A DNA stretch of 64,000 bases, taken from positions 2,976,001-3,040,000 of the forward strand of contig CM030336.1 of assembly GCA_017654855.1 (NCBI GenBank). The letters run 5' to 3'. How positions within the stretch are numbered: position 1 is the first letter of the stretch; every line of letters begins with the position of its first letter. This document shows positions 1 to 64,000 of this stretch, in pieces. The notes beneath the pieces are model-generated. The model did no database searches, was not told the DNA's origin, and was given only the letters and a program-made list of their open reading frames with translations. This stretch comes from Podospora anserina (taxonomy: Eukaryota). The position numbers and the translations under genes are program-made.

Positions 1-1933
1 TCTATTCTCAGCGACGTACTCCCAAACAGACACTGAGCGCCCGCCAGCTATTCGCTCTCGCCGATGGAAGGTGGCTGACAGCTTCATATACGCCCCTTTC
101 CATCTTCGCAGTGTTGCTTTTGGCAGCGGCTCTGACCCTACCACTCGTGTGGTCCCTTGTCGTATCTCCTGAGACTATCGACCGTTGCTAATAGCACGAG
201 CGGAAACTGTTTTGGGTTCCCCGGCTACCTAATGGCACACGATGTCGACCCAGCCGAACTGTCCATGGCCGGACAATACGATGCCGTAGGCAAAGCCTGG
301 GGTTGTTTATTATCTACAAAATTCATACAAGCTGAGCCTCATGTTTGGGGCTTTGAGCACTACAGCCTGGCCGTCCCGAATATTCGTGGTTCCGTTCAGC
401 GAGATAGATACTTTGTTTCAAAGATGCCCATGGGGACGAATACGGGCATGATTCGTGCGCATGCTCTGCGTTTGAATAGCAGCGTTCTGGTTTGCACACA
501 GATTCCCGACGAGGACTTCCCCTTACCTTGCCCTGGACCTAAGCCGTTTGTGTCATGGATGACAGCCAACGAGGGGCTTGATGAATATTTCCTTGTCAAC
601 ATCTGCGCTCCCCGGTAATCGGAGTGGTGAGTTTTTACTTTCCATTCACCCGCTTCTTCTTGGCGATCACACGATGGTAGCTACTAAGAGATTGCTTAAC
701 AGCGAGCCCATGGTCAGCGAGCCCATGGTCAGCGAGCCCATGGTCAGCGAGCCCATGGTCAGCGAGCTGGGACAGGCAGGACATCACAGAACAGCTCTAC
801 ATCCAAGTCAAACACTCCGAAATCGTCAGCAGATCGTTGCAGAACTTTACCACGGTTTGCACCGTCAACATAACGCGTGGCTTTTTGAGCTTCCCAACTT
901 CCGCAAGGACCTTGCCCCGGGTCGCCTGGTAGATTCTGTTCCCTCGAATGGGGAACTCATGAACCCTCTGATAGCTGGTGGTACGACTTGCCAGCACGAA
1001 ATTCAAGCGAGCCATGGAGAAGGTCAACTTAAACCGGGATATGGGAGACCGACCACGAGGCAGTTTATGGCACCTTTGTCGCCCCAGGGCCGCTTTCCAT
1101 CTCAGCTCGAACCCTGGTCGGTCCCGGCAGCTTTTTCCACGAGGCCCGAAGACCTTCCATCTACCCCAACGCAACCTGGTGGGACGCTTACCGCACAATG
1201 TGTACCGGCACAGGTGTTCTCCTCTTTGACGAGTTGTCGCTGAGGTTTCGGCGAGGCTGTCGTGAAGTGGGAGTCGACGGGAACTTCATGGACGAAAGGG
1301 AGGCTGCAAGACGAGTAGCAGACCTGTTGAGAGGATTTTTCAATGGGTTATTTGCGGGGCCGAATATCGGAGAGATCGACACAGCCATTTCATTTGCCAA
1401 TGAAGCAGTGCTTACCATTTGGCCGCGGTCTTCGTTTTCGCCCTATCTCGTCCGCCCTATTTACTACGCCCCCAAGGCCGAGGCAGTCAAGCCACACATC
1501 GGTGGAGGAATTGCAGGCATCGCCGTCATCTCGGTTTTACTTGGCCTGCAGGCCCTTGGCATCACCATCCTTCTCACTCACGCTGTACATCTACAGCTCA
1601 CCCACCTGGACAGAGACTCTTGATTCGTCCGCCATTATCCGCATTGCCAATCAGCTTGGCAGCGACGCGGAACCCATCAGCAAGATGCCTCTGCGGCCCA
1701 TCGGCGGGGTGGAAGACAAGAACGTGCTGGAGCATCTCGGCACCGTCAACGCCATGGTTGGTGTCGCTGACCACACGAAGGAAGTGCCAGACCCAGAAGC
1801 GGCATCTTCCGCTGGATCTGCTCGTGCCCCTGATGAAAATCTCAACAGCGTTAACCTTGATACTGGATTCACACCCGTCTTGGCAGTTGGTGCACCAGGG
1901 GTGATCAACCGCAGAAAGGCCCGCACCTCTTGA
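1..1933 (+). pseudogene. Fungal membrane protein of unknown function, 5'-truncated by the window, with frameshifts
   Basis: One protein can be threaded through several ORFs. NICAP/GNRS needs removal of one C in the run at 610-613. An intron runs 627-702 (GTGAGT...AACAG). The frame then reads QDITEQLYIQV...CTVNITRGF(F)ELPNFR, with one T missing at 882-886. A hydrophobic segment (GIAGIAVISVLLGLQALGITIL) shifts near 1575-1580 into LYIYSSPTWTETLDS and ends at TGA 1931-1933. Confidence 0.6.
700..767 (+). repeat. 15-bp tandem repeat CAGCGAGCCCATGGT, about 4.5 copies
   Basis: Perfect copies start at 700, 715, 730 and 745, with a partial copy at 760. Confidence 0.97.
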
Positions 1934-2160
1934 AGAAAGAACAAAGTCTGGTTTTGTGTAATGAGTGACTAAGGTTTGAAAGTGGCAAAAGAGTTTTGAG
2001 TGTGGTTGCTAAAAGTGCTGCTTTAGTGGATTTTGATTAATGTACAAATCACAAGAGGTAAACAAACACGAAGCTCTAAGGTAGCAAGGTATACAGTTTT
2101 GGGAGATTCATCTCAAATGCGAATGACTCCCACCTATGGTACATGCATCTGTCCAGGTAG

Positions 2161-4058
2161 CTACCCTGAATATGCCCTCCAATCCTTTTCCAAAGTCCTC
2201 CATCCTGTAAGATTGGCCCTGCCATAAGTGGCATCCCCCATCCCAAAGTCAACGCCGCAGATACCCCAGGTCCGTATGGTGAAGGCATATGGCGTGAAAC
2301 TAGCCTGCCACTGCGAGTTGAACTGCGTAATCGATTGACGCTGAAAAAAAAGGATCAACCTCATCAAAGAGCTCTCCAGTCCGCTTAAAATGTGGCCATT
2401 TAGCGACATGACTGAAGGAGGAATGCGCATCATTTTAAAGACTTGGGAAAGGTATTCCTCTCGCGTCCGGTTATCTGTCGCGTTGCCATGGTAGTTGGCC
2501 TTTGTGACAAGGGCTGTAATATCAGGGCTTGGAACTCATGGTTCAATTCAGGCTAATAATCTTCAATGGCCTCGAAGAGCGTGATACCGAAAAGAAGAAG
2601 AAGAGATACAGTCTTGGTGTTTCCAAACGCGTATTTTACCCTCCCTCGCGTGGCCCGTGCCTTTGTTGGCCTCAGGCCATCGCCAAGTCCTTCAATATCC
2701 TACTGGGCCAGTGGGCTTCCTTTGATAACCGCCATGCCTCTGATTGTCTGCCTCACTTTGAACGAGAGGCTCACAACTTGCAGTTACCCCTCCTTGCGGT
2801 GGTATCGACAGTGTTGTTGGTTGTGGTTACAGGTGGGTGGCTTTTGCCGTGTGACAGCCTTCGACTCCCCAAACCAAACCAAATCGTAGTCAGAGTCAGT
2901 GAGATAGCTCGTCTCACAACTGGGATCTATGACCCGAAAAAGAAAAGTCGTCTGGCTGCTGACAGGCTTCTTCCGAATGACGGCTCCATTTCGGTCGAGG
3001 ATATCAGCAATCGCCCCTCCGGATTCATAGCTGTCAGGATGCTGCGCATGCCAATCCCTCAGTGCCAGGTCCAAGTCGTTTCCGTACATGACAACTTGCT
3101 GGGACAGACCCGTATTTGTAGCAGAATCCATGTAACCGCTCATTATCAGGCGGATCACCACAGGCCGGTGTTTTCGAACTACGCCTGTCGAACTGTCCCC
3201 GGTCGACAATTCATCAAACGTCAAGGAAATGGTCGTGGTCCTCCAGATTCCTAGCGACGGCATCTCGTGCCGTGGTAGCAGGTGTTGAAGGAACCAACGG
3301 ATGCGTCCCGCTCCATCGCGATGGCAAGTTTCATCAAAGCTCTCTGCGACGCGAATGCGAGAGCAGTGGATATTGGCATGGAGATGTTTGATGAAAAAAG
3401 GGTTCAAGAAAGTCGCAGGAGAATAGCGATTAAGATTCGCAGATGCTAGAGGTTGTAACGAGTGAAAGATGGCATTAAATGCGTCATATGGTTCGGGATG
3501 CCAGGGTACTACAGCCCGTGAAATGGTGGGCTGGAGCCGACGTAGACCGGAATCTTGAATGTTGGGTTGACGCAAAAATCATCGATATGCAGCCTGAGGT
3601 GTGATCAGATCTCCATTCCAAATAGACACATCTTCAAAGGCCTGACTGAGAATATCGCGTTCTGTGTCGAAGTAGACCGAGTTACTGGGATACAGAAACC
3701 CGATTGACCTGCCTCCGAGCAAGGCTTGATTGCGGAGCCAGCGCGTCGCCTCGGATCGGGCTTTGTGACAGACAAGGAGCAGTACTGAAGGTGCTCTACA
3801 GCAAACCCGCCAGGGTATCGATGGTTTATTCTCGGTCGTCGGGTCCAGAATTGGTGGACGAACGCTGGATGGTTGGCCGACGAGTCGGGCATCCAACAAC
3901 GTGTCGGCGCCCGCTGTTGGCTCATGACGCGGGCTGACGTGGACAAGTCGTGAGCGATCTGGCCCAAGCCGTTTGGCAATGAAAAATTCCCTCCAGATAG
4001 CGACTCTGATCTTAGCGGGAAGTCTGGGGAAGCGGGGGAATGACTGTGAGCTTGTCAT
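2161..4058 (-). pseudogene. 2EXR-family protein, copy 1; in-frame TGA plus solo-LTR insertion
   Basis: N-terminus FPRFPRLPAKIRVAIW and later LLVCHKAR and YFDTERDIL are 2EXR-type motifs. In-frame TGA at 3579-3581. Removing the LTR plus one TSD copy (359 bp) joins ORF 2784-3575 in frame to ORF 2161-2433. Confidence 0.8.
2503..2856. mobile_element. Solo LTR (354 bp) of an LTR retrotransposon, possibly Yeti/repa-like
   Basis: Begins TGTGAC at 2503 and ends GTGACA at 2856 (TG...CA). Flanked by a perfect 5-bp target-site duplication GCCTT at 2498-2502 and 2857-2861. Excision restores the host reading frame. Confidence 0.88.
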
Positions 4059-4458
4059 GATTGTGACTTCGAAATTGGCTTCGATATAATGAAGGATAGT
4101 GGTAGGGCTGACAGGGTATTAGTCACAGTCAGTGTTCAGGCGGTTCTGAGAACTTTACTCACCGGCTTTTGACATCGGATTTGTGTACCCAGGTGTGTCT
4201 CGTAAAACTTGCCAAGTAGACTGAACTATCAAAGTTGCGATGTACCGAGGTGAAAGGTAGAAGAGTGCCAGATTGTGAAAATAAGATTCAAGTCGTCTCC
4301 CAGCCAGCAGAAACAAAGAGCAAATGATACGGATAAGAAAGTGGGAAAATGTGATGAGATAAGGTATTCGCTGCTATTGTCAGGAACAATTCACTCCGGC
4401 ACCTGGAGTGCAACTGGCAGAATATTACCGGCACGTGAGGTGTGTCTTATCGATTAGA

Positions 4459-6612
4459 TCATACAATCCTCCACACTCTAGTCTTCCCAAGATAGCCCCT
4501 GGGGGACCGCGACCTGATACTTCCAACCTCCTCATCCACCTCTTGTATCCTGGCTGGATTCTCCTGATAGACCACCGTCCTGCTCCAGCTAGCCACCAGC
4601 CTCTCCACCCCCACCTTATCCAACGCGTGTGGACATACTTTGACAAATGCCCAGTCTTCACCATGTTGCCTCAACAACATGGCCAGCCCAGGGTAAATCT
4701 CGACCAAAACCTCCTCTCGGTCCAACCGCTTGACCTCCACCGTCTGAATCGTATCCTCGCCATCTCCCTGTCCGGTCCAGGCAAAGAAGCCCCTTACTAT
4801 CCTCGGTCTCATAATTTTCATGACCTTGTTCTTGGGGTCGAACTCTAGGGCCTTGTCCTTTTGAGAAGAATATCTCGATCGGGCAGGAAAGTCAGCAGCA
4901 CCTTGCAAGGCCTTTGAGTTGGGCCAAGGCACAGTCCAGTCTGCAGCCCAGGACGGCAAGCCCTTGATGGCTGGTGAAGACTTGATCAGTGACAAAAAGA
5001 ACCCAGGTCCGTGTCGCCGGATAAGAAGGGCTGAGTATCCTGCGTACACTTGCGCCACAGGCGTGAAATAGCTGACCTTGTCCAACTCTTCTCGACCAGC
5101 TCCCAATCCATCCAGCCAGTGAGCAATATTGAGAACCCCAAAGATCTTGTCTCTCGGGTCTTCACACTGTCTGCCCCTTGTCTCGATCAGCAGATCCAGC
5201 AGATGCGAGCCTCGCGAGCTCCTTTCTTGGCTAGCAACGGGCTTTTGTCGTAGCAAAACAAAGACCCTGCCCACGTCGATATCCCCTTGGCCTTGAGACA
5301 TCAGCATGCTCAACAGATGCATAGCCCGCTCTCCAGCTGTCTCTCGATTACCGCACAACACTCGGATCCTCTTCATCTCTGGGAGGGAAGCCTCCTGCAG
5401 CACCCAGACTCTCTTGAACCACCGTCTGGAAAAGTATTCTCTCAGAACCCGGTGCAAGTCACTCGGCTCCGGCGGTCGCCTGGGTATTACCCCCATCGAG
5501 TAGACCATCCGCAGCTCCCTCAGCAACCTTTTCACCCTTTCAGAATATCCTCTTATCAGCCGACCCATCTCCTCCATTCGTACGGCGACGTCGTTGCTGA
5601 CCTTTTGCAGCTTGCCGAGGACGCCTTCTGGCCGGTGAAGAAACTGAAGGGCCGACTGTGGACTAAACAGACCCCCAGATGGCACCGCCAGTTTCTCAGC
5701 ATCAATATCATTGAGCCAGTCGTACAGCCCATCTGTCTGTGGCGTTCCCTCACCGGTGTACACCACCACCTGTCTCGCCGAGACAAATATCCTCGACATG
5801 AGCTTCACCTGCTGACTCCTTTCCTCAAGATCAGCCTGGTTGATACACACAGCATCGATCCACATCGTCCTGCTTTTGCCCTTCCGCCGCAGTCGTCGCA
5901 TCGCCAGCTCACAGTTGTGGCCTATCCCAAGCTGTCGGTATATCCCCCTTTTCGCATTGAACACCAGCGAGATGTGACCCGTCTTTGCAGTCTCACCCTC
6001 CTCATCAGCCCAGGTATACGACAGCGCATCGTACGTCGGGTTCGTCCGCAGATCCACACTCCTAATCTCCCCCCTCAGCGGCGCCATGTAATCCCCCTCG
6101 GGGAAAATAGTCAACAGCCTCACCGAAGTGGGTGTGCCCAACATTTCAAAAGTATACCGCTTTGTCTCCTCCAGCTCCTCCTCTTTCTTCTCCCCCCCCT
6201 TTTCCACCACAGGCCTCTCCCTCAACTTCATCCCTCCCCAAACCTGCACCCTCAACCACAGGTTCTGCACCTCCCTCGGCAAATCCACCATCTGCCTCCC
6301 CAACCTCTTCCACTCGTTGATATCCCCTGCCCTCCGACACAGTCCCACCGCCCACCAGATCACGAACACCACTTGCACGATGCACATGATCCATAACACC
6401 AAGATAGTGATGCATGGTATACCATAGCTCCATGCGATTCCCTTTAGACACTTTCTCGATATCTCTCTTGGAGATATACCGTCTCGTCTCCCACGGTAGA
6501 TCTGGACAGTAATAATACCCGGCCAGGAGACAGGAATAAAAGGCATGAGGACAACAACGAGAAAGATGAGAGGGATGGCGAGGGGAAGCGGGACAATAAA
6601 CAAGCCCCCCAT
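4459..6612 (-). CDS. HET-domain (heterokaryon incompatibility, het-6-like) protein with N-terminal transmembrane segments
   Basis: Motifs YDALSYTW, MWIDAVCINQ, EERSQQVKLM, WFKRVWVLQE, DPRDKIFG and LPSWAADW. Two long hydrophobic stretches lie in the first ~90 aa. First in-frame ATG is at 6612. Confidence 0.88.
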   Translation of the reverse strand: MGGLFIVPLPLAIPLIFLVVVLMPFIPVSWPGIITVQIYRGRRDGISPREISRKCLKGIAWSYGIPCITILVLWIMCIVQVVFVIWWAVGLCRRAGDINEWKRLGRQMVDLPREVQNLWLRVQVWGGMKLRERPVVEKGGEKKEEELEETKRYTFEMLGTPTSVRLLTIFPEGDYMAPLRGEIRSVDLRTNPTYDALSYTWADEEGETAKTGHISLVFNAKRGIYRQLGIGHNCELAMRRLRRKGKSRTMWIDAVCINQADLEERSQQVKLMSRIFVSARQVVVYTGEGTPQTDGLYDWLNDIDAEKLAVPSGGLFSPQSALQFLHRPEGVLGKLQKVSNDVAVRMEEMGRLIRGYSERVKRLLRELRMVYSMGVIPRRPPEPSDLHRVLREYFSRRWFKRVWVLQEASLPEMKRIRVLCGNRETAGERAMHLLSMLMSQGQGDIDVGRVFVLLRQKPVASQERSSRGSHLLDLLIETRGRQCEDPRDKIFGVLNIAHWLDGLGAGREELDKVSYFTPVAQVYAGYSALLIRRHGPGFFLSLIKSSPAIKGLPSWAADWTVPWPNSKALQGAADFPARSRYSSQKDKALEFDPKNKVMKIMRPRIVRGFFAWTGQGDGEDTIQTVEVKRLDREEVLVEIYPGLAMLLRQHGEDWAFVKVCPHALDKVGVERLVASWSRTVVYQENPARIQEVDEEVGSIRSRSPRGYLGKTRVWRIV

Positions 6613-7271
6613 TATGTATCTTTGCAAACTCGATAATGAAAGCTCAAGCAATGTAGCAAAAGAGATAAAAGATATTGACCATTGTCTTGGCCGTAAGGAG
6701 CGTCATGAGAAAAAAAAGAAAGAGCTGTTGGTCAAAAAGAGTGACGAGTCAGCCTCGCAGCTGCGCTGAAACAAACCACCACACACCCATCCGCCGCGCC
6801 GCACTGGAGCTGAAGATGCAGATGCAGCCAGCCGCAAGCAAGTGAGATCTGGGGCGTCGGGAATCGAGTCTGGATTCAGATTTGGCGGACTGTGTTGTCT
6901 CCACACACACGCACCATCTCTCCCAAAATCGTCGCAACTCAAGTGGCCATTTCCCGAGGCGACGGCGCCGGTGTAGAATGCGTGATAAAAATACGTCGGT
7001 GACGAAAGAGTAAAAGAATGACTGAGCGAAGGTGTAGAATACTCGGTGAGGAAAGGAAAGTGTTGACTAAAGCGCTGGTCTACAACGGTGTGGAGAGAGA
7101 GAGGCCTTGGCACGGAGCATCCCGAGGTTCGCTCAACGTCATTAAACACAAGTGCTACCTTTACCCAACATCAGGACATGAACATGTGCATTTTTCACAG
7201 AGTTTTTATCCGTGTGTAACATCATAAAAGTACAATTTTTTGCCCCGCCAAGGGTATCAACCCTACTACCA

Positions 7272-8570
7272 TCACCTCACAAACTCATTCAGAGACTTTG
7301 CGTCTTCAAAGCTGACCTTGCCATCCCCCTTCACGTTGGCAATGTGAATCTTGGTCGGTTGATCCTCCGCCTTCTTGTCCTGAATCCTGGGGTGAGTGGT
7401 CAGCTCAACAGCCTCTGGTACCACGCCCGCCTTGGCATCTGCAATCTCATTGACGTCGTCCTTGGTCAAGACATCCCTAACCCGAACACCGCGGCTGGAC
7501 ATGAGGATGGTTCTCGGCCCTTGAAAGTGGAGGAATAGCCTGTCACCCCATATCGTCCTTCTGGTGGCCGTTCTCAGGCTAAACAGGAAGCTGGCAAGTC
7601 CTTTGTAGATCGAGGTATCGCGCATAGCGTTCCAGAATCTGGCCACTCGGTCGGGCATGAACCTCTGGGAGGCGGCTTTTATCGAACTCGGGACGGTGGG
7701 AATTTGGAAGCTTAAGGTGGTGCTCTTGAGACGGAAGGGCCGTGGGGGGTTCTTGTTGATGGTATAAGCGACCACGTGTGATGGGTGTAAAACAATCTCC
7801 TCCCCTTCCTTGAGAACCATATCATAGACCTGTCCTGGCGCCGAGAGAGCCGCCAACCCTCGGCCAGTGATGTATGTGTTGCCCCAGTGTGCCAGCGACA
7901 AGCCTTGTTGGACGCGGGGCGATAATCTCAACGTGTGACCTGTCCAAGCAAGAAGCGCATTCCTTTGCGCAACCATCCAGTCGGTTGTGCCATCGAGACG
8001 GAGGATAGAGAAGGTTGTGTTGGCGGACTTGGTGGCTATTAAGGCGGTAACTGGGCTCGTGGAGGTTATGCGCTGGTAGAGGAACGGGATGCCGAGAAAG
8101 GCTCGGCTCGTGGGGGAAAGAATCGAGAGGGCGGAGTGTAGCTGGGAAACAAACGATCAGTTCCCATAACCAACATGAAGCTAGATTTGAAGGAGCCATA
8201 CATTTTCCACCTTGCCGCCTACTGACACCAAGGTACCTCGTCTTGTGTAGAGCCGCTGGGATGCCGAGAGGGAAACCGACAGCAGGGAATGTGGAGCGCC
8301 AATAACCTCGAATTGGGCATCTTGAAGCTGTCAGCAATACAATCCCATCCCCACACTAGGTAGGTGTCTAGGTTGCAGGAGCCTACCTGTCTGAGCAGCG
8401 CGGCCTGCGTCAAAGGCATCGGGGCCTGGCCGGTTGGTGGGGGAGGCGCTAATCTGAACTGTTCGACATTGCCAGCAAACAAAGCTTGGCCTCGAGGAGA
8501 GGGTTGTGGTGGTTGGTCGTGTTAGCCTTGTTGTTTGAGATAGCCTGAGAAGAGGCGCTTGACCGCGCAT
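7272..8570 (-). CDS. AIM24: Altered inheritance of mitochondria protein 24 (2 introns)
   Basis: Arg/Thr-rich presequence. Spliced exons read [49 protein letters not shown] and [15 protein letters not shown], typical of fungal Aim24. Confidence 0.8.
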
Positions 8571-9043
8571 TGTGGCCTTAAAACCACAGCGAGTGGCTCG
8601 TCGTCGTCGTTATTCCTGCGGATGTCGAGACTTGGGGATGCGGAAAATGCAGGTCCCGGTAAATTCCATGGAACCAAGCTTGGGATGACACAAACCCGTT
8701 CGAGCACTGGACTTGGCACCGGCATCTTCAAAAGCACAGGCCACCTGCCAGCTCCCAAAGACAGCGCTCTCCACAGCGGACACCCGCCAGGGTTCAGTGG
8801 AGACAGCCTCTGTTGCCTTGGTGATTAACCCTCAAATTTGACGTGGCTGGCGCTAAAAACACCGGGTCCACTCGCTTCAGTCGGAGCACGGGCACCAATT
8901 TGTTGGAGGCATTGACGAGAAATGCCCACCTGAGCACACTTGCATTCGTTGCAGCCTCACCGCCTCCCATCAACAAATCGGCGTCTGCTTTCCTCGCCTT
9001 CACGCCGTATGCCTTGATCCGACAATTCGAAGCCCTCCACGAA

Positions 9044-11288
9044 ATGTCGGTTCGCGTTGTCGCCAGAATACGCCCTCTTCTCGAAAAAGAGCTGGACAAG
9101 GACGTCATTGTCACGGCCGACAGAGCCCAGGATGGCAAGCCCTTGACCATTGTCAAGATCCCGAGCCCCAAGAACGAGGCCGAAGAGTTCTCGTTCGCCT
9201 TCAACAGTGTCTACGACCAGGCCACCACCCAGGAGGAATTGTTCACCGCTGAAGGCATGTCCACCCGCTGGGCATCGACGCGTTTCCGGAACCGAGACTA
9301 ACCGTAGAACAGTGGCGCCGCACTTGAAGGCGTTGTTCCAGGGCTATGATGTGACAATCTTTGCCTATGGAGTGACGGGTACGGGCAAGACGCACACGAT
9401 GCGTGGTGGGCTTAAGCTGGCCGAGCGTGGTGTCATCCCCCGGCTCTTGAGTAACGTCTTCCGTAGAGGCAAGAAACTGGCCAAGGACAGCAACGGGGAG
9501 ACAACGGTGGATGTGGCCTTGTCCTACTACGAAATCTACAATGACAAGGTGTTTGACTTGTTGGAGCCACCGGAGAAGCGGACCCCTTCTGGTCTTCCAC
9601 TGCGCGAGAAGGACGGCAAGACAATGGTGGTGGGTTTGTCGGAGCGAACGTGCGAGGACCTCAAGGATTTTGAGAAGCTGTACATTGAAGCCAACAACAA
9701 CCGAGTGACGGCTGCCACCAAACTCAATGCCCACAGCAGCAGAAGCCACGCCATCTTGCGGGTCAAGGTGACACAAACGACGGGAGACATGGTCCGGGAG
9801 AGCACGGCTTCTGCCATTGACCTGGCCGGCTCGGAAGATAACCGGCGGACGGACAATGGCAAGGAAAGGCTGATTGAGTCGGCCGCCATCAACAAGTCGC
9901 TTTTCGTGCTGAGTCAGTGCATCGATGCTATCTCGCGTGGCGACAAGCGCATTCCATATCGGGAGTCCAAGATGACACGGATCTTGTCGCTCGGCCAGAA
10001 CAACGGCATCACCATCATGATCCTCAATCTGGCCCCCATTCGCAGCTACCACCTCGACACGATCAGCAGCTTAAACGTTAGTTCCCGGGCCAAGCGCATC
10101 GAGGTTCGCGAAATTGAGAATGAGGTTGTGTTCAAGCAGCTACCGCGGAGCACTGTTGGGTTGGGTGGCCCCAATGTCATTCGTCAGCCTCTTCGGCCAT
10201 TGGCGAATGCACACAATGTTTCCACGGGTGCTGTTCTCGCGGCGAAAGCTGCTGAGAAGGCTGCCGAGAAAGCCGACAAGCCGACCAAGGCTTTTATGGT
10301 TTATACTGACAAGAAGCCTGCCGCTGCCCCAGCACGGCCCGTGCCTGCTGTAGCTAACACCTCCTCCAAGCTCCAGCCTCCAATGGTGATCACCAAACGG
10401 ATTTCGGATGTCACGGATTCGGCGCTCAGGCCATCAAAGCTCGCCCGCCCTACCCAAATCGGTCTTCCCCGCCCAGCAGTAGCTGCGCCGGCTAAGGAAC
10501 AGCAACTATCTATCTCGGCAGCGCAGATCGAAGCCATGGTGGAGAAGAAGGTGGCCGAGATTCTTGCCTCGCGCGCTGCCGAACTCACTCCCCCCGCGAC
10601 GACCCCTGAGCCTGCCGCACAACCCAAGGAAGAGATCAGCGAAGACGTGAAACGGCGGTTGGAAGCCTTGGAGAAGCGTATCGAGAAGGAATCATCCCGA
10701 GAGGACGGGCGGTCGGAAGGTCTCCGCTTGTTGCTGCAGGCACGCCAAGCGAAGGAGAGAGGCGAAGAGGAGGAAACGCTGCGGCTGTACGAGAGCGCAT
10801 TGCCGTACTTCCCCGGACAGACAAAACTGTTGGCGAAGATTGAAAAGCTGAAGATCAAATTGGGAAAGATGGCGCCAGAGGAGCGGACAACACCCAGGAA
10901 GACCAAGAAGATTCTGGTGCTGAGAGATGAGGACGGAGAATATGATGGGACAGAGGCCGATGTCGAGGATGATGTTCCTCTCCGTCAGCGTAAGACGTCT
11001 AAGAAGAGGGTGTCCAAGGCATCAGATGGAGAAGAGAGCACGGGGCCAGCTTCGCCCAGGACACAGCAGCTGCTGGATATTGTCAACTCCAGAGATTTGG
11101 CGCTTATCAAGGGCCTGCATGGGTTTGGGGCCAAGAAGGCGCAGGATCTGGTTGATGTCCTCAATCTTAAGGGGGATGGCACCGACGAGGTCAACAGGAT
11201 TGCGTCATTGTCGCAGCTGAAAATGCTGCCCGGCATTGGCACCCGGACTGTGGAGAGGGCCTATGAAGGGCTCACTCTGGAGGTGTAA
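9044..11288 (+). CDS. Kinesin motor protein, KIF22/Kid (kinesin-10)-like, with C-terminal helix-hairpin-helix motifs
   Basis: VRVVARIRP, P-loop GVTGTGKT, NAHSSRSH, DLAGSE and IPYRESKMT. C-terminal LHGFGAKKA and LPGIGTRT HhH motifs. One intron, probably 9255-9312. Confidence 0.93.
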
Positions 11289-12109
11289 AAGTTATCGTTT
11301 TATTTTTCTTCTTTGGGTATTGTCTGTTTAGCATGGCCTGGAGTTTTGAGATTCATTATCGGAAGGGAGTTCAGGCTCACATTGAACCATAGCATATTGT
11401 TTTTAATGTTTTTTTTCCGGAGCATGTCACACTCTTTGTTTGGGTATTCAGTTGGGTCGGGTGTTAGCTTGCGTATGCCAGATACCACTGCTGTTTTGAC
11501 TTTTGCAATAAAAGCTAGATGTTACTCTTTTTCTGGAGCACAACTGATACTCACAGTCACCCGCATGCCTCGGTCACTCCTCATCAAACCGGTGGTTACT
11601 CACTCACGAGCTCCGCAATATGTTGTCACTTCGGGGATTTGGTCCGGGATACTGCCAAGCAAGCCACAGCTCAGCTCCGGGTGTGGCTGATGCTTCTCCG
11701 GGTTTCTCGGCATTGCGAGGCGGGAGCTCGCCATTGCATCATTGAATGCCCCACCACCCTCAACCCGCTGTCCGTAAAGGTGGGTGGATGGATAACATCT
11801 CCGAGTTTCGCACCGCGGCCTGGATGATTTCTGGCGACACTTCTTCTTCCATCCTCTATCCCTACAGCGACAAACATAGCCACCATGGCGCCCTGAATAG
11901 CGTCTCTCGACAAGCTCCGAGAGTCCATTGTGCCGTCATTGGCACCTGAACATCTTTTCCAACCACCTCCGCGCGATTTGTGCGCCGACGACCTGTCCAC
12001 TGGCACACCCATCCCTGACGACGCGCACATTGCGCGAGAGAACGCGAATACAAAAGTCGAGTAGGCTTCCGGTCGAACGAGGGTCTCGCGCCCCCTCTCC
12101 TCCAGCACC

Positions 12110-14242
12110 ATGGCTCCCCAGGCGCGAATCATGATGTCCTCCACGACAACCTTCCACCGGGCAGCTCTCTCGCCTCCCTTCTCCCTCCTCCTCCGCACTC
12201 GAACCAGAACAACCACACCATGGAACAACACCCACCGATTATCTGCCCTCTCCCCGTCCTCGCCCCTTCGAGCCGTCTTCCACACCAGCTTACCCCGACC
12301 ATGGGGCCCTCGCGGTCCACCAACACCAGAACCCACCCAGACACAGACACCCACAAAAGGAGGACCAAAGGGGGCAAAACCACAGTTTGACCCCCTCGCG
12401 GCGATAGACAAGTCAGCTCAGGAGCAGCGCAAAGCTGATTGGGCGATTATGAAGGAAATGTCGCGGTACATTTGGCCAAAGGACAGCTTCGGCGACAAGA
12501 TGAGGGTCATGATCGCGGTTGGGTTGCTGGTCGGTGCCAAGGTGCTCAACGTACAGGTGCCCTTCTTCTTCAAGGAAATCGTCGACTCTCTCAACATGGA
12601 CTTTGGGACCACTGGCGGGACTGTCACGGCTGCGGCTGGGGCTATGATTCTAGCGTACGGCGGCGCGAGGATAGGAGCTGTCGTCTCGCAAGAGTTGCGA
12701 AATGCGGTTTTCTCCTCGGTGGCTCAAAAGGCGATCAGACGGGTGGCCACCAAGACGTTTGGCCATCTGCTCAATCTGGACTTGAGTTTCCACTTGTCCA
12801 AGCAGACAGGTGGTTTGACGAGGGCGATTGATAGGGGTACCAAGGGTATCAGCTTCCTGCTGACGAGCATGGTCTTTCACATTGTGCCTACCGCGCTCGA
12901 GATCACCATGGTTTGTGGCATCCTCACTTATCAGTTCGGCTGGGAGTTTGCTGCCATCACGGCTTGCACCATGGCGACGTATACCGCTTTTACCATCTGG
13001 ACTACGGCATGGAGGACAAAGTTTAGGAGGCAGGCAAACGCGGCAGACAACCGCGCTTCGACGGTCGCGGTGGACAGTCTGATCAACTACGAGGCGGTCA
13101 AGTACTTTAACAATGAAAAGTACGAGATTGGGCGCTATGACCGGGCCCTGCAGCAGTACGAGAAGAGCAGCATCAAGGTGGCGACTTCTCTGGCGTTTCT
13201 GAACTCTGGACAAAACATCATCTTCTCTTCGGCGCTGACGATCATGATGTGGCTGGGTGCCAAGGGGATCGTGGCGGGTACGCTGTCAGTGGGTGATCTG
13301 GTGCTCATCAACCAGTTGGTGTTTCAGCTGTCGGTCCCTCTCAACTTTTTGGGGTCTGTCTACCGCGAGCTGAGGCAGTCACTTCTAGACATGGAGACTC
13401 TGTTTAATCTGCAAAAGGTCAACGTCAGCATCAAGGAGAAGGAGGGTGCCAAGGCGCTGGCTCTCCCCAAGGGCGGCGAGATCAAGTTTGAGGATGTCAA
13501 CTTTGGATACTACGAGGACCGGCCGATTCTCCGGAATTTGAGCCTCACTATCCCCGCGGGCAAGAAGGTTGCTGTGGTCGGACCGTCTGGGTGTGGCAAG
13601 TCGACGCTGCTCAGGTTGCTGTTCCGCAGCTACGACGCCCAGAGCGGGAGGATCTTGATTGACGACCAGGATATCAAGGATGTTACGCTCGAGTCTTTGA
13701 GGAAAAGCATTGGTGTCGTGCCGCAGGATACACCGCTGTTCAACGACACTGTCGAGTTGAATATTCGGTATGGGAACATGGACGCCCCGGCCGAGGACGT
13801 CTTTGCCGCGGCGCAGAGGGCGCACATTCACGACAAGATTGAGTCTTGGCCCCACGGGTACCAAACCAAGGTTGGCGAAAGGGGGTTGATGATCTCTGGT
13901 GGTGAGAAGCAGCGGTTGGCGATTTCGCGGTTGATTCTGAAGGACCCGCCGCTCTTGTTCTTTGATGAGGCGACGAGCGCGTTGGACACGCACACGGAGC
14001 AGGCGTTGATGAGCAACATTAATGAGATTTTGCGGGGCAAGGAAAGGACGAGCGTTTTTGTTGCTCACAGGTTGAGGACGATTTATGATGCTGATTTGAT
14101 TATTGTACTGAAGGAGGGAAGCTTGGTGGAGCAGGGGACGCACAAGGAGCTGCTGGAGAAGGGGGGGTTGTATAGCGAGCTGTGGAGTGCGCAGGAGAGA
14201 TGGGGGGAGGAGGAGGAGATCAACGCTGAGAAGAAAGAGTAG
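12110..14242 (+). CDS. ATM1: Mitochondrial ABC half-transporter for Fe-S biogenesis (Atm1/ABCB7)
   Basis: Presequence, TMD with [15 protein letters not shown] and [11 protein letters not shown], Walker A GPSGCGKS, signature ISGGEKQR, Walker B FFDEATS. Confidence 0.95.
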
Positions 14243-14630
14243 ATGCGTTTGGACATAGTGTATAAGGTAATTGTATGTACATCTGTACACCACCTTTTCA
14301 ACATGAAGTAGTAAAACTGATTCATACCTTTAATTTGGTGCTCATGGCCACGGCATAAACAACCTGAAAGGGCAAGCGCGAGTCGGTTCAAATCGGCCTA
14401 TCACCTCGGCCGGGAATTATGGCGAGCACGGCATGACGTCTTCCACTCGGCCACCACCACCCCGAGCCAGCACATGGCACCCCGCACTGTCAACTCCGAT
14501 GCCGCCGGATGCAAGAGCGGGAAGCCATATTTAGTCGTCCACGGTATCGGTATATGCCTACTTGATTCCCATCTACCTTAACCTCGTCTACTGGACTCCA
14601 GCCGACATCACCACCTACTAAACCTTCACC

Positions 14631-15635
14631 ATGCCCACCCGCGTCCCCCCCCAAGGTGTCTACGTCCCCTCCCCGACCTTCTTCCTCCCCCGGGACTCCT
14701 CCTCCTCCCCCGAAAGCACCCACGGCCAACTACCCGTCGACATCCCCTCCCAAACATCCCACTCCATCTTCCTCGCCCGGTCCGGCATCACAGGTCTGGT
14801 GTTGCTAGGCTCGACAGGCGAGGCGATCCACCTCTCCCGCACCGAGCGCGCCTCCCTCGTCTCGGGCGTCCGCAAAGGTCTCGACGAAGCCGGGTATCCC
14901 AACTACCCCATCATGGCCGGCGTCTTGACCAACGGCATCGACGAGACCCTCCAATGGCTCGACGACTACGCCTCCGCCGGTGCAGATTGGGGTTTGGTGC
15001 TCGTGCCGGGGTATTTCGGCGCTGCTGCTACCACGCAGGAGGGGATAGTGGAGTATTTCAGGGAGGTTGTGAAGCGGTCGAGGATACCGGTGCTGGTGTA
15101 CAACTACCCTGGGGTGACGAACGGGGTGGTGGTGCAGCCCGAGACGTACACCAAACTCGCGGGGTTGGAGAATGTGGTTGGGGTGAAGATGAGTCATGGG
15201 AACGTGTCGATTCATTTGCAGGTTGGGCTTGACCCGGGGATTGATCATGAGGGGTTTAGGGTGTATAGCGGGTTTGGGCAGCAGTTGGGGCCGGTGGTGT
15301 TGTTTGGGGGAGCCGGGGTGATTGATGGGTTGGCGGGGTTTTATCCGAGGACGGTGGTGAGGTTGATGGGGTTGGTGGAGGGGGGGGAGCTGACGGGGGA
15401 GAGGAGGAAGGAGGTTCAGAGGTTGCAGTATGTGGTTAGTAAGGCGGAGGAGTTTATTGTGAGGTATGGAATTTTTGGGATTAAAGAGGCGGTGTTTAGG
15501 GTTACAGGGTTGGGGACGCTGGAGAAGGGGAGACCGCCGCTGCTGGGGGGGCTGGCAGAGGGGGAGTGGGAGAGGGGGAGGAAGTTGTTTTTGGAGGATA
15601 TTGAGAGGGTTGAGCAGGAGTTGAAGGGGACGTGA
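14631..15635 (+). CDS. Dihydrodipicolinate synthase (DHDPS/NAL) family aldolase
   Basis: LGSTGE motif, VYNYPGVT, Schiff-base Lys in VGVKMSHG. Confidence 0.9.
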   Translation: MPTRVPPQGVYVPSPTFFLPRDSSSSPESTHGQLPVDIPSQTSHSIFLARSGITGLVLLGSTGEAIHLSRTERASLVSGVRKGLDEAGYPNYPIMAGVLTNGIDETLQWLDDYASAGADWGLVLVPGYFGAAATTQEGIVEYFREVVKRSRIPVLVYNYPGVTNGVVVQPETYTKLAGLENVVGVKMSHGNVSIHLQVGLDPGIDHEGFRVYSGFGQQLGPVVLFGGAGVIDGLAGFYPRTVVRLMGLVEGGELTGERRKEVQRLQYVVSKAEEFIVRYGIFGIKEAVFRVTGLGTLEKGRPPLLGGLAEGEWERGRKLFLEDIERVEQELKGT

Positions 15636-15926
15636 GCAAGTAATACTTTATTTGGTCAGGTACAAGTTGTGACATACTGATGGAGCGTGAAGAACCACTC
15701 CAAACATCGGGACTACATACACTTCTAAGCTGGACGGGCATGACCAAACTCATATCCGATGAAACATGTAAAGAATTCAAGGCTACTGTGAAGTGTTCGC
15801 TGCGTTCCATCAATACAAACTCTTCCCCCCTTCTGTTTTTTTTAATGAGTTTCTTCCCTTTTTTTCATTCTCCTTCTCCTTCTGCTCAGGGCGCGAGTAC
15901 CTAGCTTACACTACACCTGGCAAACA

Positions 15927-17381
15927 CTACCAAGCTTGGGGCCACAGGAGGCTCTCCACAGTATCCACCAACCCATCTACCCTCCATCTACGTTCAACCC
16001 AATCCAGCTGCCCTTGGCTAAATACTGTAGCCTTGCCCATTCCAAAGTCTGGGCCACAGTACCCATGTATTCGCGCCGAGAAGGTTGCCCCCATGAGCGT
16101 GTGTAGAGTCCACACTTCTTGATTACCTCCCATAAAGAACTCCAAGAACTCCTGCTCTCTGTTAATCGAAGCCGCAGCCTGTCTATCCAGGGATGGCGCA
16201 TTGACTACCCAGCGCCCACAGCCATCGAGCCAGCTAACATCAGTGTCAACGTCGATTACTCACAGCATAAAGATGTCCTGTGGGTCTATGGCCCCTCCCA
16301 ACACTGCACCGTCCTTCTTGCCGTTGGCCCAAAGCGCGTTGGTAATCTTCAAATCAGCGGGATTAGAATCTTGCCAGTCATCACAGACCACACAGTTCTT
16401 TTGCTTCGCCAAGTACTCGCCGACAAATAGACGATAGGCAAAGGGCCTATAGAGTCCTCGTCGGGTACCCCAGACTTTTGGACTCAAAGTCTGCCCCCAC
16501 TTCACTTCGGGTTCGCAGTCGTTCGGGTACTCGGATTGGACATCAATGTCCCCAAGAGTGAGCGAGATCGTGATCGTCTCAAGGTTAGTGTTCGACTATG
16601 GGAGCAGGCGATCGGGAAGATGGCGGCCGAAGGTGGGCGGATCCCTATACCTCCCAGTCAATGAGTATAAATCCTCTTCTCCTCCTCCTGGCTTCCCCAG
16701 TTCCGTGAAGCGGTGGAGGTGGATGTGAAGGTGTTGAATCAACCGCGGGGGGAGGCCGCATCCACCAGGCAGACGGGACGATTTTGGGACCTGTTCTTCC
16801 TCTTGTGAAAATACACTGTCAAAACTGCAAGAAAGTGTGCCGGCTCCATAAATCGTGTCATCTCCATGAATGACAGGACGACGGATCCATTCGAACACCG
16901 GTAACCTCTAGTCCTGCTCAGCGTGTACTTGGCCCACCATCTCGTAGTTCTGGCTCAACACATCTGTTTTGGGGTTGAAGTAGGCGACTGCTTCCAGTCG
17001 CCTGCCCACAAGATCGTGTCGAAAGGACAGTCGATAGTACAACTTCATCGCTCGTTCGCGGGCTCCTCTACACACATGAAAAAGAGGCTGGGGAGGGCTG
17101 ACGTTCCAACCGATTTTGGGTTCGTAGCTGTTTCCTAACCAGTCCGGCATCCTGGACAACAATTCTCTCAGGCCTTGTCGACTGGTCCATCGAAAGAAGG
17201 GATGATCGGGATGGAGGCGGGGCCTCTGGCGGTTCGGAAATTTCTTGTCCACAAGATTGACCTCGACCAAACGAGAGTTTGATTCCTAGTCAAGTAGAAA
17301 CTCATCCCATATCTTATCTTGAAGTTCAACTGGAAGCGACCTAAACCGGTGAAATATGGTCGGGGTGGTCGCGACGGCCAT
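15927..17381 (-). pseudogene. 2EXR-family protein, copy 2; a single frame interrupted by four in-frame stops
   Basis: ATG at 17381, FHRFRSLPVELQDKIW, LFHVCRGAR, YFNPKTDVL. ORFs ending at 17286, 16908, 16596, 16260 and 15927 are all in the same frame (TAG, TAG, TAG, TGA, TAG). Colinear with copy 1. Confidence 0.8.
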
Positions 17382-17829
17382 TTTGGTCTTGATGGTTGCA
17401 ATTGTCTGCTGAGTACGGATATCGCGGTCAAACTGAAAATGATGCAAATGCCAACTAGCAATGGATATTTGACTTGGTAGTGGGAAGAAAACTGGAAGAG
17501 AGCACACTCAGCACAGAGTTGCGTTTGTGTGGGCCACCCGCAGGTCGCTCCGTTGCTCCTGCAGCTCTTTGCTGTCGTTGATTCCTTCCACAATCCAGTC
17601 AGCAACGGGAGTATAAGCTCGCACTTACCCGTTTCTTTTACAGTGGGCGAAGCCACTGCCCTCCTTCTGCCACCCGATTCAATGTTCAAGCAAGTCCTTG
17701 TGTAGACTCTCTATGAGCTAATAAGGCGGGGCGACTGTTCTTCCGGCTCGGCCAATCTCAACAAGGCCTGTTGACTCATATCGACCACATTCTGGTCTTC
17801 TTTTCAAGAAACCAACCTTCACTTCCATC

Positions 17830-18506
17830 ATGCCTTCCAAAACAGCCATTCTAGTCGTTGACATCCAAAACTCCCTGGCGACAGATCCAGGCACCAAAAT
17901 ACCTCATGCGGCCCGGGTCTGTGAGGCGGGAACCAGCATTCTTCAAGTAGCTCGGCAGATTCGAGACACCCGAGTACGGGAACATAGTCTTGCTCCGGGC
18001 TTCATCACCGTATTTGTGCAGCACCAGGAGTCGCCAGAAGAGGGGCTGTTGGTCTTTGGAACAGACCCTTGGAGTTTGGTCTTCAAGCCACGACAAGGTT
18101 TGGAGAATGGGGAGGACTTTGTTGTCGCAAAATCAGTCCGTACGTCTCTTGAATTCCGCTGTCCTTGAGCCAGAGCTAAGTTCTTGCTTGTGACGTAGGC
18201 AATGCTTTTTCCAACCCGGTGCTTGAGCAGATACTCAGAGAGCACGGCGTGGAAGAGTTGGTCATCTTCGGCATCCAGAGCGAATGCTGCGTCGAGGCCA
18301 CCTGCCATGGCGCCATTGATGCTGGCTTTGCCATCACACTGCTTTCAGGGGCACACTCGACGTATCCCGAACCCGAGGCCAGACCAGAAGAGATTGAGGC
18401 ACAGGTAGAGGCCCGTGTGCGGGCAAGGGGAGCGACAGTGGTCAGGTGGGAGGATGCAGTCGAGGTATGGGAGAAGAAGGGCCAGGTCCTCGGACCATAT
18501 CAGTAG
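17830..18506 (+). CDS. Isochorismatase-family cysteine hydrolase (1 intron)
   Basis: ILVVDIQ, VAKS|RNAF and GIQSECCV give the D-K-C triad. GTACGT...TAG intron at about 18140-18199. Confidence 0.88.
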
Positions 18507-19530
18507 GGATTGAGTGATAGCTAGCCGCTCACAGACTCATCATACCTAGGTACCTCAGATACTGACTCAACAAACACCTCAGCTATGACTTCAAGATAGG
18601 GCATTGCGCTCCGACCTCTAGCTAGGCAGGCATGCCATTGCTTAGCTACCTACCTTCTTTGGAGGCATACTATCGCTATGCAGTGCCACGATCGAATGTA
18701 ACGTGGGGTGTTGCCTGTCAGTTGTGTGAGGAGAAACGACAATGGAAAGATTCTAGAACACCAACCACTGCAGTCCACCACACCCATTTCGCAAGCATGG
18801 AGAAAATGCACGCAATACTATATCCCTGGGACCTTGCAGGAGGGTCTTTGGCAAACAAAAGAGACTATCGAGCGCCCAAACGACCAGGAATGGACATTAC
18901 ACTTCGATTTCAGCGCACGCAATGCCAATCGTCTTGTCGGGAGCACTCTGGATCGGGAAGGTCCTTTGACAAGCAGACCAGCGCCCAGAACGTTGCCGAT
19001 GCGCGCGGATGGCCCGGTTCGGCAGTTGGAGAGGCGCTTGGCAGCCATCCATGTCACGCTCCCCGACCTCCCCTCACTCACCCCACGGCACGGGATGGTA
19101 GGCACACGACAGTCACACAGACAGAATGCATGAAGCCCCCCCTCAGCTCACCACCACATCGACAGCTTGACCCCAACCCGGATACTGGGGAGGGGAGCTC
19201 GACGACGTTTCATTCGATCAGCAATGTCGTGATGGACGGTTGGAAACCACCTCCCAGATCTGTACCATCTGTCCGTGCCCTTATTCTTGGACCTTGGTCC
19301 TGCAGTTCTTGGGAGGGGAGAAAGACAATGTCGTGATACCTCATTGTGCATGTGAAGATCACCGCAGTGGCCGGTACCCGGTCGATGTTATCTTCAGAGG
19401 GAGGGGGGCCAGGTATGATGAGAGGAAGACGGCGAGAATCTCAACATAAAAGAGTGTCGATCCTCACGTCGTCAGTCTGTTTTGGTTCCTCATCCTCTTC
19501 ATCGTCCGCCCCCCAGACAATTAAGCAAGG

Positions 19531-20930
19531 ATGAAGCTGTCAACCGCCATCAGCCTTTTGGCTGGTGCCGCCCCTCTGGTCTCGGCCGCCGCCGCTCCCA
19601 AGCTCGAGCGCAAGATGAACTATGATGGGTACAAGGCCTACAGCATTGCCACCCATCATAACCCGGCCGCCATCAAGGCAAAGCTCACCAAGTTTGCCGC
19701 CATCCCCTTCAACCTCGACAACGATGAGCACCTCGACATTGCCATCCCTGCCGAGGAGGTCGCTGCCTTTGAGGCCCTCGGTCTCGAGACCCAGCTCATG
19801 CACGAGGATCTCGGTGCTGATATCGCCGAGGAGGGTACCTTTGCCCCCTACACCAGTATGTTTTGCTCTTCTACTTGTCTTTTTCCTGAAAGGCTTCCAG
19901 GTTCTAACAAACAAGAAGGCGTCGGTGCCCAGGCTGTCCCCAGCTTGACCTGGTTCAACTCGTACCACGCGTACGCCGACCACATCACCTTTTTCAACGA
20001 CCTGCAGGCGTCGTTCCCCAACGCTTCCGAGATCTTCACCATCGGCAAGTCGTTCCAGGGCCGTGACATCTTTGGCATCCACATCTGGGGCTCCGGCGGC
20101 AAGGGCTCCAAGCCCGCCATCTACTTCCACGGCACCGTCCACGCCCGCGAGTGGATCAGCGCCAAGGTCGTCGAGTACATCACCTACCACCTCCTCACCC
20201 AGTACGCCACCGACGCCGCCGTCCGTGCCATCCGTGACAAGTTTGACTTTTACATCCTCCCCGTTGTCAACCCCGACGGTGTGTCCGCCCCCAACCCACC
20301 TTTTGTCTTCACAAATGACTAACAAACGCCCCAGGATTCGTCTACACCCAAACCAACGACCGCCTCTGGCGCAAGAACCGCCAAACCCGCTCCGGCCAGT
20401 CCTGCGTCGGCACCGACCAGAACCGCAACTGGAACTACCAGTGGTCCGTCACCGGCGGCGCCTCCACCTCGCCCTGCTCCGAGACCTACAAGGGCCTCGC
20501 CGCCGGCGACACCCCCGAGATCAGAGCCCTGACCGCCTTCACCACCACCCTCAAGAACAGCCGCGGCATCCGCCTCTACATCGACTGGCACTCGTACGGC
20601 CAGTACATCCTCCTGCCTTATGGGTACGACTGCTCCGCCCGCGCGTCCAACCACGCCGCCCAGAGCAGTCTCGCCTCTGGCATGGCTACTCGGATCAGAC
20701 AGAGCTACGGCACTACCTTCACCACCGGCCCCAGCTGCTCGACGCTGTACAAGACTACTGGCAGCGCGCCGGATTACATGACTGCTGTTGGTGGTGCTAC
20801 TTATGCTTGGACTATCGAGTTGAGGCCTGCGGGCAGCAGCGGTGGTGGCTTTGTTTTGCCTGCTACGCAGATTTTGCCTAGCAGTATTGAGCAGTGGGAA
20901 GGCATCAAGTATGTGCTTGCTCAGGTTTGA
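19531..20930 (+). CDS. Secreted zinc carboxypeptidase, family M14A (2 introns)
   Basis: Signal peptide, propeptide, HAREW, NPDG, WRKNR, NRNW, DWHSY and IELR motifs. Confidence 0.93.
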
Positions 20931-21129
20931 GCCCGGGGGGGTGTTGAGTGGATGACATTGGGGATGTCGGGGAGGAGAGGGAGGGAAAGGGAATGAAGAT
21001 ATGTGTATATACGATGGTACGATGTATTTATCTGACGTGCAATTTGAGTTGTGACGATCATGAACCTTGTTTTCTCGTGTATTGGCCTCAAGCTCGATAC
21101 GATTAGTGTGAACAACCCGATATTGCATG

Positions 21130-23535
21130 GTTTCGCATATCCTAGCATGTTTCATATCTTCCCAATAGTATGTCTTTTCGCCTACAGCCACAGAGTGCAG
21201 GTCGAAGCCCTGGTGGTGGAGCGCGGGCCCTTCCTCATCGGCCATGAGTCCATGCTGGAGGCCTTTCATCATCTCAGGGGTGAACGGAAGATGTGTCCCT
21301 GAAACAGCAGCACGGGTATTAGTCCCACAGTCGTGGTGTAGGCTCTCCGAGTCGATTGCGCTGATCTCCAGATCCAAAAGAAGCTCAGAAGAAAGTGTCA
21401 CCTTGGCCCGCTTGCTCGCAGCTAGCAACAGATCCTTGAAAGGGACAAAATGGGTGCCTTCAGTAACATCCCCGTTTGTGTTCTGCGGTCCGTAGATAAC
21501 GAAATGGCCGAGGGCTGATTGACCGCATTCAACCAGAACCTCCATCATCTTCAAAAACCCATCACTAATATCCCCGGCTAGGTCCGATGTGCCAATGGCA
21601 TAATACAGCACCATTGCCGTCGCCTATTGACGCAACGATGAAGAGCATTTTCAATACTGTGTCTCGGTGTACATCATCAATCGACTTTAGCAAGCTGTCG
21701 TACAAGCTGTTCAAATCTGATGGTGTTTTCAACAACAATCCTTCCAGCGCTTGAAAACTCTCACCGGTGGCTGTTGCGTCTCGTAGTTGGAGAATTATGA
21801 GGTATGCCTAAAAAAGGACTCCTTCAGCTCGGCATACCACATGGTCCGTAAGAGCCTTGTAGAAGGAGCTTGTCGCATCGAACGACGAACGCCGCTTAAA
21901 CGTATTTTGCACAACCCTCAAAATGTCCCACCGAGTGAGCTCATGGAGGTTGACCCGAAGTTCGCAAAGGACCAAGTTGAGGAAAGCCATTTCGGGGCGA
22001 GAACCGACAAGCATCTTGATATTGGCATGTTGAGACCGTGACCGAAGCTGCGCGACGAGGTCTTGATGGCTGTGGCGGTGAGCAGGGTCGTGTTTGAACT
22101 CATCCAAGCCGTCGATCATGAAGCAAAAGCAAGTGTTGCGTGGAACAGACACCTCGATGAGATTCTGAAACCCTTCTTGCAACTTGGCGGGGAATCGAAA
22201 GTAGGGCTCGTCGATGTGTGGTTCAAAGGTGGTAGTGTCAAATACTTGGCACGCTGTCGGAAAGACATCTCGAATCAAACTTGGACAGTTTGCAAGAACT
22301 GAGAACAAGATGGACCGATAGAGACCGTGCAGCGACTGTTGCATAGCATCTCCAGCTCTCCAAGCAAAGAAGTGTGAGACAACGAGGGTCCTCTCTCCGG
22401 ACCACCTTTCTAGCTCTCGGCGAGTGGTAGAATGACCAGCGATAAGTTTCATGAGTGTTGACTTTCCAGAGCCGGCTTTGAGAGAGATGTGCAGGAGGCC
22501 ATGTCCGGATGAGAGCCACCGTAAAAGCGTAGACCTTGCTTCTGCTTTCTGCTCATAGTACTCATTTTGATAGCAGTCATCCTCATCAGAGCTTTCCTCA
22601 TCAGAGCTTTCCTCGTCGACGTCCTCGTCATCAACATCCTCCCAGCCAATGTGGTCTTCAGCGACGTCCTCGCCATCGGCCCCTTCATTGCCGTTGCTGC
22701 TGTTGCTACTTGTGTATTGCCCGTCATGGTCGTCCGCTTCCAGGATCCATTCGAAAGTTCCGTACTGAGGATCACGAATAGCATCTTCCCGTGAGAACAT
22801 AGAAGAGAATTAAAGCTGCCGCAATGCCTTGGCTTCAGCGGTGGGCGGAGAAGATGACTCGAGCAGACTCTGTACCTTCTCTTCTACCCTGCGTAGTATG
22901 TCGATTGAAAGGGTTTGCTGATCACAACTGATATTGGCCTTCATCTCGTGCAATGTCTTTTTGAGATCAAGTAGTCGATCAGGAACACTGGAGAACTGTG
23001 TGGTGACAGAAGCGTCAAGTTTGCTAATCTGGGTGGAAACCAGAAGAGACCGTTCACTTTATGTTCGTTAGTAGTGAGCATTGATCCATATCTCGCAACA
23101 GGAAGCACATGCTTGACGATGAGAAGAGAGATACGTAAACCCATCAGATCGGTATTGTTCCAGAAGACCAAGCAATTTGTAAATTTCGCCTTCTTTCCTC
23201 TTGGAGCGTAACGATATTCGGAGAGCTTCGAATTTGGAGGTGACATCCCAGGGAACAAGACTTTGCAAGATGCCCTGGACTTCGTTCAGGCGCTCCGTGG
23301 ATTTGGTTGTCAAGCCTTGCAGAGCATCGACATGGTGAATAGAGGAAGCTGGAAAGGGTGTTTGCTGCACACTGTTCGTTGTTTGCTGCAGCTCATGTAT
23401 CAAGGACTGTACGTCAGAGACACCGGGCACAGTACCAGTTCGCAGCACTTTGAGCGCACCAGAAACGAGGCTGTATGAAAAATCGACGAAGGTCAAAATA
23501 GAGGCAGCAAATCCAACCGCAGCGATTGCCTCCAT
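21130..23535 (-). pseudogene. Fungal NLR/STAND gene (HeLo-like helical N-terminus + NACHT), degenerate
   Basis: N-terminus MEAIAAVGFAASILTFVDFS. LRQL*FSSMFSREDAI has a stop where Y is usual. Walker A SLKAGSGKSTLMK, Walker B FMIDGLDE. AEGVLF*AYLI has TAG at 21808-21810 where W is expected, followed by TPSDLNSLYDSLL. Frameshifts near 23145 and 22960. The 3' boundary is approximate. Confidence 0.82.
22581..22615. repeat. 15-bp duplication CCTCATCAGAGCTTT encoding the acidic insert (DEESS)2
   Basis: Exact copies at 22581-22595 and 22596-22610, upstream of the NACHT P-loop. Confidence 0.85.
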
Positions 23536-23663
23536 TGTGTCTCGAGACGGAGAGTCGAAGGTATGAAGGTTGGCCTACCGTGCAATCAGGAAGATGGGTT
23601 GGGTTGAGAGAAAATCAGCGTCCCGAAACCCCGGCACCGGACACGGTCTGATGGCTGATAGAG

Positions 23664-23723
23664 CCAATTGGACATCGCGGTTCCCAATTGGACATCGCGG
23701 TTCCCAATTGGACATCGTGGTTC
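23664..23723. repeat. 20-bp tandem repeat CCAATTGGACATCGCGGTTC x3
   Basis: Copies at 23664, 23684 and 23704 (third has one mismatch), in the divergent intergenic region between the NLR pseudogene and MutY. Confidence 0.95.
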
Positions 23724-24100
23724 TGAAGGGAGAGCAAGGCTCCTGATCAGCAACCCTCGTCGCCCATGATGCCGTGGTAGGGTCGCACAACATTTTTTTT
23801 TTTTTAAATGTGGACGAGGAGGGCAAAAGACACATGAGTGGGCTTAAGAAATACGACTTGGAAAGTTGTCCTCGGTGAGTCCTGTGTTTTCTTCGTGGGC
23901 AATAAGGTAGATAGGTATATTCACAATGAGTGTCGTCATTCGAGAACCGACTAGTCTAGTTTTGAAATCTGGCTGGCTAGACCCTCACGTGACAGCGCGT
24001 CGCGTTCCACCTCGTTTTAGGTTTTGGGCCACACCTTAAGACGCGGTCTTTGTGCAAGAACGACCACCAGCGACCGGACAAAGCAAAGTGCCCGCTAAAG

Positions 24101-25849
24101 ATGGCACGCCGGAAAAGCGCTCGTATTGCAGCACAAGAGCCAAAACTGCCAAACCCATACGGGCCACACAATGGTGATTCAGACGACGCCGCTGGGCTGA
24201 TGTCAGCTTCTCAACCCTCATCGCCGGATTCCGCATCCTCTGCATCCGACCCAGATCCTGAACCTCGACCGGCAAAGCGCCGCAAGGTGACAAAACATAC
24301 CCCAAACACGACAACAAGATCACCGACAAAATACTCCAAATCCAACTCCCTTCTTCTCGTCCAGTCTATCTTTACTTCAGCACCCCACGATGGCCGCGCC
24401 CTTCCTCTCCGCCCACACCCGCCCTCCTACCACCAACCCCTCCTCCTATCCTCGCCATCCGCCCAAGCCTCCCTCCTGAGGTGGTTTCAAAAAGAACAAA
24501 CGACCCGCCTCATGCCGTGGCGCAAACCCTTCCTCACGAACCCCTCCCGCGCCGACCTTTCCCGTCGAGCCTACGAAGTCTGGATCTCCGAGATCATGCT
24601 CCAACAAACCCGCGTTGCGACGGTAATAGCATACTGGAACAAGTGGATGACAAAGTGGCCCACGATCGAAGACCTAGCACAGGCAACAGAGGAAGAGGTG
24701 GTCAATATGTGGACTGGGCTGGGGTATTACTCTCGGGCGAGGAGGATACACGCCGGGGCACAAAAGGTTGTCACCGAGATGCAGGGGCTGCTGCCGGATA
24801 CTGTGGAGGGGCTTATGAAGCATGTTCCCGGAGTGGGGAGGTATACTGCTGGGGCGATATCGGCTATTGTGTTTGGCGAGGCGGAACCGATGGTCGATGG
24901 GAATGTTATGAGGGTGTTGTCGAGGCAGATGGGACTGATGGGGGATGTGAAAGGGGACAAGAGGGTGGTAGACGTGCTTTGGGAGGCGGCGGATAGGTTG
25001 GTGAAGGTTGTTGCTGAGGCTGATGGGGAAGAGGGCGAGAAGCCGGGGCTATGGGGACAGGCGTTGATGGAGCTGGGGAGCACGATCTGTACACCAAAGC
25101 CTCAATGTGGAAAATGCCCGGTGACGGAAAGCTGTATGGCTTACGCCGAGGGTTTGGCTCTGGCCTCAGGCCTCAAGCAGGCCGTTCCCGATATTGAGGA
25201 TGGCATTGCTTGTGTGCTTTGTGAACTTGTGGAGGAAGATGCCATGGAAGCGAGCTCGCAGGCTACGGAAAAGAAGGGTAGGCAGCAAACCTCCAAGTTC
25301 TTCGAGGCGTTCCAAGCAAGTTCCATGAAGGAAAAGGATGTTGCTAGCAGAACGCCCTTGTCCCAAGAGTTGAATACCATCATCTCCCATGCCCAGAGGT
25401 TTCCCCTGAAGAAACCCAAGAAGCAGGTCAGAGAGGAAGAAGCTCTTGTTTGCGCCATTCGTCGCGTATCGGACGGACAGTACCTCATCAGTCGCCGGCC
25501 AGGCAAGGGGCTGTTGGCTGGATTGTGGGAGTTTCCCAGCTACATTTTGCCCGCCTCCAATGACAGCACTACCAAAAGCCGGAAAAAGCAGGCATTGGAC
25601 TACGCGTCTGGTCTGGTCGAATCAACAGACGGATACCGTGGAGAACTAGGCACTGTCCCTTGGTTATTTTCACATCTGAGGCTCGCCATGCACGTTCAGC
25701 TGTTTGAACTGGACGATTCAGACAGAAGCCTCCGAACACTGCCCCTGGAATCGAACTATCGATGGGTGTCCAGCGACGAGATTGAATCAGAGTCCATGGG
25801 GACTGGTATGAAAAAGTGCTGGTCCTTGATCAAGGCAACCAGAGAGTAG
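24101..25849 (+). CDS. mutY: A/G-specific adenine DNA glycosylase (MutY/Myh1)
   Basis: YEVWISEIMLQQT, WTGLGYYSRAR, HhH VPGVGRYTAGAI, VDGNVMRV, 4Fe-4S motif CTPKPQCGKCPVTESC, NUDIX-like GLLAGLWEFP and FSH. Confidence 0.95.
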   Translation: MARRKSARIAAQEPKLPNPYGPHNGDSDDAAGLMSASQPSSPDSASSASDPDPEPRPAKRRKVTKHTPNTTTRSPTKYSKSNSLLLVQSIFTSAPHDGRALPLRPHPPSYHQPLLLSSPSAQASLLRWFQKEQTTRLMPWRKPFLTNPSRADLSRRAYEVWISEIMLQQTRVATVIAYWNKWMTKWPTIEDLAQATEEEVVNMWTGLGYYSRARRIHAGAQKVVTEMQGLLPDTVEGLMKHVPGVGRYTAGAISAIVFGEAEPMVDGNVMRVLSRQMGLMGDVKGDKRVVDVLWEAADRLVKVVAEADGEEGEKPGLWGQALMELGSTICTPKPQCGKCPVTESCMAYAEGLALASGLKQAVPDIEDGIACVLCELVEEDAMEASSQATEKKGRQQTSKFFEAFQASSMKEKDVASRTPLSQELNTIISHAQRFPLKKPKKQVREEEALVCAIRRVSDGQYLISRRPGKGLLAGLWEFPSYILPASNDSTTKSRKKQALDYASGLVESTDGYRGELGTVPWLFSHLRLAMHVQLFELDDSDRSLRTLPLESNYRWVSSDEIESESMGTGMKKCWSLIKATRE

Positions 25850-26098
25850 GATCAGCTATGCTGTGGCGATGTGAGACTTCCCCTGTTCGCACTTGTGCTG
25901 CGTCCCCTGGAAGCGCCTAATTGCTGCCCAACCCCGGCGATGTTTGGTGGGATCCACACGACACATTCGTGGTGCCTAGCAACGCCGCTGGAGAGATGTT
26001 CAGCTACAAAACCACACCACGGAAATAAGCCCTCAACCGGCACCATCGAGTCTCCTGCAACATCAAGACACTTGAGTTGAGACTTTGGAGTAAAGAAA

Positions 26099-29000
26099 AT
26101 GGACCAAACCAAAGACCGGCGACGCCTCAAGTTGGAGCCGTCGAAGCTCGGACCCAACGCCAACAATGATGCGAGCTCCCCCAAGACGCCGGACACAGAA
26201 GAAAACAAGCCCAAAGAGACCCCGGTATCCGTATCCCAGCCTGATCTAAGCACACAACACGAAACAGTGGAAAGCGAGGAGTTCAAGCGCCCCAATCTTG
26301 GACTTGGACCTTCCCACGAAGCCCAGGTTGAGGAACGTAGTCTTGAGCGAGAAGCACAGGAGAAGCAGAGGGATCAACCAGATGACGACAACGAATGCAA
26401 AGAAAACCCCATGTCGGATGAAAACCGGGAGTTGATTGATGTGTGGATGCAAACCAAAGATGAAGCGAGAGCCGAGGAAGAGGACAACGTGATGACTCGA
26501 GACAACTACGAGGCCAACTTTAAGGAAGAAGTGGCGCTACACAACCTGTACAAGCATCACTATTTTGACGAACAGTGGCTGCTGTACTCGAAAGAGACAT
26601 CAAAAGACCGCAAAGACGAAGATTGGTTCATTCATTCACCAACTGTGCTGGAGGCAACCGACCCGCAGTACCTCTGCGACATGTGCCGACACGTCGACTT
26701 CACCGTCCTATTTACGCATCGCGATCTGAAGCCTCAGGGGAACAAGGATCCATCCACTGCTTGCATCGAGTTGTATGGACTGTCGAGAGTTCTCAACGAG
26801 AAATCTACGTGTTCATTTTGCAACCTGGTGCGAGAAGCCATTGAGCAACAATGCACTGCTGAAGAACTCGCAAAGGCGAGGCAGACAAAGGCGGGCAAGA
26901 TATCAATCGACATTCTTGATGATGGGCCAGATTGCGCCCTGCGATTGGAGGTTGGCTTCAGCCACTTGGCGACGAAAGTAATTATGCAGAGTATGACATC
27001 CGAGGATGAGCCCTTTGCACTTCAAGGGCTTCCAGTACGCAAGGACGCCGCAGATATCACACGGCTGTGCAACTGGATCCGCACTTGCGAAGGCAGCCAT
27101 TCCAAGCTCCACAGGTCCATTCACGCATTCTCGCCCGAAATGGAGACGCTGCGAGTCATCGACGTTGATGAAGGCTGTCTCGTGACAGTGCCCACGCCGT
27201 GTCGCTATGCTTGCCTTTCCTATGTCTGGGGGAAGAATGCAGCAAGTCTCGTCCATTTGACACTGGAAACAAAGGCAACCCTCGAAAGCCCAGGAATCTT
27301 CAGCAACGGATCAATCGTCATCAGCCAGACCTATCTGGACGCCATCAAGGTTACCAGAGATATTGGACTGCGTTACCTGTGGATTGACGCTCTCTGCATT
27401 GTGCAAGACGACGATGCGGAAAAGGCAATTATTGTCTCGCAAATGGCTGCTGTGTATGGCAACGCCGTCATCAACATCGTTGCCTCCACCAACTTCAGCC
27501 CTGATGGCGGACTTCCGGGGGTGGGTAGCACGCCAAGGGCACGATCCCAGGTAGTTAAACAAATCCAAGGGCTGTCTGTTGGCGCTGTGTTTCATGACTC
27601 CCGTCAGCCATACCACGAGATTGAAGACGCCATCTGGAATTCTCGTGCTTGGACATGCCAGGAGCGTCACCTGTCCCAACGCGCCGTGTACTTTACGGCT
27701 TCTCAGCTCTATTTTACCTGCCCCCATGGGACTGCGTGCGAAGACACAGTTCCCAATTCGACACGGGACCTCAAGCCAACGGTGCCTGTAGATCGGCCAA
27801 AGTTTGAAGAAGCCATATTACCCCTAATGTTCTACATTTGGTCCGACCCGACCCAGACAGAGTTCCCCAACAAGCGCTTCAAGCTAGCTGGTACGGGCAC
27901 AGAATCTGACACCCTGGTATCTACTCGGGAAGAACTGCCTACTCCAACCTATAGAGCAATGCCCGTGGCAGCTTACCGGAGTGGCACTCTTCCCATGGAA
28001 GGGGAGACGCTCTGGAAGACATATCGGGAGGCTGTCAACATGTACACCAAGCGCAAAATGACGTGGCAGAGCGATGTCATCAACGCATTCCAGGGCGTCA
28101 CTGATCTCATTTCTCAGGGGGTGAACACCACCTTCTGGTACGGCATACCCGAGTTTGCCTTTGATCAGGCTCTCTTGTGGTACCCCCAGGAGCCTCTCAC
28201 CCGTCGGACCTATTTGGGAGCCGCCCCGTCCTGGAGCTGGGCTGGATGGGAAGGGCACACAAAGTATCGCGGCCGGGGCTGGCACAATGCCATTGCTGTG
28301 GCACCCTTCAACGTCGTCCACTGGCTTACACATCCGTCTAGTATCGGCACTGTTGTACGGTATCTTTTCGCCCGCGGAGATAGCCCAGAGCGTGTGGCAA
28401 AAATTGTTCAGGCAGCCAAAGAGCAGCCTAAATCCTTGAATTCCTGGGTTCACGCCTTCTTGTATCAACTGGAGGACCTTGACGACGGTTGGAAGGACGA
28501 AAAGGACACCTCGCGCAACGAGCTCTACTTCTCCCATCCCGCCTACCCGGGCCTCCGCTTTACATACCCCATCAACTTGCCGGGGAAACCGTTGCTACCA
28601 CGACATTTACCGGACGGGACACTTCCCTTCACCGCTCGCTCAGTCGAAGCGCGCTTCACCGACATGTCCACAACCGCTCACAAGTCGATACCTGTCGAAG
28701 ACGAGTTTCTGCAGATTGGCCTCAACGATGCGGGCAAATATGGGTCAGGCTCTCGCCGACCGTGGGAGTTTGCTGTCTACCATCAAGGATACCGCGCCGG
28801 GTTCTTGTCTCTCAACGTCCCCCTTTCGTCCATCGACCGTGCGTCGGCTTCGTACAGGCTGGTGGCCATGTCGAGAGACATGGTGCCACAAATCGCCCCG
28901 CCGCCGTGTGGATGGGACCTTTACTGGAACCTGAACCCACGGCGAATGCAGGACAGTGTCTTCTTCGATGAGGAATGGGGACGGCCTGAAGACAGGAGAA

Positions 29001-29242
29001 AGTGGACATTGTTTACTGACTCGGAGCCGGGGAGGGGGCCAGGCAGGGAGAATGGGGATCCGCGCTGGGACCTCGGGCGGTATGAAACACCGGCTATAAA
29101 TGATGTGTACAATGTCTTGTTGTTGGAGAACAAGACTGGCGAGAATGGGGAGTGGTGGGAGGAGAGGATTGGGGTTGGGAAGATTCATGTCGGGGCATTC
29201 TGGATAGCAAGGCCCGTTATTGAGAAGTTTGCTCTGAGGTAG
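26099..29242 (+). CDS. HET-domain protein, 1047 aa, intact
   Basis: LRVIDV, YACLSYVWG, YLWIDALCIVQDD, MAAVYGNA, WNSRAWTCQE, YTKRKMT and PSWSWAGW. CxxC pairs (LCDMC, CSFC) precede the domain. Confidence 0.92.
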   Translation: MDQTKDRRRLKLEPSKLGPNANNDASSPKTPDTEENKPKETPVSVSQPDLSTQHETVESEEFKRPNLGLGPSHEAQVEERSLEREAQEKQRDQPDDDNECKENPMSDENRELIDVWMQTKDEARAEEEDNVMTRDNYEANFKEEVALHNLYKHHYFDEQWLLYSKETSKDRKDEDWFIHSPTVLEATDPQYLCDMCRHVDFTVLFTHRDLKPQGNKDPSTACIELYGLSRVLNEKSTCSFCNLVREAIEQQCTAEELAKARQTKAGKISIDILDDGPDCALRLEVGFSHLATKVIMQSMTSEDEPFALQGLPVRKDAADITRLCNWIRTCEGSHSKLHRSIHAFSPEMETLRVIDVDEGCLVTVPTPCRYACLSYVWGKNAASLVHLTLETKATLESPGIFSNGSIVISQTYLDAIKVTRDIGLRYLWIDALCIVQDDDAEKAIIVSQMAAVYGNAVINIVASTNFSPDGGLPGVGSTPRARSQVVKQIQGLSVGAVFHDSRQPYHEIEDAIWNSRAWTCQERHLSQRAVYFTASQLYFTCPHGTACEDTVPNSTRDLKPTVPVDRPKFEEAILPLMFYIWSDPTQTEFPNKRFKLAGTGTESDTLVSTREELPTPTYRAMPVAAYRSGTLPMEGETLWKTYREAVNMYTKRKMTWQSDVINAFQGVTDLISQGVNTTFWYGIPEFAFDQALLWYPQEPLTRRTYLGAAPSWSWAGWEGHTKYRGRGWHNAIAVAPFNVVHWLTHPSSIGTVVRYLFARGDSPERVAKIVQAAKEQPKSLNSWVHAFLYQLEDLDDGWKDEKDTSRNELYFSHPAYPGLRFTYPINLPGKPLLPRHLPDGTLPFTARSVEARFTDMSTTAHKSIPVEDEFLQIGLNDAGKYGSGSRRPWEFAVYHQGYRAGFLSLNVPLSSIDRASASYRLVAMSRDMVPQIAPPPCGWDLYWNLNPRRMQDSVFFDEEWGRPEDRRKWTLFTDSEPGRGPGRENGDPRWDLGRYETPAINDVYNVLLLENKTGENGEWWEERIGVGKIHVGAFWIARPVIEKFALR

Positions 29243-29480
29243 GGGATATGCCATCGTGCTTGTCTCGCCAGTGACCTGGGTCGAGTGCCGCCGCATGGTG
29301 GAACCTGCCGAACATTGTTTCGGGATTCCCCGCTCGAGCACATGGAGAGTGAGGGGTCGAGATAAGGTTGGAGATAGCTCCCAGAAACATGATAACAAAT
29401 GAACATATAATTTTCAACATTCCGAACTCAAACTCAGCCATCGATTTCATTGTGGCCACACTCTCAAAACACACATCAAG

Positions 29481-30620
29481 ATGTCACCCCCAGAATACCT
29501 CCACCTCGCCTCCCCCCTCGGTCCCATTTCCAGGCCCCTTTTACCTCACCCGCCCCGCGACGCCCTCCCCTCCGAAATCCCCATCATTAACCTCACCCCC
29601 TTGTTTTCCGACGACCTCCCCTCCCGTCAGCACCTCGCCTCCCAAATCCGCCAAGCAGCCACCACGTCAGGGTTCATGTACATCACCCACCACGGCATCC
29701 CCCTCTCCCTCTTCCAAATCGCCCGAAACGCCTCTCTAGATTGGTTCCGCTCCCCTCTTGAGGCCAAACTCCCCGCCAACACGAACAACTCCCTCAAAAA
29801 CAAGGGCGTGGTCGGCTACCGGCCCCGTCAGACACAGCACATCAACCCCTGGGAGAGCGTCGACGTTCGAGAGTCGTTCTCATGGCGGTACGATCCCGCC
29901 TATGACCCGTTGCATTCCCCGTCGGACTTGGAAAACATCCCGGATGAGGTGAAAAGGTATATCGACCACGATAACGATGGGTTTCCCTGGTCGAGAACAC
30001 CAAAAGAGTTTTCGGGGCCGGTGATTGAGTTGTATCAGGCTGTTTTGAAGCTGGGGAGGGAGCTGGTGAGGGTGATGGCTTTGGCGCTTGGGTTGGAGGA
30101 GGACGGGTTGGACGGGAGGTTTGAGTTTCCTGATGTTGGGGTGGCGGTGAATTATTATCCGCCTATTGCTGCAACAAAAGAAGAGGGTAAGGAGAAGGTT
30201 AGTATTGGGAGTCATACTGACTTTCAGCTTTTTACGCTGTTGTATCAGGATAGTGTGGGGGGGTTGCAGGTGTTGGATAGGGAGGGGCAGTGGTTGAATG
30301 CGAGGCCGGTGGAGGGGACGTTGGTGGTGAATTTTGGGGATTACATGCAGCGGATTACGAACGGGAAGTGGGTGAGTACGGTTCATCGGGTGGTGAATAA
30401 CTCGGGGAGGGAGAGGTTGAGCATGGCGTTCTTCTGGGGGTTTGGGCTGCATGAGAGGTGTGGGGTTTTGGATAGTGTGTTGGAGGAGGGGGAGGAGAAG
30501 AAGTATGATGAGATTGGGTGTTGGGAGTGGGTGCAGAGAAGGATTGAGATGATGAGGGAGGTGAAAAAGGGGTTGGGGAATATTACCCCTGAGAAACCCC
30601 TGTCAATGCACTCCCAATAA
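29481..30620 (+). CDS. 2-oxoglutarate/Fe(II)-dependent dioxygenase (IPNS/DIOX_N type)
   Basis: IPIINL, SGFMYITHHG, NYYPP, HTD...H facial triad (GSHTDF, STVHRV), R-x-S motif (RLS). Confidence 0.92.
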   Translation: MSPPEYLHLASPLGPISRPLLPHPPRDALPSEIPIINLTPLFSDDLPSRQHLASQIRQAATTSGFMYITHHGIPLSLFQIARNASLDWFRSPLEAKLPANTNNSLKNKGVVGYRPRQTQHINPWESVDVRESFSWRYDPAYDPLHSPSDLENIPDEVKRYIDHDNDGFPWSRTPKEFSGPVIELYQAVLKLGRELVRVMALALGLEEDGLDGRFEFPDVGVAVNYYPPIAATKEEGKEKVSIGSHTDFQLFTLLYQDSVGGLQVLDREGQWLNARPVEGTLVVNFGDYMQRITNGKWVSTVHRVVNNSGRERLSMAFFWGFGLHERCGVLDSVLEEGEEKKYDEIGCWEWVQRRIEMMREVKKGLGNITPEKPLSMHSQ

Positions 30621-31810
30621 AGACCACCTCGACAGCGGCAAATCTGGGCATTTCATGTCAGTCATTCACCCTGTGGATTCCCGACACAGGGTCAACATAC
30701 GTAGCGGTAGCCGCAAAAACCTCTATCCTCTTCGCATCGCTAAACACGGCAATCACCAGCGCAAACAGCGCCATAAACCCTGCTGTCACCCCTATTCTCG
30801 CATCGGTGCTGTCTAGCCGGTTCAGCACCAGGATTGTCAATACCGGTAAGGTAGACGCAAGAACAGTTGTGATGAGACTGCTTGCTTTGCTGATTCGAGA
30901 AGGACTGTACAAAGTGTGGCCTGTGTCTGTGTCGACAGCCTGGCCGGTGTTGACGCGATGGCCGAGGAGGTGGCGATAAGTTCTGAGAATCTTCTCAGTG
31001 ATGAAAGTGGTACAAGGGTCGGTTTCCTTGACCGGTGCGCTTAGGCAGAGATATGACGAGGGGTTGGGGTCTGCCCAGCTGAAGGCTTCGTTGGACTGGA
31101 GGAAGGGATTGCCGCCTCTGAAGTCGCGTAGCCAGTCTTCGAGGGCAGAGAGTTGGGAAGGTTGAGGGGAGGGAACGGTGTTCATTTGGTGGACTATCAC
31201 GCGTCAATGGTGATCTGAGGGGTTTGTGACAGCGACCCACCTTGGAGTATGAATTCTTCTGGCGTTCAAGATTAGCATCCTGCCGAGGCAATGGGAAAGA
31301 TAAACTCTTCGTACTGTACCCTTTCAGCTTCTCTCTCAACTCCACCATCTTGTGATACTGCATAGTCTTCTTCTCCCGTCAAAGCTTCATATTCTCAGAA
31401 AGTCGCAACGTCGGATCATCCTGGTGGTCAAGCAAACACTGATCCCGATACTCTTGCCCTAGCTCAACAACCTCGGCCTGCAGCGATATAGCGCCAAGAC
31501 ATTCGCTTGATCAAACCTTCTTCAGACTAGCAGCCTCATTCTCACTCCGTCTCATAAAGGTTGCTAACCTGGGATATCCAGGAGGGAGCGGAGGTTGAAA
31601 GTCGTGCACGGTGTGTTTGTTTTGAAGAACAAAGAAACCTGCCTCTGAGAAGAGATGGTGCAGGTGTAAATACGGGTTTGAGGGTTGTCTCAGCTGGTGT
31701 GGTGGGCTGAAGTGTTGGGTTAGGGGCAAGGGGACCGCCTCGACGGCCATATCAGAGGCCCCCCGCCGTCCGCGGACCACACAAGAGACCAGTTGAGTCC
31801 AGGACCCCAT
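30583..31810 (-). pseudogene. DUF6594-type membrane protein, degenerate
   Basis: GYPRLATFM, RRFDQAN, SLQAEVVEL and ELREKLKGY motifs with frameshifts near 31490-31525 and in-frame TGA at 31379-31381. C-terminal TM helices. Intron 30700-30644 joins AATAT to FAAVEVVFIGS, with stop at 30583-30585. Confidence 0.72.
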
Positions 31811-32051
31811 CGACGGAATCCTTCCCGCACGCGCCCGTAATGCTTAGCCTCGATGAACTGTGGTTGTGTAAAGCCTTGCCGCTCATGCTAACGTTGATTG
31901 GGTGGTGATGGATGGATGATAGGCATCCTGGTTACACTTGAGATTGATGATGGCAAGGTAAAACAAGATAAAGTCTTCTCATGTTCCACATGGTGTTTCT
32001 TTTTCGACTCTATTGCGGTGCCCGACTAAGCAATACATCACCTCCACCAAC

Positions 32052-33499
32052 ATGCCCCAAGAAGACCAATTCTGGCTCATCAGTCCCATCACTCTAGTCC
32101 TGTTGGTCTCCTCCGTCATCACCCTCATGACAATATTCGTCGCAATGGCCGCCTTACTTGCCGACTTTGCCCAAAAGGTAGAGCGAGCCGAATCCCACTT
32201 TCAGGCACAGCAGACCGAGTATTTCTGTTTTGCAGCGCGTTCTACGAGAATGCGAGCACATTCTTGACCGACCCGTTGACGCTCCAGACCAAGTTTTGGA
32301 GGCCTTGGAGACCTGCCGACGCCAAGGGGCAAATTATGATGAGCACTCTTTCAAGCTACAACGGAACTCTACCAAGTTGAAGAGATTCCCAATGGGTCAG
32401 AATTTGCGAATCTATTACAATCAGACCGAGCTGGACAAGTCTCTGGCCGCATATAAGGGAAGTGTATTGCTTCTGAGAGACTTGTGCTCTGAGTAAGTGA
32501 ACAAGAAGCCAAGTCACCGGGGAATAGCAGTGAAACTTTCTGATAAGCGACTTGACAGAATTAAGCTTCGACAGCAGCTGGTTGAAATGAGGTAAGTACA
32601 GGCAAGACTCTACCAAAAGTATACATGAAATTTGAGTTTCTAACACGCCACACAGCGCCGCCATGGCAAAACTATCAGCCCTAGCAATTCCAGACCTCGG
32701 GCAGAATGACTCCGATTCTGCATACCGAGTATCCCTAGACGATGATCCAGCCCCTCTAATGTCCGGCGCACTTACCACTAAGAACCCAAACAGTCTTGCA
32801 CTCGTTCATCAGACCAACCACTTGAAACTCGTCGAACAAGTGTGGACAAGAGGCTTCGGCCAGCTCTCCCAAGAGAAATACAACATCGATGCTGCCATCC
32901 GAATCATAATCGACCAGACCCACGCCAAACATCCTGGCCAAGCATTCAAGTACTATCCCGCCGGAGTCAAATTAGACAGCGCATCCGACCTCGACTTGGT
33001 TTCCGTCTCCTATCTCCGCCAAGCCAATGCACTAGAGCACGTCACTCTTGTGCCCATTCCAGAAGACACCCAGATTGCCATCAGGGGTGGGTAACGGCTC
33101 ACTGACCCCAACCCATAGGGTGTTACTCAAGTGGTGCGGGCATGGAGAGAGCAAGATACACGAGGGTTGGTTTGACCTGGTCGATTTCCCAGACATTGAC
33201 ATTTTGTTGGGGACCGCATCGTTGGAGAAGATTGCTGTTGCAAGAGTGGCGCGTGCTTGGCCGATTATCGGGAGGACGAAGCCCAAGGCGATATCCGAGA
33301 GAGAGTATGCTCAGGAGGAAGAGAGTTTGGCACGAGAGAGGGAGACCAAATTGCCGAGTTTGAGAGTAAGCTGGCGGAGAGGAGGAGGGATCAACTAGCG
33401 TTGGGGCGGGCAGATACAATTGTTTCTGATGAAATTAGCACCCATCAGAAAAGGCAAGATGTAGATTTAGAGTTGGAGAATAACAGTGTCGACCCTTAG
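32052..33499 (+). pseudogene. HeLo-like helical domain fused to a retropepsin-like aspartic protease domain (2 introns, 3 frameshifts)
   Basis: ATG at 32052. Canonical introns 32493-32558 and 32592-32655 keep frame. Protease motifs VKLDSASDLDLVS, IRG(V)GNG and IDILLG. Frameshifts at about 32229, 33088 and 33350. Confidence 0.62.
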
Positions 33500-33616
33500 A
33501 CGCTGTCACGGCTCTTCATTACATGTAGCGCTCCTTCAACACACACAAACATAATACCCCTTTTTTGCCCCTCGACCAGCTTTTCCCCTATCTAGTGTCT
33601 TTGCCCCCTCGAGATA

Positions 33617-35269
33617 TCAAGGCCGGCATCTTACCGATCCCCAAGCATCATTTTGCGTCCCAAAGTTATTAACCCCTGGGTATATCAGCGGGAAGTACGT
33701 CCCCGAGTCTCTCTCGCAGTTATCACCCCTAAACGCTCCCGTTAGCATCACAACAAGTTCAAACCAGCAGAACCAAGTGTACTCACCTAAACAACACACA
33801 CCTCCCCATATCCGGCCCAGCAGACCTAACTCTCTTATAAATGTCAGTCCCCGCCAAACTGACACACTTCTCCGCGTGCCCAACCCTGATATTCTCGCAA
33901 CTCCCACCCCATTGAACCTCAGGACAAAGATACAGCCACGTCGACGTAGTCAAAACAGGCGGCACAGCAGGAGTGTAAGAACTAGCCGGGTACTTCGCCG
34001 TCCCATAAACCTCAATCCTCCACCCCGCTCCACACGTTTCTCCCCCGTCACCCGCGCAAGGCATATCACACTGCCCATCAGCCACCAACAACCCCGACCC
34101 AGGCTGGGAGTTGCCGCAAAAGCATTCGGTGCTGTATTCGACTCCCGCATAGAAATATCCCGCCGTCTCACAGGCAGAAATACACTTCTCCGTTGTCATA
34201 CCACCGGTAATGCTACTGATCTGATGCGGCAGAACGCGAGGAGAGTCAGAATCAACAAAACACCCCACCCTCGTCTCAAAGATATCGTTCTGCGCTCCTG
34301 GGAAAAAGCCCATCTTGGAGTTATACGGCGGTGTGACGTCCCCCGGGGTGACAACATTGTTGCCCGTCCGCTGATGCCAGGCGATCATCTGTTTTGGACC
34401 TTTGACGCAAGCAGAGGGGTTATTCGCACAATACACTGGGGGCTGGGCAATGCCCAACCGACGAACTGACGTGCTCCCTGGAACGTGGCAGCGGAAGTTT
34501 TGCATGTACATGTTTGGCTCGCCGCATCCGTCGGGCACCCAGAGCCAGGCGCAGTAGCATTGGCCTGGGGCGCAGGGGGGGAGGTCGGCGGGGATGGGGT
34601 AGTCGACTAGGCGTTTCCAGGGGGTGCTTCACATAAACTGATTAGATGACTGTGTTGCGAAAGGAGAGCGGTGAACTTACTTGGGGGCGACAGAGATGAC
34701 AACCAAATTCTCCATATTCACCTTCGCCAAGTTGGAATTGTACGAAATCGCCAGCGCAGTGCCTGTGGCCCTGGTCTCGTTCTGGGTATGTAACGGACCA
34801 CCAAACCCGTCAGGGTTGTTAACCAGACAGCCCTCTCCTGTGCTGGGGCCGGTCCAGTTCACAGGGTGGTCCCGTCCGTCTGTCCAGTCTGTCGTGAGAT
34901 CACCATTGTAGGAGAGAGTGGTGAAGGCGCGGTTCTCGGCCATTTCACCAGTAAAGACACCTCCTGCAGGTAGAGCGAGGGACTGTCCGCTGGGGGGGCC
35001 CACGACGTTACAGCCTCGGTCCGCTTGCATCCACCACTGCTCCTTGGTGAGGTTATAGAGGGGGTTGACGACGAGGTTGGTGTTTTGATCGTCCACTGCT
35101 GGGTTGTTGCCGCCCTGAAATCTGGATGTCAGTCAAGTTGAGAGCCAGAAAGATAAACGACAAATATCGATGGACGACTTACACGACAATGCATACCCGG
35201 CGCAAAGAGCGCGTGGTGTGCTGTCGCCCCCGTGGCCAGGGCCGCGAAAAGCTTTGCGTGGCGCATCAT
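33617..35269 (-). CDS. Secreted AA14-like lytic polysaccharide monooxygenase + WSC domain + C-terminal crystallin-like module (3 introns)
   Basis: Signal peptide [17 protein letters not shown] is followed directly by His. [30 protein letters not shown] and NMYM match the AA14 pattern. WSC motifs [28 protein letters not shown] and [12 protein letters not shown]. Confidence 0.8.
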
Positions 35270-35834
35270 GATAGAGTGGTCAGATGGATAGTGAAATCAC
35301 CTCAAAGAACGCATGGACATGGAGAGAAAGGGCTGCGTGGACGGTAGCTATAAGTACTCGCCAATGTCTATACCCCCGGTGAATGTCACGATGGTGGAAC
35401 TTGCCAGACAATAGTTCCATGTCAGCCTGTTCATGTGCATGAGATGAAAGCTACCCCTGACTGAGATTGGCCGCATCTTTTCTCTCCGTGTCCGCATGCT
35501 CGGTATGTGCCCCAAAGCTGTTCGTATAGTAATATTGGTATCGGTTGATTACTCACGCTGTTTTTGAATGTCTCGTAGCCATCTGCTTCTCCGAGGTACC
35601 TACTGAGGGTTCTCATCTTGGCAGCTTACACGCGGAGGTGAGCCTCATCTTAAATACGGAGCCTACTAAAATCTCACCACAGCTGTCAGCAACATCAATA
35701 TTTTTTCCACGAGGTTCATGGCATTCCTAGAAGATCTTGAAGTTGTGCAGTACCATTGTGGCTGTTGATATTGATGACGGGGGGCTGAGATCCAATCCAG
35801 CTTCGTGTGATGCCCTCAACAGATTGTATGTTTC

Positions 35835-37744
35835 TCAAACAAGACTGGCAGCCTCCAACGCCCCTTTGACCCTTCCCAACAGCCAACCCTTTTCTTCAAC
35901 CCCAACGCTGATCCGCACCAAACACTCCTCTACTCCAAACTCAGCTGCTCTATCCAACTCGTTGTAATGCGCCAGTAGTGTATACGCACAACAAAGCGTA
36001 AAGTTTGTCCCCAGGCTTGGCCCCTTGGCAACATTCAGCCCGTTGTAAAACGCCACAGCCTCCTCTTTTTTCTTGAATGTAACGCTTAGCAAAAAGCCAT
36101 ATCCCGCACCAGGCCGCTTGTAAGCATCATACCGCCTCGTGTCTCCCAATGACGGATAATAAACCTTCTTGACCACCAAACTTTCTTGCACTAACTCAAC
36201 CACAGCCAAAGCATTCTCACTGGCAACCTGAATTCTCTCCTCAAAGCTTTGACAGTTTTCGGCCATCACCAAAACATCTTCCCAATACCACACGTCCTTC
36301 TGACGCTGTTGTCGGTTGTGTAGACCCTCTCTGAGACTCGTGTACAGCGTTGAATGGGGATTGAGGCCAAGTGAACCGCCCATGACATTACACTTTCCGC
36401 TGAACATCTTTGTCAGACTGGTGCAGACCACATCGCAATATCGCAAAACACGCAGGCAAGCGGCCGTTCCCACGGTGTCGTCCACGACCAGAACAAAAGA
36501 AAACGATTTTCGCAAAAAGGCTAATCGTTCGAGGTGGGGCGATTGTAACAGAGGGTTGCCGGTGAACTCGGTAAAGACAGCGTGGAACTGTTCGCCGTTA
36601 TGTAGTCGACGCTCGAATCGCTCTGTATCGGCGTAGGAATACCCGTAGACCGTGACTTGACAGTTGTGTACTCGCTCCAGCACTTTGATCGTATCGACGT
36701 AGAGAAATCTGTCACAGGTTAGACGACCACAACATCTTGGGTAGGTAGAAGGATTGCAACGGAACTTGCCCAAAAACAGCCACGTTGGGCTTCTTGCTAT
36801 CTCCGCTCCCCAATGAAGTCCCTGAATCCGTTCTGGTTGCTATCAACTCCGAAATAGCAGCCATTCCTCCTGGATACAACAGCACATCATCTTTCCTAAG
36901 AAGCATGTCTCCATCGGATAGCAGACCTGCAATCCGGTCTGATATGTCCTGCTTGGCCTGGTCAACAGAGGCCCCACCGCAGGTATCTCCATCTAAATGG
37001 AACCCGTTCTGTTGTATCTCATTGGCTGACTCGTGTCCTTCTCGACACGACCCCCTATTCAGAAAGGATGCCCTGTCCAACCAAAACACCGCCCTCCGAC
37101 TCGAGATGCCATATCCAGTGTGTTGCCAAAACCTCCGTGCTTTAGACACCTCAGCACCCTTGGGCTCCCCTACAACAACCGCCAACCACAAACAAGTCCC
37201 CGTTTCATCGTCATCTGAATCAACCGCTCCACCATCCCACCTGACTCCCCACACTCTACCACCCGCGAGAAGCTCCTCACCCATGTACCTCCTGAACATC
37301 TCAGCCCACGTCCTGGAGGCAAACATCATAGGCGCTCCATCATCCCCCACACCCAAGTGTCGCGCCAGTCTTCGCCCCAACTGATCAACCACCCTCGGTA
37401 TGAAGAAGCGCGGGTAACCGGTTTTCATGGCTTGCAAGACCGAGGGGTCTTTCGTAACCCATCCGAGACTGTCGTTCCAGGTTGGGAGGTGGACAGAGAT
37501 GGCCTAATGAGAAGAACGAAAACAAGTTCCTGCCGCGTCAGCTTCCAAGAAAGGGCTAGGGCCCCAACGAAGAGATGATGTATAGTATGTAACTCACGTG
37601 CGGGTCATTAGGAGGTAGCGGATCACCCAACTGCAGGTCTGCCGGGTCGACGGGGAGGGCAAAAGACTGCATCCTTGATCTGTCATTGTCTTTTTTCAAC
37701 GGCGTGGATTTCCCAGAACTGCATGTAGATGGGGGAGTGTTCAT
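35835..37744 (-). CDS. Cystathionine gamma-synthase (Str2/Met-7-like, PLP-dependent; 2 introns)
   Basis: PH|AISVHLPTW, TGYPRFFI, FWQHTGYGISSRRA, FG|FLYVDT, VVDDTVG, PLP Lys in SLTKMFSG, KGPSLGTNFTL. Confidence 0.9.
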
Positions 37745-38561
37745 TTTGAAGTGGTCAACGACCGCCACAGCATCAGTGCCATGGTTCCGTGTTCGGAGCT
37801 GAGAAAGAAGCGCAGTACCAAACGATTGGGGACTGACCGAATCGCCAGAGTGGAGTCTTCAGTCGATAATACCAGGCGATGGATGCAGTTGTCCGCTTCC
37901 CGTGAGTTCCCCGGAAGGAACTGTGCTCAAAAGGGGGTGACATCATCTTGACCGGTGTCAGAGGCTAGCTGACCCGGGCAAATTTGCGCTGTTCACAGAC
38001 CATTTGAGTACCTACCCGCCGCAAGTGGACAACTGACTCCGAAAAGCTGGGTTGGATTACATGACGTTTATACGAGTTTTCTGTTGGGAAGGAGGACCAG
38101 AATATATTGGTGGGAAGCCCCAAGGGAATTCGCATTGTTTGAGAGGCAGCGTGCTAATGTCACCCTTTGGCTGCAAATGTCAAGGTTGCCCAAAGAAGCT
38201 CGTGCCATGTCTCCCTATTGAGTGGTTCCCTCTTTGCCCTCCTAGGCTGTTTCCTTGTCGTTGAGCCGGGAGAACATCACACCGTTTTGACGACAAGGCT
38301 GTAGATAACAATGTTGGTGACGACGCCACATCTGCAATATTTGCGCCCGCGAGCTGCAGGTGTGTGGCCGGGAAAACCTGATAGCATCCACAAAGTGCAG
38401 TCTTCACCACAAAGGCAGCCCTTTAATTTCTTCTCGTCCAGCCTTCCCCATGATTGTCTAGCTTATGACCCCGCGTTCAACCCACCTTCTTCTCTCTTGA
38501 CCATCTCAAGGTGCCAGGCTTGTTGTATCCTTCTGAAGTCTTAAGCCGGGAACATACCTAA

Positions 38562-39510
38562 ATGATGATGCCATCACGCCCACTACCCACAGCAATACAA
38601 GCAGACCCCGAGAGGGGTCCATCCAGCCCCAAAGCACATAGATCACGATCAAACCCCATGCCCCTCTCACCAGTCGACAGTTCCCTCACCCGTCTCGCAA
38701 CACTGGAGAGAGCGGCACGCTCACAGCAGCAATCCCGGACGGCAGCCGAAACGCCCGACGAAATCACCGCCCTCGAGGTTGTCTATAGATACAGCATCCT
38801 CTCCTCCCGCATCAAAGTCCTCCGTCACGAGATCATACACAAGGTTGAGTCAGCCCAATCTCTCATCGACGTGGCCATGCCGGAGGAATTGAGGCGAGAT
38901 CTAGATCGGTACAGTATATTCAACCTACCTTGCTTTGCCTTCCCGCTCTCCATCCTCCTGCCCAAGCCTGACAACTTCCTTACCCTTTTCAGCAACCGCA
39001 CTGCGAGACTACGCCTTCTTTCGTCAGGAGGGTAAAGATCTCTTCCGGTCATTCCAGACCCAGTCTATCCTCGCCACTATGAAAGCCCTTGACAACCCTG
39101 CAGCCGCCACCCCCCAACCGGAACTCGCCGTGGATGATCCCCTGAGTATCATCACCAGAGAGCTGAGGCTGGCTTTGACGCAAAGCACTTCAGGGCTGTC
39201 AAAATACAAAAAGTCAAAGGATCAGAAAATGCTATGGCAGCGCTTCTTTATGGCTTTGGGTGGCGGACTGGCCCTCGTGGGCCCGATGCTCATCATGGTG
39301 CGCAATCCGAGTGAAGGCGTCGCCATCATCACGACATCGTGCTGTGTTTTGGGCGTGGCAGTTATTTTGGCTTTGTTCATGAACGATTCCCATCCAAAAG
39401 ATGTCGTCGCATGCACGGCAGCCTATGCGGCAGTGCTAGTTGTGTTTGTTGGTGCTGGTGGCGGTTCCCAGACTGGGGAAGGTCAAAGTGACGGTGCTTC
39501 CACTTCATGA
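38562..39510 (+). CDS. DUF6594-type membrane protein (1 intron), apparently intact
   Basis: LDRY|TTALRDY across the intron. C-terminal RFFMALGGGLALVGPMLIM and VVACTAAYAAVLVVFVG signature. Confidence 0.78.
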
Positions 39511-39771
39511 AGTTGTTTACAAGCCTGGAGTTACTAGACATTGCATGATAATGTTGAATTGACTAACTCTATATAGCCAACCGACTAAATCTTCTTGCTC
39601 ATGACAAAATAACGGATGCCTCCAGCCTGTATCATTCCATAACCTCTAAAACAGCACACTCAAGCAATGCATGGCGGTAATCGCTGATAATATCATAGTC
39701 TTCCCCCGCCTGTCAAAAACAAATAAAGGCACCGCCCGTCTGTAACTTCGCTCTTTTCACCGTGTGTCCCT

Positions 39772-42466
39772 TCAAAGCTTCTCGGGGATGTGGTCCTCCA
39801 CAGCCGCCAGCGCTGCCAGGTTGTTCTCCCCCATGCTCAAGACACCGTCTGTGGCGCCCGTCCCGCTGCCGCCAACACCCGCAAGAAGCGCAACACACTC
39901 AATAACGTCTTGCGGCTCCAGCACGTGCCACCTGGCCAGCGTAACCTTGGTGCTGGCTCCAACGGTCACGGAAAAGGTGTTCTCTGCCTCCACCTCGGCT
40001 GTGCCATCGTTGGGCGCAGACAGGCCGTTGAGGGCACGGAACATGTCCTCGTCGGTAAAGTCATCTCCCATGCAGAGAACAAATTCGAGCTTGCGGGCCG
40101 ATTCGTCGTCGGACTCGAGAGCCTTGAGCTCAGCATTGTACGTGTTGACAAGGCGCTTCGCGATCTCTCCCTTGTTGATAAATGTAGGGCGAACCTCAAT
40201 GTTGGCCTTTCCAGGCATCACTTCCACATCCCACTTGCGAGCCACGGTGCCTTCGAGCTCCTTTTGGCATTCGCGTGACATGTGGAGGCCTTGTTCGGGA
40301 TCGGCCAGGCGGTAATGCCACGTCAAAGCGCACCGTTTTCGTTCAATAAACGATCCTAGAAATGGTCAGTCAGCGTCGCAAGCCTCAGGTGACCGAAAAA
40401 AAAGACTTACCCGGGACCTTGTCCGTGTATTTCTGGAACACGGCAATGACCTCCTCTTGCCAGCCCATGTCGAACTTCTCCACCAGATTCTCCCACTCGG
40501 TCGAGCCTGGGTTTCTCATGAAGCTGCCATGCTCGGCACTGAAGCCAAGACCCGAAATGTGGCCCAGATGATGAGACAGGAACTCCTGGTCGCGACCAGA
40601 GATAATCCAGACGGCATTCTGGGGGTCGGCAGCAAGCGCCTTCAAGCTGGTGATGACGCGCTCCGAAGGAACAGCAGCGCTGGGCTCCCGCACTATGGGG
40701 GTGAGCGTGCCGTCATAGTCGAACATGAACAGGCGCTTCTTGGCCGCCCGGTACCTTCTAAGCATCTCGGAGCGGTCCAGAAGAGGAGTCGAGATGATGT
40801 TCTTGCGGCTACCAAGAACATTCACCAAGCGCCTGAGGAAACCAACAATCCAGAACTGCACATTCTTGCTGGTGACGTGAGCCAGCAGACTATTTTGCAT
40901 TGCCTCGCGCTTGTCTTTTGGCATGAGCAGAGCATTGTTGATGGCTTCGGCGACGCCCGACAAATCCCATGGGTTGATGTGAATCGCGTCCTTGAGAGAG
41001 CCGGCCGTGCCACTGAACTCGGAGAGAATCAGGGGACCGGCAGTGTCGCGCTGGCAAATAACATACTCCAACGAAGTAGTATTCATGCCGTCTCTGACCG
41101 AGGTGATGAGGCCGATGTCGGCGGCGCGGAGGAGAGCAAAGTACTCTTCTTGGCTGATGTACTGGGCGTAGTGCTGCACAGGGGAGAATCCAAGCGAACC
41201 GTACATGCCGTTGATCTTCATAATAAGTTCGCTCACACGGCTGGCGATCTTGCTCTCGGAACCATCTCCCTCCTCCTCAATGCTGGTGGGAGAAGTGACC
41301 TGAATAAGGACGACCTTCTCGCGCCACTCGGGGTACATCTCGAGGAACCGCTCAAAGGCCATCAGCTTCTGGGCGACGCCGCGGACAGTATCCAGACGGT
41401 CACGGCCCACAATCACCTTTTTGCCCTCGTACAACTTCTTCAAGTTCCCATACTTAGTGTTGACCTCGTCTGTCCATGCAAGACTGGCCACCTTGGTCGC
41501 GTCAATGCCAATGGGGAACACACCGATCTCTACTCGACCTCCATAAGCGTCGATTCCTGCCGTGTCGGATGGGAAGCCCAGAATGCGCGTGCAGCAGCTG
41601 GCAAAGTGGCGGGAGTAGCTATAGCTTTGGAACCCCACCAGGTTGGCGCCGAGCACGCCCTCGAGGACCTCTTTTCTCCGTGGCAGACAGCGCAGAAACT
41701 CGCTGCTGGGGAAAGGCGAGTGCAAGTAAAACGAGATGTACATGTGAGGAGACCGTTGCCGCAGCATGCTAGGCAGCAGCATCAGGTTGTAGTCATGCAC
41801 AATGACAATGTCGCCGGGCTTGTAGACCTCAAGGATCCTGTTAGCAAACTTTTGGTTCATGCGGTAGTAGTCGGCCCATTGCACTCTCTCAGCACGGCCG
41901 TCGGTGGGCTCGTGTTGTCTGTAGTGGAAGAGGGTGTAGAGGTCGTGCTCGGCATAGCGTCTCCATCTTGCCTGGTCCTTCAAGCGGATGCCCTCGTCCA
42001 GCCCGTCCGAGTCGTCGGCCAGCCAGACCGGGATCGTCTTTATTCTTTTGTTGTGGGAGAGCTGATTCTCGAGACGCAGCATGTCATCCCGGGGAATCCA
42101 GAGGCCGTCGACCAGCGGAGGGGTGGGCGGGGCAACGCCATCGATGGGCACAGGCTTAGAGAGATGGTTGAGAGCGCTGAGGTGGACCGTGGTGGTGGGC
42201 GGCGTGCCGGGAGGCGACGGGGTGTCGGTCGGGGTCTCAATCTCGCCAGTCCAGGCCACAACGATGTGGTTCCATGGTGAGTCGTCCGACGAGAGGTAGG
42301 AAAAGGAGTCGAAAAGGGCCGACTGGCCTCGGCGGGGTGTCAATTCCTGCAGCACAACGATGACATCAGCCCCACCATTCCGAAACTTGGCAAACCGTTG
42401 CTACTCGATGGATGCAACCACTTGGCGCCGTTGAACATCAACGACACCACCGTTGGAGGAAGAAGA

Positions 42467-42497
<31 letters not shown>

Positions 42498-43000
42498 AAG
42501 AAGAGAGACACGAGACATACCCAGTCGGAGCCTTTCCTGTACTTTAGCGAATGGGGGATGTTAAAGGTGGCTGAGATGATGTTTCCACTGAGCGCGAGAT
42601 CCGGGCTGATCTCCCGAAACTCGGACATGGACTCTCTGCGGCCGGCCATGGTAGCTTCGGTGAGCCTGTTCATCCACTTCTTGCCCTCTTGTGCACCAAC
42701 AGTCACCTTGTTATGGAACGACTGCCCTTCGCGGTTTGTGCTGTCGGGAGCGGGAGAAGCGGCAATGGCGTGGTCGAGGACTCTGCGCGAGAAGTAGTCC
42801 CCTCTGGACGGTCCTTGGCCACCGCTCGAGTTGTTGCTGTTATCCGATTCGTACGTCTCTTGGGTGATGTCGGGCGTCACGGGCACGGCGGTGACTGACG
42901 ATCGGAGATGGGGCGGGAGGAAGGAGTCGTTTCGTAAGGGCACTTGGGGACGATGAGGCAGGCCTTTCGAGCCTTGTTGGTCTTCTGGTTTCTGCGCCAT
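39772..43000 (-). CDS. TPS2: Trehalose-6-phosphate phosphatase (GT20-like + HAD domain; 2 introns)
   Basis: VHDYNLM, FYLHSPFPSSE, GRDRLD, RDGMN. Intact HAD motif FDYDGTLTPI, SAEHG and CMGDDFTDEDMF. Confidence 0.93.
42468..42503. repeat. (AAG)12 microsatellite in TPS2 intron 1
   Basis: Perfect triplet run inside intron 42520-42347. Confidence 0.95.
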
Positions 43001-45272
43001 GGTTAGGCGTGTTAACGGATGTCTCGACGGTATATGGTGATTAGAGAGAGAGGGTAGAGGACGGGAGACGCAGAGACAGAGAGACAGAAAAGGATGTTGG
43101 TTTTTGCAGAGTAGTGAAAAGTGTAATGGGGGTAGTGTGGTGTAGTGTAGTGTAATAAAGTGTAAAGGGTAAAGTGTCCTGTTTTGTCTTTCTGCAGAGG
43201 AAGAGGCACAAGTTGGCAAACTCGCAGCTCTATGACGGGATGAAAGACGAGATGACTGGACTCGTGGAGCGCACAGTCAGGGGCAGGAAGCAAAGCAGAA
43301 CAGGGCTCAGGCCTGTGGGTAGCGAAAGCCCGGTGGAGTCTCTCAATCTTTCGGCGTCCTTCCAGCCGCGAGTCTTTGTCTTCTCTCTCTCACTCTCTCT
43401 TTTCCTCCGGCAACTCCTGCAGCTATTCCCGATCTCGGTTGCTTTTGCTGCTGGCTGCCCGGACGCGCTGTTGTTGCTGCTGCTGCTGCTGTTGCTTCAA
43501 TGGCCCGCAATGCACCGCCCGGCATTTCGCGATGTTGCTCCGTGATTGGGCACCATCCGCTTATTGGAGGTGAGGGGCATTTTGACAGCCAGCGCCCAGC
43601 AAATGGCGGGGTACTCTGCACCAAGGCCCAAAGGTTTTTTTTTTTTGGTTCTGTCTCGCTGTGTCCCTCTCTTTTCTTTCCCCTTCTCTTCTGCGCTCTA
43701 TTGTTTTCCAAGGTTCTCTCTCTCTTCTTCATGACCCCATATGATTCATGACTCCACTTTCCCCAGCACCTGAAAGTGAGGCCGCATGTCATGTAATAGA
43801 ATGCGATGATGGGGACGGTGACAAGGAGGGGCTCGAAGGAAGAAAAGCATTGACCACTCACCGACTGGTCCTGACGTAATGGCTAGTGGCACCACTAACG
43901 GCAAAGATAAAAAAATAGTGGTTTGCTTTTCCTTGCCAGTTCTTGGGGCGGCGGTTGTTCTCCGAGCGCGGCGCGTGTTTTCGCTGGAAACCCAAGTGCT
44001 CCCGTCGTCGTTGCTTTCCAAGATCGGATTGCTGGGGATGGAGATGGAGGGGGGAGGAGGCAGGTGACGAAAGAAGGACGCAACGGGGGAGGGGAGGGAA
44101 CGGTTGGAGGTGCGGACAAGCGCCTTTTTACTCGCTCTGGACCGACCAAGACTAAAAAGAGGGAAACGTGCTCTTGGGAGTTGCTTGGTGCCTTGGGCCG
44201 GGTGCTTGGGTGTGTGGATTCCACCACAGCTTCCAGGTTCCAGGGGGGGCTTCTAACGTTGTTTTCTTGAGGCGACACGCTGCCTGAGACTTTGGTTCAG
44301 CACAGTGTCATGTCACGATAAGCTTGATTGCAGGTGCAGCAGCCACAATCGCGATGCCGAGCGATATGTTCCAGGCCCGACCAGGGCGACAACACCCCTG
44401 CTGGCCAGGGCCACGGGATGACGGGCCTCAAAAGGGTTGGCTAGATCTTGTACCTATCTATTTTTCTTCCTGGCCATTTCTCTGCTGACAACGACGCGCG
44501 ATATCCGCGACACCATATCAGCCTGAATAGCTGACCTTCTCTGTCTCTCTGTGTGTGTGTGGTGTGCCATCGACAAAAAAAACGCAACACATTTCTGACA
44601 AGCGCCGCAACACACTCTCTTGAGTGAGCCATTTTCAACGTCGCTTCGCTTTTCTCACAGAGAGTCGTTTCTCTCCCGGCCTGCCGCAGTTGTGCCGCCG
44701 AATTGGCCGCATTTCCCCGACGATGCTGTCCATGATCTCCTGCCGTTATTCCATCGCCGCCATCTCCTTCACATGGCGAGATCTGGTTCCGTGACTGGTT
44801 CTCTCCTCCCTCTCCCTCTCCCATTCCCGCCCCTCCAACACACCCTCACACAGCATACATCGAGAAAAAATACCACGTTTTCCCCTCATCGGTACGACCG
44901 TTATTGAGATGCATACACCACCGATAAGCTCAATCTTTGGGCTGCGTTGGAGTGGATTGGTACCCGACGAGGCGCTCCCCCCCCTCTCACCAGCCACTTA
45001 CGTCTTATCCAACATGACGTGCGTCTGTTTCAGACGATTTGGCCGAAATTGGTGATGGTACTGCAACGCTGGGTCGGCTCTCCCTCGGGGCTCTCTTGCG
45101 CGGCATTTAGGGATTATCTTCCGGGTGAGCTGCTCGTTTTCTCCCTCTCCTCTGTCCATCGTAACACCGTCACACTGTGACTCAAAAAGTTAAACGCCTC
45201 TATTCAAGTCCATTCATTCCCTTGCCCTACCTGCCTACCTATGTACAGCAACCATGGGACTCTTGGCAACCT

Positions 45273-46093
45273 CTACTCCTTCTTCTTCTCTTTCTCCTTA
45301 TCTTTCTTCGGGTTAGTCCCCTCCATCACCTCCCCAGTCTCCTCATCACATAGGTCGCTCTCGTCCGCCAGCCTGCTAAACTTTGGCAACCCATCCTTGA
45401 TATCCACCACCCTCTGCGGATAAAACATGTGACACTGCGCCGCAAACGCCTCCCTCCCCTTCTTGGTGTTGATCCCCTCAATCAGCGTAGGGAACAACAA
45501 AATCATATTCCTCCCCTCGTCCATGATCGGCGTCCGGCAGTAGGCACACTGCACTTTGCACGGGAGATGGTGAGTAGTCGACTTGGCGGTAGGGTCGTAC
45601 CACCCCAGATCGTGATGCCCATTGGTAAAGTTGATATCTTCCTTGTGGAAAATCGCTGCCCATTGAAAGGGTGCCTATTTCCTCTCTCTCATTAGTCACT
45701 ATATCCACGACGACAAGTTGATCTTTGGTGGGGACATACCCCGTGCATCCTCTGACAGGTAGTGCAATGGCAGTACTTGCTCGCCAGCGGCTTCTCCCTC
45801 GACAGCTCATACTGCACCGCACCGCAGTGGCACTTGCCCTTCCACTTGACGTCAAAGTTCTCGCCCTTGTCGTGGATCGTGTACGGGGCGCGGAACTTCC
45901 ACTGGTCCTGCTCGCGGTCGGTCCGGGAGCTGGCCTGGTACTGGTGAGGCTCGTCGCCGCGGCTGCGCTTGTTGTTTTCGTTTTTGTGGTCAGCCATTTT
46001 GAAAAATCGAGGGGAAGTCGAGAGAGGGCGTGTGAATGCAGGAGTGATGATCCGCTTCGAGACGGCTGAGAAGTGGTGAGGACGGAGTACCAT
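45273..46093 (-). CDS. GFA/Mss4-like zinc-binding protein (1 intron)
   Basis: GKCHCGAV, YCHCTTCQRMHG|APFQW, CAYCRTP and HMFY. An N-terminal extension resembling a mitochondrial presequence precedes a second ATG (MADHK). Confidence 0.88.
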
Positions 46094-46449
46094 CAAGATT
46101 GTAGAGATTCCGTTGGTCTTGTTCAGGTGTAAGAAGTGGTAGTATCGTCAGTAGGGCTTTAAATTTGCGGTCGAAAACACGGCTTTGGCCCCGGGAAAAG
46201 TCGAGGATCTCAACTACAAATACCACCGTGATGTTTACTCTCAGCGGCCTTTCAGCGTGTCATTGATTCACATTGAACCCGTCACTGACGTCATGACATG
46301 CCCCGCCGTTTTCAGCCTCCCCTGGGAAAGATTTGCACACGGCGCAAGCTTATTTTCATTGTCCCTTCCTATCTATCATACACACAAAAACACCACAACC
46401 CTAATAACCGGTCGTGATGCCATCAGCCCCCTAGCCCAAACGCTCAAAC

Positions 46450-47779
46450 TCAAGCCTTGGCGCATTCAACCACACAATGCGGATCACCCGCCCGGACATG
46501 ATACTTCACCACCCTCATCCCAGCCTTCTCGACCAAATCCCTATACATCCTCTTATTCCTCAGCTTGCCCCCCAGATTGAACATCATCAAATCGACGTGC
46601 GTATTCTGTGGTGGCTGACCGATCCCCTCGAATAGCTTGAACTCAACAATCAAAACCCTGGCGTCCTTGTCGACGTCAGGCATCGCACCAGCCACCTGCT
46701 TGAGAATGTTGACTGCCAGGTCATCAGAGTAATCAAGTAGGATCCTCCTCAAGACATACACCCACGCGCCTCTCACAGGCTGCCTCTCATGGAAATCATG
46801 GCTCATGAACCTCACCCCTTTCAGCCCTGGATCACCCATCTTCTCCACCCCCTCAATCACATCAGGTCGGTCCTGAAGCACACACTCTTCTGGCTTCAAT
46901 CCCTGCACATTTTCCAGCAGTTCCTTCACCAAATGCCCCATTCCCCCTCCCACATCCACAATCTTGACTGTGTTTTCATCCGTTGGTTTCTTGGAACCCA
47001 CCCAAGAAACGTCATACAACGCCTCCTCCCCGGTAATGGGTATATCCCCCCCAAAGATATTCTTGGCCTGCATCGATCGCTTGAACGAAGCGCTGTACTC
47101 GGGATACAAAGCCTTGACTTCCCACGGAGGAAGTTCAGCATGGCCCCAAGCAAAAGAAAACGGCGTGTGAGTCTGTCCAAGCGGCTCGCGGCGGCCATAC
47201 TTGGAGAAATAATCCGGCCATTGGAAGAAGGGCTTGAATCCGTTGCCTACAGCAATCACAGCGAGGTCCGAAACGGGGTTGGTGGAGATGTAGAGAGGTG
47301 ACAGCCTAGAATGGGAGACAGAGTTCGGAACTGGGCCAGGGGAGAGTTTGCCTGTGGCGATGAGGTGGGTGATGAGCCGGGCTGGAGAACTTGGTTAACT
47401 CGGTAGGTCACAGCAAGGGGGGACAGTACAAACTGATCAACGACTCATCGGCGTCTAGTTGGCGGGCCAGGTCGGCATAGGTGATGTAACCTGGTGCGGC
47501 GAGGGGGATCAAGTCAAAGGCCTTCCACGAGGTGAGCAGCGACCAGACGGCAATACCGGAGGTGGTGAGCCATTCGTCTTTTACGGCGTCAAGAGGGTGC
47601 GATGTTTCAACGGCAAGTGTGCGGGCGGTCTGGGCGAGTTTGCGACGGAGGGGGACATTATCGCTGCCTTGGTCGATGGTGGCGGCCAGACGTTTGGCGT
47701 CTTCTAGGAGGGCTTCAGCTGCGGCGACGATGTCGTAGGGCTTGGTGGTCACCGACGGTAACACTGTTGAAGTCGTCAT
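46450..47779 (-). CDS. O-methyltransferase (fungal COMT-like; 1 intron)
   Basis: IVDVGGGMG, LQDRPDV, HDFHERQPVRGA, RRILLDYSD. An alternative upstream ATG at 47851 precedes a poly-Pro (CCA)n tract. Confidence 0.9.
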
Positions 47780-48278
47780 TGTTGTGATCCTAGGTGGTGG
47801 TGGTGGTGGTGGCGGTGGTGGTTGGATTGGTAAAGTAGGTGATTTCAGCATGTTGGTTGCAGTGTGTGCTCTGCCCTACGATGGGTACCACAGACATCCA
47901 AGACACGGGCATGGGATTGGAAATTTTATATGTTTTGCTCAGAGAAAGAGCTTTCCAGGTTCCCGTCTGTTTTGTAGCTATCCATCCGTACCTGCCCTCG
48001 GCGGATAAAACGTGGGGAACTGCCGCTCCCAAGGGATAAACAAACGGGAAGGTGCCAATCTGGGGTCCCCGCCAATCTGTCAAAATGTCCGGAAGGTGCC
48101 AAGGCCTTGGATGTGGTCACTTGGTGTGTGGGGGAATGGTTGCGCGTGGCCATCTTGTGCGATCTCGGGCCCGGATACACGAGCCTGACCCGGGGACGCA
48201 GGTATTCGGCTGAAACCAAGGGCTGAGAGCTCGGGGCCGAGATTTTGGAATGACGGATCGGATGATACCTTAACATTG

Positions 48279-49656
48279 TCAGTCCCGGTGACCAACACCC
48301 AACCGGAACCGCCAGCTCCAATGTCCCTCGGCGTCCTCGATCAAGGCCCTCATTTCACCGACAAACGGCCGGGTCTCGTCCTTCAACAGGAGACCTCTTT
48401 CCAAACACAGCCTCGCGAACTTGATCGCTTCCCACCTATTTCCGACACCATTGAACTCGATTGCGGCGCGGTAATATGCCTCGTGCAGCCTAGCCTCTAG
48501 GCCCTCGAGTTCATAGAGAATGGTCAAGAGTTCTGCCATCCCGGGGCCGTCTTTCACACCGTGATCGTACTGGTCCAGCTCGTTTCTGATGTTTACAAGC
48601 TGGGCTGTGCGAGCATCTGATTCTTTCTGGCGACGAGATGCTTGGGTGCATCGAGGGCAGGAGCAGGTGAAGTTCCAGTATGAGAGGGATGCCTGTCGAG
48701 TCTGAGAGGGCTGTGTCAAGCTAGAAATATTCTTTGTTAGTGTAATCAGAATGTCTAGAGGGAATATGGGTATTGCTTACTCGACGTCTCCTATCGTCAG
48801 CTCTTCTCCTGGGTGGATATCCCGCACTGTGATAAGACTCTTTCGCATGGTCAGCGGATCAAAATGGTAAGCAGCATTGGGGCCGCAGGCGTGGTTGACT
48901 CTGGACACTGAGATTCGGTTTCAAGATCTGTCAGCATCACCCTGATTACCCAACTGGGAAAGTCTCACCATCCAAAAAGACAGCATGAAATTCTATGTCC
49001 TCAATCTTGGTATGAAATGCATTCTTCCCAACAATCGCCAGAGCGCTCTCCTTCGAATTTCGGAGTAATCCCTCAGCCCCTGTTAAGGCGAAGAAACGCT
49101 CGCGCGAGAGATATGGCAACATGCTAGCCGCTTCGTGGATCAAATCAGCCAGCATTTCCGTTCTCAACTTGGTGAAAGCCCCGTGGTCAATCATCAACCC
49201 TGGCGCATCGACCATCACTCTGGTGTTTTTCCTGATGGTTCTGTTGGCTGCGACCACGCCTAGACCCTTGCCTTCGATGGGCTTGACCTCTAACAGGTCT
49301 GGTGTGTTGGCAGTGTTGGGGGTGCTCCACCACCTGTCGTGATGAGGTAGGGTAGAAACCGAGCGGATGACGGACGAGGTAGTCACAAGTGATATCCCCT
49401 TTCCATCGTTGAAGTTTGGAAGCAAATAGACGCAATATTCCTTGTCGCCAGCGCGATGGCAGAGAGAGCCGACGGCCCAGGGCTGCCTGATTGTGCTGGC
49501 CTTAGCGGTGCATACTGGCGCTGGTATAATATGTGGATGCTTGGGGCATGTGGAGATGTAGTTGATGACTTCGTTTGGGGGGCAGGTTTGGGGTGGCGGA
49601 CCGAGGGGGGACTGTCCAAAGAGTGTTAGAGGGACTAATACTTGAGTAAGTAGCAT
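48279..49656 (-). CDS. SET-domain protein (Set5-like family) with hydrophobic N-terminus (2 introns)
   Basis: GKGLGVVA, SRVNHACGPNA, RDIHPGEELTI, post-SET FTCSCPRC and a TPR-like C-terminus. Confidence 0.85.
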
Positions 49657-52176
49657 GATGATGGATGATGATTCTTCTTGGTTGGGAAAGAAAGAGATCT
49701 GTGGGGTTCAGAGCTTGGAGGAGTGAAGATTCCAAGAGGTCTGAGTGTTTGGAGAGCGTGTTTCATGATGAGGGTTGACCACATGGGGTGTTGTCCTTGG
49801 CAAGGGCTTTCGATACATTCAAACTTTCCTTCACACTGAATGTACATGACATGATCTGTTAGGTTGATTGAGTGTCCTGGCCAACTGGAACCGGTTGAGC
49901 AAAAGAATTCGGAGACTGAGTACTGCGCGAGACTCCTGAACCGCGCCATTCTCAAAAGGATGGTGTGTAGCCACCATTCTCCGACAAGGGCTGTCATCGA
50001 AAAAGTCCGGGCCGATAATGTACCCTCCGTCGCCGGCTAATACCACTGGAAGTATTGTGGTGCGCGACCCGGTTTGGTCTTTATCGCCTGGCAAGATTGG
50101 TGAAACAAAAAATTGCGTACTTGGTGGCAAAAGCAAGAGCTAGGCAGATTTCTTCTCGACCAGGGCAGCAGAAGACAAAGATATATAACTGCGGCTCTGC
50201 TCATGTATCATTCATGTCCAGTTCGCCACCCCTCGGACAGTTCTGAACCCGGTCAATAAACGTTATCTCAAGTAACAAGATCGACAGTAATTAGCCAGGT
50301 TGAAATCTGGGGTTGGTCTAACCATTCAATGCTCAACCCTTGAGAGAGCATGCATGCATGTGAAGCGGCACTTGGTGCATCATGTTCCATTGTCGATCCG
50401 GGCACCGAAATGAAGTCGAGGTCAAGATGTCTGGGAAACTCGATGTGAAGTTCCCATTTGACAGGCATGCAGTGCCACTCGGTCTACATTAGAGTGACTG
50501 ATATAGCATTTGTGATCCTTGTCATTGAACCCTTGGGTCCTCCACACTCAGCATCAAAGACTCGGTCAAGCTCTTGTTGACGACCAGATCAGTTCGACGT
50601 AATGGGATGGTGGCAGTCGGCTCCGGAATTTGAGACGGGATTTATGGCGGATAGACGCGTTCGTTTACCCAGAAGTCACGGCGTGTGTTGCCCTTTTGGC
50701 GATGGAGCTGATGAATACCTGGTTGCCTGAAAGTATGCGCAACAGAGAGGCCATCCCATTGCACCTGTTTGCTTGAAGAGCCTTTGCCTTCATGTATAAA
50801 AGCCAAGGACTCTTTGGGTCGGCGGCGGTATGCCTTTGTTGGTAGAAAAATTGCTCCTGATCACCACACCATCTTAACTGCAAAGTTTTCTGAAGCTACT
50901 GGATACAGTACTCCACAGATGGCAGCCTTGCTCATGCTCAATTGTCAGGACAATACCAAGCCGGACTCCTTGGCCCAGTGAGCAAGCCTGCCTTGTATCT
51001 CTCCAACTATTCCAATGATTGACTTTGCTCACGTATCCATCAGCCATACTGACACCACATCCTCGACCGAGCGCTGGGTCTCTGACAATCAGCCCATCTT
51101 CAACTAGTGAGAGCCAGTGGCCAAACCGCATAGACAACAATTTCTCCACTAAAGCCATCGGTCGATACTTTTCCTAGAACCTACCGTGGTCCCATCTGAA
51201 GCCGAACAATAATGGTGCGTTTTCACCTGGGCGGGGAGAGAGAAAATAACTACCTTAACAATGACTGGTTACGCCAGGATGGGGGTTGGCCAAGATAGAG
51301 AGGGAAAAGAGGAGCGGGAGTCGGATTTTATGATCACTAGGCATTTGATCAGGTGGTAACGAGGGCTGAAGCAATAATTATATGATGATACACAGTAAAT
51401 GATGAAGGGATCGGAGTAATATGCACCGTCTTCCTTTAGTGATGCTTGGTGATGACTAGAGCTTGGATCATGTAACCTGCTATCAAGAGAGTCAGGTACC
51501 TACTTCGTGATAGTGTAATTCAGCAACTCTGGAGTGAGGCCGTACTCGTGAATGGGCCTGTTGAGGGACCAAAACCAAAAGGTATCAAGACCCAGGACGT
51601 CTATTCGCTATCTCTGACTGTGCATGATGAACCCTTTATTCTCAGAATTGCGACCGAGTAGCAGCTTGTCGATTCTAGAGTCACAACTAAATCACATACA
51701 CAACGAAAGGCATAAGGAGGACAATCCATGCCTCCTCTGCTGTATTATAAACGAGATTAAGCCTAGTACTATCAGTAGCTGAGTAGCCCGCATGCTGAGC
51801 TCTGTTATGTATCTGGAGAAAAGAAGACAGTGACCTGTTCGGGGAATGGTTTCTACCTTAGTTTTACCGGCTACCCAAATATCCATCGCAGTTACTCACA
51901 TTGACTACTGGGATCCTCTTGGTCGGCCTCTTCCTGGTAGGCCTCTTCCAGATCGGCCTCTCGAGGTCGTTCCCCGTACTGGCGCGGGGTTCCTCTTCCA
52001 CTCCAGTAATAGCCTGGAAAAACATCGCCTGGCCAAGGAAGTGGGCTTTGAGGCGGCGGAACAGTCGAAGCAGACAAAAAACTGGCAGGAATCTGAGGGA
52101 CATTCGCGATCAGAGTAGGCACCACCTCCGGCAAAGTAGTAACGTTTGTCTGACTCTTGGCATCTTCTTTGGAATT

Positions 52177-53075
52177 CTAACCCAAAGCACGAGTATCCTT
52201 CGCAAGCCAGTCCTGCATGCCGCTGGGAAAGTCCTTCTTGACAGCGCAGTTTGAGCAGCAGGCAGTGAGCTTGAGCGGCTCCGGGGCAATATGGGTGTAG
52301 TAGCCCTTCTCTGCTCGGCTGGGCTTGTTCTTGCAAAAAGAGCAGTACGGGTCTAGCGGGTGGGCGATGAAGTCTCCCGTTGCTCTCATTGCTCGAAACA
52401 AGTCCAAAGACAACAGCGGAGCTTCCTCATCGAGAAACTTGGTGAACCGAGGCTCCTTCATGAAATAGTACCGAGCCGTGTGAATGAACGACACGAACGC
52501 CTTGCGAATAGAGGTCACGGCCGTGTCGCTGATGGGAATGTCTTCGTAGACCAGGCGGATGGCCTCGCAGAGCTCAGGGAGCCACTCTTTGCAAGACTCT
52601 TGTTGCAGTTGGATGGCGGGGAGTTTGGTATCGAACTCAGCGGTCAGAGTGTCGAGAGCAATCTTGGCCAGTGGGCTCAGGGCAAAGAAGTCGGCGACGC
52701 TGTGAACCTCGAAGCATGTGACAAAGTTGGTCATGGTCATTTTCTCAGGGCCCCGAAGGGTGGCAATGTCGCAGACCCCAGTGTAGATGTACCGGATGAC
52801 CCATTCGACAGCCTCGGGCTGAAAGTCCTGGATGGTAATAACACCGCTGGTCGCCTCCTCAAACTGCCCGGTCAGGGCCTTCTCGAACCAGACACTGCGG
52901 GTGCTACTTGCGGGTTAGCTGGATGAAGTGGTCGATGTATCGGTTGCGAGACGAACCACAGAATGGCCTTGTGAAGCTTCCACTCTTTGTCTCCACACTT
53001 GACAACGACATCAGAGAATAGCCCGGTCTCCAGCAGCTTCTCGTCAGAGGAGAGGAATCTATCGTTTTTATCCAT
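52177..53075 (-). CDS. BTB/POZ-domain protein with a Cys-rich C-terminus (1 intron)
   Basis: FSDVVVKCGDKEWKLHKAILC|TRSVWFEKALTGQFEEA, WVIRYIYTG, ADFF. CSFC...CCSNC tail. Confidence 0.88.
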
Positions 53076-54457
53076 CTTTGTGAGTCGCGACGGGGTCGGT
53101 TGGGTTAGGGTTGTTGTCAAGTCGAAATTGGGCTAGTGGTCAACGGCTTCCCGAGGCACGAAAGGCAAAAATGCGACTTTACACGCCTAAGTTGAAGGGT
53201 TTTTCATGGAAAAGTGAGAATGGAAATTCTGAGCAAGACAGAGCGGGAGTTTGCCTGCTGTTTACTTTGCATTGAACTCTTGGACTTCGTAACAATAGAG
53301 AGAAGCGGGGCAGGAGTGCATGCTGGCAACGATAAGAATGATAAGGGTTAGGGTATTAATCAGCATCTAGCAAACAAAAAGCAAGTTAAGTCACTGCACT
53401 GTGAGCATGAGGTTAGTCATCTGCTATTCTCGATCATGGTACTATTGGCCATGTCATCTGTCTTTTCCCGCGCCTTTCGAAGTCTATTCTGGGATACTTG
53501 ACGAGACAGTGAAGTATGGATCCAGCGAGACCCCTCGGTCCAAAGCATGGCAGGTAGATCCGGTCGTGTCGGAGAGGGCCCATGATGATTGATAATGTGG
53601 TAAGCAGACATCTTCCAGTGCTTCCAAGGGAAAGATGCAATCGCTGACCTCGCAAGGCACGATGTGAAAGTGATCAAGATATTACTCGGCAGATGTCATA
53701 GCCAGCAAGTTACATTCGTGTTCGGAACATTATCCAAGTCCCTGCATCGTGAACCTCTGTGCCGCTGGTTCCTGACAGAATGCCCGAGATCGAGGAGACA
53801 TCATGCGACAATCGATCGATTCCACGAGGGGACCAAACAGCAATATATCGCTTGCAACCCCAACCCATTACCGCCCAACACAAAGCATTACAAAACCTTA
53901 GCAAGCACCTTCCCATGTGGCATTGCAATGTCAACAAGTACGGAACCGAGCGGACACAGCCTCTCTTTTGAAGACTCGGGCGCTGACGTACCTGCAAACC
54001 GTCGATTCCAACGACGTATAGCAGGGGGCGGCCCGATCTGACAATCGGCTGGGTCCCTAGTCCGATCGGATCGGCAATGTCCCCGGGAAAAGACGGCAAA
54101 GTTGCCGAGAGATCGCCTGCAGCAGAACCCGGCAACTGGTTCTACAATGGGGGTGATCTGCCGGCTTGGCACTTTATCAAGACCACTTACACTGTAATAA
54201 TTATGCTGTTGGCTTGGATACACTCGTCACCAGCCGTGTGACGTCGACACTAGGTACGATGGCTGTGCTGGTATTGTTGATTTTTCGCAATATCGAAATG
54301 CAAGATGCCGAGAACAAGAGCCATTCACAACTATAAGAGCTGTTGGGTTGCCACAAACTAATTCTGCTTCGTCCTACCTACTCATCACTTCACATTCAAC
54401 ATCTCACTTCACCACCATCATCAAACCTTTCTCTCAAACAGATATCAGTCTGCCAAC

Positions 54458-55075
54458 ATGCGTTTTTCCGCCATCCTCTCCCTCCTCTCGGCCACCACTG
54501 CCGTGGCCAACAACGCTGTTCCCGCCCTCTGGGACGGCAGCTGTTACTATCCCGCCTCGGATCCTGCCTTCAACGTCACCAGCTACCTCGGCCGCTGGTA
54601 TCAGGTCGCCGGCACCATCGCTCCCTACACCCGCAACTGCAAGTGCATCTTTGCCCAGTACGGCTTGAACGACAACGGCAGCATCGCCGTCAACAACAGC
54701 TGCCAAGCCGGCACCCGCGCTGTCAACATTGTCGGCGCTGCTTCTCCTGCTGAGCCTCAGTACGGTGCCACTGGCGTGTTCCGCGTCCAGTTCCCCAACG
54801 AGAGACCTCCTGATTGCCCCGGTCCCAACTACATCGTCCAGGACTACACCGGCGAGTTCTCGCTCGTGCAGAGCAACAACTTTACCACCCTGTTCATCTT
54901 GAGCAGGGAGCAGCATCCCGATGAGAAGGTTCTTGATGTGAGTAGCCCGTTTCCATCAGAAGATTAATGTCCAGCGCTAACAAAGACGCAGGCCTGGATT
55001 GCCCGCGCTGGTCTCCTCGGATCCGACCTTTCTCAGGTTGTCAAGACGGACCAGACTGACTGTCTCTATACTTGA
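54458..55075 (+). CDS. Secreted lipocalin (ApoD/Blc-like; 1 intron)
   Basis: Signal peptide, YLGRWYQVA (SCR1), NYIVQDY, FILSR. Intron 54938-54991, stop at 55073-55075. Confidence 0.9.
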
Positions 55076-55489
55076 GCGGAGATGCGAACAATGGGTACAA
55101 TACCATCATAATGGTCCGTTCATTATTGGACCAGGAGCGCTGTGAGTTGTTGATGTTCAGAATGGCGAGTAATATTGTATGTAATGTTAAACTTAGCCTT
55201 GTACATAATTACAATGCATGCTTTATCAGAGCACGGCTTCTTTCTGCTTGTGTGTCTTTGTGTACCACAAGCTATGCCACACTTGAATACCTGGAGCCTC
55301 ATCCTAGAATGTGGTTTAGTCCACCAACAACTCTGGGCAAAATGCCTAACCTGCGGTCTGAGGACCGCTGCCTGGCAAATGGTTGGAGCGTGGTTCTTGG
55401 CATCACCTCATCTTCTAATTCTCATCACATCAACACTGTAGGCTTTCCGCAACAAACCTTCAATTATTCCTGCAGAGCGATATACAACA

Positions 55490-56620
55490 ATGCATCCCAG
55501 CAACCCATTTTCCTCGCAAGAACCAGCCAGCAAGAATGCCTCCGGTCCCTTGCGAGTACCCCTCCCCAACGAGCCAACCCCCCTGCTATGTATCGACGTC
55601 GAAATCAACGGCCACCCCATCACCGCACTGGCGTCCATGGCAAACGAGAACTCAATCATATCCCTTGAGCTAGCCGAACAGCTCTCCCTGCCCATTGAAT
55701 CGCGAGAATTCAAACACCCTGTCCGCTTGCTCAACGGCACAATCGCCAAGGGGGACGGGACGGTCCAAGTAGCCATCACGCGCCGCGATCACGAGCAGCA
55801 CAGGTACCTACCAGGGCTCCAGAAGTGTGATGTCTTACCGGGAAGTATTTACCCCCTCGTGCTGGGACAAACGAGCCTCTTGTTTTACTTGCAGGCGGTC
55901 CCCTATTGGCGTGAATGGTATAGGCTTCTATCCCCAGACCCCCCGCGGGAGTTTGACTTCAAGATTCGAATGTCTCTGCCCAGGCCCCCGCTGGGGGATA
56001 GGACCGTGTTTATCAGTGCGGTTGGGCATCTGGCGTTTGATGATTTGGGTGGGGACCTTGCCGGTGATAACGTCCCGTTTGTGTTGGATGGTGCGAGTAC
56101 TTGTTGTATTATCTCTGGGAATTACGCCAGGTTCAGGGGGATGGACATGGAGGAGCTCCCTCCGGGCGAGGCTTACACCTTGGTTTTTATTGATGGGTCA
56201 ACCGCGGAATGCTCGACGGTTGTCCGGGGAGTGGAGTGGACGCCTTGGGACAATCCAGGGGCTGGATACATTATCAGAGGCCGGACTTGTTTTGTGGACT
56301 TTCTTGTTGTTGAGGAATGCCCGGCTACGGTTATTCTTGGGAGTAGCTATCTTGACGCGTTTGGGATATTGGAGGGGCCGGAGAAGGTTCCTGATCTCGA
56401 AAGCTTCCAGATTACTTCTCTGGGCTTCGCACCCTCACTGGAACAGTACCCTGAAGTTTCGTGGCTGTCGAAAGGAACGCGACCTGGCGTGACGGTGGGG
56501 GATACGTGGTTGGAAGTTGAGCTGCAGGTAGGGGTGGCAATGGTCGAAAGGGGCGCAGAAAGTGGTCTTGACAGCAAGGCGGCCAGTGAAAAACAGGCCG
56601 TTCAAGACATTGGTCAGTGA
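55490..56620 (+). CDS. Protein with two tandem retropepsin-like (gag-type aspartyl protease fold) domains and degenerate active sites
   Basis: Domain 1: VEINGHPITALASMANENSIISLELAEQL...LVLG. Domain 2: FVLDGASTCCIIS...VFIDGS...VDFLVVEE..TVILGSSYL. Splicing may extend it 3' towards about 57020. Confidence 0.7.
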   Translation: MHPSNPFSSQEPASKNASGPLRVPLPNEPTPLLCIDVEINGHPITALASMANENSIISLELAEQLSLPIESREFKHPVRLLNGTIAKGDGTVQVAITRRDHEQHRYLPGLQKCDVLPGSIYPLVLGQTSLLFYLQAVPYWREWYRLLSPDPPREFDFKIRMSLPRPPLGDRTVFISAVGHLAFDDLGGDLAGDNVPFVLDGASTCCIISGNYARFRGMDMEELPPGEAYTLVFIDGSTAECSTVVRGVEWTPWDNPGAGYIIRGRTCFVDFLVVEECPATVILGSSYLDAFGILEGPEKVPDLESFQITSLGFAPSLEQYPEVSWLSKGTRPGVTVGDTWLEVELQVGVAMVERGAESGLDSKAASEKQAVQDIGQ

Positions 56621-57394
56621 CCCGTTCCTATGAATTATGTTTGCCAGAGCTGACAAGGTGTTGGGCTGGCGACCTAGGAAAGTCACCGGCGGCGAAAATG
56701 AGGCCAAAAAATGGCCAAAATTGGTAAGCAAATTAGTATTACAGTAGTTGGTTGTTGGTTGAAAAGAAAACAGTAAGAAAATCCAGCCCCAAGAGCAAAC
56801 CGGTGTGGGTCTGGGAAAACCTGGGCCCTTTTGGTGCCCCACACAAGGGGATGAATGTAGATCCTCAAGTGAACCAACCTCGGGAAGAAAGGACGAGTGC
56901 AGTTGCAGACAGCGGCTGGGAGGTAGTTGGCCGACAAGAAAGTTTAGCACCGGTACACTATGACTCGAAGGGAGTGGCCAAAGAGAAAGCCAAGAAGCGA
57001 GCTTGGTGGTGCTTCAGGTAGTCGGGTACATAACGGTTACCTGACGTAAACTCTGCCTTTAAACATTCTGTCGAGAGATGTGGTGTCCAATGTGAACATT
57101 GATTTTTATAAGAATATTGACAAGGCTGGGACGGGATCCGTACAACTTGTCAGAGAAAGATTTGAAGATTCGAACAGACATACGAGACCCTCAAAGCGTG
57201 GCGTCTGATACTATGCAGCAATACCAGCTACTGCGTGTATGTGATTGGACAAGTCATGAAGCTAAGCTGACAGAAGTTCTTATTACCCCGCATAGCCTTC
57301 TCTGAAGAGCGTTGACTGAGAGATTTTCTTTCTTTTCTTCTCATTGACACAGGCTCAAACTTCATATTGCCGGATACCCAAAGCCCAGCTGAAC

Positions 57395-58942
57395 ATGGCC
57401 ACATCACAAGACAGGGTTTTGATCGTCGGAGCAGGTACCTGAACACTCTTGTTTGGTCTGAGAGCTTTGCAACATGAGATGCTAATTCGTCAAACAGGAT
57501 CATCGGGCTTGCTCATTGCCCAGGTTCTCAAGAAGGTACTGGATGCCCGGAGAAAAAGGCCCAGTAAAATCACCCACTTATTATAAGCATCAAAACAGGC
57601 CGGCATCCCAGCCACAGTCTTCGAGCAAGACACCTCGCCCACGTCCCGCCACCGCGACTGGAACTTTGGCATCTACTGGGCCCAGTCCCGGCTCGAAGAA
57701 TGTCTCCCCCCAAACCTACACCACCTCGTCAAGTCAACACAGACAGACCCGAACTATGAGCCCTCGGTGGATGAGAAGCTCAACATCTTCAACGGCCACA
57801 CTGGCGAGATGATGAACAGCCTCCCCGCACCATACAGCATGCGGATCCGGCGCAGGCCTTGGTTGGAGCTTCTCACGACTGGAATTGATGTGCGCTATGG
57901 CAAAAGGCTTTCCAGCGTGTCTGTCACGGATATCAGTATGACGATAGCCTTTGAAGATGGGACATCTGAAACTGGCACTTTGCTCATCGGTGCGGAGGGA
58001 GCTCACAGTCCCACTCGAGAGTTTCTCTTCCGGAGGTCGCCCCAGGAGGCAGCGTTGCTTAGCTGTCCTATTGTCACGACGGCTACTTTGACGACGTTTC
58101 CCAAGGAGATTGCAGGAGAGCTTGCCAAGTTGCACCCTAAACATATCATTACGTTTGACCCGGCGGGGATGATTGTTTGGATAGGGGGTTTGTTCCCTTC
58201 TCATTGCGATCATGATAGAGAGCTGATAGTCAGTAGTCCACAACCGAACACCAACGGACTGCACTTACATGATCCTCGTCAGCTGGGAGTCACAAGAAGA
58301 GACTGGGCTGAGGGAAGCCGGCAGCGATGCCATCTTGGCTGACCTAAAGTGTCGAGCTGAGAAGCTGGCATTCCCCTTCAAAGACGCCATCCAGAGCGTG
58401 CCAAATGGGACGAGAGCTTGGTACGAAATTGCAGCATACCTACCTATTGGCCATGAAACACTATACTAACATTGCTCAAGGCACGCCCGGCTCTCCTACT
58501 GGCCCACCAAGCCCTGGGATAACCACAACGGAAAAGTAACCCTGGCAGGCGATGCAGCGCACCCCATGACGTTCCGTGCGTTGTCCTATCCTCTTATTAT
58601 CACACACATCCTGTACTGACATTGACATGTTCAGACCGAGGCCAAGGCCTAGGCAACGCCATCGCCGATGCGGCCGAGTTCCAGACCTGTTTGTCGTCCT
58701 CCAGCAACAACCTTGTCGAAGCGGTAGCAAAGTACGAAAAGGAGATGTGGGCGAGGGGTTTCGAGGCGGTAAAGGTGAACTTGGAGAATAGTATCGCGTT
58801 GCATGACTGGAAGAAGGTGTTGTTGAGTCCATTTTACAAGGCTGGTATCAAGAGGGACGCGGAAGTTGGGGTGAGTGAGGAGGGCAAAGTGGACGAGAAG
58901 GGGCAAGCGAAGGGTGGCGAGGGGGAGCTATTTGATGAGTGA
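57395..58942 (+). CDS. FAD-dependent monooxygenase (multi-intron)
   Basis: VLIVGAG|SSGL, RDWNFGIYW, LIGAEGAHS, LAGDAAHPMTF, RGQGLGNAIAD. Confidence 0.88.
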
Positions 58943-59276
58943 TACGCAGTCATTGGACTGGAATGTTTTACCCCTGAACCCTTGAACCCATGTAGTCCTT
59001 GTTTCCCAGAGTGTTTGACATGCAGAAAGAAAACGTGAAAGTGTAAATAAACGCAGCTTTGATGCACCTAAGTGTCGCCGTCATGTTCCCTACGTCATCA
59101 CCTAAACAACCCCACCACCGTCCCCTGATCCACAAACCTTCCATTCATCTTGTCCTCCATTTGCCAATTCCTTCCCCCCACCTGCCCAGACTTTGATTCT
59201 CTCCCTCAGGCCCTCTATTTTCTTCTTACCCAAAAAGGCAACCCCAAAACACCATCCCCCTTTCTTCTCACCCACC

Positions 59277-59951
59277 ATGACGCAACCACCCACCACAAAC
59301 AACAACTCCCACATCTCCCTCACCCTCATCGAACCCAACCTCTACCTCGGCAACCTGGAATCCTCTTACTCCATCCCCACCCTCATAACCCACGGCATCA
59401 CCGCCATCGTCTCCCTGTCCGGCATCCACCACGAGGAATGGTCCCGCCCCGCCAACCGCAAGCTCGTCCCGAAGGAAAACCACTACCAGTTCATCCCCTG
59501 CGACGACAGCCCCAACCAAGACATCTTGTGCTGTTTAGGAGACATTTGCGATTTTATCGATGACCATATCGGGGTGCCTTCTGTGCAGGAGATATTAGCG
59601 GGTGTTAAACCCGGTGATGACGAGGAGGATGTGCTGGCGAGGGAGATGGGGAGGAGCAGGAAGGTGCTCGTTCATTGCGATGAAGGGGTGTCAAGGAGTC
59701 CGGCGGTGGTGGCGGGGTATTTGATGAGGCGGGATGGGAGGGGGGTGAGGGGGGTTATGAGGGAGGTTAGGAAGCGGAGGGGGTGCGTGAGGGTGAATAG
59801 GGGGTTTTTGGAGCAGCTGAAGGTTTGGGAGAGGGTGGGGTACAAGGTGTGGGAGGATGAGGAGAAAAAGGTGCCGGTGGAGGGGTATAAGAGGTGGTTG
59901 GAGAAGAGGGATAGTAGGGTGATGGGGGAGGTTTGTTTGGGGGATGTGTGA
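59277..59951 (+). CDS. Dual-specificity protein phosphatase
   Basis: NLYLG, VLVHCDEGVSRS (HCx5R), VAGYLM, NRGFLEQL. Confidence 0.92.
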   Translation: MTQPPTTNNNSHISLTLIEPNLYLGNLESSYSIPTLITHGITAIVSLSGIHHEEWSRPANRKLVPKENHYQFIPCDDSPNQDILCCLGDICDFIDDHIGVPSVQEILAGVKPGDDEEDVLAREMGRSRKVLVHCDEGVSRSPAVVAGYLMRRDGRGVRGVMREVRKRRGCVRVNRGFLEQLKVWERVGYKVWEDEEKKVPVEGYKRWLEKRDSRVMGEVCLGDV

Positions 59952-60156
59952 AATAAAAGAATGTTGTAATCATCATGTTACGCGCAACCCCTCCCAGCTC
60001 GGACTTTAGAATCCGGGCACCTACCCACCCAATGTCTTGCTCGTCTTACTCGGCAGTTTGAAAGCTACCTACCCCGACCCACCGGGTATATCAGCCCCCC
60101 ACCCTACCTCCTTCTTTCACCATCTCACTATTTCCCACCCATCCACCCAACCCAAA

Positions 60157-61664
60157 ATGTCATCCCCACCCCTCCCCCACCTAGCCCTCATCGGAGCAGG
60201 CATAACCTCCCTCACACTCTCCATTCGCCTCTCGGCCCTCGCCATCCCCCACACAATCTACGAGCAATCCGCCTCCTTGACTGAACTCGGCGCAGGTCTC
60301 GGCTTTGGTCCCAACGCCGTCCGGGCCTTGGAATACATCGATCCGAGACTAGTAGAGATATTCAACAAAACAGCCACCTTTGTCGGCACCCCCTCCCATC
60401 AAGGAAAAGAGTTGCTTGTTCAGGAGGGCAAGGGAGTTGACGAGAGGGTATGGATTGAGTTTCTTGATGGGACTAAACAGGGAGGAGGTGAAACGCTGGA
60501 GCCGGAGTTTGTGATTACCGCTGGGAATGGCAGGGGGCATGCGGCTGTTCATCGAGGGCAGTGGTTGGATGTTTTGGGGGGGTTGGCGGATAAGGAGAGG
60601 ATAATGTTTGGGAAGAGGGTTGTTGATGTGGTATGTCTTGATGGGAAGATGAGGATTGTGTTTGCGGATGGGACCGAGGCGGGGGCGGATGGGGTGGTGG
60701 GGTGTGATGGGGTCAAGTCCAAGGTGAGAGAGGTGTTGATGGGGATGTTGGGGGAGGGGAGGGAGAGGGGGAAATGTGGGTACAGTGGGAAGTATGCCTA
60801 TCGGTGTTTGGTGCCGTGGGGGAAGGCGGTTCAGGCGGTGGGGGATGATAGGGCTGGAGTGTCGAGTTTGTGGGTATGGCTTTTTATGTTTTGGCATTGG
60901 TGATGCTGTGGAAAATGCTGACGGATGAATAGATGGGCCTGAATAGGCATCTGCTGACGTTTCCGGTTCACAGACAGAGCGAACAGTTCTTGAACTTGGT
61001 GGCGTTTGTTACGGATGAAGATGGCCAGATGTGGCCTCAAGAGGGGCCAGCCAGCCTGACTCTACCGGCTACAAAGGCGGATGCACTGAGGGATTTTGAG
61101 CAGGCTGGGTTCAGTGGCTCTGTGCGGCGGTTACTGGAGATGACGAAGGAAAGGATGGACAAGGTAAGCTAGCATTGGCGCAACATTGCATGCCCTGGTG
61201 AAAACTGACGTCTTGGGCAGTGGGGATTGTATGATGTTGCTGATCGGCCGCTCTCCAAGTTTTATTTTGGCAGGATCATGGTCATTGGAGATGCTGCCCA
61301 TGCATCGACACCTCACCATGGTTCTGGAGCAGGATTCTGCATGGAGGACATTGCCGTGTTAGGGGCACTATTCGAAGAATCTATCGCCCGTCAGTCATTG
61401 ACGGTCGAGACTTTGGAAGATGTGTTCGCCGCTTTCGATTGTCAAAGGCGTGAGCGAGATCAGTGGCTTGTCAACAGTAGCCGAAGAGCAGCTGATCTTT
61501 ACCAGTGGCGGATTCCAGACTTTCTGGAACCGAACAGCTTTGAGAAAATGAAGGCGGACATTGAGCAAAGACAAGAGCACTGCTGGGGGTTTGATGTAGA
61601 GGCAGCGGTCAGAGAAGCAAAGAAGCACATGAGTGAAAGGCTGACCCTTCACACACAAAGTTAA
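60157..61664 (+). CDS. Salicylate hydroxylase-like FAD monooxygenase (2 introns)
   Basis: LIGAGIT, ELGAGLGFGPNA, VGCDGVKS, IGDAAHASTPHHGSGAGFCMED. Confidence 0.9.
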
Positions 61665-61709
61665 TATTCTACTCTAATAACAGACCTGGAGCCGGACAAA
61701 AAGAATCTA

Positions 61710-64000: not shown

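Follow-up and report, generated by a model that had tools for sequence, protein, structure and literature searches.

A transcribed pseudogene in Podospora anserina from an ascomycete family that joins a helical half with a transmembrane-like helix to a retropepsin-fold half

Results

Gene structure at the locus

The window, a 64,000-nucleotide stretch of Podospora anserina DNA, carries at 32052..33499 on the forward strand a disrupted gene whose reconstructed product is about 435 amino acids long. The gene model was built by aligning the translated pieces with an intact homologue of 435 amino acids from Cercophora samala (P0001); in it, six in-frame pieces are separated by two introns and by three small frameshifts of +1, −2 and −1. 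The pieces are identical to P0001 at 368 of 431 aligned residues and contain no in-frame stop codons. The earlier note had joined five open reading frames (ORFs) through two introns and three frameshifts; the introns and frameshifts were recovered, but the ORFs number six when counted from stop to stop, a minor difference. All of the motifs it had named (LADFAQKVERAE, LQRVLREC, LEALETC, ELDKSLAAYK, LDSAS, IRG/GNG and DILLG) were found in the frames listed.

The gene model begins with an ATG at 32052, and all features that follow lie on the same strand. The first 56 codons (32052..32219; 53 of 56 residues identical to P0001 1-56) encode, as judged by hydropathy, an N-terminal transmembrane-like helix and the beginning of helix 1. 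The first frameshift (+1) follows at 32220..32223, where 4 nucleotides stand for one codon of the intact relatives; contigs X16 r2, X18 r9 and X7 bridge it without change. The second piece (32224..32492; 78 of 90 residues identical to P0001 58-147) encodes the remainder of the N-terminal three-helix bundle and ends at LLRDLCSE, a motif conserved in the alignment of N domains (A2). Intron 1 (32493..32558, 66 nucleotides, GT..AG) is removed in an X17 contig, giving the joint 32492->32559, and its position is common to three related metagenome loci (L001-L003). It is followed by a micro-exon of 33 nucleotides (32559..32591) that encodes IKLRQQLVEM, identical to P0001 at 10 of 10 residues, with spliced joints on both sides and kept in the same three loci. 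Intron 2 (32592..32655, 64 nucleotides, GT..AG, with a CTAAC branch sequence) has been removed in contigs from both X16 and X17. A further candidate intron at 32178-32235 is unspliced; X18 r9 and X16 r1/r2 are colinear across it and show no joint.

Downstream of intron 2, a long piece (32656..33088; 117 of 144 residues identical to P0001 159-302) encodes what the structural model and fold matches indicate to be the last part of helix 3, then a disordered linker and one more helix, and the first half of a retropepsin fold, including the motif DSAS at 32975-32986 (Asp codon 32975-32977). The second frameshift (−2) leaves 1 nucleotide, at 33089, for one codon, and falls within the flap sequence IRG-V-GNG; it is bridged without change by X16 r4, X17 r8, X18 r11 and X7. 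The fifth piece (33090..33344; 75 of 85 residues identical to P0001 304-388) supplies the second half of the retropepsin fold with DILLG at 33198-33212, the basic motif GRTKPKA and the beginning of a charged helix. The third frameshift (−1), with 2 nucleotides at 33345..33346 for one codon, is bridged without change by X17 r8 and X7. The last piece (33347..33496; 35 of 46 residues identical to P0001 390-435) encodes the charged C-terminal helix, residues 369-410 in the model, and a tail, and ends at a TAG stop codon at 33497-33499. Pfam searches with the separate pieces of the window gave nothing useful, because the frame breaks split the domains.

The locus is transcribed but its reading frame is broken

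Contigs of the public runs X16 and X17 show both introns removed; that these are RNA runs is inferred from the spliced contigs and not from the run records. The frameshifts are identical in contigs of three studies (P3, P5 and P6) besides the assembly of the window, and the neighbouring ORFs of 1053, 618 and 405 amino acids are intact and have strong Pfam matches; the assembly is therefore sound. Because the frameshifts are unchanged across studies and the introns are spliced, we conclude that the breaks are not assembly errors: a member of a conserved ascomycete gene family persists here as a unitary pseudogene that is still transcribed. The claim that this allele is broken is thus borne out by three frame breaks relative to P0001 that recur in contigs from the three studies. 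Beyond codon 56 the frameshifts abolish the reading frame, and only a peptide of about 70 amino acids can be made from the mRNA.

Intact relatives carry both halves in one protein

Intact homologues were found in Cercophora samala (P0001) and in Triangularia verruculosa (P0002, 391 amino acids); a piece of 145 amino acids alone matched P0001 at E 1.1e-67, far above chance. A word-index search for homologues with full-length P0001 returned only these two proteins, and a similar search for longer proteins with the N-domain alignment A2 returned nothing, which is weak evidence. Search of the full database gave 76 relatives at E<=1e-3, and phmmer placed both domains in 16 of 78 proteins; many database entries of the family are exon fragments. 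Among four testable metagenome loci, three (L001-L003) have the same exon layout and both domains, and in the fourth (L005) the N domain is absent. Relatives of only 44-48% identity still share the two-domain exon layout, down to the positions of the introns. The two halves thus do occur in one intact ORF elsewhere, namely in P0001, P0002, further relatives and the metagenome loci, and their fusion is, to judge from these sequences, the family's normal form.

As modelled, the order along the protein is a transmembrane-like helix, a three-helix bundle, a disordered linker, a retropepsin-fold domain, an R-x-K-x-K motif and a long charged helix. Pfam cut-offs were reached by none of the family members scanned, and the two named ones bear the annotation 'hypothetical protein'. 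In the literature on HeLo-like domains, retropepsins and fungal regulated cell death, we found no description of an architecture that combines a HeLo-like domain with a retropepsin; Helo_like_N and Asp_protease_2 were named together only in a domain-count list.

The C-terminal half has a retropepsin fold

An AF2 model of P0001 has a pLDDT of 81.9 overall and of about 85-97 across residues 250-350. Foldseek comparison of this model with the PDB gave 29 matches at E<=1e-3, the best to the Ddi1 RVP domain 4z2z_B (E 3.9e-6); the 17 listed of these 29 are Ddi1 RVP domains, retroviral proteases and a single bacterial enzyme, the periplasmic aspartic peptidase RloA. VIA-align superposed the C domain on the EIAV protease (Z 10.0, 104 of 104 aligned, rmsd 3.2) and on Toxoplasma gondii Ddi1 (Z 9.7), and its neighbours in the ESM Atlas are RVP_2, gag-asp_proteas and Ddi1 clusters. 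On the strength of the model, we assign a retropepsin fold to the C-terminal half: the earlier note had recognized this half from its motifs, and a single-lobe beta fold that superposes on solved retropepsins agrees with it, as does a charged helix in the P0001 model with the charged tail it had described.

Sequence profiles detect the relationship less readily. PF13650 gave sub-threshold matches in 12 of 76 relatives, the best reaching 23.5 bits against a cut-off of 24.3. For the retropepsin Pfam group as a whole (PF13650/PF13975/PF08284/PF00077), P0001 and P0002 had no match and none of the relatives reached the cut-off; searches of PDB sequences with P0001 and with the profiles A4 and A2 gave no meaningful match.

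The canonical catalytic motif (two hydrophobic residues followed by D-T/S-G-A/S) is altered in the window and in the clade P0001-P0004, which have L-D-S-A-S with Gly replaced by Ala. Across the family, 45 of 61 aligned C domains have D[TS]G[SCA], and the rest have DTAS (5), DSAS (4), other variants (6) or a gap (1). The second hallmark of retropepsins, three hydrophobic residues and then G-x-D/S-x-L close to the C terminus, is present in the window as DILLGTAS, together with the Gly-rich flap IRG(V)GNG, and the consensus over 61 relatives contains PFDxLLxS and G-x-n-G. The Gly, or more of the motif, is missing from 15 of the 61 aligned C domains, so that some members may lack activity, and with DSAS in place of D-T/S-G catalysis is doubtful in precisely the orthologues of the window's clade. 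It may be that catalysis in this clade had weakened even before the loss of the gene.

The N-terminal half is a helical bundle preceded by a hydrophobic helix

The models show the N-terminal half as a bundle of three helices that comes after a transmembrane-like helix. Of 28 N-domain carriers, 25 have a hydrophobic N-terminal helix, with a KD19 of at least 1.6 in the first ~35 residues. The first helix of P0001 has a KD19 of 2.48 and an uncharged run of 32 residues, and the runs of the carriers span 21-38 residues. Conserved motifs of the domain are E-C, C and LLRDLCSE (alignment A2).

PF17111 is the HeLo-like family, according to a passage in PMC9815663. Sub-threshold matches to this profile, N-terminal and in register (profile starts at positions 1-10), were obtained for 12 of 78 proteins. 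The match of P0001, over residues 18-138, had a score of 13.6 bits (E 0.044), and that of the best relative, P0061, one of 24.2 bits (E 2.6e-5); none of the 78 proteins reached the gathering cut-off of 27.2 bits. The nearest neighbours of residues 1-150 in the ESM Atlas are clusters in which only 10-18% of members carry PF17111.

Fold searches with the N domain returned generic helical bundles only, with a best Foldseek E of 0.67 and a best VIA Z of 10.1, the latter to unrelated bundles; according to the VIA-align tool's own note, helical models require a Z of about 13. Plant resistosome CC domains were matched with VIA Z 9.2-9.4 (9h2l), below this value, and Foldseek E 1.7 (9cc8). HET-s HeLo and MLKL were absent among the 50 best fold-match rows for the N domain. 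The kinship with HeLo-like/SesA domains proposed in the earlier note therefore stays tentative: the hydrophobic first helix and the in-register PF17111 matches speak for it, but the Pfam cut-off is not reached and the fold matches are not specific. With a sub-threshold profile match and generic-bundle fold matches, a relationship of the N-terminal half to HeLo-like domains is plausible only.

Discussion

Comparison with known systems

The closest structural matches of the C domain are the RVP domains of Ddi1/DDI2 (4z2z, 4rgh, 3s8i and 2i1a), with Foldseek E values of 3.9e-6 to 6.7e-6, a probability of 1.00 and about 117 aligned columns. Ddi1/DDI2 resemble the family described here in being cellular, non-transposon retropepsins with a preceding helical region. 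They differ in that P0001 and P0002 have no UBL or UBA domain detectable by Pfam at E<=10, in a sequence identity of only 11-20% with no sequence-level PDB match, and in that the window's family has an N-terminal transmembrane-like helix, with DSAS in the window's clade.

APRc and SpoIIGA are membrane-attached or periplasmic retropepsin-like proteases of bacteria. The retropepsin fold is shared with APRc of Rickettsia (5c9b, Foldseek E 1.9e-3) and with RloA (9g58, E 8.8e-4). APRc, RloA and SpoIIGA are, however, bacterial, differ in N-terminal architecture and have no sequence similarity to the family.

On the N-terminal side, the arrangement of a hydrophobic helix at the N terminus with a helical bundle behind it is shared with the membrane-targeting HELL domains (PF17111; for example HELLP) and the HET-S HeLo domain (2WVO), and the PF17111 matches keep their register across profile positions 1 to about 129. 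The extreme N-terminal helix of HeLo-like domains is required for membrane targeting and death, as stated in a section of PMC12881547. Against these likenesses, the bundle predicted for the window's family consists of three long helices, for which neither HET-s nor MLKL gave a specific fold match, and the known HeLo-like effectors respond to amyloid templating or NLR oligomerization, not to a protease in cis. Fungal gasdermins paired with a protease (het-Q1/het-Q2; S8 and CHAT protease NLRs), as portrayed in passages of PMC9815663 and PMC12881547, offer a conceptual likeness in that a membrane executioner is controlled by proteolysis. In those systems, however, a gasdermin is the executioner and a distinct serine or caspase-like protein is its protease, and here an aspartic retropepsin would be fused in cis to a helical domain and its cleavage is hypothetical.

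Alternative explanations

Could the gene still be functional, with breaks that are sequencing errors or that splicing, programmed frameshifting or RNA editing circumvents? The locus is transcribed, its two real introns are correctly spliced, the absence of stops within the pieces is compatible with use, and removal of the 58-nucleotide GT..AG interval at 32178-32235 would restore the frame over the first break. Three different shifts (+1, −2 and −1) would, however, require three separate recoding events, the adjoining long ORFs are intact, and neither RNA-like nor DNA-like contigs from the three studies show any indel difference at the three sites. A-to-I editing, for its part, is unable to mend frameshifts. 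We regard continued function as very improbable, and give equally little credence to the retropepsin part being the relic of an LTR retrotransposon that accidentally adjoins helical ORFs. Retrotransposon and retroviral proteases are indeed among the nearest Atlas clusters and PDB matches, but the 64-kb window holds no second copy (none of 104 HSPs lies outside the locus), and the scanned flanking ORFs (HET, 2OG oxygenase, DUF6594 and LPMO-WSC) include no reverse transcriptase, integrase or gag. Moreover, the two-domain layout and the intron positions are kept in distant relatives, and annotated proteins of two other genera belong to the family.

A more serious contender, which we rate as a real possibility somewhat short of an even chance, concerns the intact relatives; the local copy would remain a pseudogene under it. 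They may be ordinary membrane-tethered processing proteases with no role in cell death, in which a permanent anchor is followed by a bundle that serves as a stalk or regulatory domain, and a retropepsin dimer cleaves other proteins in the manner of APRc, SpoIIGA or Ddi1. The long, strongly hydrophobic first helix of most N-domain carriers resembles a classic anchor, and its extreme hydrophobicity means that it may be just that, and not a killing helix that is exposed conditionally. The generic character of the N-domain fold matches, the presence of APRc, RloA and Ddi1 among the structural neighbours of the C domain and the lack of an NLR among the scanned neighbours also fit such a protease. 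Against it, PF17111 recurs in register on the N domain, where no other Pfam family is recurrent, Atlas neighbours carry PF17111 or SesA, and the motifs E-C, C and LLRDLCSE are conserved beyond the needs of a stalk.

A model for the intact proteins

The overall explanation that we favour, a pseudogene together with an inferred role for its intact relatives, has a probability of roughly three in four. Retropepsins all pair as dimers that form one active site. In the intact relatives, the first helix, with K/R residues after it, would seat the protein in the membrane with its bulk in the cytosol, and the protease domain would pair with that of a second copy, giving one active site. Cleavage, in cis or in trans and most plausibly at the disordered linker or the basic motif, would then control the action of the membrane-bound helical head. 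A tentative proposal, which we think more likely wrong than right, is that this head acts as a death effector that damages membranes in the HeLo-like manner. The fuller idea that intact members are self-contained death switches, in which a HeLo-like membrane-disrupting head is restrained until the fused retropepsin dimerizes and cuts, is unlikely as matters stand. An NLR partner was found in none of the 7 neighbouring ORFs scanned.

Since the copy in the window is dead, the window itself contributes only a dated loss. Read soberly, the analysis defines an unannotated ascomycete family in which one half has a clear fold assignment and a micro-exon of 33 nucleotides is conserved. If the death-switch idea were true, the family would represent an executioner gated in cis by an aspartic protease, a new class of fungal regulated-cell-death module that would stand beside the amyloid-triggered HeLo/HELL proteins and the protease-triggered gasdermins and link the logics of both. 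The decay of the gene in a species of the Podospora group would then reflect turnover of immune or allorecognition genes, and the intact orthologues make the idea directly testable.

A two-domain gene interrupted by three frame breaks

A protein search with the 145-aa piece encoded at 32657-33094 returned two annotated, intact 'hypothetical proteins': P0001 from Cercophora samala (435 aa; E 1.1e-67, 81% identity to the piece) and P0002 from Triangularia verruculosa (391 aa). Aligning P0001 back onto the window gave a gene model of six plus-strand pieces, at 32052-32219 (piece A, P0001 residues 1-56), 32224-32492/3 (B, 58-147), 32560-32589 (C, 148-157), 32657-33088 (D, 159-302), 33090-33344 (E, 304-388) and 33347-33496 (F, 390-435), with 368 of 431 aligned residues identical (85.4%) and no in-frame stops. 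Two GT..AG introns on the same strand, at 32493-32558 (66 nt) and 32592-32655 (64 nt), enclose a 33-nt micro-exon (32559-32591, +). The frame is broken three times on this strand: four bases replace one codon at 32220-32223 (break 1, +1), one base replaces a codon at 33089 (break 2, -2), and two bases replace a codon at 33345-33346 (break 3, -1). The earlier note had joined five ORFs through two introns and three frameshifts; the introns and frameshifts stand, but the stop-to-stop ORFs number six, the sole departure from its account of the sequence. Every ORF piece and motif that it quoted was present in 32052-33499 (+), and both halves do occur in one intact ORF elsewhere, as P0001 matches all six pieces.

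The locus is a transcribed pseudogene

Twenty listed public sequencing runs of one organism contain all or part of the locus, and contigs of four runs (X7, X16, X17 and X18), of 24 listed, were compared with it. The joint 32492->32559, with intron 1 removed, was carried by X17 contigs, and the joint lacking the 64 nt of intron 2 occurred in X16 as well as X17 contigs, both runs being from study P5; X7, a DNA-like run from study P3, had neither. It follows that the locus is transcribed and that both introns are removed by splicing. Intron 1 is retained in some transcripts: record 2 of X16, an RNA-like contig covering 32187-32551, runs from the exon into the intron unspliced.

All three breaks were bridged without gaps or other letters, break 1 by X16 record 2, X18 record 9 (study P6) and X7, break 2 by X16 record 4, X17 record 8, X18 record 11 and X7, and break 3 by X17 record 8 and X7. 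X17 record 6 at site 1 and X16 record 4 at site 3 reach the site and fall short of the 31-letter bridge. X7 is near-identical to the window and might be related to its source, although it and X16 each carry an insertion polymorphism relative to the window, an extra CTT after 33533 in the 3' untranslated region. The assembly is not generally error-prone, since three nearby ORFs run without interruption and have strong Pfam matches (HET, 1053 aa; HhH-GPD/NUDIX, 618 aa; 2OG oxygenase, 405 aa). Since each break recurs unchanged in every contig that bridges it, the allele is broken, as had been proposed. The coding capacity of the mRNA is only about 70 residues, comprising the hydrophobic helix and a short out-of-frame tail. 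Splicing out a 58-nt GT..AG interval (32178-32235) would repair the frame at break 1 at the cost of 19 conserved codons; this candidate rescue intron was rejected, as the covering RNA-like contigs (X18 record 9, X16 records 1 and 2) run straight through it.

Two database records offer hints of decay in the gene's close relatives. P0040, a 67-aa ORF, is 97% identical to the window's last frame, out-of-frame upstream part included, which suggests that it shares break 3. P0004, a 151-aa fragment with 90-95% identity, is truncated at both ends and reads IRGVGNG over site 2 without break 2.

The two-domain layout is the normal form of the family

P0001 was used as the phmmer query in a full scan of 1.84 billion representatives, which returned 76 relatives at E<=1e-3, 26 of them at <=1e-10 and 4 at <=1e-30. 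A local phmmer comparison of 78 proteins (the 76 with P0001 and P0002) located the C-terminal (C) domain in 61 and the N-terminal (N) domain in 32, with 16 having both. Many 'N-only' entries (6 of 15 in the N-domain alignment) end exactly at LLRD-x-C-S/T-E, the codon of the window's intron 1, where the donor GAG-TAAGT yields an in-frame stop; many 'C-only' entries stop shortly past R-P-R-K-T-K/R-G. As an exon-fragment test, six metagenome loci (L001-L006) were retrieved with the C-domain alignment. Contig ends truncate L004 and L006. The other four (L001, L002, L003 and L005) were testable; L001, though cut at its 5' end, still has 77 residues from the end of the N-domain exon. In three of these four (L001-L003) an N-domain exon lies directly upstream on the same strand and ends in LLRDACSE. 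The intron donor starts from the last G of the GAG codon in L001 and L002 (GAG-TAAGT, GAG-TGAGT); the L003 sequence at this position, GAGCAAGT, is possibly a GC donor. Downstream, all three have the micro-exon (IRLRQQLVE in L003), an exon starting SAAMARL/H, the protease domain and, behind RPRKTxG, an extra intron followed by a charged-tail exon. The micro-exon I-K/R-L-R-Q-Q-L-V-E and both flanking intron positions are kept between the window and these loci, which are only 44-48% identical. L005 has no N domain and a different ORF upstream: its 1840-3155 nearly duplicates the protease exon of L002, the unrelated upstream ORF carries a PSWSW motif, and it may be a truncated paralogue. The layout in three of four testable loci therefore makes the two-domain architecture the family's normal form. 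Stand-alone database entries are for the most part gene-calling fragments, many of them single exons that end at intron donors.

The C-terminal half has a retropepsin fold

Pfam gave no match on the C half of P0001 or P0002. Among the 76 relatives, sub-threshold matches to the aspartic protease families PF13650 (Asp_protease_2) and PF13975 occurred in 12 and 6, respectively, all over the same region, with a best score of 23.5 bits against a cut-off of 24.3. An AF2 model of P0001 (77-sequence alignment, mean pLDDT 81.9) contains a beta domain at 234-343 with helices on either side. Foldseek against the PDB gave 29 matches at E<=1e-3, and the 17 listed comprise the RVP domains of yeast, human, Leishmania and Toxoplasma Ddi1 (best E 3.9e-6, probability 1.00), the EIAV and RSV proteases and the bacterial aspartic peptidase RloA. 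Just past this threshold came the M-PMV, HIV-1 and FIV proteases, Rickettsia APRc, a second RloA and, weakly, plasmepsin lobes. VIA-align, which is independent of Foldseek, placed EIAV protease at the top (Z 10.0, rmsd 3.2, 104/104 residues, model 224-357), followed by Ddi1 (Z 9.7) and RSV protease (Z 9.6), and the ESM Atlas neighbours of residues 205-412 were RVP_2, gag-asp_proteas, Asp_protease_2 and Ddi1 clusters. The retropepsin fold that the earlier note had read into this half is thus well supported by modelling.

The modelled C domain folds like Ddi1-type and retroviral proteases and would work as they do. Unlike Ddi1, the family lacks UBL and UBA domains (Pfam on P0001 and P0002), and the C domain is therefore not a Ddi1 orthologue. 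An origin as a transposon relic was rejected, with no second copy in the window, no pol genes among the flanking ORFs scanned and the host introns conserved.

Across 61 aligned C domains the catalytic motif reads DTGS in 27, DTGC in 10, DTGA in 7, DTAS in 5, DSAS in 4 (the window's clade, P0001-P0004) and DSGS in 1, with other motifs in 6 and a gap in 1. A flap-like G-x-n-G and PFD-x-LLGS are also conserved, and by its motifs the family overall looks capable of catalysis. In the window's clade the Gly of the D-T/S-G triad has been lost; given how aspartic proteases generally work, activity there is probably reduced or gone.

The N-terminal half distantly resembles HeLo-like domains

The N half of the P0001 model consists of three long helices (12-71, 79-108 and 113-168; pLDDT above 90), as does the model of P0027, a 145-aa relative (pLDDT 90.4, pTM 0.72). 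In the models the first ~25-30 residues of helix 1 protrude from the bundle (41-169). This part is transmembrane-like, with a best 19-residue Kyte-Doolittle mean of at least 1.6 in 25 of 28 N-domain carriers and uncharged runs of 21-38 residues in those 25; the hydrophobic stretch usually follows an acidic MDP- start and precedes K/R. Three N-domain cysteines are near-invariant (window about 32236-32492), one in E-C of helix 1, one in helix 2 and that of LLRDLCSE in helix 3, and could be a site of metal binding, redox chemistry or lipidation.

PF17111 (now PigL_N), known among students of fungal NLRs as Helo_like_N or HeLo-like (PMC9815663), matched 12 of the 78 proteins, always N-terminally and from profile positions 1-10 (best E 2.6e-5, 24.2 bits; P0001 E 0.044), all under the 27.2-bit cut-off. 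No other Pfam family recurred on the N domain among the 78. The ESM Atlas neighbours of residues 1-150 (score 0.91) were small ascomycete proteins, in clusters with PF17111 in 10-18% of members and, in one cluster, SesA in 13%. Foldseek found nothing with the isolated N domain (best E 0.67). VIA-align returned generic bundles only, at Z <= 10.1, a range uninformative for helical models according to the tool; plant resistosome CC domains appeared at Z 9.2-9.4 amid many unrelated rows, and HET-s and MLKL were absent among the best 50. The proposed HeLo-like/SesA assignment therefore survives in part, favoured by the in-register PF17111 matches and the SesA-containing cluster and weakened by the missed Pfam cut-off and the lack of a specific fold match. 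The N domain is similar to HeLo-like domains, yet under the Pfam threshold; we consider distant homology more probable than not, membership not being established.

Genomic neighbourhood and possible function

No NLR partner was indicated among the neighbouring ORFs scanned (MutY-like, HET, 2OG oxygenase, DUF6594, LPMO AA14-WSC and a second DUF6594). About 3 kb separate the pseudogene from the uninterrupted 1053-aa HET-domain ORF upstream of it (26081-29242, +; PF06985 E 5.9e-32); this proximity is weak context, as HET-domain genes are common in these fungi. A DUF6594 (PF20237) ORF is divergent and directly upstream (30658-31203, -), a second lies within 8 kb (38905-39510, +), and an intron-split LPMO AA14 + WSC gene is directly downstream on the opposite strand (33783-35132, -).

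Retropepsins are active only when paired. Beyond the pseudogene state, the architecture and the fold of the C half, which the analysis showed, we infer a mechanism in which the first helix would anchor or target the protein to a membrane, the remainder being cytosolic by the positive-inside rule, and the protease domain, by analogy, would pair to become active. Obvious places for cleavage, in cis or in trans, are the disordered linker at about 170-210 and, behind the protease domain, the conserved basic motif. That the head is a HeLo-like membrane-damaging effector released or unleashed by the protease, the idea of the earlier note, has in any form a probability of about one in three; that head and protease make up a self-contained switch is unlikely. 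The head might instead be the anchor or stalk of a membrane-tethered processing protease, a competing reading that we consider about equally likely.

The earlier note had not recognised such a module as described, and the literature searched likewise held no account of a HeLo-like domain combined with an aspartic protease or retropepsin, although survey supplements could list such architectures. The searched parts of a fungal NLR-effector survey (PMC9815663) do not mention 'aspartic', 'aspartyl' or 'retropepsin', nor do those of a 2025 review (PMC12881547) mention 'aspartic' or 'aspartyl'. We regard the family as a new combination of domains of known kinds, with the window copy as a dead representative. 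Set against the uncertain HeLo-like assignment, the degenerate catalytic motif of the window's clade and the dead allele, its significance is that of a real, undescribed fusion with testable intact orthologues.
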